A stretch of 64,000 nt of DNA from a virus. The notes under the pieces are model-generated. The model was not told where the DNA came from and did no database searches. It saw nothing but the letters and a program-made list of their open reading frames with translations. Positions 1 through 64,000 of this stretch are shown here, piece after piece; position 1 is the stretch's first letter, and each line of letters begins with the position of its first letter. The DNA lies in IMG/VR virus record IMGVR_UViG_3300020455_000014, positions 3,275-67,274 of that record, one strand, 5' to 3'. A program made the position numbers and the translations under genes.

Positions 1-125
1 CCGCAAGTAATGATGCTGCAGTGATAGTATTAGATTTTGGTAGTGATAAGTCTTCTAGTTCTGGTGATTTTAAAGTTGTATTCCCTACCGCAGCTGCAGG
101 AAGTGCTATAATAAGGATTGCTTAA
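1..125 (+). CDS. 3' end of a virion structural protein (partial, runs off the window start)
   Basis: Open frame ...AVIVLDFGSDKSSSSGDFKVVFPTAAAGSAIIRIA* ends at TAA 123-125, overlapping the next ATG; lies in the tail module. Confidence 0.6.
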   Translation, partial: ASNDAAVIVLDFGSDKSSSSGDFKVVFPTAAAGSAIIRIA

Positions 126-481
126 TGTCTAAACTAGGTAACAGAATCAAAGTTGGTGTTTCTGCTATACCTGGTGGTGCACAAGGTACTCTTACTTTAG
201 GTAACCCCGAAGATGGTTTCTTTGACTTTACAGAAGGTGGTATATTAGATCAAAACACTGTTAGATATGTTATTGAAGAAGGTAATGATTTTGAGATAGG
301 AATCGGAAAATTTACAGCTTCAGGAACTACTCTATCAAGAGATACTGTAGAACAAAGTTTAATAAGTGGTTCAGCAGGAACTACAAAAATTAACGCATCA
401 ACTAATTCTGTTGTATTTGTAACAGCTACTTCAAGAAACTTTTCTTACCAAACAGCTATGACTTTGATATATGGGGTATAA
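125..481 (+). CDS. Virion tail/fibre-base protein with C-terminal AMxxxxG motif
   Basis: 118 aa, TAATG coupling; EIGIGKF...TLSRDTV pattern typical of phage fibre N-terminal domains; ends TAMTLIYGV. Confidence 0.6.
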   Translation: MSKLGNRIKVGVSAIPGGAQGTLTLGNPEDGFFDFTEGGILDQNTVRYVIEEGNDFEIGIGKFTASGTTLSRDTVEQSLISGSAGTTKINASTNSVVFVTATSRNFSYQTAMTLIYGV

Positions 482-483
482 AG

Positions 484-708
484 ATGACTTACAAAGTATC
501 AGTTACTGTAGATATAGATGATGAAGATAAACTAGGAGAGGCAGCTGTAGCTAAATTAAAAGCAGGTGGAAAGTCTGATTCTGAAGCAAAAGAAATGGTA
601 TATGATGGTGATCTTGTACAACCGCTTAAAGCTTTACCTGTCATGACAGACTATTGGGCAGGATGGGCAGGGTGTACAATAAATAAAACAGAAATAGAGG
701 ATATATAA
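484..708 (+). CDS. Hypothetical protein
   Basis: 74 aa ORF tightly packed between structural genes. Confidence 0.55.
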   Translation: MTYKVSVTVDIDDEDKLGEAAVAKLKAGGKSDSEAKEMVYDGDLVQPLKALPVMTDYWAGWAGCTINKTEIEDI

Positions 709-1068
709 ATGCCAGTAAATATAGCAGCTGCAACTTCGATTGTAGGAAAAACAAAAGTATTTCAAATGAATACTACTTCTTTAGATGAAGCATTAGATAA
801 CCAATCTGCAACAGAATTAGTTAAAATAAATAGCGTTGTTATTACTAATCTTGCTAATGCTGATGCTGATGTTTCAGGGACTATATCAGACGCAAGTGGA
901 GGATCAGATGTAATAATTGCTCATTTAATTACAGTACCTGCAAAAACTAATTTAGTCCTTATTTCAGCAGATATGAGAATTTACTTAGAAGAAAATAAAG
1001 CTATTAATTTACAAGCATCAGTTGCTAATCGGTTAGGTTATTGTATAAGCTATGAGGTTATATCATAG
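709..1068 (+). CDS. Small beta-rich tail adaptor protein (paralogue family A)
   Basis: 119 aa, GAGG RBS; KINSVVITN...ISYEVIS resembles 3866..4297 and 16096..16419. Confidence 0.6.
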   Translation: MPVNIAAATSIVGKTKVFQMNTTSLDEALDNQSATELVKINSVVITNLANADADVSGTISDASGGSDVIIAHLITVPAKTNLVLISADMRIYLEENKAINLQASVANRLGYCISYEVIS

Positions 1069-2085
1069 ATGAGTCAAGGTTATAGGCTTAATGGTGGGGT
1101 AATTGGTTTTACTAACTCTTGGGAAAGCGATAAGCCAGGTGTTTGGGATGTTAAAGCTCCTTATTTAAATCTTAATACACCTCCAGTTCCTGCTGGGGAA
1201 TATTTATACACTACCACAGGTAATCATACCTTTACAGTACCAGCTAACGTAACAAGTATTTGTGTACTAGTTATTGGTGGTGGTGGAGGTGGTATGTATT
1301 GGGGTGGTAGTACTGTCGCATCTTATAGAATGAATGGTGGAGGAGGAGGTGGGTTAACTTATAAAAATAATATCAATGTTACTCCTGGTACTTACTATTC
1401 TGTAGCTGTTGGTGCTGGGGGGGTTAGAGGAGGTTACTCTTCAGGTAGTACAGCAGGTGGTACTAGTTCCTTTCAAGGGGGAGGGATTAATTTACAAGCA
1501 ACGGGGGGTAATCCTGGAAGATACAATAATACAATTTATGGTGGTTCAGGTTCTGGGGGGGATAGTAACCGAACAGGAGGAATGTCACAAGGGTATAGTT
1601 CAAGTAATTATGGTCCTGCAGGTGGTGGCGGTGCTGCTGGTTATACAGGAAATGGAGGAACTGGGGGGAATAGATATTCTGGATACGGATCTTCAGCTGG
1701 TTCAGGTGGCGGTGGCGGCGGTGGAGGATGGAGTACATCTTACTATTATTCCTTTGGTGGTGGAGGAGTAGGTATATATGGTCAAACATCAAATGGATCA
1801 GCTGGGGGTGCAAATTCTAATAGTAATGGTGGTTCTGGACATGGGAGTCCTTCTGGTGGACAAGCTGGAGGTACGAGTAGAAGTTTAGGCACTAGTTCAT
1901 TTTACGATTATTACCAAGGGGGTGGTAAATTTGGTGGTGGTGGAGGAGGTTCTTCTTCAACATATAGCGGTTATGCAGGAAATGGAGGACAAGGAGCAGT
2001 AAGAATTATTTATGGTGAAGGTCGTGCTTTTCCTAGCACAAATACTAATTTAGCTTCTAGTGCAGGAAACCAAACAATAGTGTAG
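1069..2085 (+). CDS. Glycine-rich tail fibre / receptor-binding protein
   Basis: 338 aa; FTVPANVTSICVLVIGGGGGG...GGQGAVRIIY is the glycine-rich-domain pattern of phage fibres. Confidence 0.7.
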   Translation: MSQGYRLNGGVIGFTNSWESDKPGVWDVKAPYLNLNTPPVPAGEYLYTTTGNHTFTVPANVTSICVLVIGGGGGGMYWGGSTVASYRMNGGGGGGLTYKNNINVTPGTYYSVAVGAGGVRGGYSSGSTAGGTSSFQGGGINLQATGGNPGRYNNTIYGGSGSGGDSNRTGGMSQGYSSSNYGPAGGGGAAGYTGNGGTGGNRYSGYGSSAGSGGGGGGGGWSTSYYYSFGGGGVGIYGQTSNGSAGGANSNSNGGSGHGSPSGGQAGGTSRSLGTSSFYDYYQGGGKFGGGGGGSSSTYSGYAGNGGQGAVRIIYGEGRAFPSTNTNLASSAGNQTIV

Positions 2086-2092
2086 GTAATAT

Positions 2093-3046
2093 ATGTTAGG
2101 CTTTTCTCCATTATCACAAGGTCCTGTAGGAACATCTGGTGGTGTTTCAGGAAATATAACTGTAAGTGTATCTGGTGTTGCAGCTACAGGGCAAGTAGAT
2201 AGTGTAACTCCTTCTATTCCTGTTACCTTTGTACTCTCTGGTTGGGATTTTGGTGCTTGGAACCAAAACAGTTGGGGTATAAATGATACTCTCCCAATAG
2301 CTACTGGAGCAGTAGGAAATGTAAGTCTAGAATTAGATACAACTGTAGATGTTACAGGGGTTGAAGCTAGAGGAGCCTTTGGTATTGGATGGGGAGGTGG
2401 AGCTTGGGGGGCAAATACTTGGAACTCCCAGCCAGTTACAGTAGAAACAGGTACAGGAGTATCTATAAATGTAACTGGTATCACAAGTACAGGACAAGTA
2501 GGTAATGGTACTACTGTTATTGGAGGACAGGCTGGGGAAATAAATGTATCTGGTATTGAAGCTGTAGGTGTAGTAGGTAACGTAACTCTTAGTCTTGGTA
2601 CATCAACAACTGTAAATGGAGTACAAAGCACAGGTCAAGTTGCTGGGGTAACTGTACTAGAGGGTCAAGGGGTATCAACAACTGTAAGTGGCTTGCAAAG
2701 CACAGGCCAAATTGCTAGTGTAACAGTTATTGGTAAGGCTAATGTATACCTAAATGGTGTTCAGGGTACAGGAGCTCTAAGTAGTGTATCAATAGAAATT
2801 GATAAAACAGTAAACGTAACTGGAGTTTCTGCTAGCGGATTCGCAGGAAATGTGTTAGTTTGGGGTAATATTATACCTAATCCAGGTACTGTTTGGGCAA
2901 ATATAGGTCCTAGTCAAGGTGCTGGTTACAACCCTGTAACTACAAATCAGACACCAAACTGGAATCCTATAAGCACTAGTCAAACACCAAATTATAGTGT
3001 AGTATCCACTAACCAAACACCAAACTGGAAAGATATAGCAGCATAG
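2093..3046 (+). CDS. Virion fibre/spike protein with VxVTGVxATGxVG repeats
   Basis: 317 aa; periodic beta-repeats, WG motifs, C-terminal TNQTPNW repeats. Confidence 0.65.
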   Translation: MLGFSPLSQGPVGTSGGVSGNITVSVSGVAATGQVDSVTPSIPVTFVLSGWDFGAWNQNSWGINDTLPIATGAVGNVSLELDTTVDVTGVEARGAFGIGWGGGAWGANTWNSQPVTVETGTGVSINVTGITSTGQVGNGTTVIGGQAGEINVSGIEAVGVVGNVTLSLGTSTTVNGVQSTGQVAGVTVLEGQGVSTTVSGLQSTGQIASVTVIGKANVYLNGVQGTGALSSVSIEIDKTVNVTGVSASGFAGNVLVWGNIIPNPGTVWANIGPSQGAGYNPVTTNQTPNWNPISTSQTPNYSVVSTNQTPNWKDIAA

Positions 3047-3055
3047 GGATAAAAA

Positions 3056-3853
3056 ATGAGTACATATGTTAATAATTTAAGACTTGAAGAAATTGGTACT
3101 GGTGAACGTTCTGGTACTTGGGGTACAGCCACCAATACAAACCTTGAGTTGATAGGTGAAGCATTAGGTTACGGGACGGAAGCCATACCTACTAACGCTA
3201 CTACACATGATAGTATTGTTGCTGATGCTACCGCTGATGCTGCTAGGTCTATGTATATAAAATACACTGGTTCATTAAATGCTCCTTGCACAGTTACAAT
3301 TGGTCCAGACACTATGAAAAGAGTTCATATCATAGAAAATGCGACAGGTGGTAGTAATCAGAATATACTTATAAAACAGGGCAGTGGTGGTGGGGCATCT
3401 GTTACAATCCCTAGCGGTGCAACTAAAATTGTTTATTTGGATGGAGGTGGTTCTGGAGCCATTGTAACAGACGCATTAGCTTCAGTAAAAATAGATACTA
3501 CTGGTGCTATAACTGCAAGTGGAGCTGCTGGTGTTATAACAGGTACTACTATTGAAGCTACAGGTGATACTTCAGCAAGTGATAATGCTGCCATGGGTTA
3601 TACAGCTACAGCAGGGTTGATTTTAACAGGAGATGGTTCTAGTAATGATGTTACAATCAGAAATAATGCAGGCGCGGATGTTATAAAACTTCCTACTGGA
3701 ACAACAGATTTTGATATTGCTGCACATAATGGTAGTAGTACAGGATTAAAGCTAGGTGGTACACTTGTTACTGCTACAGCTGCACAATTAAACGCTAGCG
3801 GAAACGCAACAACAACTGGAAAAGCCATAGCCATGGCAATTGTATTCGGATAA
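3056..3853 (+). CDS. Tail fibre base protein with C-terminal AIAMAIVFG
   Basis: 265 aa; N-terminal STY...LRLEEIGTGERSGTWGTATNTNL typical of podovirus-type fibre anchors. Confidence 0.65.
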   Translation: MSTYVNNLRLEEIGTGERSGTWGTATNTNLELIGEALGYGTEAIPTNATTHDSIVADATADAARSMYIKYTGSLNAPCTVTIGPDTMKRVHIIENATGGSNQNILIKQGSGGGASVTIPSGATKIVYLDGGGSGAIVTDALASVKIDTTGAITASGAAGVITGTTIEATGDTSASDNAAMGYTATAGLILTGDGSSNDVTIRNNAGADVIKLPTGTTDFDIAAHNGSSTGLKLGGTLVTATAAQLNASGNATTTGKAIAMAIVFG

Positions 3854-3865
3854 AGGAGATATAAT

Positions 3866-4297
3866 ATGGCTCAACCAAATATAGTAGGTGTAACAAGGAT
3901 ATATGGTCAGTCGATAGCAATGGCTTTGACCACTACAACAGCTGTTGGTACAGCTACCGATTTTGCTTTCACGGTTAAAACAGGCAATGTTTTAAAAGTA
4001 AATAATATTATATGTTCTAATATACATGCTTCAAATGCTGGAACTCTAGATATTTTTATTGAACAGGTAAATGTAGATACTTCTGTAGCAAACGAAGGAC
4101 CTTTTACTGAAAATAAAACAATACCTACGGGAGCTATGTACCTTGTAGAAGGTGTGTCTGTAGCTACAGGTTCTTCTTTAGTAGTTTTAGATCACCCTTT
4201 ATATTTAAGAGAGGGAGTTAAATTCAAAGCCAAGGCTAACGCGGCTTCTACTTTACAGTTAATTATGTCTTATGAGATTATAAATACCATTGCCTAG
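3866..4297 (+). CDS. Small beta-rich tail adaptor protein (paralogue family A)
   Basis: 143 aa, AAGGAG RBS; KVNNIICSN...MSYEII motif shared with 709..1068. Confidence 0.6.
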   Translation: MAQPNIVGVTRIYGQSIAMALTTTTAVGTATDFAFTVKTGNVLKVNNIICSNIHASNAGTLDIFIEQVNVDTSVANEGPFTENKTIPTGAMYLVEGVSVATGSSLVVLDHPLYLREGVKFKAKANAASTLQLIMSYEIINTIA

Positions 4298-4308
4298 GAG
4301 TATTTATT

Positions 4309-6936
4309 TTGAAAGTTATCGGCAACGAAGATCAAGACGGGAAATTTGTAGCTACAGCTAGTGGGACATTGTCTAACGGTGCTGTTGTTACTATAAATAG
4401 TGCAGGTACAGTATCTGTTATTTCTGATACAAACCAATTATTAGGAGATTCGGTTGATCCTTCAGGTTCTGGAAGCGCGCCATCTCATACTTCAGTAACT
4501 TATGACCCTGATACTGATAGATATATTTTATTTTATAACGATGGTGGTAATAATTCTTATGGTACAGCTGTTGTTGGACAAGTAGATGGAACAACTATTA
4601 CTTTTGGAACTCCTGTAGTTTTTATTACTGGTGTAACATACTACAACAGTTGTGACTATGATACAAATCAAAACAAGGTGGTAAATGCTTACCAGAATAT
4701 GAGTAGTAATGGTTGGGGGTACGTAATTACAGGTACAGTAAATGCAAGTGATAATTCTATATCTTTTGCTACACCTGTTGCGTTTGAAAGCGCAAGTGTA
4801 TCAATTCAAGCTTCACACATTTACCTTCATTTTGTATCTGGCCAAAATAAGATAGTTATTGGTTATAAAGAAGTTACATCTAATAGCTATGATGGTTGGG
4901 GAATAGCAGGGGAAGTTCAGGCAAATGGAAGTGTAACTTTTGGGACTCGTCAACAATTTTTAAATAATACTGGTAATGATTTATACCTTGCAGTTAATAG
5001 TGAAGGTAATAGAATTATATTTGCTTATAGTTATGGTAATACGGGAGTAGTTAGATGTGCAGAGCTTAGTGGTACTAGTCTAGCTATGAACTCATCACAA
5101 GTCCAATTTATGACTAGTATGGTAACCAATATTGATGTAACTTTTGATAGTAATAGAACTCGACATATTATCGCTTTTAGAAAAAATGATAGTTATGGGT
5201 ATGTAATATCAACAAGTGGGTTAACAGGATCTGGTAGTAGTGTAACTACCACTTTTCCAATGCCTGCTGTAGCTTTTACTGGAAATGCTACTGACCAAAT
5301 AAGTATTTCATATAACCCCGATGTAAGACGTTGCTTTATAGGCTTTAGAGATAGTAGCAATAACCTACAAGTTAGACAAATAAAACTATATATTTATAGT
5401 GGTAATCCAGTTATAAGGCTTGACTACGATCAGGTCCAATCAAATGCTAATAACATCGAAATACAATCAGCAGGAGATGATTATACCTCAAATTATGGGG
5501 GAGGAAAAATTTGTACTCTTTATAGAAGTAGCAATGAAAGTAGCGCAGTCAGGTCTAGAATCCTTCAACCTGAAGATAAAAAAATATTCCCAAGCCCTAA
5601 CACAATTATTGGTAGTGGTATAAGCCAATCCTATTATACTATGACTTATGATACTACTAACAAAAGATTAGTTTACGCATATAGAAATACTTCTACTAAT
5701 AAAGGTATGGCAGTAGTTGCTACGCATGTAGGAGGAACTTCTGGTATTACTAGTGTTGGAACCCCTGTACAATTTTCTAATAATCAAACGGCAGATATGG
5801 CTATGACTTTTCACCCTGAACAAAATAGGGTGATAATTTGTTTTAAAGATAATGGTGATTCTGGAAAATTTAAAGTTGTAGCAGGATCTGTTGACAAAGA
5901 CAATAATTCTATAAGTTTTGGGAGTGTCGTACAACTTTCAAACGGGGCAAGTTTTTTTGGTGCTTGTTGCTATGTACCTACAATGAATAGAATCTTTGCT
6001 TGTTGGAGAGATGAAAATAACTCTTCAAAGCTTTATGGTACTAGTATTAATGTAAGTGGTACAACTTGTAGTATTGCTAGTATACAACAAGTAGTTAATT
6101 ACCAATCAGATGCTTTTAATGTGGCTTATAATTCAGTAGCAGACAGAGTAGTTATAAGTTTTCAAGACGCTAATAATTACCCTACGCTAATAGCAGGAAC
6201 CCCTGACCGAGATAACGCGGCTGTAGTATTTGGCACTCCTGTAATTGTTGCGGGTGTAGTGTCTAGTGGTAATAATTTATGTTATGATAGTACGAATGAT
6301 AGAATTATAGTAACTTATACTGATGACAGTGCTTCTGAAGGAAAAGTAGCGGTAGCTAGCCAATCCCAATCAAACTTTACTTTGGGAGCCATAAATAGGT
6401 TTAGATCTGGTACTGGTTTTTATAACCAAGTTGTACATGATCCAGATTCAAATAAAATTATATTTCTTACATCTGATAATAGTAATTTTATGAGGTATAA
6501 TATAGGAACAATAAATGCTGTAGCAAATACTATTAGCATTACTGAATCAGATAATAGTAGTGGCAATGGATTTAATTTTGCTTGTGATTATCAACAGGGA
6601 GCTGCAAATGTTACTAGTAGTATAGTTTATAATCCAGATAAAAAAGCAACCGTATTTTCTTGGGAATCAGGTGGTGCAGGAAAAACATCAATACTTACTG
6701 TGGGGGCTTCTAGTTTAAAAGCTAATAATGTTATAGGTATTTCTGATGGGGATCATGCAGATACCACTAACGCTACAGTTAACCTTGCTAATAGCATTAG
6801 CCGAAATCGAACAGGAATTACAGCTGGACAAACTCATTTTGTATTGTCAGATGGATCAATAAGTACAACAGCTGGAGACCCTTCAGTTCCAGTAGGAACA
6901 GGAATATCAACCACAGAACTAATTATAGAAGGATAG
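4309..6936 (+). CDS. Adhesin / receptor-binding protein 1 (beta-propeller-like repeats)
   Basis: 875 aa, TTG start with AGGAG RBS; repeats YDxxxxR/KxVxxY...ISFGTPVxF; termini shared with the next two large ORFs. Confidence 0.65.
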   Translation: MKVIGNEDQDGKFVATASGTLSNGAVVTINSAGTVSVISDTNQLLGDSVDPSGSGSAPSHTSVTYDPDTDRYILFYNDGGNNSYGTAVVGQVDGTTITFGTPVVFITGVTYYNSCDYDTNQNKVVNAYQNMSSNGWGYVITGTVNASDNSISFATPVAFESASVSIQASHIYLHFVSGQNKIVIGYKEVTSNSYDGWGIAGEVQANGSVTFGTRQQFLNNTGNDLYLAVNSEGNRIIFAYSYGNTGVVRCAELSGTSLAMNSSQVQFMTSMVTNIDVTFDSNRTRHIIAFRKNDSYGYVISTSGLTGSGSSVTTTFPMPAVAFTGNATDQISISYNPDVRRCFIGFRDSSNNLQVRQIKLYIYSGNPVIRLDYDQVQSNANNIEIQSAGDDYTSNYGGGKICTLYRSSNESSAVRSRILQPEDKKIFPSPNTIIGSGISQSYYTMTYDTTNKRLVYAYRNTSTNKGMAVVATHVGGTSGITSVGTPVQFSNNQTADMAMTFHPEQNRVIICFKDNGDSGKFKVVAGSVDKDNNSISFGSVVQLSNGASFFGACCYVPTMNRIFACWRDENNSSKLYGTSINVSGTTCSIASIQQVVNYQSDAFNVAYNSVADRVVISFQDANNYPTLIAGTPDRDNAAVVFGTPVIVAGVVSSGNNLCYDSTNDRIIVTYTDDSASEGKVAVASQSQSNFTLGAINRFRSGTGFYNQVVHDPDSNKIIFLTSDNSNFMRYNIGTINAVANTISITESDNSSGNGFNFACDYQQGAANVTSSIVYNPDKKATVFSWESGGAGKTSILTVGASSLKANNVIGISDGDHADTTNATVNLANSISRNRTGITAGQTHFVLSDGSISTTAGDPSVPVGTGISTTELIIEG

Positions 6937-6939
6937 AAT

Positions 6940-7200
6940 ATGAAAACAATAGTTCACAAAGATAATAAAGAATCTAAGTATTTACTTGAAGATTCAAAAC
7001 CCGTCATAATAGCATCACATCAAATAACAGTAGGGAGTAACCCCGTTGATTTTTATGTAGCAGATATGAACTCTTCTAATGCTATATTATATGAAAATGT
7101 AACAAATGCTCCTTCTGATTGGACAGGGTGTAAATACTTATTTGATGGAAAAGTATGGACTAAAAATTCTAAATATGTAGAACCTAAAAAAGATAGTTAA
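6940..7200 (+). CDS. Small fibre-associated protein (possible assembly chaperone)
   Basis: 86 aa between adhesin genes; PSDWTGCKYLFDGKVW pattern. Confidence 0.5.
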   Translation: MKTIVHKDNKESKYLLEDSKPVIIASHQITVGSNPVDFYVADMNSSNAILYENVTNAPSDWTGCKYLFDGKVWTKNSKYVEPKKDS

Positions 7201-7202
7201 TC

Positions 7203-9026
7203 ATGCGTACTATAGGAAACGACCTTTCAGCTAAAAAACAAAATAATTTTATAGCTAGTGGCACATTGGATAACGGTGCATCTGTTATTGTTAACGCTGA
7301 TGGAACCGTTTCTTCTGTCGTACAAACTGCGTTCACATCAGCTGATGGTAATGTTACAGAGAATTCTAGTGTATCTGGTTCTTATGATTTTACAGCTTGT
7401 TATGATAGCACAAATAAAAGAGTAGTCGCTTTCTATAATAGAAGTGATTCTTTAGTAGCACAAGTTGGTTCAATATCTGGTACAACTATAACTTTTCTCC
7501 AGGAAAATGTAATCACATATAGTACTCCAGCGGAGATGAATTGCTTTTTTATACCACCAACCGCGTCAAGAAATGCTAAAATAGGTTTAGTATATAGACT
7601 TACTTCAGGAAGTACGGGTATTAAATGTAACATATGTGAAATAACTGATGGGACAGGTACTCTTTCGTATATAAATACTAGTAGTTCTACGAATATTACT
7701 AGTAATGGTAGATATCCCAGAGCTGCTTATGATCCAGACAATGATCTAGTTGTAATTATGTACAGAAACCAATCTAATGGTAACTGTGTTGCTCTTTCAT
7801 GTAATTTTACTGGGACTGGTTTAAGCACAGCTGTAACTGTACCTGGTTCTGAACAAACTATTAAAAATCAATTTCTTAGTTCTGATGCAGGAAAATTTTT
7901 TATAACTTATGATACTAATGCCAACAGATTTGTTTTTATTTATTTTGATGGTTCTACAGGTTATCCCCGCTCTAAAGTTGGTTTTGTAAATACTCCCGCT
8001 AGTGGTGCTATGACAATGGGGAGTGAAGTAACTATTGAGTCTTCAGCAATGTCAGGGCCTTATTATGGTAATATAATTTATGACCCAGATCAAAAGAAAG
8101 TAATATTATTATATAGAACTAGTGGTGGTGGAGGTAAAATCATAGCAGGAACTGTATCAGGAACTTCAATTACGTGGGGGACAGCTGTAGCTGTTGATGG
8201 TAGTATGACTACAGCTAACTTAGTATATGATTCACAAGCAAAAAAAGTTTTAGTTCTCTACATGAATACCAGTAATAATTATGGCAGAATCCGTGAAGTT
8301 ACAGTAAATGGGACTACTTTGACAGTAGGATCAGAAAGTGTTCCTCTTTCCCAAGATCTTTCAACGACTACACAATTTGGCCTAGCTCATGATTCTGACC
8401 AGAACGTTAATTATGTTACCTTTAGAAAAAGTAGTTCTGGTGGTAGATTTGCGGCTATGTGTATACGGCTTGCTCATCTTAGTGAGAATCTTACTTCTGA
8501 AAATTTTATAGGTATGCCCGAATCTCGTGTAGCAAATTCAGCTACGGCAACTGTAAAAACACAAGGAGCAATAGCAAAAAATGCTTTTAATAATGGTTAT
8601 GTTATTACAGTGCAAAATGTATCAGGAAACAATAAGTATTTTATAGATGGAGTACAACAAGACACCCTAACTCTTTACAGAGGAAATACTTACTTCTTTG
8701 ATTGGTCTGCAGCTTCAACACATCCATTTAGTTTTTCAACTACATCAGATGGAACACATAACAGTGGGAGCGAATATACAACAGGAGTTACAAAAGATAA
8801 TAGTGCTTATACAACGTCAATAACAGTTGATTCAAGTGCTCCTAATACTTTGTACTATTATTGTAGTGCTCATAGTGGTATGGGTGGTAGTGCAACTATA
8901 TCAAATGTAATTCCAGGAAGAACCTACTATGTCCAAAAAAATGGAATATTAAAAACTACTGCTGATACACCTAGTGTTGTAGCAGGAACTGCTTTATCAA
9001 CTACAGAACTAATTGTAAAAGGGTAG
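7203..9026 (+). CDS. Adhesin / receptor-binding protein 2 with inserted cupredoxin-like domain
   Basis: 607 aa; same termini and repeats as its paralogues; HPF...YYYCSAHSGMGG insertion near the C-terminus. Confidence 0.65.
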   Translation: MRTIGNDLSAKKQNNFIASGTLDNGASVIVNADGTVSSVVQTAFTSADGNVTENSSVSGSYDFTACYDSTNKRVVAFYNRSDSLVAQVGSISGTTITFLQENVITYSTPAEMNCFFIPPTASRNAKIGLVYRLTSGSTGIKCNICEITDGTGTLSYINTSSSTNITSNGRYPRAAYDPDNDLVVIMYRNQSNGNCVALSCNFTGTGLSTAVTVPGSEQTIKNQFLSSDAGKFFITYDTNANRFVFIYFDGSTGYPRSKVGFVNTPASGAMTMGSEVTIESSAMSGPYYGNIIYDPDQKKVILLYRTSGGGGKIIAGTVSGTSITWGTAVAVDGSMTTANLVYDSQAKKVLVLYMNTSNNYGRIREVTVNGTTLTVGSESVPLSQDLSTTTQFGLAHDSDQNVNYVTFRKSSSGGRFAAMCIRLAHLSENLTSENFIGMPESRVANSATATVKTQGAIAKNAFNNGYVITVQNVSGNNKYFIDGVQQDTLTLYRGNTYFFDWSAASTHPFSFSTTSDGTHNSGSEYTTGVTKDNSAYTTSITVDSSAPNTLYYYCSAHSGMGGSATISNVIPGRTYYVQKNGILKTTADTPSVVAGTALSTTELIVKG

Positions 9027-9029
9027 TAA

Positions 9030-11708
9030 ATGAAAACGATACCTCCAGAAACTAAAGACAAAGTTAGAATAAAAGCTACTGGTACACTACCTAATGGAGC
9101 TCCTGTTATAATAAATTCAGATGGTACAGTCTCTACGGCTATAGATAATTCAGAAACACCTAATCCTCAAAAAGAATATATTGATCAAGCGTCTCCTAAC
9201 TCTCCCGCTTATATTGCCAGTGTATATGATAGCTATAACGATAGAGTTGTGTTTGCTTGGAGAGATCAAAACAACAGTAATTATGGAACTGCTATTGTAG
9301 GACAGATTAAAGGTCGGACTATTACATGGGGTACTAAAACAACTTTTCTAACAGCCCAAGCAGAATATATAAGTATGGCGTTTGATACTAGCCAAAACAA
9401 AGTTTTAATTTGCTTTAAACATGATGGAGATGCGCAGAAAGGGTATGGTATAGTAGCTACAGTAGATCCTAGTAATAATAGTATAACTTTTGGTACTGCT
9501 GTTAAATTTAATGATAATGGTGTCACGTTATATATAAGAGCTGCTTTTGATAGTAATTCTAATAAAACAGTTATTGTCTACAGTGATGGAGGAGATTCGT
9601 ATCATGGATATAGTATTGTAGCAACTATATCAGGAACTTCTGTTAGTTATGGAACCGCTGTAGAGTTTGTAAATATCGAGGTAAATGAACTAGCAGTTAC
9701 TTTTGATAGTGAACACAATAAAATAGCCCTCGCATACAGAAAAGGTTCTCCTAATTATTATGGAGCTTTTAAAGTTGGAGATGTAAGTGGAACCTCAATT
9801 ACATGGGGACTAGATATAGATATTCTTACAGCTAATATGCAGTATCATAATATTACATTTGATACGACAAATAATTTTGTTGTTGGTTGTTTTATGGATG
9901 GTGGGTCTGGTAACAAAGGAACTTTGTATGTTTTAGAAATAACTGATTCGTTTGCTAGTAACGCTACTAATGTAGTTGGGATAACTGCAACCGTTTTTGC
10001 TACTACTGTAAGTCAACATATAAATGTAGTATATAATCCTAATTCTAGAACTACAGCCATACTGTATTACAATGGAAATAGTGGGCATAGTTATATATTG
10101 GAAGCAGAGGTTCACAATGATAGGACAGTTGATTTTTTCAATAATTCAGGTACTGCACTAGCAGGTGAAACTACTATTACTTATGTTTCGACATACCATG
10201 CACCAATATATTCCTCTAGTAGTAAACAAGTAGTTACATTCTACGTTCACGGTGGGTTTGGTGGTGTAGGCTATATGATAAAGAAATTTAGAAGAGATGC
10301 TTTCGGAGCTGCCGTACAGTTTGAGTCTCACGCGGTCAATGATGTGAGCGCAGTATATAATGCTGCCACAAAAAGAGTAGTTGTAGCGTATAGAGATACA
10401 GGAGAGGGTAAGGGGTACGCAGTTGTTGGAGCTGTAGGATCTGATAATACAATAAGTTTTGGAACGCCTGTAGAATTTTACTCATCACAACCTAACCAAG
10501 TATCACTTGTTTCTCTCCGAGAAGAACAAGACAACAATGACAAAGTAGTAATTGTATTTGCCCAGACTAATAGTCAGATATGGGGAAGACCAGCTCAAAT
10601 AAACCCTGCTAATAATTCTCTTACACTTGGAAATGCTAATAGTCTCAACTCTAATGTGACTAGTGGAGGTAGTAGGATCGGGTGTTGTGCTTATCCTCCT
10701 TCTGGAGATGCTATTATAGTTTCTTTTGATACTAACGCTGGTACAGCAGGTGGGTATACTGCTGTTGGTGTACTTAATACAGCTGGTACAGATATAACTT
10801 TTGGGGGTAATTATATTTTTAATGCTGGGGATTCCCCAGAAGCTACAATGGAGTATGACCCCACTAACCAGGTTGCTGCAGTTTTTTATAGGGATGATGG
10901 CAATAATAATTACGGTACTTCAAGAACTTTAGCAGTGACTAATACTAATCAAATTAATTACAACAGTGAGGTTGTATTTAGTTCTGTTAACACCACCTAC
11001 AGGATAGATGTTACTTTTAAGACTGAACATTATGGCACAAACCAGCCTAGATTTGAAATAGCTTTTATGAATACAGCACTTAATAATGGTACAGGACAAA
11101 TTGTATATGGATTTATAAGTGGTAGTTCAATAGTTTTTTCAGGAGCTGCAAGTTTTCAGCTGGCGGTTGGGGGGTATAATCCACAACCTAGTAATATAAG
11201 ATTATCTTATAATGAAGAAGCAGATTTAACTCCTATTTTATATCAAAAAGATAGCCAAAATAAAACTGTATATACCTTATATCGAACTGTTGTAGGTGGG
11301 GGCCAGGAGTTTTTTAGTGTTAAAAGAAGTCTTAGATCAGAAGCTTCTCCAATATATAATATAAATTCAGATTCTCATGATATTGTTTATGATGCTAATG
11401 CTAAGAAAACTATAGTATTTTTTAAAGATGGAGGAGCTAGTAATGTAGGAAAAGCCGTAGTTATAGATATAGGAACCGCGAATCTTACCTCTGAAAATTT
11501 TATAGGTATGGTAAATGGGGGTACAGTTCCTACAGACGGTCAAGCTATAGTTGATATTGTTGGTACAGTAAATGAAAATCAATCGGGTCTAACAATAGGG
11601 CAACAATATTATGTCCAAAAAGATGGAACTTTAAGTACAACCGCAGATACTCCTAGTGTACTAGCAGGCACTGCTCTTTCCACAACAAAACTATTGGTGA
11701 AAAAATAA
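9030..11708 (+). CDS. Adhesin / receptor-binding protein 3 (beta-propeller-like repeats)
   Basis: 892 aa; ATGTLPNGAPVIINSDGTVS N-terminus and NLTSENFIG...YYVQKDGTLSTTADTPSVLAGTALSTT C-terminus. Confidence 0.65.
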   Translation: MKTIPPETKDKVRIKATGTLPNGAPVIINSDGTVSTAIDNSETPNPQKEYIDQASPNSPAYIASVYDSYNDRVVFAWRDQNNSNYGTAIVGQIKGRTITWGTKTTFLTAQAEYISMAFDTSQNKVLICFKHDGDAQKGYGIVATVDPSNNSITFGTAVKFNDNGVTLYIRAAFDSNSNKTVIVYSDGGDSYHGYSIVATISGTSVSYGTAVEFVNIEVNELAVTFDSEHNKIALAYRKGSPNYYGAFKVGDVSGTSITWGLDIDILTANMQYHNITFDTTNNFVVGCFMDGGSGNKGTLYVLEITDSFASNATNVVGITATVFATTVSQHINVVYNPNSRTTAILYYNGNSGHSYILEAEVHNDRTVDFFNNSGTALAGETTITYVSTYHAPIYSSSSKQVVTFYVHGGFGGVGYMIKKFRRDAFGAAVQFESHAVNDVSAVYNAATKRVVVAYRDTGEGKGYAVVGAVGSDNTISFGTPVEFYSSQPNQVSLVSLREEQDNNDKVVIVFAQTNSQIWGRPAQINPANNSLTLGNANSLNSNVTSGGSRIGCCAYPPSGDAIIVSFDTNAGTAGGYTAVGVLNTAGTDITFGGNYIFNAGDSPEATMEYDPTNQVAAVFYRDDGNNNYGTSRTLAVTNTNQINYNSEVVFSSVNTTYRIDVTFKTEHYGTNQPRFEIAFMNTALNNGTGQIVYGFISGSSIVFSGAASFQLAVGGYNPQPSNIRLSYNEEADLTPILYQKDSQNKTVYTLYRTVVGGGQEFFSVKRSLRSEASPIYNINSDSHDIVYDANAKKTIVFFKDGGASNVGKAVVIDIGTANLTSENFIGMVNGGTVPTDGQAIVDIVGTVNENQSGLTIGQQYYVQKDGTLSTTADTPSVLAGTALSTTKLLVKK

Positions 11709-11866
11709 TGAGTGATGATTTAAGAACAGAATTTGAAGTACATAAAGCTGTTAGTGAGGAACGTTGGACAGTTATATTAGGTCGTGTAAAGAGACTAGAA
11801 ATGATACTTATAGGAGCGAGTGGTACTACAATAGTGTTATTAATCTCGTTAGTAATGAAGGCATGA
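11708..11866 (+). CDS. Small membrane protein (lysis region; not in ORF track)
   Basis: 52 aa MSDDLRTEFEVHKAVSEERW...IVLLISLVMKA; TAATG coupling; coiled segment plus C-terminal hydrophobic helix. Confidence 0.6.
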   Translation: MSDDLRTEFEVHKAVSEERWTVILGRVKRLEMILIGASGTTIVLLISLVMKA

Positions 11867-11869
11867 TGT

Positions 11870-12391
11870 ATGGTACTAAGCGACATAGTAACTGGTATCC
11901 AACTTGTAAAACAAAGTGTGGACTTTATAAAGTCGAGCATAAGTACAGCGAAAGATGTAAACGATATCGTAGGTGCTATAGATAATTTACTAGATGGGGA
12001 GCAACAAATAAATGCGAAGCGTAGTAAAAAAGATGGAATAGGATTAAAAGATCAATTTGGAATAAAGAGTGTTGCCCATGAAGTTATTGATGCAAAGATT
12101 GCTGCAGAAGAGCGTTACAATATGTCGGTCCTTATTGACCAGCGTTTCGGACATGGTACGTTTAAGTCCATTGTGGATTTACGCGCAAAACGTATACAAG
12201 AAGCTAAAGAACGTGCCAAAGTACTTGCAGGGGAAAGGCAAAAAAGAAAAGAAGAAATAATGGAAATGGTAGCCATAGGAATAGGTATTTTACTTGTAGG
12301 TGTACTTGCAATTACTGTATTTGGTGCATTGTTAGTAAATGCAATGGAACGTGGTAGTCCTAGTTTTAGAGAGTGGTACAATGGAAGTTAA
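11870..12391 (+). CDS. Hypothetical membrane-anchored protein
   Basis: 173 aa, helical, one C-terminal hydrophobic segment. Confidence 0.6.
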   Translation: MVLSDIVTGIQLVKQSVDFIKSSISTAKDVNDIVGAIDNLLDGEQQINAKRSKKDGIGLKDQFGIKSVAHEVIDAKIAAEERYNMSVLIDQRFGHGTFKSIVDLRAKRIQEAKERAKVLAGERQKRKEEIMEMVAIGIGILLVGVLAITVFGALLVNAMERGSPSFREWYNGS

Positions 12392-12473
12392 AGATTTGTT
12401 ATTTATTTTTATTGTTCTTTCTGCTTATTATTGGTGTGTAGTGTTTCCACCGAAATGGTTATTTATTAGGTAA
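12381..12473 (+). CDS. Putative 30-aa hydrophobic peptide (not in ORF track)
   Basis: MEVKDLLFIFIVLSAYYWCVVFPPKWLFIR fills the gap between two genes. Confidence 0.4.
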   Translation: MEVKDLLFIFIVLSAYYWCVVFPPKWLFIR

Positions 12474-12479
12474 GTTAAT

Positions 12480-12830
12480 ATGGCACAGAAAAAACTGGAA
12501 AAAGACAGTGCTTGGGAAAAAGCAGACTCTAATGGAGACGGTGTGATTACTGATGCAGAATTGGGCCGTAGAGAACGTATGGTTCTCCTTGAAAACCGTG
12601 ATAAAAAAGAAGATCAGCAACGGTGGCTTGTATGGTTTTCTGCATTAACTGTAACAGTTTTTATTATTGTGTTAATGACACCTATTATACCTATAGATCG
12701 TATTGACCATTTGAGTGGAATTGCTGAAATTTGGATATTATCTAATATGGGCATAATTGGTAGCTTTATTGGATTTAATCAACTATCTAGAAGAGGAACT
12801 AAGGGAGATAATTTTGAGCTTAATAAGTAG
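12480..12830 (+). CDS. Two-TM membrane protein with EF-hand-like loop (holin/antiholin-like)
   Basis: 116 aa; DSNGDGVITDAE loop then two hydrophobic helices; next to holin and endolysin. Confidence 0.55.
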   Translation: MAQKKLEKDSAWEKADSNGDGVITDAELGRRERMVLLENRDKKEDQQRWLVWFSALTVTVFIIVLMTPIIPIDRIDHLSGIAEIWILSNMGIIGSFIGFNQLSRRGTKGDNFELNK

Positions 12831-13215
12831 TCTTATACAACCTGTCGGTGATATTTTAGATAAAGTAATCCCTGACCAGGATCTAAAAAGGAAGCTGTCC
12901 CATGAGATAGCTACTATGTCTGAAAAACATGCCCAACAAGCTTTACTTGCTCAACTTGAAATAAATAAAGCAGAAGCAGCTTCTGGTAGCTTGTTTAAGG
13001 GTGGATGGAGACCCGCTGTGGGCTGGGTTTGCGCAATTGCTTTTATGTATCATTTTATCCTTAAAGATTTAATTATATTTGGTGCTGCATTTGCAGGAGT
13101 TGAATTACCTGAATTACCAGAATTTGATATGGGTACACTTTTAACCGTTCTCGGAGGTATGCTCGGAATCGGGGGACTTAGGACATATGAAAAGCAAAAA
13201 GGTTTAACAAAATAG
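12814..13215 (+). CDS. Holin (3-TM GTA-holin-like family)
   Basis: Probable TTG start at 12814 after GGAG; ILDKVIPD...GWRPAVGWVC...LGGMLGIGGLRTYEK family signature; directly upstream of the endolysin. Confidence 0.75.
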   Translation: MSLISSLIQPVGDILDKVIPDQDLKRKLSHEIATMSEKHAQQALLAQLEINKAEAASGSLFKGGWRPAVGWVCAIAFMYHFILKDLIIFGAAFAGVELPELPEFDMGTLLTVLGGMLGIGGLRTYEKQKGLTK

Positions 13216-13226
13216 GAGAAAGAATA

Positions 13227-13682
13227 ATGGCTTTCGCGCTAGGAAAAAACAGTTTATCAAAGTTATCTACAGTAGATAAACGACTGTGGACTATCTGCCA
13301 AGATGCTATAAAGATTACACGTATTGATTTTGGCGTGATTTGTGGGAAAAGAACACTCGCAGAACAAGAAGCCCTTTTGGCCAAGGGCGCGACCCAAACA
13401 ATGAAATCAAAACACCTTGATGGGTTAGCAGTTGATCTCATGGCATATATTAATGGCAGAGCTTCTTGGGAACTAAATTTGTACGATGATATTGCTGATG
13501 CAATGAAGGAAGCGTCACGTAAAAATGATATCCCTATACGATGGGGTGCAGCGTGGCATATAGATGATATAAGTAAATGGACTGAATCAATGGAAGATGC
13601 TATGAACTCCTATATTGACTTAAGACGTAGCCAAGGCAGGAGACCATTCATTGACGGACCCCACTTCGAGCTTACAGGATAA
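13227..13682 (+). CDS. Endolysin, M15-family L-Ala-D-Glu peptidase
   Basis: GxRT..EQ, SKHLDGLAVD (SxH-x6-D), WG..W and DGPHFEL Zn-peptidase motifs. Confidence 0.85.
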   Translation: MAFALGKNSLSKLSTVDKRLWTICQDAIKITRIDFGVICGKRTLAEQEALLAKGATQTMKSKHLDGLAVDLMAYINGRASWELNLYDDIADAMKEASRKNDIPIRWGAAWHIDDISKWTESMEDAMNSYIDLRRSQGRRPFIDGPHFELTG

Positions 13683-13691
13683 CGTGTTATT

Positions 13692-13904
13692 ATGTGGATG
13701 TCAATTATGATATTATGTGGTAGTCTGTACGCCCAATCTTGTATGGTAATTACAGGTAATGTACTACATACAAACAAAGAAAAGTGCTTCGAATACGCTA
13801 TTGAGAAAGCTAATAAAGCACTTACATTTCCCAATGTGTTTCAGGCTAAACCCTTTTGTCAGGTTATACCTGGTACACAGAAAGAAGGCGAGGTAGACAC
13901 TTAA
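13692..13904 (+). CDS. Small Cys-containing, possibly secreted protein (lysis accessory?)
   Basis: 70 aa, hydrophobic N-terminus, four Cys; follows the endolysin. Confidence 0.5.
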   Translation: MWMSIMILCGSLYAQSCMVITGNVLHTNKEKCFEYAIEKANKALTFPNVFQAKPFCQVIPGTQKEGEVDT

Positions 13905-15910
13905 TGCCATTAAAAAAGCTACTATTAAAACCAGGAATTGATCGTGAAAACACTAGTTATACAAGTGAAGGCGGTTGGTATGACGGTGACAAAATAAGAT
14001 TTAGGCAAGGCACTCCTGAAAAAATAGGAGGTTGGTCACCAATAAGTATTGGTAAGTTTTTTCTTGGTGTATGCCGTTCTTTATGGAACTGGACTTCTCT
14101 TACGAGTGTAAATTTTACAGGTGTAGGTACTAATATAAAGTTTTATATTGAAATGGGTAGCGCGTACTATGATATAACCCCCTTACGATTAACTACAGCT
14201 GCAGGGGATGTAACTTTTTCCGCTTCTAATGGATCTCCTATAATAACAGTAACAGAAGCCAATCATGCAGCAATAGTCGGAGACTTTGTTACCTTTAGTG
14301 GTGCTGCTGGACTGGGCGGTAATATTACTGCAGGGGTTTTAAATCAAGAATATAGTATTGCAAGTGTTATTAGTTCTACTCAATATACTATTATGGCAAG
14401 AGTTGCAGGGGTTACTATTTCTGATATTACTACTCAAACAGGTTTAGTCCCATTCCCATCTTCAGTTACTGCAACTGGTTCAGATTCAGGTAATGGTGGT
14501 AGTAATACTGTAGCAGCATATCAAATTAATATTGGTGTTGATGGAGAAGTTCCTATAACAGGTTATGGTGCAGGTACATGGGGAGAAGATGCCTGGGACC
14601 ACTCTACATTAGGTTCTACTATAAGCTCTCTAAGAATGTGGTCACAAGGTAATTTTGGAGAAGATTTAATTCTTGGGTATAAAGGCAGTCCTTTGTATTA
14701 TTGGGATGCTTCTAATGGATTAGGTACTCGTTGTGTTTTATTATCTTCTTTAGCTGGTGCTTCTAATGTACCTACAGCACAAAATTTCTCTCTTGTATCT
14801 GATAATAGATTTGTCTTTTGCTTTGGAACAAACCCTCAAGGTAGTGCAACATTAGACCCTATGTTAGTTCGTTGGTCTGACCAAGACAATCCCGTTGAAT
14901 GGGGTGCTTCCGCCTTAACACAAGCAGGTGATATGCCTTTATCCAGAGGAACTGAACTTATGTCTGCTATACAAGCAAGGCAAGAGATATTAGTTTGGTC
15001 TGATTCTGCACTGTATTCTTTTCAGTATGTAGGCGTAGATTCTGGAGTATGGGGATCTCAAATATTAGGTGATAACATATCAATAATTTCTAAAAATGCC
15101 GTAGCTTATTCTAGTGGTATAGCTTTTTGGATGGGGAAAGATAAATTTTACAAATATGATGGTACTGTAGCTCCTCTTCCTTGTAAGGTTAGGAAATATG
15201 TTTTTGATGATATAAATAAAGACCAATTTGAACAAGTATTTTCGGGTACAGTTGAATCTTTTAATGAAGTATGGTGGTTTTACTGTTCAAAATCATCAAG
15301 TACAATAGATAGATATGTTGTTTTCAATTACTTAGATAATATTTGGTATTACGGTACTTTAGACAGAACTGCGTGGCTAGATGCTCCAGCAAAAGATTTC
15401 CCACTAGCAGCTACTTATAAACAAAATATAGTAAATCATGAATCTGGTACAGATGATAACGAGTTAGGAGAAGCTAATGCAATAACTGCTCATATTTCGT
15501 CAGCAGAGTTCGATTTAGATGATGGACACCAATTTATGTTTGTGCATAGGGTATTACCCGATATACGTTTTGATGGCACTCTTGATGGAACTACTCCTTC
15601 TGCTACTTTATCTCTTCTACCTTTAGCTAATTCAGGTTCTGGATATAATAATCCTTTGACTTTTAGAAATAATAACCAAACAACTATAACACGTAGTGCT
15701 GTTACGCAGACTGTGTATAATACTGATAGTGATAAAAATTCAGTCCCACCCCAAAACCCAAAAACTTATAATATAGAACAATATACTGGGCAGTTAAATG
15801 TGAGAGCTAGAGGTCGTCAAATGGTAATGAAAGTTGAATCTTCAGGTCTAGGAGTGCAATGGCAATTAGGTTCTCCAAGACTTGATATGCGACCTGATGG
15901 GAGGAGATAA
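13904..15910 (+). CDS. Tail nozzle / head-stabilisation protein (P22 gp10-like)
   Basis: Likely ATG at 13904; KPGIDRENT, RF..G.PEKIGGW, VRWSDQ, RGRQ and PDGRR motifs; beta-propeller-like; precedes the internal proteins. Confidence 0.7.
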   Translation: MPLKKLLLKPGIDRENTSYTSEGGWYDGDKIRFRQGTPEKIGGWSPISIGKFFLGVCRSLWNWTSLTSVNFTGVGTNIKFYIEMGSAYYDITPLRLTTAAGDVTFSASNGSPIITVTEANHAAIVGDFVTFSGAAGLGGNITAGVLNQEYSIASVISSTQYTIMARVAGVTISDITTQTGLVPFPSSVTATGSDSGNGGSNTVAAYQINIGVDGEVPITGYGAGTWGEDAWDHSTLGSTISSLRMWSQGNFGEDLILGYKGSPLYYWDASNGLGTRCVLLSSLAGASNVPTAQNFSLVSDNRFVFCFGTNPQGSATLDPMLVRWSDQDNPVEWGASALTQAGDMPLSRGTELMSAIQARQEILVWSDSALYSFQYVGVDSGVWGSQILGDNISIISKNAVAYSSGIAFWMGKDKFYKYDGTVAPLPCKVRKYVFDDINKDQFEQVFSGTVESFNEVWWFYCSKSSSTIDRYVVFNYLDNIWYYGTLDRTAWLDAPAKDFPLAATYKQNIVNHESGTDDNELGEANAITAHISSAEFDLDDGHQFMFVHRVLPDIRFDGTLDGTTPSATLSLLPLANSGSGYNNPLTFRNNNQTTITRSAVTQTVYNTDSDKNSVPPQNPKTYNIEQYTGQLNVRARGRQMVMKVESSGLGVQWQLGSPRLDMRPDGRR

Positions 15911-16095
15911 TGCCTACTAAAGCAAATGTTAATTTTAAAGCACCCGTATTACCCGATCCACCACAGGAATATGATAAAGTTGCTTTTGCACGTTTTAATA
16001 ATATACTAAGACTTTACTTTAACCAAGTAGATGACGCGCTACGTAGTGCTAATTTAAAAGAACAATCTGATGCAATGAGCTGGTTTTTAGGGTAG
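15910..16095 (+). CDS. Small tail protein with C-terminal AMSWFLG
   Basis: 61 aa; LPDPPQEYD...ILRLYFNQ; TAATG coupling. Confidence 0.6.
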   Translation: MPTKANVNFKAPVLPDPPQEYDKVAFARFNNILRLYFNQVDDALRSANLKEQSDAMSWFLG

Positions 16096-16419
16096 ATGGC
16101 TAATACATATAAAAACGCAAAAGTAGACTTAACTTCTACAGGGGTAACCACCCTATATACAACTCCTGCAAAGGCAACTTCTATAGTAAAATCTATATTG
16201 GTATCAGAAGACTCTAATAATGCAGATACTATTACAGTAACAATTACTGATTCTACAGCTGCTGTTTTTAGTGTTTTTAAAGAGAAAGCTATTTTTGCAA
16301 AGCAAACATTAGAATTATTATCCGCACCTCTTGTACTAAATACAGGAGATATTTTAAAAGTAACTGCTGCAACAGGTAACAGACTACATGTTATAGCTAG
16401 TATATTAGAGATAAGTTAA
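16096..16419 (+). CDS. Small beta-rich tail adaptor protein (paralogue family A)
   Basis: 107 aa; TTLYTTP...IVKSILVS...ASILEIS. Confidence 0.65.
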   Translation: MANTYKNAKVDLTSTGVTTLYTTPAKATSIVKSILVSEDSNNADTITVTITDSTAAVFSVFKEKAIFAKQTLELLSAPLVLNTGDILKVTAATGNRLHVIASILEIS

Positions 16420-16420
16420 C

Positions 16421-16879
16421 ATGAAAACTCAAATAGATAGTAATCAGAAAAAACTACCTTTCTCTGTAATAGTTAGTAACGCCATATTGACTAGATATCC
16501 TGTAGAAACAAAAAAGACAGCAAAAGACTTTTTAGTAGTAGAAAAATTAATGACTGAACCAAATACAGAAACTATGCAAGTAAATAACACGGTTTTTATA
16601 GTAAGAATAAGAGAAGAAAAACAAGCTTGTTTAATTATACCATTTAACATGGATACAGAAGAAAACTATGTAAAAAACATAATTACTGTAATCACTAATT
16701 TAATAGAAAAAGGTACTAAACGAGGTGTGTTTATGGATGTTCCCGTAGCAAATGGGGGTTTTGGCGTTTATAGAACCGTAAAAGAACAAATAAATGTACC
16801 GACAGGAATTTCTCAAACAGGTAATAGACTAACTTTCATATGGGATTCTTCTATATCTCTTAAAGGTAAAGATAAGTAA
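16421..16879 (+). CDS. Hypothetical protein (tail/core region)
   Basis: 152 aa ORF in operon context. Confidence 0.55.
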   Translation: MKTQIDSNQKKLPFSVIVSNAILTRYPVETKKTAKDFLVVEKLMTEPNTETMQVNNTVFIVRIREEKQACLIIPFNMDTEENYVKNIITVITNLIEKGTKRGVFMDVPVANGGFGVYRTVKEQINVPTGISQTGNRLTFIWDSSISLKGKDK

Positions 16880-19800
16880 ATGATTTTTGGTTGGATTTCA
16901 GAAAAAATTAATGATGCTCTTGATGATATAAATACAGCATATGATAATCTTACGGACAGTTTTCGTGATTGGGATATTAGTAAATTAGAAAATCCAAGTG
17001 TTATTGACCCTGGAGATTGGGGTCCTTCTGTTGTAGATGGCTTAGAAACTGTAGTAGATACTGTCGAAAATACTGTAAAAGCTATAGCAGATAAACCTGT
17101 ACAATTTATAATTCAAGCAGCGGTAAGTACCTTTGCTCCTAGTTTAGCTCCTATTGTAAATGGAGCCATAGCTGCTACAAATGGGGCAAAACCGTTAGAA
17201 ATATTAAGAGCTTCTGTTTTAACTGCTGTGACACCTAAAGTTGCCGAAGCAGCTGGTAATTATACTTCAGATTTTCTTACAAATGTAGATATTAGTAGTA
17301 ATCTTACTACCTCTATTTCAAATATTGCTGAAAAATATACAGAAGCAAGGTTACAAGGTGGAGACGCTGAATTATCTCTTGTTACAACTGTTTTAGATAG
17401 CGTAAGAACTCCTATCCAAGAAACAATATCTGAATTTACTAAGCTTATTGAGGGAATAGAGATAGATATTGATACAGGTGAAATTATTGATTCTGAATTA
17501 GAGGAAGCAATAAAAAAGGGAGTAGATGCTTTTATAGATACAGGCACAGTAAGTGGTGCTGTAACAAGTTTAGTTGCTGAACAAATAACTCCCCTAATTG
17601 ATAACTTTTCAGATTTAGCAGGTGCAAATAAAGCACAAATACAAACTGCTATAACAGCTGCTGTAACAGCAGGGTTAGAAGGAGGTGGGGAAGAAGCTGT
17701 AAATGCTGCATATTATGGTTCTTTAGCAAAGTCTAGTGGAGAAGAATTAGGAGCATTGCTTGAAAAACCTATTACAAATTTTGCTACAGGGATGTTAGAG
17801 AGTTTAGGGTTTATACAGAAAAAGGATGGTACTCTAGTAAATAAAAACAATGTAATTGTTGATGGTACAGGGCAAGCTGTTAAAGGAGAAGATGGTAAAC
17901 CTATAGTTTGGAAAGGCGGATTTAGGGAAGGGGAACAAGACTTAGTTTTTATATTTAATGATGGATCTGCTGTTGAACTTGGCGATGTATTCATAAGTGA
18001 AGTTGCGGAAGCTTTAGATCCTAAAAAATTCAAAAACGCAGAAGAATATATAGAGGCATTAAGATACCAAGTAAATGGCCTTAGAGCCTTACCAGATCAA
18101 ACTGCGGTTGAATCTAAAATAAATAATTTAGAAAAAGTTATTAATGGGGTATCTATATATGAAGGTAAACTGCCTGATGACATATTAGAAAAAAATTATG
18201 TATATACTAAAAGACAACAACAACTAATTGATGGTATAACTCAATATGGCGGTGCGACAACTTCTGCAGGACAGAAAGCAGCTGCTGTTGCTGACTTAAC
18301 AGCATATGCTAAAGATATTCCAACCTATGCAGAACATAAATTAGACGAAAATATTACACCTGAAATGGTACGTCAATTTATAGATCATAATGAAGTTAAT
18401 CCTGACTATCTATTGTACAGAGATTCTAAAGTTGGAAAGAGTACAGCAACAAAAACGGTTTCAGGTACTGAAATGAGTTATGATGAGTTTGGAGATCCAA
18501 CTATTCCAGAAATAACTTATAATTATTCTCCAGAATCTAGTGTATTTGGTACTAAGTTTGAACTTAAGGCGGGAGATAAGATTGAGGGTGTCTCTGATCC
18601 TGATCCTTTTTTATCCTATACTCAAGAAGATATATTAAGCGAAATAGCAAAACACAACGAATTAGCTGAAAGTCTGGGGGCAAATGATTTAAAAGTTACT
18701 TTAAAAGCAGGAGATACTCTTTCTTCTACAGATGCAGCTAAGTTAATGTTAGGAGCGAATATAAGTTATAGTAATGTATATGCCCTTAATAATTTACTTG
18801 GAACTAACGTAGATGGAAAAGTAACAGATGAAAATTTTAAAGATTTAACTATGAAAGAGGTAGGAGAACTTACAGATAGTATGATAACTGAAGATTTTAA
18901 AACCACTGCAGCATTTCAAAGTTCTCAAAAAGAAGATTCCGCTAGCCAAGGAATAATGACTGGACCTGGCCCTGAAATTTTTTTTACGGGGGGAACACCT
19001 CAACTACTTCATAAGGCGGGGATTACTTTATCTACGATACCTATAAAACTTGCAACTCAGGCAGGAAGAAAGGAACTTGCAGCTCTTTTGGGGGTAAATG
19101 TAGCAAGTCTACCTTCTGCAAAAAATTTTGCAACGGGAAGTTTTTCTTCTCTCTGGAGTGCTATGAAAGGAACTACGGGGTTATCTGCTAAAGCTGCATT
19201 ATTTGGAACAGAGGCTTTAAAATACGACTTTAACTCAACGATGGAAGAACTTGTAAAGCAAGAAGGAGGAGCTACTCAATTTTTAGCTAGAATGTTTGGG
19301 TCTGATAACGTTAAGAATTGGGGTGTTCAAGGACTTGAGATGGGTTGGGCTACGGCTTTAGGTTTTGAGGAGTTAAAACAACAAGGGATAGAAAAAGTAT
19401 TCGGGTACGAAGGAGGTAACGAAGTAGACCTTACTCAACAGTGGGTTGATTATAAACTTGGTTTAGGTGAAAATCCTTATTCATCAGAAACACCTTATGT
19501 AAAACTAACCAAAGCAAAACAAGAAGAAATGAGTAAGTATTTTAGCCCAGAAGCAAAAACCCTATTAGAACAAAATGTAGCTTCAGGAGATGTACAGTTT
19601 AAATACGATCCAAATCTAGGCACGTATATGCCTGTTGCACTACACAATGTATCTTTTGGTGACGATCCTTCCCTTGCTGGTACATATTTAAAAGCAAATG
19701 GTGGGGTAATGGATGTTATAGCTGACGTATTAATGTTTAGTTCAGGACCAGTTGGTAGCGCATTAGGGTTTGCACAAAACACATTTGAAGCAAGCGGAGC

Positions 19801-21400
19801 AACTGTTGCTGCTATTGAACAAGCGTTACTTAATAAGTTTGAAAATCCAGACGATAGTTTTACACAAGAGTTTAATTCGTACAAAGAAGCTTATGGTGGG
19901 GATTTTGAAGCAATGCAAGCTTTGATGAGGGATGCAAAAAAAGTAGTTTTAACTTCAGGTTTAGTAGGTGCAACTATAGATAAAGCGCAAGCAGCAATGA
20001 TATTAAAGCCTATAACAAAAGCTGGATCTAGACTTTTAAACGCGGTTGGGGGAGCTACTTTAGTTGCAGCGGGCGAATCACTTAGTGAAGGTATAGAAGA
20101 ATTAGTTGCTAATATAGGTATTGCTGAAGGTACTCTTCAAAAAGGTCTTGATTGGTGGAATACGGTAGGAAACAATTTAATTGGGGCAGGTATAGAAGGA
20201 GGCATTGAAGGTTCTCCTGGTGGTGGAGCTGCGGGAGTAACAGGGGCTGTATCTAATCCTAATTTTGCTTTAAGTGATATTAATGAAGCTGGGAAGGCAC
20301 TAGCAGAAGAAAATGGTTTACAATTTGAAACACGGACTGGCACAACAGTTATAAAGAATTTAAATAATAGTGATTTTGCGAAAAGGTTCCCTAATTTTAT
20401 TGATTTAGGTGAATCAACAATTACTAATGACCAAGTTTATGAAAGCGTTGCGTGGGCTTTAATTGATGCCGAAAGTAAAGGACTTGATGGATTAAGCGGA
20501 GAAACTATTAACCAACTTTCAAATTTATATCCTGAATCTAATATTAATGAAGTACAAAATACTGTAAAGAATGCTATAAATAGTGCTAAAACTTCTAATA
20601 TAAATTTTCTAGACGGTAATATAGAAGATAATTTAGCAAAAATAACAGAAAATATTAATATAACAAATACAATACCTGTTACTCCAGCTGGAGATGATAC
20701 TACTTATACTTCTCTTGACCAACTAACAATACCAACAGGTGAAGGAGAAACTACAACAGGGACAGCTACAGATTTTGGTACTTTTACTTCAGGTACAGAC
20801 ACAGCTACTACGACAGATACTACTACGACAGGTACAGATACAAACCAGAATACAGCTACAGACTTTAGTACTTTCACTTCGGGTACAACTACTACAAATA
20901 CAGCTACAGACTTTAGTACTTTTACTTCGGGTACAGATACCACTACTACGACAGATACCACTACTACAACAGATACAAACCAAGACCAAGATAAAGATAC
21001 AGATAAAGAACAAGACACTCAAATTAATCCTCTAATTAATACTCTTATAACTACACAAGTTGAAGACATACCTGATGAAGAAGAGGAAGAAGAAGAAGAG
21101 TTATTTGAAACTTTAGGGGGGGCATCTCAAGCTGGGTTAATGAAAGTAACTACCCCTGAACCTGGTGATATTGATTATATTTATGATTTTAGTAGTATAT
21201 TTCCTAACCCAAAATCAGAGGAGTTATTACCCACACCTTATGCACCAGAAAAAAATTTCCTTGATGAAATAAGAAATATAGTGCAAAAAGGACCATATGA
21301 AGATATAATAAATCCTGAAGGTGAAGCAGAAAAAGAACAAGAAGAAAAAGAAGAAGCAGAAGAGCTACAAAGACGTGCCAGATATAGAAGGATAGCATAA
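16880..21400 (+). CDS. Large acidic internal virion (core/ejection) protein
   Basis: 1506 aa, Ala/Gly-rich helices, Thr-rich and acidic C-terminus; located after the tail nozzle. Confidence 0.6.
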   Translation: MIFGWISEKINDALDDINTAYDNLTDSFRDWDISKLENPSVIDPGDWGPSVVDGLETVVDTVENTVKAIADKPVQFIIQAAVSTFAPSLAPIVNGAIAATNGAKPLEILRASVLTAVTPKVAEAAGNYTSDFLTNVDISSNLTTSISNIAEKYTEARLQGGDAELSLVTTVLDSVRTPIQETISEFTKLIEGIEIDIDTGEIIDSELEEAIKKGVDAFIDTGTVSGAVTSLVAEQITPLIDNFSDLAGANKAQIQTAITAAVTAGLEGGGEEAVNAAYYGSLAKSSGEELGALLEKPITNFATGMLESLGFIQKKDGTLVNKNNVIVDGTGQAVKGEDGKPIVWKGGFREGEQDLVFIFNDGSAVELGDVFISEVAEALDPKKFKNAEEYIEALRYQVNGLRALPDQTAVESKINNLEKVINGVSIYEGKLPDDILEKNYVYTKRQQQLIDGITQYGGATTSAGQKAAAVADLTAYAKDIPTYAEHKLDENITPEMVRQFIDHNEVNPDYLLYRDSKVGKSTATKTVSGTEMSYDEFGDPTIPEITYNYSPESSVFGTKFELKAGDKIEGVSDPDPFLSYTQEDILSEIAKHNELAESLGANDLKVTLKAGDTLSSTDAAKLMLGANISYSNVYALNNLLGTNVDGKVTDENFKDLTMKEVGELTDSMITEDFKTTAAFQSSQKEDSASQGIMTGPGPEIFFTGGTPQLLHKAGITLSTIPIKLATQAGRKELAALLGVNVASLPSAKNFATGSFSSLWSAMKGTTGLSAKAALFGTEALKYDFNSTMEELVKQEGGATQFLARMFGSDNVKNWGVQGLEMGWATALGFEELKQQGIEKVFGYEGGNEVDLTQQWVDYKLGLGENPYSSETPYVKLTKAKQEEMSKYFSPEAKTLLEQNVASGDVQFKYDPNLGTYMPVALHNVSFGDDPSLAGTYLKANGGVMDVIADVLMFSSGPVGSALGFAQNTFEASGATVAAIEQALLNKFENPDDSFTQEFNSYKEAYGGDFEAMQALMRDAKKVVLTSGLVGATIDKAQAAMILKPITKAGSRLLNAVGGATLVAAGESLSEGIEELVANIGIAEGTLQKGLDWWNTVGNNLIGAGIEGGIEGSPGGGAAGVTGAVSNPNFALSDINEAGKALAEENGLQFETRTGTTVIKNLNNSDFAKRFPNFIDLGESTITNDQVYESVAWALIDAESKGLDGLSGETINQLSNLYPESNINEVQNTVKNAINSAKTSNINFLDGNIEDNLAKITENINITNTIPVTPAGDDTTYTSLDQLTIPTGEGETTTGTATDFGTFTSGTDTATTTDTTTTGTDTNQNTATDFSTFTSGTTTTNTATDFSTFTSGTDTTTTTDTTTTTDTNQDQDKDTDKEQDTQINPLINTLITTQVEDIPDEEEEEEEELFETLGGASQAGLMKVTTPEPGDIDYIYDFSSIFPNPKSEELLPTPYAPEKNFLDEIRNIVQKGPYEDIINPEGEAEKEQEEKEEAEELQRRARYRRIA
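20762..21010 (+). repeat. Intragenic Thr/Asp-rich repeats (3x TATDF[GS]TFTSGT plus TTTTD units)
   Basis: acagctacagaYtttRgtactttYacttcRggtaca three times with actact runs. Confidence 0.85.
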
Positions 21401-23424
21401 TGAGTTGGAAAGAAGAATTAGCAAAAATTTTCTTATACGATACTGATAAGGGGAAGACAAAACCTGATGGTTCACCTGCAACGGAAGAAGGCGAAGGAAA
21501 TTATTTACTAGATCCTAGGAAAATCGCGGCTATGCTGGGGTTTGGTCTAAGTGCTTCAGGTGCTTTAGCTCCCAAAGATCCTCCTGTTGGTTATCAAGGC
21601 ACTGTTCCTAAATATAATTTTGTTCGTGATCGGGTACAAAATACTTATGATCCTAATAGAAGACCAGGAAGTGGGGGACAACGTTACTTCTCTACACCTC
21701 AATTTGTAAAGCAAACTGATAATATGACAGGTGAACAGATAGGAACTTATGAAGATGATTTAAAAGCCGCGCAAGATGCGGCTGCTACAGAGGTTGGTGG
21801 ACTAGAAACTTTAAACAGAGAAAATTTAGCAAGCTATCCTGCTCCTGTTACTACAACTCCAGAAGAAACAAACACTGGTATCGCGTCTCTTCCATCTATA
21901 CCATTAGAAGCCGATCAACTTACTGGGCAAGTAAATCTTGGTATGGCAAATGGTGGTATTGTAGGTTTGAAAAAAGGAACTTTTAGTGATTTTATTAGTA
22001 ATCTTGGAAGTGGCATAAAAGATACAGCATCAAATATTGGAAGTAGTATAAAAGATATGGGAAGTGGTATGTATAAAGATGTAGTTTATGGCCCAATGCA
22101 AGGGCCTAATTTACCAAGTGAAACACATGGAAGTTTAGCTAATTTAGATAATCCTTTTGGAAAAACATCATATGATTATGGGCCCTTTACTTTAAGTACA
22201 GATGGAACAACTGCAGAACAACATTTTGGTCAAAGTGATGCTGAAGAAGAAAGAAGTAAAGCTTATGCAAATTACAAAAGAGCCATAGGTGCGGGCGCAG
22301 GTGAAGGTGTATCTCAAGATTATGTAAGAGGCCGTTCCGATGCTCGTGCTGAAAATTTCTTAGGGGGTCAAAATTATGATGCGGTTGTATCACAAAATGA
22401 AGCAACTCCTGGAAGTCATGACATGAGTGTTTATAATAACCCCTTAACAAGTAAAGTCATAAATGGAACTACTCTTGTTGGATATGAAAACGAAGATGGC
22501 TTGTTTCAACCTATATCTTACAACGATGCTAACAGAGCTTTAGATGCAGGAATTGTAGATAATCCAGATATAATGGGAACAAACAATACAACTACAGATA
22601 ATACAACTACAGATAATACAACTAATACAACTACAGATAACACTTCTGGTCCTACTGGTCCCACTGATTTTACTGGGTTTCTAAGTGCTATAGATACAGG
22701 AAGCACTTCTTATACTGGTCTTTCCGATAATGTTACTAGTTTTGCAGATACAATCGGTACAGATCTTTCCCCTACTGTGGTTACAACAGATATATTACCT
22801 ATTACAACACATTATTCAAACCTTCCAAGCGAAGAAAAAGAAACTTTCTACAATCTTATTTCTTCTGGTGATGTAGTAACTAATGTAACAGATCCAGAAA
22901 CAGGAGAAGTAACTAGTGTTCCAATTCCTCAAAATAAGCTAAACGCGTATAAAAAATGGTTAGATTATATTAATACTTTAGGTAATGAAGCACTTCCAAG
23001 ACTCATAGAAGATTTAACCATTTTAAGAGATTTTACAGGTGTATCAGGGCAAGCAGGTACAGGGGGTGCAGCTTATGGTGGTGCAATAAAAGGATACGCT
23101 ATGGGAGGAATGGGAGAACCCCCTCAAGGACTTTCTGCTTCTCCTGGTCTACCTTCAGGATTATTAAAAAGCAATGAAGATGGTATGGCAGATACCATAC
23201 CCGCGCAAATGGGGGAGCAGCCTATTAACTTATCTGGAGGCGAATATATTATGGATGCAGAAACCGTTGCATTTTTAGGTAATGGTAACACTGATGCAGG
23301 TGCTCAAAAACTAGATGATTTTAGAGAAACTTTAAGAATGGCAAAGAACGGTGGTGAAGACCAAGGAAATCAAATAAATTCCGAAAACTTTTTAGGTAGA
23401 TTACAACAAGTGGGAGTAGCATAA
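21400..23424 (+). CDS. Internal virion protein with xxGG motifs and C-terminal DxIPA...LSxGEY domain
   Basis: 674 aa; MANGG, AYGG, YAMGG; DGMADTIPA...LSGGEYIMDAETVAFLGNGNTDAGA. Confidence 0.6.
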   Translation: MSWKEELAKIFLYDTDKGKTKPDGSPATEEGEGNYLLDPRKIAAMLGFGLSASGALAPKDPPVGYQGTVPKYNFVRDRVQNTYDPNRRPGSGGQRYFSTPQFVKQTDNMTGEQIGTYEDDLKAAQDAAATEVGGLETLNRENLASYPAPVTTTPEETNTGIASLPSIPLEADQLTGQVNLGMANGGIVGLKKGTFSDFISNLGSGIKDTASNIGSSIKDMGSGMYKDVVYGPMQGPNLPSETHGSLANLDNPFGKTSYDYGPFTLSTDGTTAEQHFGQSDAEEERSKAYANYKRAIGAGAGEGVSQDYVRGRSDARAENFLGGQNYDAVVSQNEATPGSHDMSVYNNPLTSKVINGTTLVGYENEDGLFQPISYNDANRALDAGIVDNPDIMGTNNTTTDNTTTDNTTNTTTDNTSGPTGPTDFTGFLSAIDTGSTSYTGLSDNVTSFADTIGTDLSPTVVTTDILPITTHYSNLPSEEKETFYNLISSGDVVTNVTDPETGEVTSVPIPQNKLNAYKKWLDYINTLGNEALPRLIEDLTILRDFTGVSGQAGTGGAAYGGAIKGYAMGGMGEPPQGLSASPGLPSGLLKSNEDGMADTIPAQMGEQPINLSGGEYIMDAETVAFLGNGNTDAGAQKLDDFRETLRMAKNGGEDQGNQINSENFLGRLQQVGVA

Positions 23425-24218
23425 TGGCAAATGCAACAACAAGTGGCGATGATACTACACTTCCTGGTTCAGGTGAAATAGGGGATGTAACAGGAAAAGA
23501 AAGTTCCCTAAGTAATTATGCAGGTGAATACGTCACTAATATGATGGGTAAAGCTGAAGCTTTAGCAGATGAACCTTATCAGGCATATACTGGACCTCTT
23601 ACCGCAGGAGAATCAGAGCTTCAAACACAAGCTTTTGAAGGTATAGGCGGATTATCAGTACCTACAGGAGCCATGGGTGAGATGACTGCAGATTCACTAT
23701 CTCCATATATGAACCCTTATTTAGAGATGTCTTTGCAGCCACAAGTTGACGCTGCTATTAGAAATGCTGATATACAAAGAATGAAAGATGCTTCAAGGTT
23801 GACAAAATCTGGATCTTATGGTGGCAGCCGACAAGCTGTTATGGAAGCAGAAGGTAACAGAGCACTTGGTGACACGTTATCAGGTATATATGGAACTGGA
23901 TACAGAGACGCGTTTGATAGAGCAACAGGTCTGTTTAAAGATGACCGACAGTACGGGTTAGACGCGTTACGAGAACAAGCTAGCATGGGTGAAACACAAA
24001 GGGCTATTGAAGCAGAAGGTATTCAAGCAGATAAAGATCAATTTTACGAAGAAATGGATGATCCTTATAAAAAATTACAATTTCAACAGTCTTTTTTACA
24101 AAATCTTCCTCTTGAATCTCAAGATTATATATCACAAATGGGTAATATGCTTACAGCTGCGGGAGGGGATGCAGTTGGGTTTTATAAATTAATAGAAGAA
24201 TTATTGGGGGGTGATTAA
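23424..24218 (+). CDS. DNA-ejection / pilot-type internal protein
   Basis: 264 aa; YMNPY and GSYGGSRQAV motifs typical of podovirus ejection proteins. Confidence 0.6.
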   Translation: MANATTSGDDTTLPGSGEIGDVTGKESSLSNYAGEYVTNMMGKAEALADEPYQAYTGPLTAGESELQTQAFEGIGGLSVPTGAMGEMTADSLSPYMNPYLEMSLQPQVDAAIRNADIQRMKDASRLTKSGSYGGSRQAVMEAEGNRALGDTLSGIYGTGYRDAFDRATGLFKDDRQYGLDALREQASMGETQRAIEAEGIQADKDQFYEEMDDPYKKLQFQQSFLQNLPLESQDYISQMGNMLTAAGGDAVGFYKLIEELLGGD

Positions 24219-26901
24219 TATGCTTCCTACAGATATAAATAAAGATGTTGCCGACACAGCTAATGTATACGAGAACAATGTAACAGGGTTACAGAACAAG
24301 GCAAAAAAAGATCAAAAATCTGGAGGTTTACCAGAAGCCCTTGTAGAATTATTAGCTCTAAGTGAGGTAAAGAAAAAGACAGATGCAGCTAAAAGGCAGA
24401 TACAACTAGACATGGCGCAAGCTAAAGGCCAACCAACTAGTATTGCTGAAAAATTAAAAAAAGGTGTAATAGATCAAGCTATAAGTGATAAAATTAAAGG
24501 TGTTGCAGGAGTTCTTCAAAAACAAGCAAAAGATAGAAACAAATATATGAACAATCTTGTAAATAAAGGAGCAAAAAATGCTACGCAATTTGCAAGACCT
24601 ACCCTTCCTTTTGCACAACAAAAACCAGGACCTAAAGTAGGGTCTACAAGAATGACACAACAAATGCCTACTCAATATGCTGCTATGGGTGGGGGTATTG
24701 CACGTATGCCTAGACAGAATCTTACAAACATGGCAGATGGAGGTATCGTAGGGTTTAAAGAAGGCACAGATAGTAATTGGTTAAGTAAAATAGCTGAAAA
24801 ATTTAGTATGCCAACCTCTACAACCCTTGATCTTTTAGTAGATAACCTATCACAATTACCTGGGGATCTAAAAGAAAAGGTTATTTCTCTAGCCAATAAA
24901 GTGAAAACCAAAACAAATGAAGTAAAAACTAACACATCAGAAAGTGTAAAGAACCGTAGCGATAAGGTTAATCAAACAGTAAGTGACTTATTTGGTAGAG
25001 GTAAAGATTTAGTAAGTTCAGGTATTGAGACTGGTAAAGATTTAATAAGTTCAGGTATTGAGACTGGTAAAGGGATTGCTCCTGAAGTTATTCCTGCAAT
25101 TAAAAATTTTGCTAATAGAGAAGTTGAGGGAGCTAAAGATCTTATTTTTGGGGGAGAATATTCAAGCCCTGCTCCAGAAGTGTTAGGCGGAGGAAACCAA
25201 AATGTTAACGCAGCAGCTAACCAAGGATTATCAAATCTTCGTTCTGATTTATCTGGCGCAAAGCAAAATATAGATGACCTAAAAGGCGGGATAGCTAATG
25301 CTGATAAACGTATAGCTCAAAATGAAACTCTGCGGGATAGGTTTGGTGACGAAGCAGATAGAGCAGAAGATTATTTAGAAGGTTACGATAAAGATTTTAA
25401 AGAGATTGGTAAACCAATTCCTGGGACTGAACAAGATTTAATAGACAGAAATACAGCTATAGCAGATTATGCTAATAGACAATATGATGCAGCTACTAAC
25501 GCTAGAAGTAAATTTAGAAAAGATAAAAAACAATTTGAAGGAGAGCTAGGCGGAGCTGAAGAAGCTTATAGCGATATTGCAAGTGAAGTAATGTCTATGC
25601 AGGACATGGCTAGAAGAGCTAGAATGGGTGATCCTGAAGCTATAGCTTTTATGAATCAGCAAGGGAAGGCAAACATTCAGCAAGGTCTAGCAGGTATTTA
25701 TGGAAACCAAAATGTAGATCCTTCTATGATGAAAATGGTAGAAGCACAACAATTCCCATCTATGCAAAGAAATGTAGATGCAGATGCTATAAAAGCCGCG
25801 GAAAAATCAGATTTTATACCACAAAGAACTAATTATCCTACTACTTCTCTTGCAAATAGAACTGCTGGTATTTTTAGTTTGCCAAGTGAAATGATGGCGC
25901 ATAGCATGGATATGCAAAAAAATACAGTTTTAAATAATGCTAAAAAACAATTACTACAGCTCAACCCTAACTTATCTGAACCAGCACTAACCGAGCAAGC
26001 AGAACAAATGATAAAAAATAAAGAAGCACTTGCAGGGTCAGATACAGAATTTGAATTACCTACATATCCAGAAATGATATCAGGTTTAGACAAAGGCTTA
26101 AATTATTTAAGTGATATGTTTACTGGAGGCGGGGAAGAAAACACTAGTGGTATAGATACTTCTAAACAAATGAAAGTAATAGATGAACAAGACTCTAATA
26201 CTTTTGATGCTATGGGGAAAGTAGGTGAATACGCGGACACAGATGACGGTGGAGGAAATGCTTCAAATAAAAAAGTAGCTAACGCTGTAATACAAACCGC
26301 TGGTTCTTCTGACTTTAATATAGGTTCTATGAAAGATGTTATGGAGTTCTATGATATGATGGAACAAAGAGCAGCTGACAAAAGTAGAAAAGATGCTACA
26401 TTGTACGCTCTTGCTAATCTTTCAGGTTTTAAAGGGTTTAGAGAGTTTATTCCTTTATTTGAACAGTATACAAATGCACAAAAAGCTAAAGCTAGAGAAT
26501 TAGCAGATAAAGCTCTTAATTATGGTTTACAAAAACAGAAGATGGCTCTTCAAGGGCAAGCTAACGCTTTAAAGATGCAAATGATGAGAGATAACAGACT
26601 GTTAAATAATAATAGACTTCTCCAAGCAGAATTAAATGACCAACTACCCAACTTACAAATGGCTAAACAACAATTAAATATTTTGAATATTCCAGATTAT
26701 GGAGGTACTTATGGTGAATTATTACAAGAACTAGCAGAGTTACGGAGTAAAGGTGTAGAGCAACCAGAAGATGAACAAGAATTATTAAAGTTTAAAGAGA
26801 TTGCTGAGAATGCTACTCCAGAAGGTGAAGCTGTTGTTATGTACCAAACTGCTGTAGATACCATTAGAAGTATGATTCAACCATTACCTCCAATGCAATA
26901 A
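24211..26901 (+). CDS. Internal virion protein (coiled-coil, xxGG motifs)
   Basis: 896 aa (start possibly ATG 24220); AAMGGG and MADGGIVGFKEG. Confidence 0.6.
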   Translation: MINMLPTDINKDVADTANVYENNVTGLQNKAKKDQKSGGLPEALVELLALSEVKKKTDAAKRQIQLDMAQAKGQPTSIAEKLKKGVIDQAISDKIKGVAGVLQKQAKDRNKYMNNLVNKGAKNATQFARPTLPFAQQKPGPKVGSTRMTQQMPTQYAAMGGGIARMPRQNLTNMADGGIVGFKEGTDSNWLSKIAEKFSMPTSTTLDLLVDNLSQLPGDLKEKVISLANKVKTKTNEVKTNTSESVKNRSDKVNQTVSDLFGRGKDLVSSGIETGKDLISSGIETGKGIAPEVIPAIKNFANREVEGAKDLIFGGEYSSPAPEVLGGGNQNVNAAANQGLSNLRSDLSGAKQNIDDLKGGIANADKRIAQNETLRDRFGDEADRAEDYLEGYDKDFKEIGKPIPGTEQDLIDRNTAIADYANRQYDAATNARSKFRKDKKQFEGELGGAEEAYSDIASEVMSMQDMARRARMGDPEAIAFMNQQGKANIQQGLAGIYGNQNVDPSMMKMVEAQQFPSMQRNVDADAIKAAEKSDFIPQRTNYPTTSLANRTAGIFSLPSEMMAHSMDMQKNTVLNNAKKQLLQLNPNLSEPALTEQAEQMIKNKEALAGSDTEFELPTYPEMISGLDKGLNYLSDMFTGGGEENTSGIDTSKQMKVIDEQDSNTFDAMGKVGEYADTDDGGGNASNKKVANAVIQTAGSSDFNIGSMKDVMEFYDMMEQRAADKSRKDATLYALANLSGFKGFREFIPLFEQYTNAQKAKARELADKALNYGLQKQKMALQGQANALKMQMMRDNRLLNNNRLLQAELNDQLPNLQMAKQQLNILNIPDYGGTYGELLQELAELRSKGVEQPEDEQELLKFKEIAENATPEGEAVVMYQTAVDTIRSMIQPLPPMQ
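25000..25071 (+). repeat. Intragenic 33-bp tandem duplication (GKDL[VI]SSGIET x2)
   Basis: ggtaaagatttagtaagttcaggtattgagact followed by ggtaaagatttaataagttcaggtattgagact and ggtaaa. Confidence 0.85.
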
Positions 26902-29900
26902 ATGGCTACATATGAAATTTATAAAAAAGACGGGACTCCTGTAAGAGTTCAAGGACCTCCAAACTTATCTTTTAAAGAGGTGCTTTCTATCTATGAAAGT
27001 GGAGGAAAATCTGCACCCTCTCAACCTTCTGTATCTCAACCAAGAATTAAAGCAAGAGAACCTGATGTATTAGATAGACTAGGAGAAATACCTAAAAGTG
27101 TAGGTAGAGGTGTTTTAAATTATCTTGAAGACGGTATAAAAGGTTGGACTATTCCTTTAAGCGAAGGACCAGAAAGTTATTTAAGAGATAAAATTACAGG
27201 AGGGATTGGAGCTCTTAGGGAATATACAAAACCTGACTTATATTTTCAACAAGCCCAGATGGATCCTAACGCTTCTTTTATGGATGTAGTTCCTAATAAG
27301 TTTGGGGAAGCATTAGGTTCTTTTGTTGGTATAGGAGGTACAGCCCTTATACCTGGCGCAGGGATTCCTCTTGCAGCAGGACTTGTTGTAGGCGGAGGAA
27401 TGGAGGAACAAAAGCAACGAGCCATTGCTGCGGGTAAACTAGATCAATTAAGTGCAAGAGAGGTACTTTATGGTGGTGCAGTAGGGGTTACAGAACTTAT
27501 ACCTATAAGACTTTTAAGGGATGGTTCAAAAGCGTCTCTTACCGTTTTAAATCGTTTAAAAAGAGCCTTTATAACAGGTGGAGTGGAAGGTTTACAAGAA
27601 GCGTCAGCTCAATATGCACAAAACTGGATTGAACAAACAGGTTATAATCCCCAAGTAGAATTAGAAGAAGGCACAGGAGAAGCATTTGCATACGGTGATG
27701 CTGTAGGTTTTTTTGTTCAAGGTGTTATGGATCTTATAGCTCCTAGGCGTGGGGTTAGAGCTACTACTGTTGCACAAGAATTAGAAGATATCGGAGTCAC
27801 ACCTAAAGATGATGATCCTTCTACAAAAGCTCCAGGCGCACCAATAGTAGGAGAAGGAGGACAATTTGAATTTGATCTTGGAAAAGATACAAAAGGTCCA
27901 AAAATTTTATCTAAAGAAAGAGAAGCTAAAGAACTTGGAGTACCAACACTCACTAAAAAAGAAATAGCACAAAGAGAAAAAGATCTACTTAAAACTGATA
28001 CAGAAGAACAATTAGAATTTGATTTAAGAAAACCTATTGAAGATAAAAAACCTGTTAAAGAAGAACAACTTGAATTAGACTTACCTGCACCAAGAAAAAG
28101 ACCTACAATAGTAGAAGAAGATAGTGGACAAATAGGGTTTGACTTTGATAAGAAACCAAAAAACACTAAAGAAGCAGTAGAAAAAATAATAAAAGAAAGA
28201 GTACAGGAAAAAGAAAATGTCGCTTCAAACATTGACAAGAGAACAGATGGAGTTAGCACTAAAGATAGTGGACAAGATGCTGTATCAAAGGGAGACATTG
28301 GTATTGATTCCGAAGGAGCTAAAGCATCTACAAGCGATGGATTGGGAAATATTGGGAGAGATACTAGACCAGACAATGTTGCAGAAGAGCAGAGAGACGA
28401 TACACTAACTCCTTTACAGAAAAGTATACTAGATACATATAGAAAAACGGGTGTTGTTCCTCCATTCCAAGATCGAAGTGCTAAAATATTTAAGAGAATG
28501 GGGTATGATGTAAAAAATCAAGAAGATATAGCAAACGCCCTAAAAGACTTAGAAGCAAAAGATACTACAGATACTACCCAAGTTGAACCACCTGTTGCTA
28601 CGCCACCTGTTGCTGCGCAACCTAAAAAAGGACAAATGGAATTATTTCCTGGTGTTAATCTTGGAACTACAACTAGGCCTGAAGAAGTTGTTGAAGACCA
28701 ACCTGATACACCTGTTACAGATCCTAACCAATTAGAAATAGACTTTAATAAAAAAGAAACACAAGATTTATTAAGTTTAGTAGTTGATGATACCTTACCA
28801 GGTTTTGATGAAAAAAATCAAAAAGCTATAGACTATGAAAATGAAACTTTTGACAGAGATATGGCTAGAGGAGAAGCTCTTGCTGAAGCTTTTAAGAAAA
28901 TAGAAAAAGGACTTATAGATAAGGGAATATTAGAAGGAAGGGCAATAAGACGTGCTATAGAGAAAGCAAAGCCTAAAATAAAAGTTACTTCTGACCAAGC
29001 TAAAGAGATAATTAAAAAAGATAAAGTTACCCAAAAACAAATAGCAAAAGATAAACAAAAAGAAACAGCTAAGACTGCAGAAGCAAAGGAAAAAACAGCT
29101 AAAAAACGTGCGTATGAAAAAGATGCACCAAAAAGACTAGAAGCTAAAAAAATAATAAATGATATATACGAAGGTAATGCTAAAAAACCACAAACTGGTA
29201 CACAAAAAGGAGCATTATTAAAAGAATTTCATGATAATCAAGAATTAAATAAAGATACAGTTGATTATAAAATTATAAGTTCAGATCTAGCAAGTATTGG
29301 TATCTTAATGAATACTTCAGATTATAAACTTAAAAAAGAATTTCCACCTAAAGAAGGTCAAGCTTCTATTGGAGTGTCAGCAAAAAGATATTTTACTAAA
29401 TCTTCTAACCCAAATGTTGTAATTAGTATGATAATAGAAGATTCGTTGGGGGATATTAATTATAGAGCAGATCCAGAAGTGTCTGCTGCCGAGAACGCTT
29501 TTTATGAATTTACAGGGCCAAAAGAAGCAAAGAACGCTTTGCTTTGGATAAAAGAAAATTTAGGTACAGATTTAAATAATACTATCGAAGAAAAAATAAA
29601 AGATAGTACAACAGAAATAGCATCAGAAGAATTTGGTAAAGTTATTTTGACTTCAAAAACTAATGCAGAAGTTAATGCTATAGTTGCAAAAAATGAAAAA
29701 CAACAAGACTTTAATGATGCGTTAGATAAACAAGGACTTCTAAGAGGGGGGTTAGATCCATTTAAAGTTGATAGCGATATGAGAAACTTTTCTCTTGATA
29801 ATTATGGAAAAGGTAAATCAAATGTATCTTTAGCTGCTATGAAACCTACTTTAAATAAAATGGGGGAAAAAGGACTAGATCAATCTTCTACTCTTTTACT

Positions 29901-32900
29901 AAGTATGCCTATGTACTCAATGGCTCAAAAAGCTTTACGAGGTGGCCAATTAAAAACAGCGTTAAATATTATAGCTGGAAAAAGTTATGGTAAAAGAAAT
30001 AGAGAACTTGCAAAAGGTTTTAGTAAATATATAGGAAGTACTAAAGTTGAAGTCGTTGACAACTTACGTCTAAAAGAAACAGGAAATAAAGTTTCAGGAT
30101 TATTTGACCCTCAAACAAATACAATTAAATTAGATTCAAAGACAGGATTAAATAACCATACACTTTTCCATGAGTTAACTCATGCTACTACATCAGCTAC
30201 GCTAGCGAACCCGTCTCATCCTTTGTCTAAACAAGTTACTATGTTATATAACGCAGTCAAGGACCGCCTGGGCACAGTGTATGGGTCTAGAAATACAGAA
30301 GAATTTTTAGCTGAAGCAATAAGTAATTCAGAATTTAGAAAAGATTTAGCTACTATTTACGTCAAAAAAGAACCTTACAGCAGTCTTGATAAATTTTTAC
30401 ATGCCTTAAATAATTTTGTACGTAAGTATATATTAGGGAAAGAAACAATTACTTTACCAGATTTTAAAGGGTACACACAGTTTAGATCTCCTTTAGGTAT
30501 GTTTGATATAACTAATGCACAAGAAGAAGTTACAAGATTGGTAAATGAAATAAATGCGCCTTCCCCTAAAAATAGAGATGCGTTTGAGTTAGGGTTAGAA
30601 GATGCCAATGCAATAATAACAGATTTACAAAACATTTCTGAAAAACAAAAAGGTAAATATAATCCTAAAAAGTTTGCAAAAGAAGTTACAGCCCTAGCAA
30701 CAGGTACAGCAGGTGGTCTTGGAGCAAGAGCTAGACAACTATTACTACAACTTTTACCTATGCAAACTACTGGTGATCTTTTAAATTATCAAGATAGAGA
30801 TGGTTCAAAAAACTTTGATGGTTTAGGTATGCAGAGAGTTCTTTTTGACCAAGAAGCAGGAATTGTAAAACAAAGTGAACGAATAGAAGGTTCTATTGAA
30901 AGTATACAAAGAAATATTCCTAGAGGGAAACTAGATAATTTTAATAAAGTAGTAAGTTTAAGTAGTAGATTTCAAGTTGATCCTTCTAAAGGAAGAAAAG
31001 CATATGAAAAAGATCCTGAAAAGTTAGAAGTATGGCAAACTATGCAACCTATGTGGAATGAGCTAGGTGATAAAGGTAAAGGAGCATATCAAGATTTAAG
31101 AAATGTTTATGTAACTATGTTTAACCAATTAAAGGATGTTATTTATGGTAGAATAGACGGTTTAGACGTAAACAAGGGAGCAAAAAAACAACTAAAAGAA
31201 AAGGTTTATGGTCAATTTTTTGATAGAAATAACATTGAAGTCTATTTTCCATTAGTAAGAACTGGATCTTATTGGATAGAATTTCAAGCTAATGACCCAA
31301 ATAAAAATAATGCGTTAGAACAAGTTATTATGGCTTTTGAAAGTGAAGGACAAAGAAGAAAAGCTATATCTACTTTAAAGTCAGAGTATAACATAGACGC
31401 TAAAGCTTTCCAAAAAACAGATGCTAAAACAAAAGTTTTTGATAGAGCTCCTAGTGATTCATTTATGGCTCAAGCGTTAGATATTCTCCAAAAAGGTAAG
31501 ATAAAACCAAAGATACAAGATGAGTTTATGAACTTGTTTATTGAATCTTTACCTGAAACTTCTTTTGCAAAATCTTTTTCTCCTAGAAAAGGCACATTGG
31601 GTTTTAACGAAGATGCTATTTTAGCTTTAAAAACTAAAGGTTATAATCTTGCAAGACAAATAGAAAGATTACGACATGCCCCTGAAATAAGAAAAGAAAT
31701 ACAAAGATTAGAAGAAGTTCAAAGAAAAAATACTAGCAATATAGGGTTTACATCAGAAATTATAGAAGAACTCAAAGAAAGAGGAAAGTTTGCATTAAAT
31801 CCTCCTCCAGATAACCTTGCTAGAAATCTAAATAGATTTGCATTTGGTATGACTCTAGGGCTTAATATATCTTCTTCTTTTGTTAACTTTTCTCAAATAC
31901 CTCTTGTAATGCTTCCTTATTTAGGAGGTAAATATGGGTATGGTAAATCTACAAAAGAAATATTTAAAAACTTTTCTATATTAAAAAATAGTGGACTTAG
32001 TAGAAGTATTGCTACTGCCATCCCAGATGGAAAAGGAGGATATAAAACTCAAAAAGTACAAGCTGCACCTTCTTGGGATAACTACTACGATTTACAAAAA
32101 GATGGTACTTATAAAATAAGAGAAGACGTTAAAAATAATCCAAAATTTAAAAAAGAATTTGTTAAAGAAATAGAAGATATGCAAGCACTTGTTGAAGCTG
32201 CATCAGCTCAATTAGGTAAATCTATATTCTTTGATACTTTAGGAATACAAGGAGTTAAAAGAGGTACAAGTATTTTTGATAGCGCAAGTATGTATTCTGC
32301 GTTTTTCTTCCACCAAGTAGAAAGATTTAACAGACAGGTTGCTTTAACAACTTCTTATAAATTAGAATTAGATAGGTTAAATGGGAAAGGAAAATACCCA
32401 CCCTCTGAAGCAGAGGCAAAGCTTAGTCAAAAACAAAAACAACAAGTTGCAGCGCAAAATGCTATTTACCAAGCACAAAAAATAAATGGCGGATCGCTAC
32501 TAGTAACAGCACCAAGACTTGCTCAAAAAGGTTTGTGGCGTGTAGCACTTATGTTTAAATCTTATGGTATACAGATGTATGCTACAATGTTTCAAATAAT
32601 GTACGATGGTGCATATAACGCATGGAAAGGTTTAGGCAGCAGTGATGTTGAAGCGAGACGACAAGCTAGAATAGCACTTAAACAAATGATAGGTATTACG
32701 GGATCTTCTATAGCATTAGCAGGTATTCAAGGTTCTATAATTGGTACTTTTATATGGATGGCTAATGCTGTTCTTTGGGCAAACGGGGAAGAAGACGAAA
32801 CAGCAGAAAGTATTGTACGTGGTCATCTTGGTGAAGGTTGGTGGAAAGGGCCTCTTGTTCATTATTCAGGTGTAGACGTGTCAGCACGTATAGGTCTATC

Positions 32901-33558
32901 TAATTTGTTATGGAGAAGCAATCCATACTCTGGGGATCAATCTATGGCAGATAAGTTGTTAGAAACTTTTGGAGGACCTGCAGGTAGTGTACTTAACCAA
33001 CAATCTAGAGCAGTAGGAGAACTGGCATCAGCCTTACAAAATAAAGGTGGAAATTATGAAAAAGCTTTTCTAGGAATGTTACCTGTTGCTATAAGAAACG
33101 CTTATACAGGTATATTTGATTACGGTATTGCAGGGGAAGCTACTAACAGAAGAGGTGATGCTATTATAGATGACATTACTAAATCCGAAGCTGTTTGGAA
33201 GTTTATGGGTTTTGAATCAAAAAGAAAAACTTTTCAGCAACAGTATAGTCAGACAGCTAAAAACATAGAAAGAAATGTAGTCCAAGGGAAGTCTTTGCTT
33301 CTAAAAAGATCGAATGTAGCTAGGAGACAAAACGATTTAGAAGGAATGCAACGTGTAGAAAAAGCTATAGCAAAATATAATAGAAGATACCCATTAAATA
33401 TGATAACTCTACAAGATAGAATGAGGTCTTGGAAACGTTTTAATGAAACAACTCAAGATATAGTGGGTGGTGTGTATATCAATCCAAGAAGCCGACCAAT
33501 AATAGATCAAAATATAGGTGATTGGAACATGGATACAGGTCTATTTGATTTTATTTAA
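26902..33558 (+). CDS. Very large internal/ejected polyvalent protein with zincin metallopeptidase and PLxRFG-like domains
   Basis: 2218 aa; GLFDP...TLFHELTH...EEFLAEA zincin; YFPLVRTGSYW; helical C-terminus; last late gene. Confidence 0.7.
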   Translation: MATYEIYKKDGTPVRVQGPPNLSFKEVLSIYESGGKSAPSQPSVSQPRIKAREPDVLDRLGEIPKSVGRGVLNYLEDGIKGWTIPLSEGPESYLRDKITGGIGALREYTKPDLYFQQAQMDPNASFMDVVPNKFGEALGSFVGIGGTALIPGAGIPLAAGLVVGGGMEEQKQRAIAAGKLDQLSAREVLYGGAVGVTELIPIRLLRDGSKASLTVLNRLKRAFITGGVEGLQEASAQYAQNWIEQTGYNPQVELEEGTGEAFAYGDAVGFFVQGVMDLIAPRRGVRATTVAQELEDIGVTPKDDDPSTKAPGAPIVGEGGQFEFDLGKDTKGPKILSKEREAKELGVPTLTKKEIAQREKDLLKTDTEEQLEFDLRKPIEDKKPVKEEQLELDLPAPRKRPTIVEEDSGQIGFDFDKKPKNTKEAVEKIIKERVQEKENVASNIDKRTDGVSTKDSGQDAVSKGDIGIDSEGAKASTSDGLGNIGRDTRPDNVAEEQRDDTLTPLQKSILDTYRKTGVVPPFQDRSAKIFKRMGYDVKNQEDIANALKDLEAKDTTDTTQVEPPVATPPVAAQPKKGQMELFPGVNLGTTTRPEEVVEDQPDTPVTDPNQLEIDFNKKETQDLLSLVVDDTLPGFDEKNQKAIDYENETFDRDMARGEALAEAFKKIEKGLIDKGILEGRAIRRAIEKAKPKIKVTSDQAKEIIKKDKVTQKQIAKDKQKETAKTAEAKEKTAKKRAYEKDAPKRLEAKKIINDIYEGNAKKPQTGTQKGALLKEFHDNQELNKDTVDYKIISSDLASIGILMNTSDYKLKKEFPPKEGQASIGVSAKRYFTKSSNPNVVISMIIEDSLGDINYRADPEVSAAENAFYEFTGPKEAKNALLWIKENLGTDLNNTIEEKIKDSTTEIASEEFGKVILTSKTNAEVNAIVAKNEKQQDFNDALDKQGLLRGGLDPFKVDSDMRNFSLDNYGKGKSNVSLAAMKPTLNKMGEKGLDQSSTLLLSMPMYSMAQKALRGGQLKTALNIIAGKSYGKRNRELAKGFSKYIGSTKVEVVDNLRLKETGNKVSGLFDPQTNTIKLDSKTGLNNHTLFHELTHATTSATLANPSHPLSKQVTMLYNAVKDRLGTVYGSRNTEEFLAEAISNSEFRKDLATIYVKKEPYSSLDKFLHALNNFVRKYILGKETITLPDFKGYTQFRSPLGMFDITNAQEEVTRLVNEINAPSPKNRDAFELGLEDANAIITDLQNISEKQKGKYNPKKFAKEVTALATGTAGGLGARARQLLLQLLPMQTTGDLLNYQDRDGSKNFDGLGMQRVLFDQEAGIVKQSERIEGSIESIQRNIPRGKLDNFNKVVSLSSRFQVDPSKGRKAYEKDPEKLEVWQTMQPMWNELGDKGKGAYQDLRNVYVTMFNQLKDVIYGRIDGLDVNKGAKKQLKEKVYGQFFDRNNIEVYFPLVRTGSYWIEFQANDPNKNNALEQVIMAFESEGQRRKAISTLKSEYNIDAKAFQKTDAKTKVFDRAPSDSFMAQALDILQKGKIKPKIQDEFMNLFIESLPETSFAKSFSPRKGTLGFNEDAILALKTKGYNLARQIERLRHAPEIRKEIQRLEEVQRKNTSNIGFTSEIIEELKERGKFALNPPPDNLARNLNRFAFGMTLGLNISSSFVNFSQIPLVMLPYLGGKYGYGKSTKEIFKNFSILKNSGLSRSIATAIPDGKGGYKTQKVQAAPSWDNYYDLQKDGTYKIREDVKNNPKFKKEFVKEIEDMQALVEAASAQLGKSIFFDTLGIQGVKRGTSIFDSASMYSAFFFHQVERFNRQVALTTSYKLELDRLNGKGKYPPSEAEAKLSQKQKQQVAAQNAIYQAQKINGGSLLVTAPRLAQKGLWRVALMFKSYGIQMYATMFQIMYDGAYNAWKGLGSSDVEARRQARIALKQMIGITGSSIALAGIQGSIIGTFIWMANAVLWANGEEDETAESIVRGHLGEGWWKGPLVHYSGVDVSARIGLSNLLWRSNPYSGDQSMADKLLETFGGPAGSVLNQQSRAVGELASALQNKGGNYEKAFLGMLPVAIRNAYTGIFDYGIAGEATNRRGDAIIDDITKSEAVWKFMGFESKRKTFQQQYSQTAKNIERNVVQGKSLLLKRSNVARRQNDLEGMQRVEKAIAKYNRRYPLNMITLQDRMRSWKRFNETTQDIVGGVYINPRSRPIIDQNIGDWNMDTGLFDFI

Positions 33559-33948
33559 ACACTTATTCCACGTATCTTTTTCCACATTAGGAACTAAAAA
33601 TGTATTTTTTGAACGTTTTGTATTTGCCGTTAACACTGGCAGAGAGAATATTACTTTTTTAATATCTAAAGCTACCAAAGCTATGACATCACAATCTTCT
33701 TTGGTTAAACGTTTTTTAGTTTTACCCAATGCAGTAGAGAATCTATAGAAGGGTGTGCCACCACTCTTTACATCGTTTCTAAATTTATAGTGGCTACCTT
33801 TTACTTGTATTCTTATAAGTTTTTGCCCAACAGTTGCTAAAATATCAGTAGCACCAATGTTGACTATCTTACAACTTACATCCATTTCAAGAAGACATAT
33901 GGCACATATATGTTCTCCTATATCTCCTTTTTGTAGTGCTTTATTCAT
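33541..33948 (-). CDS. PD-(D/E)xK endonuclease (free-standing homing-type)
   Basis: KGDIGEH...DIL...RIQVK...DVIALV motif order. Confidence 0.7.
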   Translation of the reverse strand: MNKALQKGDIGEHICAICLLEMDVSCKIVNIGATDILATVGQKLIRIQVKGSHYKFRNDVKSGGTPFYRFSTALGKTKKRLTKEDCDVIALVALDIKKVIFSLPVLTANTKRSKNTFLVPNVEKDTWNKCLNKIK

Positions 33949-33950
33949 AC

Positions 33951-33979
33951 AAAAACCCCCCCTGTGTTAGAGGAGGGGT
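33951..33979 (-). terminator. Intrinsic terminator
   Basis: ACCCCUCCU-cuaacac-AGGGGGGGU 9-bp stem followed by UUUU. Confidence 0.75.
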
Positions 33980-34011
33980 AGGAGGGAGAACGACAGTGCG
34001 AGGATACTGCC
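33951..34011 (-). ncRNA. Candidate ~61-nt small RNA with anti-Shine-Dalgarno motifs
   Basis: GGCAGU-auccucgc-ACUGUC hairpin, GUUCUCCCUCCU linker, terminator hairpin; own promoter directly upstream. Confidence 0.55.
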
Positions 34012-34017
34012 AAATAC

Positions 34018-34046
34018 AATATAACACATTACTGTGTGTGTTGTAA
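34018..34046 (-). promoter_or_regulatory. Sigma70-like promoter for the candidate sRNA
   Basis: TTACAA-17 bp-TATATT with TG extension. Confidence 0.55.
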
Positions 34047-34445
34047 CTATTTTCTTTCATAAAAGATGTGGCTACCAACTCTTTTTACCTCTTTTACGTC
34101 AGTTAACCAATAAGGTTTGATGCTTTTGTGGTGATAATGTGTGACATTTTTGCCGACTGCTCTTACATTTCCTGCGTTTAACATAACCATTCTTGCTAAT
34201 CTTATCGCTCTGTCAAACTCTTTTTTCTCGTGCGGAGTATCAGATATGTTATCACAAGTCCAACTAAATGCACAAGATTTCTTTCCTTTTTGATATACAA
34301 CACCACATACATCATTTGGATAGTATTTTGATTCTACTCTATTTAATGTAACTTCTGCTACTGCAACTCTACCAGCTATAGGCTCACTACGAGCTTCATG
34401 GTAAATATTCATAGCTAAACATATTAACGCGCTCTGTAATAACAT
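34047..34445 (-). CDS. Cell wall hydrolase, SleB/Hydrolase_2 family
   Basis: CLAMNIYHEARSE...AVAEVTLNRV...CGVVYQ...FSW...THYH...PYW...HIFY. Confidence 0.85.
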   Translation of the reverse strand: MLLQSALICLAMNIYHEARSEPIAGRVAVAEVTLNRVESKYYPNDVCGVVYQKGKKSCAFSWTCDNISDTPHEKKEFDRAIRLARMVMLNAGNVRAVGKNVTHYHHKSIKPYWLTDVKEVKRVGSHIFYERK

Positions 34446-34537
34446 CTTCTCCCTACCTTATGTCTTAACCTAGTTATAGGCATTCTTCTTGTGCCTAACC
34501 AGTGGTTTACAAATCTAAATATATTACCTTGCCACAT
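34424..34537 (-). CDS. Putative 37-aa basic peptide (not in ORF track)
   Basis: MWQGNIFRFVNHWLGTRR...; TAATG coupling to the upstream gene, GGAGG upstream. Confidence 0.3.
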   Translation of the reverse strand: MWQGNIFRFVNHWLGTRRMPITRLRHKVGRRCYYRAR

Positions 34538-34767
34538 TATGATAACCTCCATACACGTATTCCAAGTTTGTTACCCTCTATCCTAACGTGGATTTTGATC
34601 CCCCAGTCTTTTCGTTTTGCTACTTTGTTAACTTGGTCAATAGCTTTTTCGGTATTAACACAGGGTATAAATATAGATGCGTTTGGTATCATCTTTTCCC
34701 AGTTAACAATTATTCTAACACGATCTGGGTTTAAATCAAAGTTCTTCAGTACCCCCTGTTTCATCAT
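34537..34767 (-). CDS. Hypothetical protein
   Basis: 76 aa, SIFIPC...GIRVWR; overlaps the primase 3' end. Confidence 0.6.
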   Translation of the reverse strand: MMKQGVLKNFDLNPDRVRIIVNWEKMIPNASIFIPCVNTEKAIDQVNKVAKRKDWGIKIHVRIEGNKLGIRVWRLS

Positions 34768-37498
34768 CTATACCTATCTTACAGTCTACTATAATAACAT
34801 TTGCTGGAGGTAAGTTAAGATGTGTTCCCTTACTTAGTCTAACCTTACCTCTAACAGCACCTAGTTTATCCCTTAAATCATTAGTAAAAGAACTATAATC
34901 TATTTGATGTGCTCCACACCATTTCTTCAATGGTTTTGGTAATAAAAATATTTTCTTTAAATCTGTTTCATACCTAGCTACTAATTCACCTCGTGGTACA
35001 GCTTCGGGTACAACAAGCGTGGAAGCATCTGCCCTCGCATCATCAGTGCTTTTTATCCATAAGACTTTACTATAATGCTCATGTATGTAGTCGTTTAATA
35101 CTTCTTCCACTGAAGCACCCATATCATTACTAGAATGAATATTCTTCTTTAATTGTTTGATAATAAACTGAAATAGTTTCTTAGTATCATAATCCACTAA
35201 GCCTAGTTTCTTAGCTATAATTATACCTGTCATAGAACAAGCACTTAACGCAGACCAAAATCTATTCTTTGCTGTAAGTCCCGCAACGGTATCAATTTTT
35301 ATTTGTACTTTTTTTAATAATTCTTTAGTGCCTTCTATATCATTAAGGATTGATTTAATGTATACTTTACCTGCATGTCCATAGTTACTATAGAGTAGAG
35401 AGTTAAATGCGTCTGTTTCCTCTTTTGTTTCAAACCTCATTTCTTTTGTTTTACATTCTAAGATTCTTTGTGCTTCTGCTTTTGGCATTGCTTTTTTCAG
35501 CCCTATCTTATCCACGATACTTAGATTGGCACTGGTTACCGCCAACAATTGCCAAGGAAGACCACGATATCGTTCAACGTTAGAACCTCCGCTCATACGA
35601 TTTCTTTGTCTACCATTTGTAAGTTGGTAAGCTAAATCACTTAAATGTGAAGAATCACTATTTGTTAATTCGTCTAATATTAATGGTAGGTTATGAAATA
35701 CCTCTGCCCTATTCATCATAGACGCGGCTGTATCTGCTACGTTACACATTAATTCTTTCGGATCACCCCACACAGATAAACATGCTTCTTGTACAGTAGA
35801 TTTTCCTATTCCTGTATCTCCATTTAAATGCAAAACTCCACAATGTAGAGTTGTAAATCTCATAAGGGGAGAACCGAATGCAGTTGCAAGTACAAACTGA
35901 TGTATTTCAAAGTTATCTCTATTATAAAAGTTTGCCATCTCTTTCCATTTTTCAAGGCTACCTTTTGGTTCAAAATGTTCTATGGTGCTTATAGTTTGAG
36001 TAGAAGGAGGGTTAGACTTTACACCATCTTTGGTTATCTCTTCTTTGCCTATAATAAATCTATCGTATGATTCACCTATCCACCCATATTGTTTATGAGC
36101 TATATCGGCTTCCCCTTGCAGTTGTAGTTCGTTTACCCAAGCTGTTGTATATGTCATAAGTTCATCCATCTTAGTTACTGCCACGCCCTGCATGGCCATG
36201 TGTTTTCTAAATTCTTCTCTTGATGTTACAGCAGTTAAAGGAACTGTAAACTCTCTAACACCATCTTTTGGTAGATGCAGTCGCATGACGACACCTTCTC
36301 CCGTTTCGGGATCTTTCAGTCTACTAACAACGTATAAGTCGTTATGGTATATTAACTTGTCCTCTGGATCGCCATCCGCATTGGAGTATCTCACATATAC
36401 TCCACCATTTTTACCTCTAAAATAAGGGGAAGGATACTTAGGTATATTACTTTTTATACCCAATGCTTCTTCTATTTCTTCATCTGATTCTTTTATTCTA
36501 GAGCCTAACACAAGAGGGGATTTTATCTTACCCCAAAAAGGACAACTAGGGCAGATGTCGGGGTTGTGTTGGTCAAACGTACTACAGAGATAAGGCCCCT
36601 CTATCCTGTTCATCTTATCTATTGTTTTTTCTTCTGAATACTCTGGATGTTTTTTTGATATATTTATTGATGCTTTATCTGCATCTACACAAAACTTTGC
36701 GATAGACAAACCACCTCTCCACAGTGGTTCACTTATAGTAGCTTGGTTTTTTATAATGTATTTTATCTGTTCGCAGCCGTTACCCTTTATTGTTCTTTGG
36801 AGAATACGCATAAATACATTCTCCATGTTATCATGTAATTTTTCTTTTGTAGCACTCGGAGGTAACTTTTCTTTTGTTGTTTCTATATTTCCAAGTGTGG
36901 CGGAGAAAGACTGAAAGACATGCGCCCCTTGTGTATTTCCTAACACCTTAACTTGTAATGGTGTGTTACCCTTGAAGTTGTGGGACCCTGGAACACGTAA
37001 AACCCTAGCACCATCAGAGGTCACGGCAGGGTCAGCTAATAAGTTATACTCTGCACATAATGATTTTAATTTTTCTGCTACAGGAAACCAATCTTTGTAT
37101 TCTACTTCTGTTTCTAAAGGCCAATAACAGTGCACTCCATTTCCAGAATCTACTATAACAGGTTTTGGTAACTTAACCTTCTGACAAAAATGTCGTAGGG
37201 CTGTCAAAGCTTCGCCTTTGTTTGGGTAATCTTTTGTTTCGCCACAATCTAAGTCAAGGAAGAAAGACTTTAGATATTGTATGTTATCTACCTTCCTTGA
37301 ACCATCTTCTTTAAAAGTGGCTAACGCATAAAATGTGTTATAATTATTACCGTCTAGATATTTAGTTTGTTCTATAGCTTCGTCTACTGACGAATAAAAT
37401 TTCTGTATAACCGAATCACCTTTGTATCCCCATACACAATATGATCCTTTGTTACTTAATACAGATTGTAAAAATTCTTTTGTTTCCATGATATCCAC
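34736..37498 (-). CDS. Primase-helicase (RepB/AEP-like primase N-terminus, DUF927-type P-loop helicase)
   Basis: FFLDLD, VDSGNGVHCYW and RVLRVPG primase motifs; CxxC; GDTGIGKS Walker A, LILDE Walker B; start probably ATG 37489. Confidence 0.8.
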   Translation of the reverse strand: MDIMETKEFLQSVLSNKGSYCVWGYKGDSVIQKFYSSVDEAIEQTKYLDGNNYNTFYALATFKEDGSRKVDNIQYLKSFFLDLDCGETKDYPNKGEALTALRHFCQKVKLPKPVIVDSGNGVHCYWPLETEVEYKDWFPVAEKLKSLCAEYNLLADPAVTSDGARVLRVPGSHNFKGNTPLQVKVLGNTQGAHVFQSFSATLGNIETTKEKLPPSATKEKLHDNMENVFMRILQRTIKGNGCEQIKYIIKNQATISEPLWRGGLSIAKFCVDADKASINISKKHPEYSEEKTIDKMNRIEGPYLCSTFDQHNPDICPSCPFWGKIKSPLVLGSRIKESDEEIEEALGIKSNIPKYPSPYFRGKNGGVYVRYSNADGDPEDKLIYHNDLYVVSRLKDPETGEGVVMRLHLPKDGVREFTVPLTAVTSREEFRKHMAMQGVAVTKMDELMTYTTAWVNELQLQGEADIAHKQYGWIGESYDRFIIGKEEITKDGVKSNPPSTQTISTIEHFEPKGSLEKWKEMANFYNRDNFEIHQFVLATAFGSPLMRFTTLHCGVLHLNGDTGIGKSTVQEACLSVWGDPKELMCNVADTAASMMNRAEVFHNLPLILDELTNSDSSHLSDLAYQLTNGRQRNRMSGGSNVERYRGLPWQLLAVTSANLSIVDKIGLKKAMPKAEAQRILECKTKEMRFETKEETDAFNSLLYSNYGHAGKVYIKSILNDIEGTKELLKKVQIKIDTVAGLTAKNRFWSALSACSMTGIIIAKKLGLVDYDTKKLFQFIIKQLKKNIHSSNDMGASVEEVLNDYIHEHYSKVLWIKSTDDARADASTLVVPEAVPRGELVARYETDLKKIFLLPKPLKKWCGAHQIDYSSFTNDLRDKLGAVRGKVRLSKGTHLNLPPANVIIVDCKIGIDDETGGTEEL

Positions 37499-37511
37499 CC
37501 TTCAATAAAGA

Positions 37512-37595
37512 CACCGTGGCAGGGGCATTTTGCACTATGCCCTTTTCGGATAGCGAAATGGAGGAACGCTTTGGGTACAACTCCTAGCCACAGTG
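37512..37595 (-). ncRNA. Structured multi-stem RNA element upstream of the primase-helicase gene
   Basis: CACUGUGGC/GCCACGGUG closing stem, GGA/UCC, AGCG/CGCU and GGGCAU/AUGCCC stems; GAAAA junction. Confidence 0.55.
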
Positions 37596-37610
37596 AAGTG
37601 TATTGTTTAC

Positions 37611-38285
37611 CTAGTCATCCCAGTTGTCAACAATATCACTTAACTCATCATCAGTCTGTTGGTTGGGTGGTTTTACAGGATCAGACTTCTTGACAAGTTT
37701 CTTTGGTTCTTCGACTTTCTGTTCTTCTTGAAATGCGTTATCAAGATCAGCAGACGAATCGAAACCATCTTCCTCCTCAAATGGAGAAGGTTCTTCCATA
37801 GGAATATACTTTAATACTTGCACTGCCCTTAGTCTTAGGGAAACACCTGCTTCCCCTCTCATAAACCAAGGGTAAAAAGATACAAGTACGTTAACCTTAC
37901 TTCCAGTAGTTAGGAGAAAATCTACATCTAACTTATTACCTTTTGCATCATATTGTGATGGCTTTCTAGTAGCATCTTGTCCATAAGCACCCTTTAACCT
38001 AGCCTTACCTATGTACATACCATCTTCATCTTTTGCAAACGGCATCTTTAATTTTTCTGGCCAACCTTTTGCTTTCTTAGCCGTAAAAGATTTAGCCATT
38101 TCTTTGTATAACTCTTTGGCCTGTGATTCAGTCATTTTAAACTGCATGGAATACTCTGCTCCATCGTCAAAAGCACTACAAGTTACAGACCTATTTTCGG
38201 CACTATCAAACCTGTAAGTAGTATTTATTTTAGGCCATAAAGCTTCTACATTTTTTACTTTAAAATTTGCACTCATCTCTGCCAT
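37611..38285 (-). CDS. ssb: Single-stranded DNA-binding protein (T7 gp2.5-like fold)
   Basis: GSKVNV...GVSLRLRAVQVL motif, acidic tail ending DNWDD; replication module. Confidence 0.7.
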   Translation of the reverse strand: MAEMSANFKVKNVEALWPKINTTYRFDSAENRSVTCSAFDDGAEYSMQFKMTESQAKELYKEMAKSFTAKKAKGWPEKLKMPFAKDEDGMYIGKARLKGAYGQDATRKPSQYDAKGNKLDVDFLLTTGSKVNVLVSFYPWFMRGEAGVSLRLRAVQVLKYIPMEEPSPFEEEDGFDSSADLDNAFQEEQKVEEPKKLVKKSDPVKPPNQQTDDELSDIVDNWDD

Positions 38286-38296
38286 TCTCGATTCTC

Positions 38297-38569
38297 CTAT
38301 CTATCAAAATCAAATTCTAGTTGTTCTTCTTGAGCTTCCTCTTGCTCTATGTCCTCACTTATTGAGTCCATAAGCTCTTCTGGTGAGTGCATGTCTACAC
38401 TCTTTAATGCTTCCGCTACATCGCTTACACGAAATCGGTAAGTACTACCAACTTTTATGTAAGTTTCTTGGGGTATATACGACTGCCTTACCCAAGCACG
38501 AATTGTAGATATAGAGACGGAAAAATGTTTTGCAACACTCTCTATAGGTACGTATGGTTCTTGACTCAT
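38297..38569 (-). CDS. Excisionase/MerR-like helix-turn-helix DNA-binding protein
   Basis: IESVAKHFSVSISTIRAWVRQSYIP..IKVGSTYRF. Confidence 0.75.
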   Translation of the reverse strand: MSQEPYVPIESVAKHFSVSISTIRAWVRQSYIPQETYIKVGSTYRFRVSDVAEALKSVDMHSPEELMDSISEDIEQEEAQEEQLEFDFDR

Positions 38570-38955
38570 GATCTATTCTTCCTAACTGATATGACATATT
38601 CCGTTTCAGTATTTAAACCTTCTGGTAATTTGTCGGGGTTTTCTTCTAAAAACTGTCTTACATGTGTTTGATTAAGACGTTTATCAAGGAACTCTGGAAC
38701 AGCATTGTCAACAATAAACTTATACATAGATTCCCAATCAGCAGTCCAATACTTAGTTTTTGCAGTCCTATAAAACATACCCTCGGCAGTTTTAGCACTT
38801 TCTAAGTTATTAATATCGGAATACTCATTGATTGCCTGTTTAATCATATCTTGTTGTCTTACAAGATCAGAATCTTTTTCTTTAAAACTTGCTTGTAAGC
38901 TAGACCGCTCATCTCTTATTTTTATATAAGCTTTTATTAATTTTGCTATATCCAT
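38566..38955 (-). CDS. Hypothetical replication-module protein
   Basis: ATG 38955 with GAGGAGG RBS; coiled N-terminus, DW..Y.FI...PEGL pattern. Confidence 0.6.
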   Translation of the reverse strand: MDIAKLIKAYIKIRDERSSLQASFKEKDSDLVRQQDMIKQAINEYSDINNLESAKTAEGMFYRTAKTKYWTADWESMYKFIVDNAVPEFLDKRLNQTHVRQFLEENPDKLPEGLNTETEYVISVRKNRS

Positions 38956-39003
38956 AAGTTCCTCCTCGCTTTGAATAATTAACATATAGTATCATATAAT
39001 ACA

Positions 39004-40539
39004 TTAGTCAAGTATTTCTTTGTATAAATCTATAATTTTTGTGTGAATGTGTATTCTATTATCTAATAGTCTGTAAACGTGTTTCTCCGCATCAGATCCT
39101 TGTAGTTGCACAACTGTACATTTATGTGTCTGACCACTCCTATGTATACGAGCGTTGGCTTGAGCATAAGTTTCAAGGCTACTCGTGGGGCCCCACCATA
39201 CAACAGTATTAGCGCGTGTTAACGTGATACCGTGTGCTGCTGCTTGTGGTTGTATCACAAGGACTTGTGGGTCTTCGGTCTCTTGAAAATATTTAAATAT
39301 GTTAGTACGTTTTGTTAAAGGCACTGAACCATCTATAATCTCTGCATGTATCCCATCTTTGTTCAGAGCTTGCGATACCATTTGTATGGCATGTTTAAAA
39401 GGTACAAATACTAATACTTTTTGGCTTGACTCATCTATAACCTCACGCAGAACTTTATACCTATTGTCAATATCGAAACCTATAGCTTCCCCGTCATCGG
39501 TATATATACCACCTGCGGATATTTGTAGTAACTTGTTAAGGTGTACAGCTGCGTTCACGGCGGTAATCTCTTCGCCTAACACTTCCATAACCATAAGGTC
39601 TTGTAGCTTCTTATAATATTTATTTTGTTGGGGGGTAAGTTCTACTTTTCTCTTGACATAGATCATCTCTGGAAGGTCAAGACATTCATCTTTTGTAAAT
39701 CGTATCGCAGGTTGTAATGCTTTATGCACTACTTCTACTGCATCTTCTCTAGGTTTCCAAGTAAATTGGGATACTCTAAACATAACTCGTTCTTTAAATG
39801 TACTAAAGAAAGAAGGTACACCTGATGGATTGACAAGTTTAGCTAACCCATAAGCATCAACTGGACTTTGGGAAGCAGGAGTTCCTGTCATTAACCATAA
39901 CCAAGGATTAGATTCCTTAATTATTTTATATAGTTTTTTCCATCTGGTCGTCTGTGCATTTTTATAATGAGTTGCTTCGTCCACTATCACCAGATCAAAA
40001 TCACATTTTACCAGATCATCTATGACTATGGCAATACCATCATAGTTAATAATTGTAAATTCTGTGCTTGACTTTAGAATTTCTTTTCTTTTCTTTGCTG
40101 TACCATGTGCAATTGATACACTCCTATGTGGAGCAAAGGTAAATAAATCTTCTCTCCATGCACTATCCATAATAGACAAAGGGCATATTATAAGAACACG
40201 CTTGACTAATCCTATATTCATAAGGTAGTCAGATGCCCAAATAGCACTTGCCGTTTTACCCGTACCTTGTTCGTTAAAACAAAAAGCTTTTCTATGTAAA
40301 GTTAAAAAAGATGCGGTATGTATTTGATGTTTAAATGGGGTCTTGCCAGGCCAGGAATACTGTCCGCATATAGGTGATGGTACGTTAATCTTTAACGCAT
40401 TTAATATTGCACTTTCTTTTAACCCCCAATCAACCATGACTTTGTTGTCTGGAAGCTCCTTGCTACTTGTTATATGATTTATCACTCGTTTGGGGTCACG
40501 TAATCGTAACAACAAACTTTTGTTGTCTATTATCTCCAC
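39004..40539 (-). CDS. SNF2-family helicase
   Basis: EQGTGKT, DEAT, MTGTP, HGITL and QANARIHRSGQ helicase motifs. Confidence 0.9.
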   Translation of the reverse strand: MEIIDNKSLLLRLRDPKRVINHITSSKELPDNKVMVDWGLKESAILNALKINVPSPICGQYSWPGKTPFKHQIHTASFLTLHRKAFCFNEQGTGKTASAIWASDYLMNIGLVKRVLIICPLSIMDSAWREDLFTFAPHRSVSIAHGTAKKRKEILKSSTEFTIINYDGIAIVIDDLVKCDFDLVIVDEATHYKNAQTTRWKKLYKIIKESNPWLWLMTGTPASQSPVDAYGLAKLVNPSGVPSFFSTFKERVMFRVSQFTWKPREDAVEVVHKALQPAIRFTKDECLDLPEMIYVKRKVELTPQQNKYYKKLQDLMVMEVLGEEITAVNAAVHLNKLLQISAGGIYTDDGEAIGFDIDNRYKVLREVIDESSQKVLVFVPFKHAIQMVSQALNKDGIHAEIIDGSVPLTKRTNIFKYFQETEDPQVLVIQPQAAAHGITLTRANTVVWWGPTSSLETYAQANARIHRSGQTHKCTVVQLQGSDAEKHVYRLLDNRIHIHTKIIDLYKEILD

Positions 40540-40551
40540 ACTGTTCCTCCC

Positions 40552-40797
40552 TTATTTTTTCTTTTGATAATTCCTACTTCTATTCTTTGATGGACTTTCC
40601 AACCTCGTTCCTTGCTTATTTGATCCACCTTTACTTAAAGCTTTATTATGAGATACGTCTTTACCTTTTCTACTTATACCTTTTTTATCATAAGCACGTC
40701 TTGCCCTCTGGCGTTCCATTCTATTTGCATGTTCACCTCTTGCTTTTTGTTTTTTATACTCATGCTTGTAAGGTCTTGGTGATTTTGTATATGGCAT
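40552..40797 (-). CDS. Small basic HNH-like protein
   Basis: GKDVSHNKALSKGGSN...NRSRN. Confidence 0.55.
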   Translation of the reverse strand: MPYTKSPRPYKHEYKKQKARGEHANRMERQRARRAYDKKGISRKGKDVSHNKALSKGGSNKQGTRLESPSKNRSRNYQKKK

Positions 40798-40800
40798 TTG

Positions 40801-40962
40801 CTACCTCTTCTTATGTCTTTGCACGGTATCATATAATTTTAACTGTGCTTCATTCAAATCTTGATACTCTTTCGTATTTTTTAAGTAAAGTTCACTATCT
40901 ATATAATAGTTGATAGCTTGTATAATTAATTTTACTTCTTGTTCTTCTAAATCTACTAACAT
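40801..40962 (-). CDS. Hypothetical 53-aa protein (not in ORF track)
   Basis: MLVDLEEQEVKLIIQAINYY...; TAATG coupling; fills the gap exactly. Confidence 0.55.
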   Translation of the reverse strand: MLVDLEEQEVKLIIQAINYYIDSELYLKNTKEYQDLNEAQLKLYDTVQRHKKR

Positions 40963-41636
40963 TACCTATTTGCTCCATTGTATATACATTCCGATACAAC
41001 GCAATGTCTGTAACAAAGACCACTAGGGTGAGGATTCCAGACACCCGTATTCAATGCTACTTTCATTCTATCGTGCCTACCTCTCCATTGTTCCCATAAT
41101 ACACTAATTTGTCCTCTATTGTAACTCTCCTTTATAAATTTTTTCTTTACAGTAAACAATAATCCTGCATGGATTTTATCCACATCTGGAAAGTGAGCAA
41201 ACACAGATAAAGCCATAAGTTCTAATTGTCCTGTGTCAGCAGTTTGAACATTCTTACCTGTTTTGTAATCTATGATCCATGCTTTATCATCTCTTATGAT
41301 TACCAAGTCTACTATACCTCTCCACCAAGCATACCTATCGTTAAACTTGCATGGCTTTAAATCTTCCGTTAAACCCATACGCATTTCTGTAAACTTGTTA
41401 CCACGCCTGTTGTTAAGTGCCTTGAGAACTTTTTGCATATAAGAAAATTTAGGAGGAACTGGTTTCCCATCACGTATGTACTCTTCAGCAACAAGATGAG
41501 CTTGTGTACCATAACGCATGGCTTCTGTTTCTTTTTCAGTATAATCCTTTAGCACTTTCACATGGTAAAACTGTTTAGGGCATTGCTCAAAAGATTTAAG
41601 CCTACTAAAAGACCAAGGAGTTATGCTCACTCGCAA
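40962..41636 (-). CDS. Cas4/RecB-like PD-(D/E)xK exonuclease
   Basis: WSFSRL...CP, GT.AH, GIVDL, IIDYKTG, QL, C-terminal CxxxCxxxxC. Confidence 0.85.
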   Translation of the reverse strand: MRVSITPWSFSRLKSFEQCPKQFYHVKVLKDYTEKETEAMRYGTQAHLVAEEYIRDGKPVPPKFSYMQKVLKALNNRRGNKFTEMRMGLTEDLKPCKFNDRYAWWRGIVDLVIIRDDKAWIIDYKTGKNVQTADTGQLELMALSVFAHFPDVDKIHAGLLFTVKKKFIKESYNRGQISVLWEQWRGRHDRMKVALNTGVWNPHPSGLCYRHCVVSECIYNGANR

Positions 41637-43447
41637 TCTCCATAAGATTTTCCTGTTCCAGACTCACAATTCACGGGAAGTCCTCCTGCCCATATCGGTG
41701 TCCACCTCATACATTCTTCAATAAATTGTTGTGCTTCTTTTGTTTCTTCTTCTTTTACACAACACAAAATGCTATCGTGAACAGTTAAAACAACTCTATA
41801 CCTCTCTGCTATTCTTAGCATTTGTTCACCAATAATGCAACGTGCTATCGCTTGGCATACATTTTCTATTATTTTACCACCATATATACGGGTCTCACCA
41901 TTACGTGTTCTATAGGTATAATCAAAACCTATATCTGTTTTTGTAGCTTTCAACCCATCATATGCAATATACAAACCAGAGGGTAATTTTATTCTACCAT
42001 TTTGCACTTGTAAAACACCATGCAAGCCAAAAGATGTATCTTCTTTATTGGTAGCGTCCTTCAGGTAGTGTTGTGCAGAACGCCATAACTTGTTAATCTT
42101 CCAGTTCGTACTCCTGTAGATCTGTATTACACGTCTTGCTTCATCAATATCCATATCAAAACCAAATGTTTTTAGTTGGTTCTGAAACTTGACTGCACCC
42201 ATACCATACCCTGCTCCAAGTATAGTTGTCTTCCCTACAAATCTTTGGTCTTTAGTTACCTTATCTTCTTCCACACCATAAATAGCTGATGCCATTTTCT
42301 TGTAGACATCATCACCATTTCTAAATGCTTGTGTTAAATCGTCCTGTTGTGCAAGCCATGCCAACACCCTAGCTTCTATCTGTGAAGAATCAGCATCTAC
42401 AAGCATATGACCTTTGGGGGCAATGATACTACGTTTTAGTTTTTTGCCATCTGCTCCACGACTAGGTAGATTTTGTAAGTTTATCTTATCATCTCCACCC
42501 CATCTCCCTGTATGAGCAGAGTAGTATCTTATTGGTACAGGCAACAAGCCACGTTTACTTATGTCTATAAATCTTTGAGTTCTAGTTTCTTCTAATGTGC
42601 TTTTAACCCCAAGTCTTGCATTAACTAATGCTCTCACTTTTTCATCGGGGTGCTGACATAATTTTTTAAACTCTTCATCTGCCTTTGCTAATGCTAAAGT
42701 TTCTTTGCCAGTTGTAGGACTTATCTTGGTTGGAGGTTCTACCCCTAGCTTTCTTAATAGTTCCGCAAACTTTAAGTTACTTAGGAGGTCATCACGACTT
42801 GTTTTAGGGCCCTCTAACAGAGCTTCCTTACGTTGACGTGTTTCCATGAGATGTTGCTCCAGTAGATCGAGATCCAAATCTAAGACGGGGTCTATAAACA
42901 TACGTAGGGTAGTATCTATTAATTTAAGTTCCTTTTTAGGGAAGTTCTTTCCCATCTGTTTGAACAACTCAAAAGTTAAATCAACGTCATTAATGCAATA
43001 GTCACCAAATTTAGATAGTTCTTCTGGTGTAAAATCTTTTCTGTGCTTACCTACAGTATTTAGTATCTCTTTTCCCTTTACACCGATACCATACTTTTTA
43101 GACAAGGCATCAAGGCTCGCACTTCTGTCCACTCCATGCAAACCTCTAGCCATACACAATGTATCTGCAAACAATTTTGGTTTAATGTCAAACACCCAAT
43201 TAAGAATAGCACCATCAAACATAGTGTTATGTGCGTTTAGAACACTGGAAGGCCAGGGAAACGTAAGTAAATACTCCTTAACTTGTTCGTGTGTACCACT
43301 CGCCCACTGGGTTTCCTGATTGTTTAGCTTAATACCTAAACCTATTACTTCAAAGTGTGGACTACGTATATACTCTTCAGTTGTTAACTTCTTCAAAGAG
43401 TATTGCTTGTCGTAATAGGTTTCAAAGTCTAGTGTAATTAAGTTCAT
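41627..43447 (-). CDS. polA: DNA polymerase family A with 3'-5' exonuclease domain
   Basis: LDFET, AHN..FD, YC..D exonuclease motifs; HTGRW, NLQNLP, DSSQIEAR, R...K...LG..YG, VHD polymerase motifs. Confidence 0.9.
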   Translation of the reverse strand: MNLITLDFETYYDKQYSLKKLTTEEYIRSPHFEVIGLGIKLNNQETQWASGTHEQVKEYLLTFPWPSSVLNAHNTMFDGAILNWVFDIKPKLFADTLCMARGLHGVDRSASLDALSKKYGIGVKGKEILNTVGKHRKDFTPEELSKFGDYCINDVDLTFELFKQMGKNFPKKELKLIDTTLRMFIDPVLDLDLDLLEQHLMETRQRKEALLEGPKTSRDDLLSNLKFAELLRKLGVEPPTKISPTTGKETLALAKADEEFKKLCQHPDEKVRALVNARLGVKSTLEETRTQRFIDISKRGLLPVPIRYYSAHTGRWGGDDKINLQNLPSRGADGKKLKRSIIAPKGHMLVDADSSQIEARVLAWLAQQDDLTQAFRNGDDVYKKMASAIYGVEEDKVTKDQRFVGKTTILGAGYGMGAVKFQNQLKTFGFDMDIDEARRVIQIYRSTNWKINKLWRSAQHYLKDATNKEDTSFGLHGVLQVQNGRIKLPSGLYIAYDGLKATKTDIGFDYTYRTRNGETRIYGGKIIENVCQAIARCIIGEQMLRIAERYRVVLTVHDSILCCVKEEETKEAQQFIEECMRWTPIWAGGLPVNCESGTGKSYGDCE

Positions 43448-43566
43448 CAGTCTTTAAAAAAAGCTATATAAATGCAAAGACCAAGTATGATGAGTTTACC
43501 ATAATCTAAATCCCATTTAGTACCCTCACCAAACATATTATAATAATCTTCAATTTTCTTTCTCAT
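43447..43566 (-). CDS. Putative 39-aa membrane peptide (not in ORF track)
   Basis: MRKKIEDYYNMFGEGTKWDLDYGKLIILGLCIYIAFFKD; TGATG coupling to the polymerase start. Confidence 0.5.
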   Translation of the reverse strand: MRKKIEDYYNMFGEGTKWDLDYGKLIILGLCIYIAFFKD

Positions 43567-43735
43567 TTACCATCTCCTCTTTTGGTTGTGCCATTTGTTG
43601 GCAAGTTAATCCATTACAACAATCATCTACTACACTCATACAAATAATACATTGGTAATGACCATGTATTGGAATCATGCTCGTTTCTTGCCCACATCTA
43701 GGGCATATCGTTATTTGTTTTACCATGAAATTCAC
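43550..43735 (-). CDS. Small Cys-rich (zinc-ribbon-like) protein
   Basis: CPRC...HGHYQCIIC...DCCNG. Confidence 0.6.
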   Translation of the reverse strand: MNFMVKQITICPRCGQETSMIPIHGHYQCIICMSVVDDCCNGLTCQQMAQPKEEMVNEKEN

Positions 43736-43979
43736 CTCCTAATGCTCCGTATCCACAAATATCCACCCACGAATCTTCTTTATCGGAGTGTATTAACCTA
43801 GCCATTTTCATAGCTACCATACATAATATAACGTGTTTTACTGTTATCTCTCGCTCAAGGATGACACTCCACAAGTCAGCTATCCTTTTGTGATTAGTAT
43901 AAGCATCACCATAATCTTTGGCTCTATCACCATTAATTAGGCTCATTGCTACTTGTAATATATCATCTCTATTTTTCAT
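43698..43979 (-). CDS. DUF6378-like protein (related to phage nucleotide kinases)
   Basis: GDRAKDYGD...IADLWS...KMAR...DSWVDICGY. Confidence 0.7.
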   Translation of the reverse strand: MKNRDDILQVAMSLINGDRAKDYGDAYTNHKRIADLWSVILEREITVKHVILCMVAMKMARLIHSDKEDSWVDICGYGALGGEFHGKTNNDMP

Positions 43980-43999
43980 TTGTTCTCCCTTTTTATTTG

Positions 44000-44206
44000 C
44001 CCCTAGAGCTGATAATGAGCATTTGTAGATGCTCCCCTAGGGGACTAAGTTTATCGTACTTTCTCCGACAAGGTCAATAGTTGAAAGGAGTCAGACATGA
44101 ATACAATCTGCTAAAAAACTACCCCTTGTTGCAATGGTTATTCATATGTAAAGGCACTCATTGCTTACCCTTTTCGGAGGGGACAAACTAAAAAACCCCC
44201 GACTAG
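44000..44206 (-). ncRNA. Candidate ~205-nt structured RNA (four hairpins, predicted kissing loop)
   Basis: Non-coding gap with four consecutive stems; loop-loop complementarity AUGAAUA/UAUUCAU; strand inferred from the operon. Confidence 0.5.
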
Positions 44207-44211
44207 ACAAC

Positions 44212-44550
44212 TCATTGCATCATTTTGTAAACATCATCATAGTTAACTTCGCAAGTATTTCCTGCAACATGACCTATAATTATATCTACAATATTGTGCA
44301 TATTACTCTCGTTAACTACCAAAGCCATACCACCTGCCTTACTAATATCTCTTAAATTATTTTCTTGTAAAGCAGTTGGTTTATTTTTCCCTGCCTTACA
44401 CTCTAATGCTATAAAATATCCTTCATAACATAATACTATATCTGGAACGCCACTACCTCCGTACCCACCTGTGACGGGATAGAAATAGTATGCACCCATA
44501 GTTTTTAGGGCAGTTGTTACAACTTTTTTAACTTTTGCTTCTGGTTTCAA
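44212..44550 (-). CDS. VRR-NUC domain nuclease (Holliday-junction-resolvase-like)
   Basis: PEAKVK...SGVPDI...FIALECKA...PTALQ; probable TTG start at 44550. Confidence 0.85.
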   Translation of the reverse strand: MKPEAKVKKVVTTALKTMGAYYFYPVTGGYGGSGVPDIVLCYEGYFIALECKAGKNKPTALQENNLRDISKAGGMALVVNESNMHNIVDIIIGHVAGNTCEVNYDDVYKMMQ

Positions 44551-44702
44551 AATGGTATCTCCTCTCCTTCGTGTTTTGGTATCCAAACTTCGTATTTAGG
44601 TAGTGTATCATTACCTTGTTTTTCTGGTAAAGTTATTTCTTCAAGTATACCATACTCTCGCATAAACATTACCAAATCAAGAGGTAAATTATTTGTTTTC
44701 AT
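44547..44702 (-). CDS. 51-aa protein ending in EEIPF (not in ORF track)
   Basis: MKTNNLPLDLVMFMREYGILEEITLPEKQGNDTLPKYEVWIPKHEGEEIPF; overlaps both neighbours. Confidence 0.6.
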   Translation of the reverse strand: MKTNNLPLDLVMFMREYGILEEITLPEKQGNDTLPKYEVWIPKHEGEEIPF

Positions 44703-44991
44703 ATTTTTTAGTCACAATGCTACTGATAATGTTTGACATTCTTACAGACATTTTTGCATCATGCTTGTCAAAATATTCTTGTACTTCTCTCAAAGTCCAT
44801 AGGAGTACGTCTTCCCTTCTTTTTTCAAAAGCCTCTGCTCTTTCTTTTCTAGCTTTTACTCTTTCTAAATAAGTATTACGTTTAGTTTTTTGAGCTTTCT
44901 GTTCTTTATACTTTGTCAGAGCCTGTCTACCTATACCAAAGTAGCTAGCTTTCTTAATTGGTTTTAATTTAAATTCTTCTTCTATTGACAT
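44689..44991 (-). CDS. Hypothetical basic protein
   Basis: ATG 44991 with GAGGT RBS (MSIEEEF...). Confidence 0.55.
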   Translation of the reverse strand: MSIEEEFKLKPIKKASYFGIGRQALTKYKEQKAQKTKRNTYLERVKARKERAEAFEKRREDVLLWTLREVQEYFDKHDAKMSVRMSNIISSIVTKKYENK

Positions 44992-45024
44992 ATTACCTCG
45001 CTTATTTGTTGTTGGAACTGGTAT

Positions 45025-45056
45025 CAACCCACTCAACCGTGAGGTCAAGTGGGTTG
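45025..45056 (-). promoter_or_regulatory. 14-bp intergenic hairpin without U-tract (processing/regulatory site)
   Basis: CAACCCACUUGACC-ucac-GGUUGAGUGGGUUG, fully paired with two G-U pairs on the minus strand. Confidence 0.5.
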
Positions 45057-45069
45057 GGCAAAGGTTAGA

Positions 45070-45342
45070 CTAACCGTATATCCAGAATGTTTCTTCTGAT
45101 AATCGTTTTCCTATTCCTTTCACTTCGGTTGGTGGTGGGTTGGGGTCGCACAACATAAGTATAGCTATACGACCTTGTATCCACCTCGGTAATTCATTTA
45201 TACCCATATAACAATTATCAAGTGTGTTGTCAAGACATTCAATACCAATACATATCACATTAACTCTTTTCTTATCCTTTGGTATGTTAACGTGATATAC
45301 TACACCATCTGGTATATTATTGAGTGACATAAAAACAACCAC
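45070..45342 (-). CDS. Hypothetical early protein
   Basis: 90 aa; LPRWIQGRIAILM...VKGIGKR resembles the C-terminus of the upstream ORF. Confidence 0.6.
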   Translation of the reverse strand: MVVFMSLNNIPDGVVYHVNIPKDKKRVNVICIGIECLDNTLDNCYMGINELPRWIQGRIAILMLCDPNPPPTEVKGIGKRLSEETFWIYG

Positions 45343-46234
45343 TGCTTTCTTTGTAGCCTACATCATCAACAAACTCTTGTTCTTTGAGCATAGTAAGACA
45401 AGATAGTTTACCCATGATATCTTCGGGTATCGTGTCCTCTGTGTAGGTATTCAGTTGACCATTTGCTTTTTCAATCGCAGAGTTGGGGTCATGGTTTATA
45501 TTGTCAAAAGGTACAACGTCAAACTTCTGTTGTCCATCTTCCATATACACCCTAACGTGATACAGACTAAGAGTTTTTCTATCTCTTTCCCTAGATACAT
45601 CATAGGCTTCTAAAAAGTCAGAAACAGCACCCCCGAATGATTTGTCAATAAACTCATAGCCACTATCTAGGATAGACTTAAACTCCTTCGCAAGTTTATC
45701 CTCGTTATACATAGTGCTAGATAAGTTTCTCAGCTTTTGACTAAGGTCGTAACCTATATCATCAAACTTTCTCTTAGCATCACGTAGATGTAAACTTGCA
45801 ATATCATAAGCATTTGGATTACGTAACCATTTGCAAGCGTTCTTAACGGCTTTAGTTTCATGTATTGTTCTCACCATGTGATAAGGTGTGCTATAGTCAC
45901 TATACTTATTGTTCTCAATAGGGTGAGAATAAACTGCGTACTCATCTTCTGCTCCAGATACATGAGTATTAAAATCACCATAGCCTATGTAACCCATAGT
46001 GTATGGCATATCTTTCATATATACCCACAGTTCTGGACTACTGCTATTGTCTCTCTTCCATGCAAACGAGATACCACGCATAGCATTAGCGAGCCTTGTT
46101 GCCATACCATGTAACCTTGAGTATCGCCTATAATCTTTAAAGCTACTTCCAAGCAAAGTATTGATATCAAGTTCTTCTAACTCTTCAGTTAGCTTTCTCT
46201 CAAAGTTATGTTTTGTAAAATTACTTGTGTCCAT
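45317..46234 (-). CDS. Hypothetical early protein
   Basis: 305 aa ORF with RBS and TAATG coupling. Confidence 0.65.
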   Translation of the reverse strand: MDTSNFTKHNFERKLTEELEELDINTLLGSSFKDYRRYSRLHGMATRLANAMRGISFAWKRDNSSSPELWVYMKDMPYTMGYIGYGDFNTHVSGAEDEYAVYSHPIENNKYSDYSTPYHMVRTIHETKAVKNACKWLRNPNAYDIASLHLRDAKRKFDDIGYDLSQKLRNLSSTMYNEDKLAKEFKSILDSGYEFIDKSFGGAVSDFLEAYDVSRERDRKTLSLYHVRVYMEDGQQKFDVVPFDNINHDPNSAIEKANGQLNTYTEDTIPEDIMGKLSCLTMLKEQEFVDDVGYKESSGCFYVTQ

Positions 46235-46428
46235 TACAGACCTTCCTTTCTTATATATGTTAGTGTATCACTAACGTCTTGGGGTTTCTCTAATAAGTCC
46301 TTGAGTGTGATATAATCATGGTAGATATGATCGCATTCCCAAGGGTTCTTACATTCTTTATGTTGTAAGGCTATCGGTTCGATATGCTCCAACAATCTAT
46401 GTAATGATTTCATATGATAATGTTTCAT
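46234..46428 (-). CDS. Hypothetical early protein
   Basis: 64 aa, GAGGT RBS. Confidence 0.5.
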   Translation of the reverse strand: MKHYHMKSLHRLLEHIEPIALQHKECKNPWECDHIYHDYITLKDLLEKPQDVSDTLTYIRKEGL

Positions 46429-46430
46429 AG

Positions 46431-46940
46431 TTATACTACCTCTCTTTCTTTGTGTGCAATAAAGTCTTTTACCGACATAAGGTTCATAAAATTGTGTTGA
46501 ATATGTTTTGATATGAACATTGAGCTGTCAAGATGATCTGCAAGAGTTCGACCCTCAATACAACCACTATCCTCTTCACGGCTTTCGTCATCATCAGTAT
46601 CTTCTCCAACACGTATAAACTTGTAAGCATATGGAAAGCTACGTTCCTTTTTGAAGTCCCTACATACATCACGTAAAGAATTAATACAATGAACATCTTG
46701 GTAGCCATTACCAAAAGGATTTTCTTCGTACCACTTCCACTGTTCAGCAACGACAACAATACTATACACTTTGTTTGGGAGTTTATCTGGGTTGATTGGT
46801 TTCTCCTCACATATCTTAGTGTGTTCTGACAAATCATACTCTGCGTATCGTTTGTCCATTGACCAAGCAGTAAACACTTCTTGCATATGGCTTATGTCCA
46901 TAAAAGAATGCACTATAACTAGATCGCTACGATATCCCAT
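46431..46940 (-). CDS. Hypothetical early protein
   Basis: 169 aa; MGYRSD...WKWY...FIRVGED..D pattern seen in phage early genes. Confidence 0.65.
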   Translation of the reverse strand: MGYRSDLVIVHSFMDISHMQEVFTAWSMDKRYAEYDLSEHTKICEEKPINPDKLPNKVYSIVVVAEQWKWYEENPFGNGYQDVHCINSLRDVCRDFKKERSFPYAYKFIRVGEDTDDDESREEDSGCIEGRTLADHLDSSMFISKHIQHNFMNLMSVKDFIAHKEREVV

Positions 46941-48430
46941 TATGCAACCTCTTTCTGGTAGTGAGTGACTACCTTTTTCTCACTTACTGTGCTAACAAGG
47001 TCTAGTATCTTGTTGATCCATCTGTTGTACTGGCTACGCACTCTGGATCTTAGTTTTTGTTCACCAGAACCATCTGTCCAAGTTTCATCAATAGTACCTT
47101 GTTTGACATGACGTAAATCACTATCCAATACAAACATCTCCACAAGTGTAGGTCTTGCTTCATGTGATTGTTTTGTTATGACGTGTTCGATAAACTTACT
47201 TTTACCTTTCCAATCCCACCTATAACTATGATCTTTGAGTGTATCAATTTCTTCTTTAGTAGCATTTGGGTTTTGCCATAGTGTATAGTGTTCCATAAGT
47301 ATGGCTTGTCTATCTTGATATATGTGCCAGTTAACATGACCCTCATCATTCATACCACAATCAAGCAAAGGGTACATAGTCATGATGTACTCATAGAATT
47401 TATCCATGTGTGGTTTGATCCTAGCCTTACGAGTTTTGTTAACTTGGGTGCGTGGACTTTCAAATGTAAACGAGTTACCTGCTATCTTCCAACCGAGATG
47501 TTTACCTGATGCAGACACCACTCTTTCAAACAACAAATACTTGTTGTCATCTCTATCCATACCCCATGCGTTCCATCTGTTCATACCATGCTCATTATCG
47601 TTGGGATAGTAAACGTGTTTACACGAAGGGTTATAATCACTCTTGGGTAGAAAGTATTTACATTCGGGGTGATCCTCAAGATGTTTCCATATCTCTCCCC
47701 ACTCTATCCATCCCCCATACGTTCCATCTTCGACAGACCCTGCTTCTTTCGTGTGATTATCTATTACCTCTTTGTTTATGTTACATACATATTGTTTACC
47801 ATTCTGAACATGAAACATAAGGTCACTTGGTAACGTACACTCAAGAAAACAATAACGTCCTTGATGCCCACCACTACCAGAACCATTACGTACACGTAAG
47901 TATTCTTTACCATTCTTCCGATACCACATGATCGGTGCTAATTTTTCTATCTCATTAGCAGTTGGTACATGGGGTACATAATACTGTTTAGATGTAGTAT
48001 CTGTTACTGAAGTATCATACCATGACCACCATGATACACTATCCCAAGTACCATCATTGATAAGATACTTGTCATCATTTATTTTCATAATACGTTCCCA
48101 CTTTCTGTGCCTAGCACCAACAGGTCTGATATCTTGTTCTCTTGTGTGGTTCTTACTCACAACAGGTTTGACACTATTGTACATTTCTTCTACTTCTGCA
48201 AACGTATTTAGTCTTTGATCTATATATCTGTTCATTTTGTTTCTCCTTTTTTCTGAACGTTCTTCTCGTATTGATACCAGTTTTTGCATATACTGATGTA
48301 GTTCTGGGTGATCCTCAACATTCCATTCTTCACTGTAGTCATTGAGCCAAGGCTCACCCAATTTATTTTTGTTCATGTACTCCAACACATTTATTGTAAG
48401 TTGAGTTTCTTTAGATAACTTAGAGGTCAT
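46940..48430 (-). CDS. Hypothetical early protein (Trp/His-rich)
   Basis: 496 aa uninterrupted ORF overlapping the vWA gene end. Confidence 0.65.
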   Translation of the reverse strand: MTSKLSKETQLTINVLEYMNKNKLGEPWLNDYSEEWNVEDHPELHQYMQKLVSIREERSEKRRNKMNRYIDQRLNTFAEVEEMYNSVKPVVSKNHTREQDIRPVGARHRKWERIMKINDDKYLINDGTWDSVSWWSWYDTSVTDTTSKQYYVPHVPTANEIEKLAPIMWYRKNGKEYLRVRNGSGSGGHQGRYCFLECTLPSDLMFHVQNGKQYVCNINKEVIDNHTKEAGSVEDGTYGGWIEWGEIWKHLEDHPECKYFLPKSDYNPSCKHVYYPNDNEHGMNRWNAWGMDRDDNKYLLFERVVSASGKHLGWKIAGNSFTFESPRTQVNKTRKARIKPHMDKFYEYIMTMYPLLDCGMNDEGHVNWHIYQDRQAILMEHYTLWQNPNATKEEIDTLKDHSYRWDWKGKSKFIEHVITKQSHEARPTLVEMFVLDSDLRHVKQGTIDETWTDGSGEQKLRSRVRSQYNRWINKILDLVSTVSEKKVVTHYQKEVA

Positions 48431-49640
48431 ATGATTTCACATGAACATACTTACCAACACTAGGCACAACATCATTATCAATGATGCACCAAAGTATCGG
48501 ACAAGTCCATGCTCCCCAATCACCACCTAAGTAACCATCTGTTAACACGATACACGCTTGTGGCTTGATGGATTTCTCCGCCATGTACTGTGGTACACAC
48601 TCAACCATTGTACCACCTCCACCGTCTGGCTTTGTTGATTGTACAATGTTAGCTACCTCGTGTTGCTTGTACTCTTCGTCAGCACATACCTGCGTGTCCC
48701 AATAAAGTATACGCACAGTATCTGGTTTTACTGTGTCACATATACCTTTGACTTCGGATAAGAATATATTGAGTTCACGAGTACCTATACTACCAGACGT
48801 ATCAATGGCAAGCACTAACTCGTCAACCTTTTCCGATATACCACTAGGCATATAGATGTTTTGACCTATAAACCTACGATTAGGTCTATTCCATGTTGAG
48901 TAGTCCTTACCTCTGCAAGTGGTGGTAATAAACTCACGCAAGACTTGTTTCCAATCTATCTGTGGTTTGAGTAAGTCACCGAGTTCACGACTACCACCAC
49001 TACCAGTCTTACCTGCAACCATTGCACCTTGACGTATAGCTTCATCAAGATCACGAGCAAGTTCTTTCTTCTCTTCTGGTGTTAACTCGTCAGCACCCTT
49101 GTGGTCATGTATGTCAAAGCCATCAGGTAGTGAGCCACTACCTTTACCTCCACCTTTACCTCGTTTCTCTTTGTTTGGTAAGTCATGGTAAACTCTGGCA
49201 GTATCCCAACCCTCATACTTCTCGTCATAACAACCTTTCTCAAGTTCACCAGACATTGTGGCAAACCCATCTTCGTTGTCAGCGACAAGTTTGGTATTGA
49301 TAACCATGTCCATAGCTACGTTTGATCTCTCTGCATCATCTTGCACCAAGTGTTTCCATGTGGTGAGATGTTTATATAACTTGTGATAGTTCTCATGTAA
49401 TACAAGAAACCTAAGTTCTGCATCATTGAGTTTCTCAATAAAGTCACGATAGTACCACTCGTGTTTGCCATTGGTACACGCAGTATCACAACCCCCTTTC
49501 TCAAGAGGGTCGTTTATTATTTTACGATCACCAATCATCAGTATACCTGCAAGTGCAATATACTTCGGTGATCCCATGATATCAACAACGGCTTTACTTA
49601 GTCGTTGCTCAGGTGTTAGTTGTTTACCTATCTGTAACAT
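48420..49640 (-). CDS. Metallopeptidase-like + vWA domain protein (DUF2201-type)
   Basis: TACTNG, VLHENYH (HExxH), N.A.D..IN; C-terminal AIDTSGS, GGGGT and LTDG MIDAS motifs. Confidence 0.85.
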   Translation of the reverse strand: MLQIGKQLTPEQRLSKAVVDIMGSPKYIALAGILMIGDRKIINDPLEKGGCDTACTNGKHEWYYRDFIEKLNDAELRFLVLHENYHKLYKHLTTWKHLVQDDAERSNVAMDMVINTKLVADNEDGFATMSGELEKGCYDEKYEGWDTARVYHDLPNKEKRGKGGGKGSGSLPDGFDIHDHKGADELTPEEKKELARDLDEAIRQGAMVAGKTGSGGSRELGDLLKPQIDWKQVLREFITTTCRGKDYSTWNRPNRRFIGQNIYMPSGISEKVDELVLAIDTSGSIGTRELNIFLSEVKGICDTVKPDTVRILYWDTQVCADEEYKQHEVANIVQSTKPDGGGGTMVECVPQYMAEKSIKPQACIVLTDGYLGGDWGAWTCPILWCIIDNDVVPSVGKYVHVKSYDL

Positions 49641-49765
49641 GTTTTCATGTCCTCCTTTTGTGTTTTCTCCTGGGCTACCTCCTTGAGGTATTTGAGAGCC
49701 TTGATTACACGTCTCTTCTGACGCTTTTGATTAGCCATTACTCTTCTAAATTTACGTCCTCGCAT
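49628..49765 (-). CDS. Putative 45-aa Arg/Lys-rich protein (not in ORF track)
   Basis: MRGRKFRRVMANQKRQKRRVIKALKYLKEV...; GAGG RBS; fills the gap. Confidence 0.45.
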   Translation of the reverse strand: MRGRKFRRVMANQKRQKRRVIKALKYLKEVAQEKTQKEDMKTCYR

Positions 49766-49774
49766 TTAGTCCTC

Positions 49775-50872
49775 CTATTTTTTATCTGCTACAAACATAT
49801 AATTATTTTGCATAGCCCAATCGGTGAATTTCTTGTTGGTCATCACCATTGATCTCTTTGCATATTTCTCTGACCTCACACCATTGGCGAATAGACCTTG
49901 TGCTTCTTTATCAAGACGCAACATATAGTCTAGCCAGTTGTTGATCCAATCTTTCTCAAGGTTAGCAAGTGTACGATACACAACCATGACTACACCACTA
50001 GCAGTTGTTGGTACTTTGGCTGTCTTTGGTTCTTTCTTGATACTATCAAGACTTGGCAAGTCATCTGCTAGTTTAACAAATGCCATCAAGTCCATAGCAC
50101 CACGTTCACCTATTGAACCCATGAGTAAACTTGTTAGTGTGTGGTCATCAAACTGATCCCGTAACTTTACCCAATCACTTGCACACTCTAACGACCTCGG
50201 TGTAACAAAAGATGTTTGTGTTGCTTGTGGGTGAAAGATGTATGGATTATCTTCTGGTGTCTTTACATCTTCGAAAGTATGTAACAAGTGTGGATTGTCT
50301 TTGACCCAACCAAGTACAGTACTGTCCATGTCATTGTTGATACCCCATTCGATAAACTCCATGTGGTCTGGCTTGCGTACTTGTACAACAGTAATACGAT
50401 TGCGACCATGTGGTGGTATGATATCACCTACACCCTCTGTACCTAAGTTGGTAGTCGCAAATAATAAACTGTCTGGGTGCATTTCATAGCTACCTATCTT
50501 TCTCTCATAGATAAGACGTAACAAACCATTGAACACAGCAGGGTTAGCTTTACCAATCTCGTCAACCATCAGTATGATCGGAGTGTTTGCAAGATGTAAC
50601 CCAAGTTCTTCGTTGGTTGCAAATGTAACATAGTCGTTACCGTCTTTGTCTTTGAGTTTAGGTATCAACAAGTCACCTAAGTCTTTAGTTGTACAATCAA
50701 AGTAACAAGCCATGTAGTTTGGTAACAAGTTAGCAAGCATATATAATGTTGATGATTTACCCGTACCTATATGACCTTGCATCAATACAGTTCGTTTGTT
50801 ACCACCTGCAATGATTGCTTTTACACATTGATCTAAAGATAGTGCGTACATTGTTGTTGCTGAATTTGCCAT
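49775..50872 (-). CDS. MoxR-like AAA+ ATPase
   Basis: GHIGTGKS Walker A, LMVDEIGKA Walker B, ATTN sensor, NR finger, TPRS. Confidence 0.85.
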   Translation of the reverse strand: MANSATTMYALSLDQCVKAIIAGGNKRTVLMQGHIGTGKSSTLYMLANLLPNYMACYFDCTTKDLGDLLIPKLKDKDGNDYVTFATNEELGLHLANTPIILMVDEIGKANPAVFNGLLRLIYERKIGSYEMHPDSLLFATTNLGTEGVGDIIPPHGRNRITVVQVRKPDHMEFIEWGINNDMDSTVLGWVKDNPHLLHTFEDVKTPEDNPYIFHPQATQTSFVTPRSLECASDWVKLRDQFDDHTLTSLLMGSIGERGAMDLMAFVKLADDLPSLDSIKKEPKTAKVPTTASGVVMVVYRTLANLEKDWINNWLDYMLRLDKEAQGLFANGVRSEKYAKRSMVMTNKKFTDWAMQNNYMFVADKK

Positions 50873-50900
50873 TTTAGTTCTCCTTTATTTTTGGTTACAA

Positions 50901-51800
50901 TTATATATCAAGACTTGGCAATGCCTTGATTGCTTTATCTACGGCTTGTTTTGTTTGTTGCCGTAAATCACTGTCCTCGCGTAAAGCATCTGGTGTAACA
51001 CCTCGCAAGGCTTTATCTAAATTAGACTTCATTGATTTCATGTCTGCATTACCAGTAAGATTGAAGTGATCTAGTAGATCGACAACATCTGCAACATTGG
51101 TAACTAGTGTGTCACGAAATGTCTTTTTATCTTCGTCACCTGAATAATCTAGTCTTTCAGACATACGTGATAACACGTCATGTAATCTATGCCATGCAGT
51201 ATTCATAGATCTGGATAGTTGTTCCTCATAGAAAGACGCATACTGTTCTTGCACCTCTTTCAAACCCTCGTTACCAATATCAATACGAAAGTCACCACTC
51301 TCTGGTAATGGTATATAGTTCATTGACCATTTGAATTTTGATTTGATACTCTCAAGTGATGGATAGTTGTCTGCATGAAATAACGTGCCGAGTTTGTCCT
51401 TGGCATCTACAATAGATTGTTCATAGATAGCAAAGAAGTTATCACATAGTCTGTGAAACTCTTGTTGCAGTTCTGACATCTGCTTGTTGTATTTGAAATA
51501 TAAAGATGTGGGGATAAGTTGTAGTCCAGACTTGCTCCAAGGCAATGTCATTGCGTAATGTATGTTTCTAGCATTACTGACAAACTTTTTTATTGTATCA
51601 AGTTCTTGGCAATCACCTAGTAACTTCTTGTGTACATTTGCAATACCAATGTTAGCATTGTGAGTATTCGTTACTTCCTCTGATGCTTTCTTATCTAGCT
51701 TTCTGCCTTCCCACTTAGAGATGTTAACCTCTACCAACATAGCACTAGAGTTTAATGTTGGTGCAGTAATGTTCGCTAAAGATGTGTCTTGAATATTCAT
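50901..51800 (-). CDS. Hypothetical early protein (DUF3150-like, helical)
   Basis: ATG 51800 with AAGGAG RBS; AMLVEVNISKW...TLPW...YPS...DFR pattern; upstream of the AAA/vWA pair. Confidence 0.6.
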   Translation of the reverse strand: MNIQDTSLANITAPTLNSSAMLVEVNISKWEGRKLDKKASEEVTNTHNANIGIANVHKKLLGDCQELDTIKKFVSNARNIHYAMTLPWSKSGLQLIPTSLYFKYNKQMSELQQEFHRLCDNFFAIYEQSIVDAKDKLGTLFHADNYPSLESIKSKFKWSMNYIPLPESGDFRIDIGNEGLKEVQEQYASFYEEQLSRSMNTAWHRLHDVLSRMSERLDYSGDEDKKTFRDTLVTNVADVVDLLDHFNLTGNADMKSMKSNLDKALRGVTPDALREDSDLRQQTKQAVDKAIKALPSLDI

Positions 51801-51844
51801 TTGTGTTCTCCTTGTTAAATTGATACTTTTTTTATTATACATAC

Positions 51845-51873
51845 ATAGTAGCATATGTATCAGTTTGTGTCAA
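51845..51873 (-). promoter_or_regulatory. Strong sigma70-type early promoter
   Basis: TTGACA-17 bp-TACTAT with TG extension, 45 nt upstream of ATG 51800. Confidence 0.8.
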
Positions 51874-51930
51874 GTAATTTGGAGAGATATGTTTTGGTGT
51901 GTTTTGGTGGTATATTGTGGTGGATTGTGT

Positions 51931-52261
51931 AATGTTCCAAAATGATTTGTAATGTTCCCTTTTTTTTACGCGTAAGTTATTGATAATAAAGTAATGTTCC
52001 ATTGTTCCGTTTTTTTCAGAGAGTGTATGTCTGTGGAGATGATTTTGAAAGTGGAACATTAGAGAAAACCTTGAGGGTCGAAATCCTGCTAGATACATAT
52101 ATATTTTTAAAAAAGGAACATTATATATATAGTGATAAATATAGCACAAATCTTATGCACTAAACTTCACTGTTTACAACGATCTACTACGTTTAGTTAT
52201 TAAAACCTAATGTACCTTTTTGCAAAATAAAAATGGAACATTTGGAACATTGTGGAACATT
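51931..52261. repeat. Iteron-like octamer cluster (GGAACATT) with IHF site: putative replication origin
   Basis: AATGTTCC at 51931, 51951, 51993 (variant 52001); GGAACATT at 52053, 52115, 52235, 52244, 52254; TATCAAtaacTTA (minus) at 51973-51985. Confidence 0.7.
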
Positions 52262-52333
52262 AGCTTTTATAAAGGCTAAACACATGGTAACTTGTTAACA
52301 CGTGCTTCTTTAGGTAACAGCTGCAGCTGCACT

Positions 52334-52415
52334 CGACTCACAGCTACATTGATAACTGGTATCATATAACACGTTATACATGGGCGACTCACAGCTACAT
52401 TGATAACTGGTATCA
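52334..52415. repeat. 31-bp perfect direct repeat x2 containing TGATA-N5-TATCA palindrome
   Basis: cgactcacagctacattgataactggtatca at 52334-52364 and 52385-52415. Confidence 0.9.
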
Positions 52416-52422
52416 AAAGGAC

Positions 52423-52450
52423 AAAAAAAAGGAGGGTTTTTACACCCTCC
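52423..52450 (-). terminator. Intrinsic terminator of ORF 52458..53171
   Basis: GGAGGGU-guaaaa-ACCCUCC followed by U8. Confidence 0.85.
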
Positions 52451-52457
52451 GATTGTA

Positions 52458-53171
52458 TTATTTAGTAGATGGCTTAGCCTTTGGAGTAGCCAAGACATTT
52501 AATGCTTTAGCTACAAACTCACTAGCCTTAGCAACGTCAACGTATGCAGGAATTTCACCGTCAAGATTTTTTAATGCACCAGTCAACTTATCTGTTGCCT
52601 TTTGCAAATCTGTTTTACGGTCAGTATCTTTACCAGAAACACCGAGCAATTTAACAGCAATTCTTTTCATTGTTGCCATTTGGTTTTTTAAACCATCAAT
52701 TGCTTTTGATCCTTCACTAACTTGATGTTTGGTTAAGAATACAGATTGTTCTGTTTTATTCATACAGAAATAATCCCATAAACTAATGTCACATTCATTA
52801 GCAAACTGACCATAGTTTTCACATAGTGACTTCATAAAAGCAAAGTATTCTTCTGGCTTATACTTATCACCAAATTGTGTTTCAAGTTCATCAGCTTTAC
52901 CGTTAGCTATCATTGACATTGCGTAATTAACTTTAGTCTTATTATCTTTACGCGTAATTTTAGCTGGACTTAACATCATGTTATAGTTCTCAGTGGTAAG
53001 ATGACCATCTTTAATAAGGATAGCAATCTCTCGTGCCATCTTAGTTTGGCAGTCTTCAGACTTACCTTGATACCTTGCATCTTCACCTGATATAGTTAGT
53101 AGGTTATCCCATACTGAAGATAAAGAAGTAACACTGTCAGTAATAGATAAGTAATTTGAATTGATAGTCAT
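52458..53171 (-). CDS. Hypothetical protein (monocistronic, first leftward gene)
   Basis: 237 aa, GAAAGGA RBS, own promoter and terminator. Confidence 0.65.
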   Translation of the reverse strand: MTINSNYLSITDSVTSLSSVWDNLLTISGEDARYQGKSEDCQTKMAREIAILIKDGHLTTENYNMMLSPAKITRKDNKTKVNYAMSMIANGKADELETQFGDKYKPEEYFAFMKSLCENYGQFANECDISLWDYFCMNKTEQSVFLTKHQVSEGSKAIDGLKNQMATMKRIAVKLLGVSGKDTDRKTDLQKATDKLTGALKNLDGEIPAYVDVAKASEFVAKALNVLATPKAKPSTK

Positions 53172-53242
53172 AGTATAATCCTTTCAAGATTATTAACACA
53201 AGTCCCACAACAACAGTTATTGTTATTGCGTCTTGATAAGTT

Positions 53243-53272
53243 AATATAACCATATCTAATTGGATTAATCAA
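53243..53272 (-). promoter_or_regulatory. Sigma70-like leftward promoter
   Basis: TTGATT-18 bp-TATATT. Confidence 0.45.
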
Positions 53273-53379
53273 TAGATCTCAGCATCATATGGCATGACTT
53301 GTTATAGTTTATTAGCTTTTACCAAAGCTAAACAATCCTCGATAGCTAGACCATACCCTACCCCCATGACCCACTTTTT

Positions 53380-53409
53380 TTGACTTAGTAACATGCTCTT
53401 CTATATATT
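53380..53409 (+). promoter_or_regulatory. Sigma70-like rightward promoter (packaging operon)
   Basis: TTGACT-18 bp-TATATT in the divergent intergenic region. Confidence 0.4.
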
Positions 53410-53599
53410 ATTAATTTACACGAATAATTCTGTGTTTTTTGAGTTCTACACAGAAAGACCCCCCTATAGGAGTCCCAACTACTTTACAAATAAAAAATTT
53501 TTGGTATATATAGATATGTGTGGCCTCTTTAGTACAATAATAGATTCGGTTTCAACCCACCAGAGGTCACACACCAACGGTTAACAACCTGCGAAAAAG

Positions 53600-54298
53600 A
53601 TGACAATTAGAATAGAACCTGAATTAGGAATCGCTCTGGATAGCAGCTCACCGCCCCAAGATCTTAGGGAACGAGTGAAAGCCGCGGCTAATACAGCCAA
53701 GGAACTAGAAGATCACGGTCTAGATCTTGAGCCAAACAAAGAGGATAAAGATGTTACAGCTAGAATATCTGCGGTTTATTCTGGAGACCCAGAAGGAACG
53801 TCACGGAAAATAACAAATAAGAAGCTTTCAACGTTAAGACCCGCATCTTTAGTGTTGGCGGACAATGTTTTACAGGAATTTGGGCGGTCAGTTGTCGAAA
53901 ATTCTATGCAAATTCGGCATTTAGTAACCAATAAATTACTATTAGAGACAGATAACCCTGATCCGAGAGTTAGAATACGTGCTTTAGAGCTCTTAGGAAA
54001 GATATCTGACGTTGGATTATTTGCAGAAAAGTCAGAAGTAACAGTAACACACCAGTCAACAGACGATTTAAGAGAAAAATTACGTATGAAGCTGACAAAA
54101 TTGGTAAATCCAGAAGATGCTGTGGTTATAGACGGTAAATCTATAGATGTTGACGAAGAATTAGGGCTAAAAGAAGAAGATGAAGCTCCCAAAGAAGAGA
54201 AATCCGCAAGCTCACAGCTTAATAGCGAGACAATTCCAACAAAAAGTGATACAATTAAAGAACAAGATACTCCCAAGGAAGAAAAAGCACAAAAATAA
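53600..54298 (+). CDS. Putative terminase small subunit
   Basis: 232 aa directly upstream of and coupled to terL; RIRALELLGK helix motif; positional inference. Confidence 0.55.
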   Translation: MTIRIEPELGIALDSSSPPQDLRERVKAAANTAKELEDHGLDLEPNKEDKDVTARISAVYSGDPEGTSRKITNKKLSTLRPASLVLADNVLQEFGRSVVENSMQIRHLVTNKLLLETDNPDPRVRIRALELLGKISDVGLFAEKSEVTVTHQSTDDLREKLRMKLTKLVNPEDAVVIDGKSIDVDEELGLKEEDEAPKEEKSASSQLNSETIPTKSDTIKEQDTPKEEKAQK

Positions 54299-55863
54299 TG
54301 CCAGAAACAGCGACCAAGACGGATTTTGATTTTTCTGAGGCTGAAATTCAGCAAATGTTAGCTAATTTAGACGATTTTGACCATGATGAAGTGGAAGAAA
54401 TAGATAAATTAGTGGGTGAGCTATCTAAAAGAAAGCGTAATGAAGCTGCTTTTAATGATTTAATATCGTTTTGTAAGCATATGCAGTCCGATTATATAGC
54501 GGGTAGGCATCACAGATTACTTGCAAACATGTTAATGGACATAGAAAAAGGCGAAAAAGACAGAATTTGTGTAAATATACCCCCTAGACATGGTAAATCA
54601 CAGCTTGTTTCTATTATGTTCCCAGCTTGGTTTTTAGGGCGAAATCCTAATAAAAAGGTTATGATGGTGTCCCATACGACTGATTTAGCGGTGGACTTTG
54701 GTAGAAAAGTACGTAATTTGATTGCAACAGACGCTTATAAAGAGATATTTCCCACTGTGAGTTTAGCAGTAGACTCTAAATCAGCGGGTCGATGGAATAC
54801 AAATGTTGGAGGTGAATACTATGCCTGTGGAATCGGTTCATCTATTGCGGGTCGCGGTGCTGATTTGCTTCTTGTTGACGATCCTCACTCTGAACAAGAT
54901 GTCATCAACGGTAACTTTGAAATCTTTGAGAAGGCTTATGACTGGTTTACTTTTGGTGCACGTACACGTCTTATGCCTGGTGGGCGAGTAGCTATCATAC
55001 AAACGCGTTGGCACATGGATGATCTGACAGGTCGTGTGACAAAAGACATGGTACAGAACCAAGGTTCGGATCAGTATGAAGTTGTAGAGTTCCCTGCTAT
55101 ATTAAAAGTAGAGGATAAAAAGACTAAAGAAGAGGTAGAAAAACCGTTATGGCCTGCGTTTTTTGATTTACCAGCATTACACCGTACAAAAGCTTCTATG
55201 CCCGTGTTCCAGTGGAACGCACAGTATCAACAGCAACCAACCGCTGAAGAAGCGTCTATTATCAAACGAGAATGGTGGCAAATGTGGAAACAGGAGCAAC
55301 CTCCCGTATGTGATTACATTATTATGTCGTTAGACGCAGCTGCTGAAACACATAACAGAGCAGACTTTACAGCCCTCACAACATGGGGTGTTTTCTTAAA
55401 TGAAGACAAAAATGAGCATCATATTATACTTTTGAACAGTATAAAGAAGCGTTTAGAGTTTCCTGAACTAAAAGAACTGTCTATGGAAGAATACGATGAA
55501 TGGGAACCTGATTCGTTTATTGTGGAGAAAAAGAGTGCTGGAACGGCTATTTACCAAGAAATGCGTAGAATGGGAATACCTGTACAGGAATATACCCCCC
55601 ATAGAGGATCAGGAGATAAATTAGCCCGTTTAAATTCTGTTACAGATATAGTATCATCTGGTTTAGTATGGGCTCCAGAAACAAGATGGGCAGAAGAATT
55701 GATAGAAGAGGTTGCAGGATTTCCATTTATGAGTCATGATGACCTTGTGGACTCCATGGTTATGGCACTGATGAGATTTAGACAAGGTGGTTTTATTAGG
55801 TTGCCAAATGACGAAGCAGATGAGATAAGGTACTTTAGAAGAAAAAACAGCGGATATTATTAA
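54298..55863 (+). CDS. terL: Terminase large subunit
   Basis: PPRHGKS Walker A, LLVDDP Walker B, QTRWH, YQQ.P, RNase H-like SLD...D and HDDLVDS. Confidence 0.95.
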   Translation: MPETATKTDFDFSEAEIQQMLANLDDFDHDEVEEIDKLVGELSKRKRNEAAFNDLISFCKHMQSDYIAGRHHRLLANMLMDIEKGEKDRICVNIPPRHGKSQLVSIMFPAWFLGRNPNKKVMMVSHTTDLAVDFGRKVRNLIATDAYKEIFPTVSLAVDSKSAGRWNTNVGGEYYACGIGSSIAGRGADLLLVDDPHSEQDVINGNFEIFEKAYDWFTFGARTRLMPGGRVAIIQTRWHMDDLTGRVTKDMVQNQGSDQYEVVEFPAILKVEDKKTKEEVEKPLWPAFFDLPALHRTKASMPVFQWNAQYQQQPTAEEASIIKREWWQMWKQEQPPVCDYIIMSLDAAAETHNRADFTALTTWGVFLNEDKNEHHIILLNSIKKRLEFPELKELSMEEYDEWEPDSFIVEKKSAGTAIYQEMRRMGIPVQEYTPHRGSGDKLARLNSVTDIVSSGLVWAPETRWAEELIEEVAGFPFMSHDDLVDSMVMALMRFRQGGFIRLPNDEADEIRYFRRKNSGYY

Positions 55864-55876
55864 AAGGAAGTTACTA

Positions 55877-58348
55877 ATGGCCATAGAAAAAGGATTATAT
55901 CAAGCACCGCAAGGTATCCAACCAACACCTAATGGTGCGGATATGGAGATCGAAATTGTTAATCCAGAAATGGTAACAATGGATGATGGTAGTGTAGAAG
56001 TAACTATTATTCCTGGGATGGAGAACGCAGGTACGGGTGGTTTTGACGAAAATATCGCTGAAACTTTAGAAGATAAAGAGTTGAATTTACTGTCAAATGA
56101 TATTGTAGAGATGGTAGATTCTGACGTGGATAGTCGAAAAGACTGGGCAGACACATTTGTAAGGGGGCTGGACGTTCTGGGGTTCAAATATGAAGAACGT
56201 ACCGAACCTTGGGAGGGTGCGTGTGGAGTTTATTCTACAGTATTAGCCGAAGCAGCTATTAGATTCCAAGCGGAAACAATGAGCGAAACATTCCCTGCAG
56301 CAGGTCCTGTCAAGACTAAAATACTAGGGGAAGAGACAAAAGACAAAGAAGAAGCAGCTGCTCGTGTAAAAGCAGACATGAACTATGAACTTACTGAACG
56401 TATGGTAGAATATAGACCTGAACATGAAAGATTATTGTATAGTTTAGGGTTAGCAGGTTCTGCTTTTAAGAAAGTTTACTATGATCCTAATTTAGGTAGA
56501 CAATGTGCTGTTTATATACCTGCAGAAGATGTTATTGTACCTTATGGTGCTTCTAACATAGAAACAGCAGAACGTGTTACTCATGTAATGCGAAAAACAA
56601 AGAATGAGTTAAAGAAGCTACAAATGAACGGTTTTTATCGTGATGTAGACTTAGGAGAACCTCAATCCTTTCATACTGATATTGAAGAGAGAAAAGCTGA
56701 AGAAGGGGGGTATTCCCTTACAGATGATGAAAGATTTACATTATATGAGGTACATGCCGACTTAGTTATAGAAGGAATAGATGGTTCTGAAGATGAAATT
56801 GCTAAACCTTACATTGTTACTATAGAACGAGGTTCTAGCGAAATTTTATCTATAAGAAGAAACTGGAACCCAGATGACCAGTTAATGTTAAAAAGACAAC
56901 ATTTTGTACATTACGTTTATGTACCAGGGTTTGGTTTTTATGGACTTGGATTAATACATATCATAGGAGGTTATTCTCGTGCAGGAACTTCAATCATTCG
57001 TCAGCTTGTTGATGCTGGCACTCTCTCTAATCTCCCAGGGGGTCTTAAATCTCGTGGATTACGTATTAAAGGAGATGCTGCGCCTATTGAACCAGGGGAG
57101 TGGAAAGACGTAGATGTACCCTCTGGTAGTATCCGAGACAACATTATGGCTCTACCTTATAAGGAGCCAAGTCAAACATTACTAGCTTTATTAGATAAAA
57201 TAACAACAGAGGGCAGAAGACTAGGTGCTATCAGTGATATGAACATATCTGATATGTCAGCTAACGCTCCAGTTGGTACAACTCTAGCTATTTTAGAGCG
57301 TACCCTTAAACCTATGGCAGCCGTACAGGCTCGTGTACATTATGCAATGAAACAAGAGTTTAAGCTCTTAAAAGCCATAATGACACAATATGCACCGAAA
57401 GAGTATTCTTACGTACCTCACCGTGGGGAGATGAGTGCACGTCAAGCAGATTATACGATGACTGATGTGATACCAGTGTCTGATCCTAACAGCTCTACGA
57501 TGGCACAAAGAGTTGTACAATACCAGACTGTGTTACAAATGGCAGCACAAGCACCACAAATATATGATCTACCGCAGTTACATAGGCAAATGATAGAAGT
57601 CCTTGGTATTAAAAACGCAGATAAACTTGTTCCAACAAAAGATGATGCTGTACCTGCAGATCCTATCAGTGAGAATATGGATGCTCTTAATGGTAAACCG
57701 TTAAAAGCTTTCATGTATCAAGATCATGACGCACATATACAGACTCATATGACTTTCTTACAAGATCCTATGATGGCACAGATGGTAAACCAGAACCCAC
57801 AAGCCAAACGTATATTAGCAGCTACACAAGCTCACATTGCTGAACACCTTGGTTTTAAGTATCGTAGGCAGATTGAAGAAGAACTTGGAGCACCTCTACC
57901 AGCACCTGGTGAGGAGTTACCAGAAAGTGTTGAAGTCAATCTTTCTCAATTGGTGGCTCAAGCAGGGGCACAACTAACACAAAAACATATGCAGGAGATG
58001 GCAGCTAAGAAAGCTATGGAGAAAGCTAAAGATCCTGTTATACAAATGCAACAGCAAGAAATGCAGATTAAACAAGCTGAAGTACAACGTAAAGCAGCTA
58101 AAGATCAGGCTGATGTATCTATAGAACGTGCTAAATTAGAACTTGAAGCAAAAGAAAAAGGTATTAAGTTAGCAAAAGATAAACAAGAGTCTCAAAATAA
58201 GATGGAGATGGATATATTTAAAACACTTCAAGCAAGTCAAGACAAAGCTAGATCAGAACAGACTAAAGCAAGATCTGAAGCTAACAAGTTAAGACAAGCA
58301 GCAGCTATGCAAGCAGCAAAACCTCAACCTGAAAAGAAGGAAAAGTAA
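55877..58348 (+). CDS. Portal protein (P22-like, long C-terminal helical barrel)
   Basis: 823 aa after terL; GSAFKKVYYD, GFYGLG, Gln/Ala/Lys coiled-coil C-terminus. Confidence 0.85.
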   Translation: MAIEKGLYQAPQGIQPTPNGADMEIEIVNPEMVTMDDGSVEVTIIPGMENAGTGGFDENIAETLEDKELNLLSNDIVEMVDSDVDSRKDWADTFVRGLDVLGFKYEERTEPWEGACGVYSTVLAEAAIRFQAETMSETFPAAGPVKTKILGEETKDKEEAAARVKADMNYELTERMVEYRPEHERLLYSLGLAGSAFKKVYYDPNLGRQCAVYIPAEDVIVPYGASNIETAERVTHVMRKTKNELKKLQMNGFYRDVDLGEPQSFHTDIEERKAEEGGYSLTDDERFTLYEVHADLVIEGIDGSEDEIAKPYIVTIERGSSEILSIRRNWNPDDQLMLKRQHFVHYVYVPGFGFYGLGLIHIIGGYSRAGTSIIRQLVDAGTLSNLPGGLKSRGLRIKGDAAPIEPGEWKDVDVPSGSIRDNIMALPYKEPSQTLLALLDKITTEGRRLGAISDMNISDMSANAPVGTTLAILERTLKPMAAVQARVHYAMKQEFKLLKAIMTQYAPKEYSYVPHRGEMSARQADYTMTDVIPVSDPNSSTMAQRVVQYQTVLQMAAQAPQIYDLPQLHRQMIEVLGIKNADKLVPTKDDAVPADPISENMDALNGKPLKAFMYQDHDAHIQTHMTFLQDPMMAQMVNQNPQAKRILAATQAHIAEHLGFKYRRQIEEELGAPLPAPGEELPESVEVNLSQLVAQAGAQLTQKHMQEMAAKKAMEKAKDPVIQMQQQEMQIKQAEVQRKAAKDQADVSIERAKLELEAKEKGIKLAKDKQESQNKMEMDIFKTLQASQDKARSEQTKARSEANKLRQAAAMQAAKPQPEKKEK

Positions 58349-58629
58349 TGGCTAAATCTCCAGCATGGCAACGTAAAGAAGGTAAATCTAAGAGCGGGGG
58401 GCTAAATGCGAAAGGAGTCGCTTCTTATAGAAAGGCGAACCCAGGCTCTAAATTAAAAACAGCGGTTACAACAAAACCGTCAAAACTAAAGAAGGGTTCT
58501 AAGGCTGCAAATAGGAGAAAGTCCTTTTGTGCTAGAATGGAGGGAATGAAAAAGAGGAGGACAAGTGCAAAGACCGCACGAGATCCAGATTCTAGAATCA
58601 ATAAATCATTAAGGAAGTGGAATTGTTAA
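58348..58629 (+). CDS. Small basic protein (DUF6321-like)
   Basis: GGLNAKG...RRKSFCARM...SRINKSLRKWNC. Confidence 0.65.
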   Translation: MAKSPAWQRKEGKSKSGGLNAKGVASYRKANPGSKLKTAVTTKPSKLKKGSKAANRRKSFCARMEGMKKRRTSAKTARDPDSRINKSLRKWNC

Positions 58630-58782
58630 ATGGCTAAAAAAGGTTTATATGCAAATATTCATGCTAAAAGAAAAAGAATTAAAGCAGGGAGTGGAGAGAA
58701 GATGAGGAAACCTGGAGCAAAAGGAGCTCCTACCGCTGCTAACTTTAAACGTTCAGCTAAAACAGCTAAAAAGAAAGGTTAG
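58630..58782 (+). CDS. 50-aa basic protein (not in ORF track)
   Basis: MAKKGLYANIHAKRKRIKAGSGEKMRKPGAKGAPTAANFKRSAKTAKKKG; fills the gap exactly. Confidence 0.65.
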   Translation: MAKKGLYANIHAKRKRIKAGSGEKMRKPGAKGAPTAANFKRSAKTAKKKG

Positions 58783-58784
58783 TA

Positions 58785-58982
58785 ATGGCAAAAACCGTCT
58801 TTGACGTGCTAAAAGAAAAAATCGAAGTTGACAAGCAAACAGCAATAGATTTTCTTGCAAAAGCAGGAGCAAAAGATTTTTCAGAATATAAAGAGTTAAC
58901 TGGTCTTATTCGGGGTCTGGAGACTAGTTTATCACATATTGAAGACCTCTCGCGCAACTATATGGAAGATGAAGATGAGTGA
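58785..58982 (+). CDS. Hypothetical head-module protein
   Basis: 65 aa; AKDFSEYKELTGLIRGL. Confidence 0.65.
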   Translation: MAKTVFDVLKEKIEVDKQTAIDFLAKAGAKDFSEYKELTGLIRGLETSLSHIEDLSRNYMEDEDE

Positions 58983-59397
58983 AATAAAAGTAACAGAAGA
59001 GAACCCACAATCAGCAAAAATATATACTTATGACCCGAATATGTCGGATGATGAGTTAGAAGTTCAATTACCTAAACCTGTAGGGTATAGAGTCCTTGTA
59101 GCTATGCCTGAAATAGAAAAAACCTTTGATGGTACAAATGTGTTAAAAACAGATGCAGCTATGCACAATGAACACATTATGTCTATTATAGGTATGGTAT
59201 TGGATATGGGAGACCAAGCATATAATGATAAAGAAAGGTTTCCAGATGGTCCTTGGTGTAAAACAGGAGACTATGTAATGTTTCGTGCCAATACGGGTAC
59301 AAGATTTAAAGTGGCTGGTGTAGAGTATCGTTTAATGAATGATGATTCTATCGAAGCCGTAGTAGCCGACCCTCGCGGTGTAACGAGAGCAATATAG
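58975..59397 (+). CDS. groES: Co-chaperonin GroES-like protein
   Basis: PKPVGYRVLV, GMVLDMG, GDYVMF, YRLMNDDSIEAVV; probable ATG at 58975. Confidence 0.85.
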   Translation: MSEIKVTEENPQSAKIYTYDPNMSDDELEVQLPKPVGYRVLVAMPEIEKTFDGTNVLKTDAAMHNEHIMSIIGMVLDMGDQAYNDKERFPDGPWCKTGDYVMFRANTGTRFKVAGVEYRLMNDDSIEAVVADPRGVTRAI

Positions 59398-59407
59398 GAG
59401 ATAGCAT

Positions 59408-60424
59408 ATGGCAATAGAAAAAGTAGAGTATAGCTTTCCTCATGAAGATGAGGATGAAAAAGTTATAGAGGTAGAACCTTCTTCTGCAGAAGAAATTAAA
59501 AAAGCTAAGAAGGAAGAGCCTGAAAAAGTAAAGGTTGAAGTTGAAAAACCGAAAGAAAAAGAAGTAGAAATCGAAGTTGTCGATGATACTCCTAAAGCAG
59601 ATAGGAATAGAAAACCTTCTGCTCCTCCAGAAGATTTAACAGATGAAGAGCTTGAACAGTATTCGGACAAAGTTCGCAATAGGATTAAGCATTTTAGTAA
59701 AGGTTATCACGATGAACGTAGAGCAAAAGAAGCCGCTTCTCGTGAACGCCAAGAGCTAGAAAATTATGCTAAATCTATTATGGAAGAGAATAATAAGCTT
59801 AAGGGTGATTTAACTAAAAACCAAGAAGCTCTTTTAAAACAAGCAAAGTATAATGTTGAAGAGGATCTAAAAAAAGCCAAAGCAGCTTACAAAGTAGCCC
59901 ATGAGTCTGGTGATTCTGATGCTCTTTTGGCAGCACAAGATGCTCTTACTACTGCTAAGCTAAAAACTGATAAATTAGCAGATATAAAAATACCTACTTT
60001 ACAACAAACAGATAATAATGTAAAACTAGATACTAATAGTGCCCCTAAGCCAAAACCAGCCGATGAAAAAGCTGTGGCATGGTCAAAGCAAAATCCTTGG
60101 TTTGGGTCGGATGACGAGATGACAAGTCTTGCCATGGGGGTACATACGAGACTTGCAAAGCAGGGTGTAGACCTGCAGAGCGATGAATACTACGATGCTA
60201 TAAATGCACGTATGCGAGAAGTGTTTCCAGATAAGTTTGAGAGCACTGACAAACCAGAGGCCGAAGGGTCAAAAAAGCAGTCGAATGTGGTTGCCCCCGC
60301 AACGCGGAGCACAGCACCTAAAAAGGTGCGATTAACGCAAACACAGGTACAGATTGCTAGGAAGCTCGGAGTGCCACTAGAACTATACGCCCAAAAGGTT
60401 GCAGAAGAAATGAGGAAAACATAA
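59408..60424 (+). CDS. Capsid scaffolding protein
   Basis: Acidic N-terminus, coiled coil, W...NPWFG, C-terminal LTQTQVQIARKLGV..E.YA; upstream of the capsid genes. Confidence 0.7.
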   Translation: MAIEKVEYSFPHEDEDEKVIEVEPSSAEEIKKAKKEEPEKVKVEVEKPKEKEVEIEVVDDTPKADRNRKPSAPPEDLTDEELEQYSDKVRNRIKHFSKGYHDERRAKEAASRERQELENYAKSIMEENNKLKGDLTKNQEALLKQAKYNVEEDLKKAKAAYKVAHESGDSDALLAAQDALTTAKLKTDKLADIKIPTLQQTDNNVKLDTNSAPKPKPADEKAVAWSKQNPWFGSDDEMTSLAMGVHTRLAKQGVDLQSDEYYDAINARMREVFPDKFESTDKPEAEGSKKQSNVVAPATRSTAPKKVRLTQTQVQIARKLGVPLELYAQKVAEEMRKT

Positions 60425-60873
60425 TGGCTGAAAATCGAATAAACCGTGAAACTACGACACGAGAAAAAGTAGAACGAAAAAAAGCCTGGACAAGACCAGA
60501 GGTTTTACCCTCGCCAAATCCTGAGCCAGGATACTCGTTTAGATGGATTCGTGTTGCAACACAGGGTCAAGTCGATCCAACCAATGTGTCCTCGAAATTA
60601 CGTGAAGGTTGGGAGCCTGTAAAGGCAGTAGACCATCCAGAAATTACAATGGCAACTATCGAGAATGATAAATTCAAAGATAACATTGTGATTGGTGGTT
60701 TAATGCTTTGTAAAGCTCCAAAAGAATTGGTCGTAGAAAGAACTGAACATTTTGCAAAGCAAACAGAAGGTCAAATACAATCAGTTGATAACAACCTTAT
60801 GAGAGAAAATGACCCTAGAATGCCATTATTTCATGATCGCAAGTCTAAGGTTACTTTTGGAACTGGCAATTAA
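60424..60873 (+). CDS. Head-module protein
   Basis: 149 aa; GYSFRWIR...REGWEPV...GGLMLCK. Confidence 0.65.
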   Translation: MAENRINRETTTREKVERKKAWTRPEVLPSPNPEPGYSFRWIRVATQGQVDPTNVSSKLREGWEPVKAVDHPEITMATIENDKFKDNIVIGGLMLCKAPKELVVERTEHFAKQTEGQIQSVDNNLMRENDPRMPLFHDRKSKVTFGTGN

Positions 60874-60899
60874 ATTTTAGTTAATAGGAGACTAAACAC

Positions 60900-61502
60900 A
60901 TGGCTTGGCCTACAATAGACGGTCCTTACGGATTAAAACCCGTCAACAAGCTTGGTGGTACGCCTTTTGCTGGAGCTACGAGACATTTTGCTATCGCTTC
61001 TGGTTATAATACCAATATCTTCAATGGAGATGTTGTAAAGCTATTAAACGATGGTACTATCGCTCGTGACGCTATCACAACGGCTACTACTAATACTGTT
61101 GGCGTTTTTTTAGGGGTTACTTATACAAACCCTACTACTTCGCAACTTACCTTTAGTCAATACTACCCTGCAAATACAGCAGCTTCTGATATTAGAGCTT
61201 ACGTCTGTGACGATCCAACAGCTCTATTTAAAGTAGTTTCTTGTACTGCTGGTGGTACAACAGTTACTGCTGTCGGCAGAACTGCTATAGGTAATAATAT
61301 AAAACTAGTGAATAACACTGGTTCAACCGTGACTGGTAATTCTAAAGTCGCTATGGATTCTGGAACTGCTACAACTAACACTTTCCCAATGAAAGTTATT
61401 GATGTTGTAGAAGACACTGCAAATGCTGCAGGTAACTTCGTAGAGTTCATCGTAACTTGGAACTTTGGTATGCACCAGTACCATAAAGCATTAGGAGTAT
61501 AG
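60900..61502 (+). CDS. Capsid decoration / minor capsid protein
   Basis: 200 aa; PYGLKPV, IFNGD.V, GVFLG, V.DDP; directly upstream of the major capsid gene. Confidence 0.65.
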   Translation: MAWPTIDGPYGLKPVNKLGGTPFAGATRHFAIASGYNTNIFNGDVVKLLNDGTIARDAITTATTNTVGVFLGVTYTNPTTSQLTFSQYYPANTAASDIRAYVCDDPTALFKVVSCTAGGTTVTAVGRTAIGNNIKLVNNTGSTVTGNSKVAMDSGTATTNTFPMKVIDVVEDTANAAGNFVEFIVTWNFGMHQYHKALGV

Positions 61503-61505
61503 ATC

Positions 61506-62414
61506 ATGGCTATAAGTAGAGCACAACTCTTAAAAGAACTCCTCCCTGGTTTAAACGCTTTGTTTGGATTAGAATATGCTAAATATGGTGAGGAACACGC
61601 AGAGATTTTTGAAAGTGAATCATCTGACCGTTCTTTTGAGGAAGAAACCAAACTTTCAGGCTTTTCAGCTGCACCAGTCAAAGACGAAGGTTCTGCCATC
61701 GAGTATGACAATGCACAAGAAGCCTTTACATCACGCTATAACCACGAAACCATTGCTATGGGTTTTTCAATTACTGAAGAAGCAATTGAAGATAACTTGT
61801 ATGATTCACTATCATCTCGTTATACCAAAGCTCTAGCTCGTGCTATGGCATACACTAAGCAAGTAAAAGCAGCTAACATTCTAAATACTGCTTTCGCTGC
61901 GGGTACTACTTATGGAGATGGTAAGTCACTTTGTGCTACCGATCACCCATTAATTTCTGGTGGTACTAACTCAAACGAGCCTGCTGTTGCAGCTGACCTA
62001 AACGAAACTTCACTAGAAGCAGCCGTTATTCAGATTGCAGCCTGGACAGATGAGCGTAGCTTGCTAATTGCTGCTAGACCAAGAAAACTAATAATCCCAC
62101 CAGCACTACAGTTTGTTGCTACAAGATTGTTAGAAACAGAAGGTCGAGTAGGAACAGCAGACAACGATCTCAACGCATTACGTAACAATGGTTCTATACC
62201 TGAAGGTTATGCCATCAACCATTATCTAACTGATACAGATGCTTGGTTCTTGATGACAGATGTACCTAACGGTCTAAAGCACTTTACACGTAGTCCAATG
62301 TCAACATCTATGGATGCTGACTTCGATACAGGTAATTCAAGATATAAAGCTAGAGAAAGATATTCCTTTGGTGTATCCGATCCGCTAGGTATCTTTGGCT
62401 CACCTGGAGCGTAA
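61506..62414 (+). CDS. Major capsid protein (Mu gpT-like HK97 fold)
   Basis: 302 aa; ELLPGL, EG..I.YD, ITEEAIEDNLY, GDG..L....HP, KLIIPP.L, RERYSFG..DP; followed by a terminator. Confidence 0.9.
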   Translation: MAISRAQLLKELLPGLNALFGLEYAKYGEEHAEIFESESSDRSFEEETKLSGFSAAPVKDEGSAIEYDNAQEAFTSRYNHETIAMGFSITEEAIEDNLYDSLSSRYTKALARAMAYTKQVKAANILNTAFAAGTTYGDGKSLCATDHPLISGGTNSNEPAVAADLNETSLEAAVIQIAAWTDERSLLIAARPRKLIIPPALQFVATRLLETEGRVGTADNDLNALRNNGSIPEGYAINHYLTDTDAWFLMTDVPNGLKHFTRSPMSTSMDADFDTGNSRYKARERYSFGVSDPLGIFGSPGA

Positions 62415-62439
62415 GAGATCACAAATTGTGTTTTATAGA

Positions 62440-62470
62440 GGGGGCGGTGAAAATCGCCCTTTCTTTTTTG
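62440..62470 (+). terminator. Intrinsic terminator after the capsid gene
   Basis: GGGGCGGU-gaaa-AUCGCCCU stem then UUCUUUUUU. Confidence 0.85.
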
Positions 62471-62545
62471 TTTTTTATATCGTATAGTAAATTATCCCTG
62501 ACAACTACGCAGTGTAGTTGACTTAAACTGACAGAGGAGACAAAG

Positions 62546-63007
62546 ATGGGAACAACTACTTTTTCTGGTCCTATAAGGACTGGTACTATTAAAGAAGGAG
62601 CAAATGCTAATATAGGATATGCTCTATCTATGCAAGCTCATACCATAGACTGTTCAAGTGGAGCTATTGGGCAATCAGACACAGCAATGATTATACCTGC
62701 TAATTCAGCTATTGTTGACGTTGTTATTGATGTAATATCTGCTATTGGAACTGCACCTGCCGTTGTAAGCTTAGGAACGTCTGGTGGTAATGATAACACT
62801 ATTCTAGATGGCTTTTCTTGTGCAACAGGTGCTGGTCAAATTGGACGTAAGTACCCTACAACTGAAGCTGGTGCTACAAGAGGTTGGGCTAACATTGGAA
62901 CTTCTGATCTTAAAGTAACTGTAAAGACTACAGGAGCTTCGGATGCAGGATCTATTAGAATAACTATAGTTTATGCTCAAGCTTATAATACTACTGTCCA
63001 ACCGTAG
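62546..63007 (+). CDS. Virion structural protein (head-associated)
   Basis: 153 aa; MGTTTFSGPIR...IPANSAIVDV; GAGGAG RBS. Confidence 0.65.
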   Translation: MGTTTFSGPIRTGTIKEGANANIGYALSMQAHTIDCSSGAIGQSDTAMIIPANSAIVDVVIDVISAIGTAPAVVSLGTSGGNDNTILDGFSCATGAGQIGRKYPTTEAGATRGWANIGTSDLKVTVKTTGASDAGSIRITIVYAQAYNTTVQP

Positions 63008-63022
63008 GATAGGAGATAAATT

Positions 63023-63310
63023 ATGGGTTTTAGATTAGGTGATTCCGACATAGAAGCGGTCACTGTGACCGCAACAGGCACAGTAAAAAATGGCCGTAAC
63101 AGACTGAAAACACTAGCTTTAAAATCTGCAAGTAGTGGTAGCCCTAGAGTTGTTCTAAAGAACGCTGCAACAGGGGCTACTCTGCTTGACATGTCTTTTA
63201 ATACTAGTGATGATTTCTACATGAACCTTCCTGGGTCAGGTATTTTGTTTAAAGATGAATGTCATGTTACATTAACAAATGTGGACTCTTTTACAGGATT
63301 CTTTGGATAG
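63023..63310 (+). CDS. Small beta-rich virion protein
   Basis: 95 aa, AGGAG RBS. Confidence 0.6.
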   Translation: MGFRLGDSDIEAVTVTATGTVKNGRNRLKTLALKSASSGSPRVVLKNAATGATLLDMSFNTSDDFYMNLPGSGILFKDECHVTLTNVDSFTGFFG

Positions 63311-63318
63311 GAGAAAAA

Positions 63319-63795
63319 ATGTCAAGTTTAGCAAAAAAATTAAATGTCCAAGAACTTAGCGAAGGTATAGCAGACGATAAAAATAGGTTCTCTCATCTCG
63401 GTAAGTTCGGTAAGAAAAAAATTAAGGAAAACCGAAAAGAACGGGATAAAAAATATAAGTCTATGAAGAACTTAATAAAGGATACTGGCGTAAATGCTAT
63501 GGCAGCTAAAAGTTTTGGTACTAATTACCCCGAAGGTGCTTATGATGCTGAACCTGTTAGTGTATATGAAAACATTGCAAAAGGTCAAGATAAACGTATA
63601 AGAAAAAAAGCAGGTAGGACTTCATACCGTCCTCCAGGAATGGGTCCTATTAAAGACTTTACATCTCCACCAAAAGAAGAAGCTTCAATTATAGAAAGAA
63701 AATACGGTGGGGGTATCCAAAAAATGAAGAACGGTGGTAAACCCCGCGGTTGCGGTGTTGCTCAAAAAGGCATAAGACCAACTAGAATGGTATAA
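63319..63795 (+). CDS. Basic protein with xxGG motifs
   Basis: ATG 63319 with AGGAG RBS; KYGGG...MKNGGKPRGCGVAQKG. Confidence 0.6.
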   Translation: MSSLAKKLNVQELSEGIADDKNRFSHLGKFGKKKIKENRKERDKKYKSMKNLIKDTGVNAMAAKSFGTNYPEGAYDAEPVSVYENIAKGQDKRIRKKAGRTSYRPPGMGPIKDFTSPPKEEASIIERKYGGGIQKMKNGGKPRGCGVAQKGIRPTRMV

Positions 63796-63797
63796 CT

Positions 63798-64000
63798 ATG
63801 GCTACTACAGGTACTACAGCTTTTGATATGGACTTCACAGAGATTGCTGAAGAAGCATGGGAGCGTACTGGCCTAGAGATGCGTACGGGATATGACTTAC
63901 GTACTGCTCGTAGGTCAATGAATCTAATGTGCATTGAATGGCAGAACCGTGGTTTAAATCTTTGGACTATAGATCAAAAGACCAAAGCACTGGTATCAGG
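63798..64000 (+). CDS. Head-tail adaptor / tail protein (5' part, runs off the window end)
   Basis: MATTGTTAFDMDFTEIAEEAWER.G...GYDLRTARRSMNLM..EWQNRGLNLWT. Confidence 0.65.
   Translation, partial: MATTGTTAFDMDFTEIAEEAWERTGLEMRTGYDLRTARRSMNLMCIEWQNRGLNLWTIDQKTKALVS

Follow-up and report, generated by a model that had tools for sequence, protein, structure and literature searches.

The leader of the phage T4 gene 32 mRNA contains a pseudoknot through which the single-strand-binding protein (SSB) autoregulates its translation in cis. The aptamers of small pseudoknot riboswitches (preQ1-II, SAM-II, and similar classes) are compact H-type pseudoknots in which the first loop has 2 nt, the last loop is A-rich, and unpaired bases are invariant, and they are located close to the Shine-Dalgarno (SD) sequence. 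Bacillus EAR and HK022 put are structured RNAs within operons that are conserved whatever the flanking genes, and EAR is also pseudoknotted. The packaging RNA of phage phi29, which is approximately 120–170 nt long, is a phage RNA that works through loop-loop pairing.

Here, we describe a locus in an uncultured marine phage of 67 kb. The window, i.e., the whole stretch of DNA that was analyzed, covers 64,000 bases of an IMG/VR virus record that is 67,274 bases long and is rated approximately 100% complete. Comparison with related sequences shows that a 232-bp gap (43980–44211) flanked by two minus-strand genes encodes a conserved structured RNA of approximately 200 nt (range, approximately 175–220 nt). 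In being a candidate leader of a replication module in which an H-type pseudoknot precedes an A-rich stretch and a ribosome-binding site, this element resembles the T4 gene 32 leader. Unlike in T4, the downstream gene is not an SSB gene (a minimal form of the element follows an SSB gene in relative L011), and the element is far larger, with many invariant bases and four more helices, which separate its pseudoknot from its A-rich linker. All of the features of preQ1-II and SAM-II mentioned above are also present here. However, the element differs from these aptamers in having no Rfam match, in its heterogeneous downstream genes, and in its restriction to phages, and no covarying alternative pairing was found. 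It resembles EAR and put in being a structured RNA apparently located within an operon and conserved whatever the flanking genes, but it has no sequence or model similarity to them, is tightly joined to a ribosome-binding site, and is followed in the operon by no strong intrinsic terminator-like site, only by two weaker matches. Like the phi29 packaging RNA, it is phage-encoded, and this genome has complementary loops; unlike in phi29, the loop-loop complementarity is not conserved, and the element lies in the replication module, fused to the SD sequence.

In their main text, Fremin, Bhatt and Kyrpides (2023; PMC10690425) report 10,006 candidate structured RNAs of viruses from IMG/VR and cite the T4 gene 32 leader pseudoknot. 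Our element shares with the candidates described there the data source (IMG/VR) and the character of a covarying intergenic motif upstream of phage genes. No motif with this context was found in the main text of that paper, and its supplementary set of 10,006 candidates could include the element. No description of the motif was found in the literature searched, which included passages of two 2026 preprints. A search of the whole window against Rfam 15 at gathering thresholds gave no matches, and a search of 43900–44300 with E-values up to 10 gave three chance-level matches (mir-1993, U4, and STnc550; 11–17 bits against thresholds of 46–82). Core matches to small self-cleaving ribozymes (hammerhead, twister, pistol, hatchet, and HDV-like) were absent at E-values up to 10. 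Within Rfam 15 and this body of literature, the element matches no described RNA family, which agrees with a novel non-coding RNA as proposed in an earlier reading of the sequence alone (hereafter, the sequence-only reading).

Genomic setting

The gap is flanked by the following genes.

44212..44586, minus strand: upstream ORF of 124 aa, with a match to a phage endonuclease family and a weaker match to a Holliday-junction-resolvase family
43698..43979, minus strand: downstream DUF6378 ORF of 93 aa

All genes near the gap are on the minus strand. The DUF6378 gene is followed by two small ORFs, a family-A DNA polymerase, an exonuclease, a helicase, and a Gp2.5-like SSB, the gene of which is located 6 kb downstream of the RNA element. 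The element lies at the head of the DNA-replication genes, at the boundary with early-looking genes upstream. The minus strand was scanned for terminators between 33500 and 53000, with strong sites defined by at least seven pairs and a U-run directly after the stem. Strong terminator-like sites were found only at 52450–52431 and 33979–33955. Because these two sites flank an 18-kb block of minus-strand genes, the gap apparently lies within one long operon. Three weaker matches are present inside the block; those downstream of the element and before 33979 are at 35852–35834 and 36534–36517. The hairpin at 52431–52450 also scores as terminator-like on the plus strand. A good promoter-like site on the minus strand (51873–51845; TTGACA-17-TACTAT with an upstream TG) is located just inside the upstream end of the block. 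A scan for tRNA and tmRNA found none.

A DNA search of 50,697 phage records gave no matches, and the DNA polymerases of the nearest cultured phages are at best approximately 35% identical. The same phage DNA is present in marine metagenome runs from 6 coded studies, although 5 of the 14 DNA runs, which are the sole runs of one of these studies, may be the window's own source.

Conserved structure and covariation

Related loci were collected with the DUF6378 protein (80 loci) and the endonuclease (80 loci) as queries. Approximately 175 nt of the gap is conserved 3' of the endonuclease gene, even where the following gene differs. A two-block DNA pattern gave 32 further stretches. A short pattern (TGAYCTTGTCG...ACG), which occurred in at least 116 stretches with four profile matches among those listed, was replaced by the longer two-block patterns. 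Alignment A1 contains 41 of the 44 distinct trimmed instances and omits the exact duplicates L292 and L247 as well as L153, the 3' half of which is different. The parts of the element, read 5' to 3' on the minus strand, are as follows.

44174..44202, minus strand: H0, an optional hairpin (UCGGGGG/CCUCCGA) with a U-rich 15-nt loop, from the sequence
44150..44172, minus strand: P2 stem (44172–44167 with 44155–44150), from covariation
44131..44164, minus strand: PK1, GCAAUG-(A bulge)-GU (44164–44156) with AC-CAUUGC (44138–44131), from covariation
44149–44139, minus strand: L3 linker of the pseudoknot
44129–44124 with 44073–44068, minus strand: P4, which starts one base after the pseudoknot
44123–44117 with 44082–44076, minus strand: P3, with a variable apical part and an inner hairpin (CAGA/UCUG)
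44091–44083, minus strand: CU-rich tract ACUCCUUUC in the top of P3
44075–44074, minus strand: GA bulge between P4 and P3
44067–44066 with 44056–44055, minus strand: PK2, a tentative 2-bp pairing of CG with the CG of the P6 loop
44061–44058 with 44050–44047, minus strand: P6 hairpin with loop ACGAUAA, from RNAalifold and covariation
43999..44045, minus strand: P5, with closing pair G44045–C43999, bulged U44044, and CCCCUAG/CUAGGGG, from covariation
43977..43998, minus strand: A-rich linker, SD sequence GGGAG (43989–43985), and AUG (43979–43977) of the DUF6378 gene

The minimum free energy of the minus strand is -62.2 kcal/mol (z = -1.41), and 19 of 200 shuffled sequences fold as well; the corresponding values for the plus strand are -52.2 kcal/mol and z = -0.75. 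Since the single-sequence fold is not above chance, the reality of the stems rests only on covariation in relatives. In A1, the 37 proposed pairs are 97.1% paired over the 41 distinct sequences, compared with 77.4 ± 0.7% after column shuffling and 35–49% when the partners are slid. Compensatory changes, in which both sides have changed, are present in 28 of the 37 pairs. None of 500 shuffles reached the observed pairing or covariation score. Shuffle tests are inflated when sequences are related, as they are here, but both the slid controls and the variety of pair types found at each position support a real covariation signal.

A held-out pattern, in which only the conserved PK1 letters and their flanks were fixed and three pairing positions were left free, gave 47 stretches. 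Among the new distinct stretches, 33 of 34 have all six core PK1 pairs complementary, and the remaining one has three of six, which corresponds to chance. Alignment of 35 distinct rows from this pattern to the model (A2) gave 97.5% pairing and 27 pairs with compensatory changes. These figures include PK1, P6, and the closing pair of P5, which the structure of the model lacked. The A2 columns of P2, P4, P3, and P5 were placed by fitting to the model and are biased in its favor.

P2 and PK1 form an H-type pseudoknot. The loop of P2 is AA-GCAAUGAGU, and its bases constitute the 5' strand of PK1. In the alignment consensus, the loop reads AA-GCNGUG-A-GW and its downstream partner WC-CACNGC. In this pseudoknot, the first loop is 2 nt long, an A is bulged, and PK1 adjoins the 3' strand of P2 without an intervening base. 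The eight pairs of PK1 are 100% paired in both the 41 rows of A1 and the 35 rows of A2, with six and five compensatory pairs, respectively, and one position shows all four Watson-Crick types. The four innermost pairs of P2 are 96.3% paired in A1, where three of the four are compensatory, and 95.7% in A2. In P4/P3, the 13 pairs are 94.1% (A1) and 95.2% (A2) paired, 12 of them with compensatory changes; an invariant G-U pair follows the GA bulge and precedes P3, and the CU-rich tract is present in all 41 rows. The four pairs of P6 are 96.3% paired, three being compensatory.

PK2 is probably a second pseudoknot of 2 bp. Its pairs are 100% paired and the CG at 44067–44066 is invariant, but the support is weak because the only change, from GC to AU in four rows, is confined to a single lineage. 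We also considered a small hairpin, "Ps" (C44067–G44055, G44066–C44056, and G44065–U44058); it was rejected in favor of P6, which has much stronger covariation, and its two CG pairs were kept as PK2.

The six pairs of P5 are 99.6% paired in A1 and 98.3% in A2, with three compensatory pairs, an invariant G-C closing pair, and invariant C and G runs. Its loop and insert are hypervariable. The inner hairpin (44034–44029 with 44022–44017) is lineage-specific: an insert of approximately 28 nt with its own hairpin is present in this phage and L004, whereas the closest other relatives, L002 and L005, have a 10-nt loop, and RNA-library contigs of relatives carry the short form. P5 ends 4–19 nt before a strong SD sequence. 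In total, approximately 25 unpaired bases of the element are invariant or nearly so. Within P5, CCCCTAGGGG (44034–44043) is a perfect 10-bp palindrome, which occurs once in the window, not above chance frequency.

H0 is located directly 3' of the upstream stop codon (44214–44212). H0-like hairpins with different stems and a U-rich loop are found upstream in approximately 25 of 75 distinct members (crude detection, by eye); in other clades such a hairpin is located inside the L3 linker, and in others it is absent (by eye).

The sequence-only reading had drawn four stems, all of which are present when read on the minus strand: CCCCUAG/CUAGGGG (44043–44037 with 44006–44000) with an inner GAGCAU/AUGCUC, stacked helices at 44129–44068 with ACUCCUUUC as an internal loop (44091–44083), GCAAUG (44164–44159) with CAUUGC (44136–44131), and a hairpin at 44202–44174. 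All four helices exist, but the third is not a simple hairpin. Because P2 is present, GCAAUG/CAUUGC becomes the second stem of the H-type pseudoknot. P2, P6, and the direct run into the ribosome-binding site of the next gene were absent from that drawing. The general proposal of a tertiary-structured RNA agrees with the pseudoknot pairing and the covariation conserved in relatives, whereas its specific tertiary contact, a kissing loop, does not. In this genome, AUGAAUA (44145–44139) and UAUUCAU (44103–44097) are indeed complementary, and the complementarity extends to a 9-bp run, which 3% of shuffles reach. However, the run falls from 9 bp to 6 bp in the closest relatives (L004, L002, and L005; 92–96% identical) because three positions of L3 are substituted without compensation, and a loop-loop run at p ≤ 0.05 against shuffles is seen in only 3 of 36 distinct members. 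The duplicated 9-mer and 8-mer that had been noted are also present, but the alternative folds suggested from them are unsupported, and the words are not kept in relatives. A suggested trans pairing of UCCUUUCAA with UUGAAAGGA at a distant ribosome-binding site near 53179 is at chance level; the UUGAAAGGA 9-mer is found three times in the window, where 1.1 occurrences are expected, and 11 of 100 shuffled sequences contain as many. The sequence of the CU-rich tract varies between relatives.

Strand and coding potential

The gene-sense strand is paired in 1462 of 1506 cells, compared with 1300 of 1506 for the opposite strand. The pairing is strand-specific owing to G-U pairs, which make up 176 of the 1506 cells, and the alignment thus identifies the minus (gene-sense) strand as the functional one. 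The members are 160–215 nt long, and their length differences are non-multiples of three. In 39 of 41 rows, each of the three frames contains stop codons, in line with the non-coding assignment of the sequence-only reading.

If the region were conserved as a DNA-level site (promoter, operator, or origin) or as a small peptide rather than for RNA structure, the candidates would be a sigma-70-like TTGACC-18-TAAACT on the minus strand (44077–44048) and a short ORF overlapping the upstream stop codon, with a length of 24 aa in this phage and 41 aa in its closest relatives. The "-35" hexamer coincides with the 3' strand of P4 and covaries with its 5' partner, P4 and P6 together explain the promoter-like match, and relatives do not retain the -10-like hexamer. 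Beyond the closest relatives, the short ORF is lost or altered, and a conserved peptide is ruled out by this loss and by the all-frame stops. Given also the strand-specific G-U pairs, this explanation is hardly tenable; the compensatory changes in the alignments largely refute it, and we regard it as nearly excluded.

Distribution and variants

Exactly one copy of the element is present in the window and in the whole record, and one is present in each of five other phage genomes, so that all six phage genomes (53–70 kb, CheckV completeness 82–100%) are single-copy. Among 185,579 bacterial and archaeal genomes, a stringent pattern matched a single stretch, which is in a Leclercia contig. This stretch was rejected as chance: it has mismatches at both of the free pseudoknot positions, overlaps the start of a coding region, and gives only an 8-bit partial model match. 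As far as these searches indicate, the element is restricted to phages, namely a group of uncultured marine ones.

A minimal form in L007–L012 and their relatives is reduced to H0, the pseudoknot, and one 11-bp hairpin whose loop is CU-rich, after which come a U-rich stretch and the SD sequence; this form lacks P6 and P5. Distant full-length forms (L113 and L123, and L115 by eye) have the same architecture with different helix sequences. The model matches in L108 and L111 (16 bits) have only a P5-like end in common with the element. Weak model matches also occur within the window, at 38133–38292 (minus strand, 11 bits, E = 0.045) and 13198–13229 (6 bits). The former is full-length and overlaps the start of the Gp2.5-like SSB gene; it is probably due to chance.

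Function and alternative explanations

In every member, the element begins 0–45 nt past the upstream stop codon and ends at the SD sequence and AUG, and it is thus physically linked to a ribosome-binding site. The gene upstream varies (endonuclease, SSB, or small ORFs), as does the gene downstream, which encodes DUF6378, zinc-ribbon proteins, an SPFH-like membrane protein (by eye), a putative exonuclease, or others. The stretch from P5 through the linker to the SD sequence is conserved in relatives with a different downstream gene. Because the flanking genes change while this stretch travels with the element, cis action is favored, and so it is by the single copy at the entry to the replication genes. 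The occurrence of strong terminator-like sites only at the borders of the block fits an element inside a long operon. RNA-library data, at the level of assembled contigs, cover the region, and one contig spans both flanking genes; this bridging contig is weak support because DNA carry-over is possible. The contig break in run X15 falls in the hypervariable P5 and is uninformative.

We give an even chance to the possibility that the element is a cis-acting leader controlling the downstream replication-gene block, where both the cis action and the regulation are what we infer from this arrangement. Such an element would act in cis on the transcript carrying it. The pseudoknot domain would be the sensing or folding core, and P4/P3 and P5 would set the translation or mRNA lifetime of the downstream cistron and hence of the replication block. 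The trigger could be a small molecule, a protein of the phage or its host, or a processing event. Against cis-regulation, the immediate downstream genes do not belong to one functional family, and the tight spacing to both neighbors may be mere phage genome compaction. Pairing of the CU-rich tract with the SD sequence has a mean energy of -9.2 kcal/mol, compared with -8.6 kcal/mol for shuffled tracts (2 of 36 at p ≤ 0.05), and is not better than with the tracts of other members (-9.6 kcal/mol). The predicted accessibility of the SD sequence is 0.42 on average, compared with 0.41 when the upstream sequence is shuffled, and is higher in 22 of 41 members, with some imperfect SD picks among them.

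The element may be a switch, as suggested by the sequence-only reading. An all-against-all scan of the well-aligned columns detected no further covarying helix and no mutually exclusive one. In common with riboswitches, the element has an aptamer-like fold with covariation and invariant unpaired bases; an association with genes of one pathway or function was not found when the first downstream genes were compared. Heterogeneous downstream genes are unusual for a metabolite riboswitch. It is unlikely, in our estimation, that the element represents a new phage-only riboswitch or ribozyme class, in which a pseudoknot sensor at the first ribosome-binding site of the replication block would time the expression of the replication genes in response to an intracellular signal, for example the nucleotide pool or a host signalling nucleotide.

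Self-cleaving ribozymes occur in phage genomes, and the element might instead cut the polycistronic mRNA, either as such a ribozyme or as a site for a host endonuclease, leaving P5 as a 5' stabilizer of the replication message. The approximately 25 (near-)invariant unpaired bases and the two pseudoknots correspond to the conservation level of catalytic RNAs, an invariant UAG is located just 5' of the GC-rich hairpin preceding the SD sequence, and the flanking genes vary. We nevertheless consider processing quite unlikely, given the lack of any match to the ribozyme families of Rfam 15 at E-values up to 10, the minimal form without P6 and P5, and the single copy, orientation, and genomic position per genome, as known small ribozymes are scattered in genomes. 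The element is also much larger than the small self-cleaving classes. The element occurs once per genome, always in the same position within the replication module and irrespective of the neighboring genes, which would suit a stand-alone non-coding RNA acting in trans or on DNA, such as an origin primer or R-loop RNA or a protein decoy or scaffold; the family-A DNA polymerase encoded by the phage and the invariant C and G runs of P5 point in the same direction. Against this, the element has no terminator after it and runs directly into a conserved SD sequence and start codon, no promoter is conserved upstream, the upstream stop codon lies inside P2 in several clades, and the internal promoter-like match is accounted for by P4 and P6 as described above. 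This reading is likewise quite improbable.

By analogy with HK022 put and with EAR, which is likewise intercistronic and pseudoknotted, the element could be a processive antitermination RNA that would modify the RNA polymerase transcribing it and allow read-through to the replication genes. Its position in the operon, at the boundary between early-looking and replication genes, and the hairpin and U-rich stretch directly after the pseudoknot in the minimal form are compatible with this mechanism. However, the simple scan, which does not reach Rho-dependent sites, found only the two weaker terminator-like sites, and no strong one, from 43977 to 33979 on the minus strand, and Rfam gave no match to known antiterminator RNAs; we consider antitermination very unlikely.

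RNAs with such covariation, two pseudoknots, and approximately 25 fixed unpaired bases are rarely passive, and past orphans of this quality have been riboswitches, ribozymes, or protein-recruiting RNAs. The element is confined to uncultured marine phages of a widespread group and marks the entry to the replication genes. If it is a regulator, it would give access to replication timing in such phages when no host is in culture; a catalytic or ligand-binding function would make it a new RNA class. In either case, the alignment and model constitute a defined, testable object.

Genes adjacent to the element

A 51-aa ORF (44547–44702, minus strand), which overlaps the start of the endonuclease gene, has the C-terminus ...EEIPF, which resembles the acidic tip at the C-terminus of bacterial SSB. 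The position immediately upstream of the RNA element is occupied in relative L011 by a full-length SSB with the ending ...DDDEIPF. On the basis of this tail, the 51-aa ORF may be a mimic or remnant of an SSB tail. Zinc-ribbon-like small proteins (CxxC...CxxC) are repeatedly encoded beside the RNA. The copy in the window (43550–43735, minus strand) follows the DUF6378 gene; in the L311 and L301 clades, a zinc-ribbon protein is encoded by the first gene 3' of the RNA, and in L113 it is encoded upstream. These proteins are possible RNA- or DNA-binding partners of the element. A 119-aa gene (MSIEEEFKLK...; 44689–45048, minus strand) is located upstream of the RNA here, whereas its homolog is directly downstream in the relatives compared (L006, L031, and L019). 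The presence of this gene on opposite sides of the RNA indicates that the element kept its position while genes shifted from one side of it to the other.
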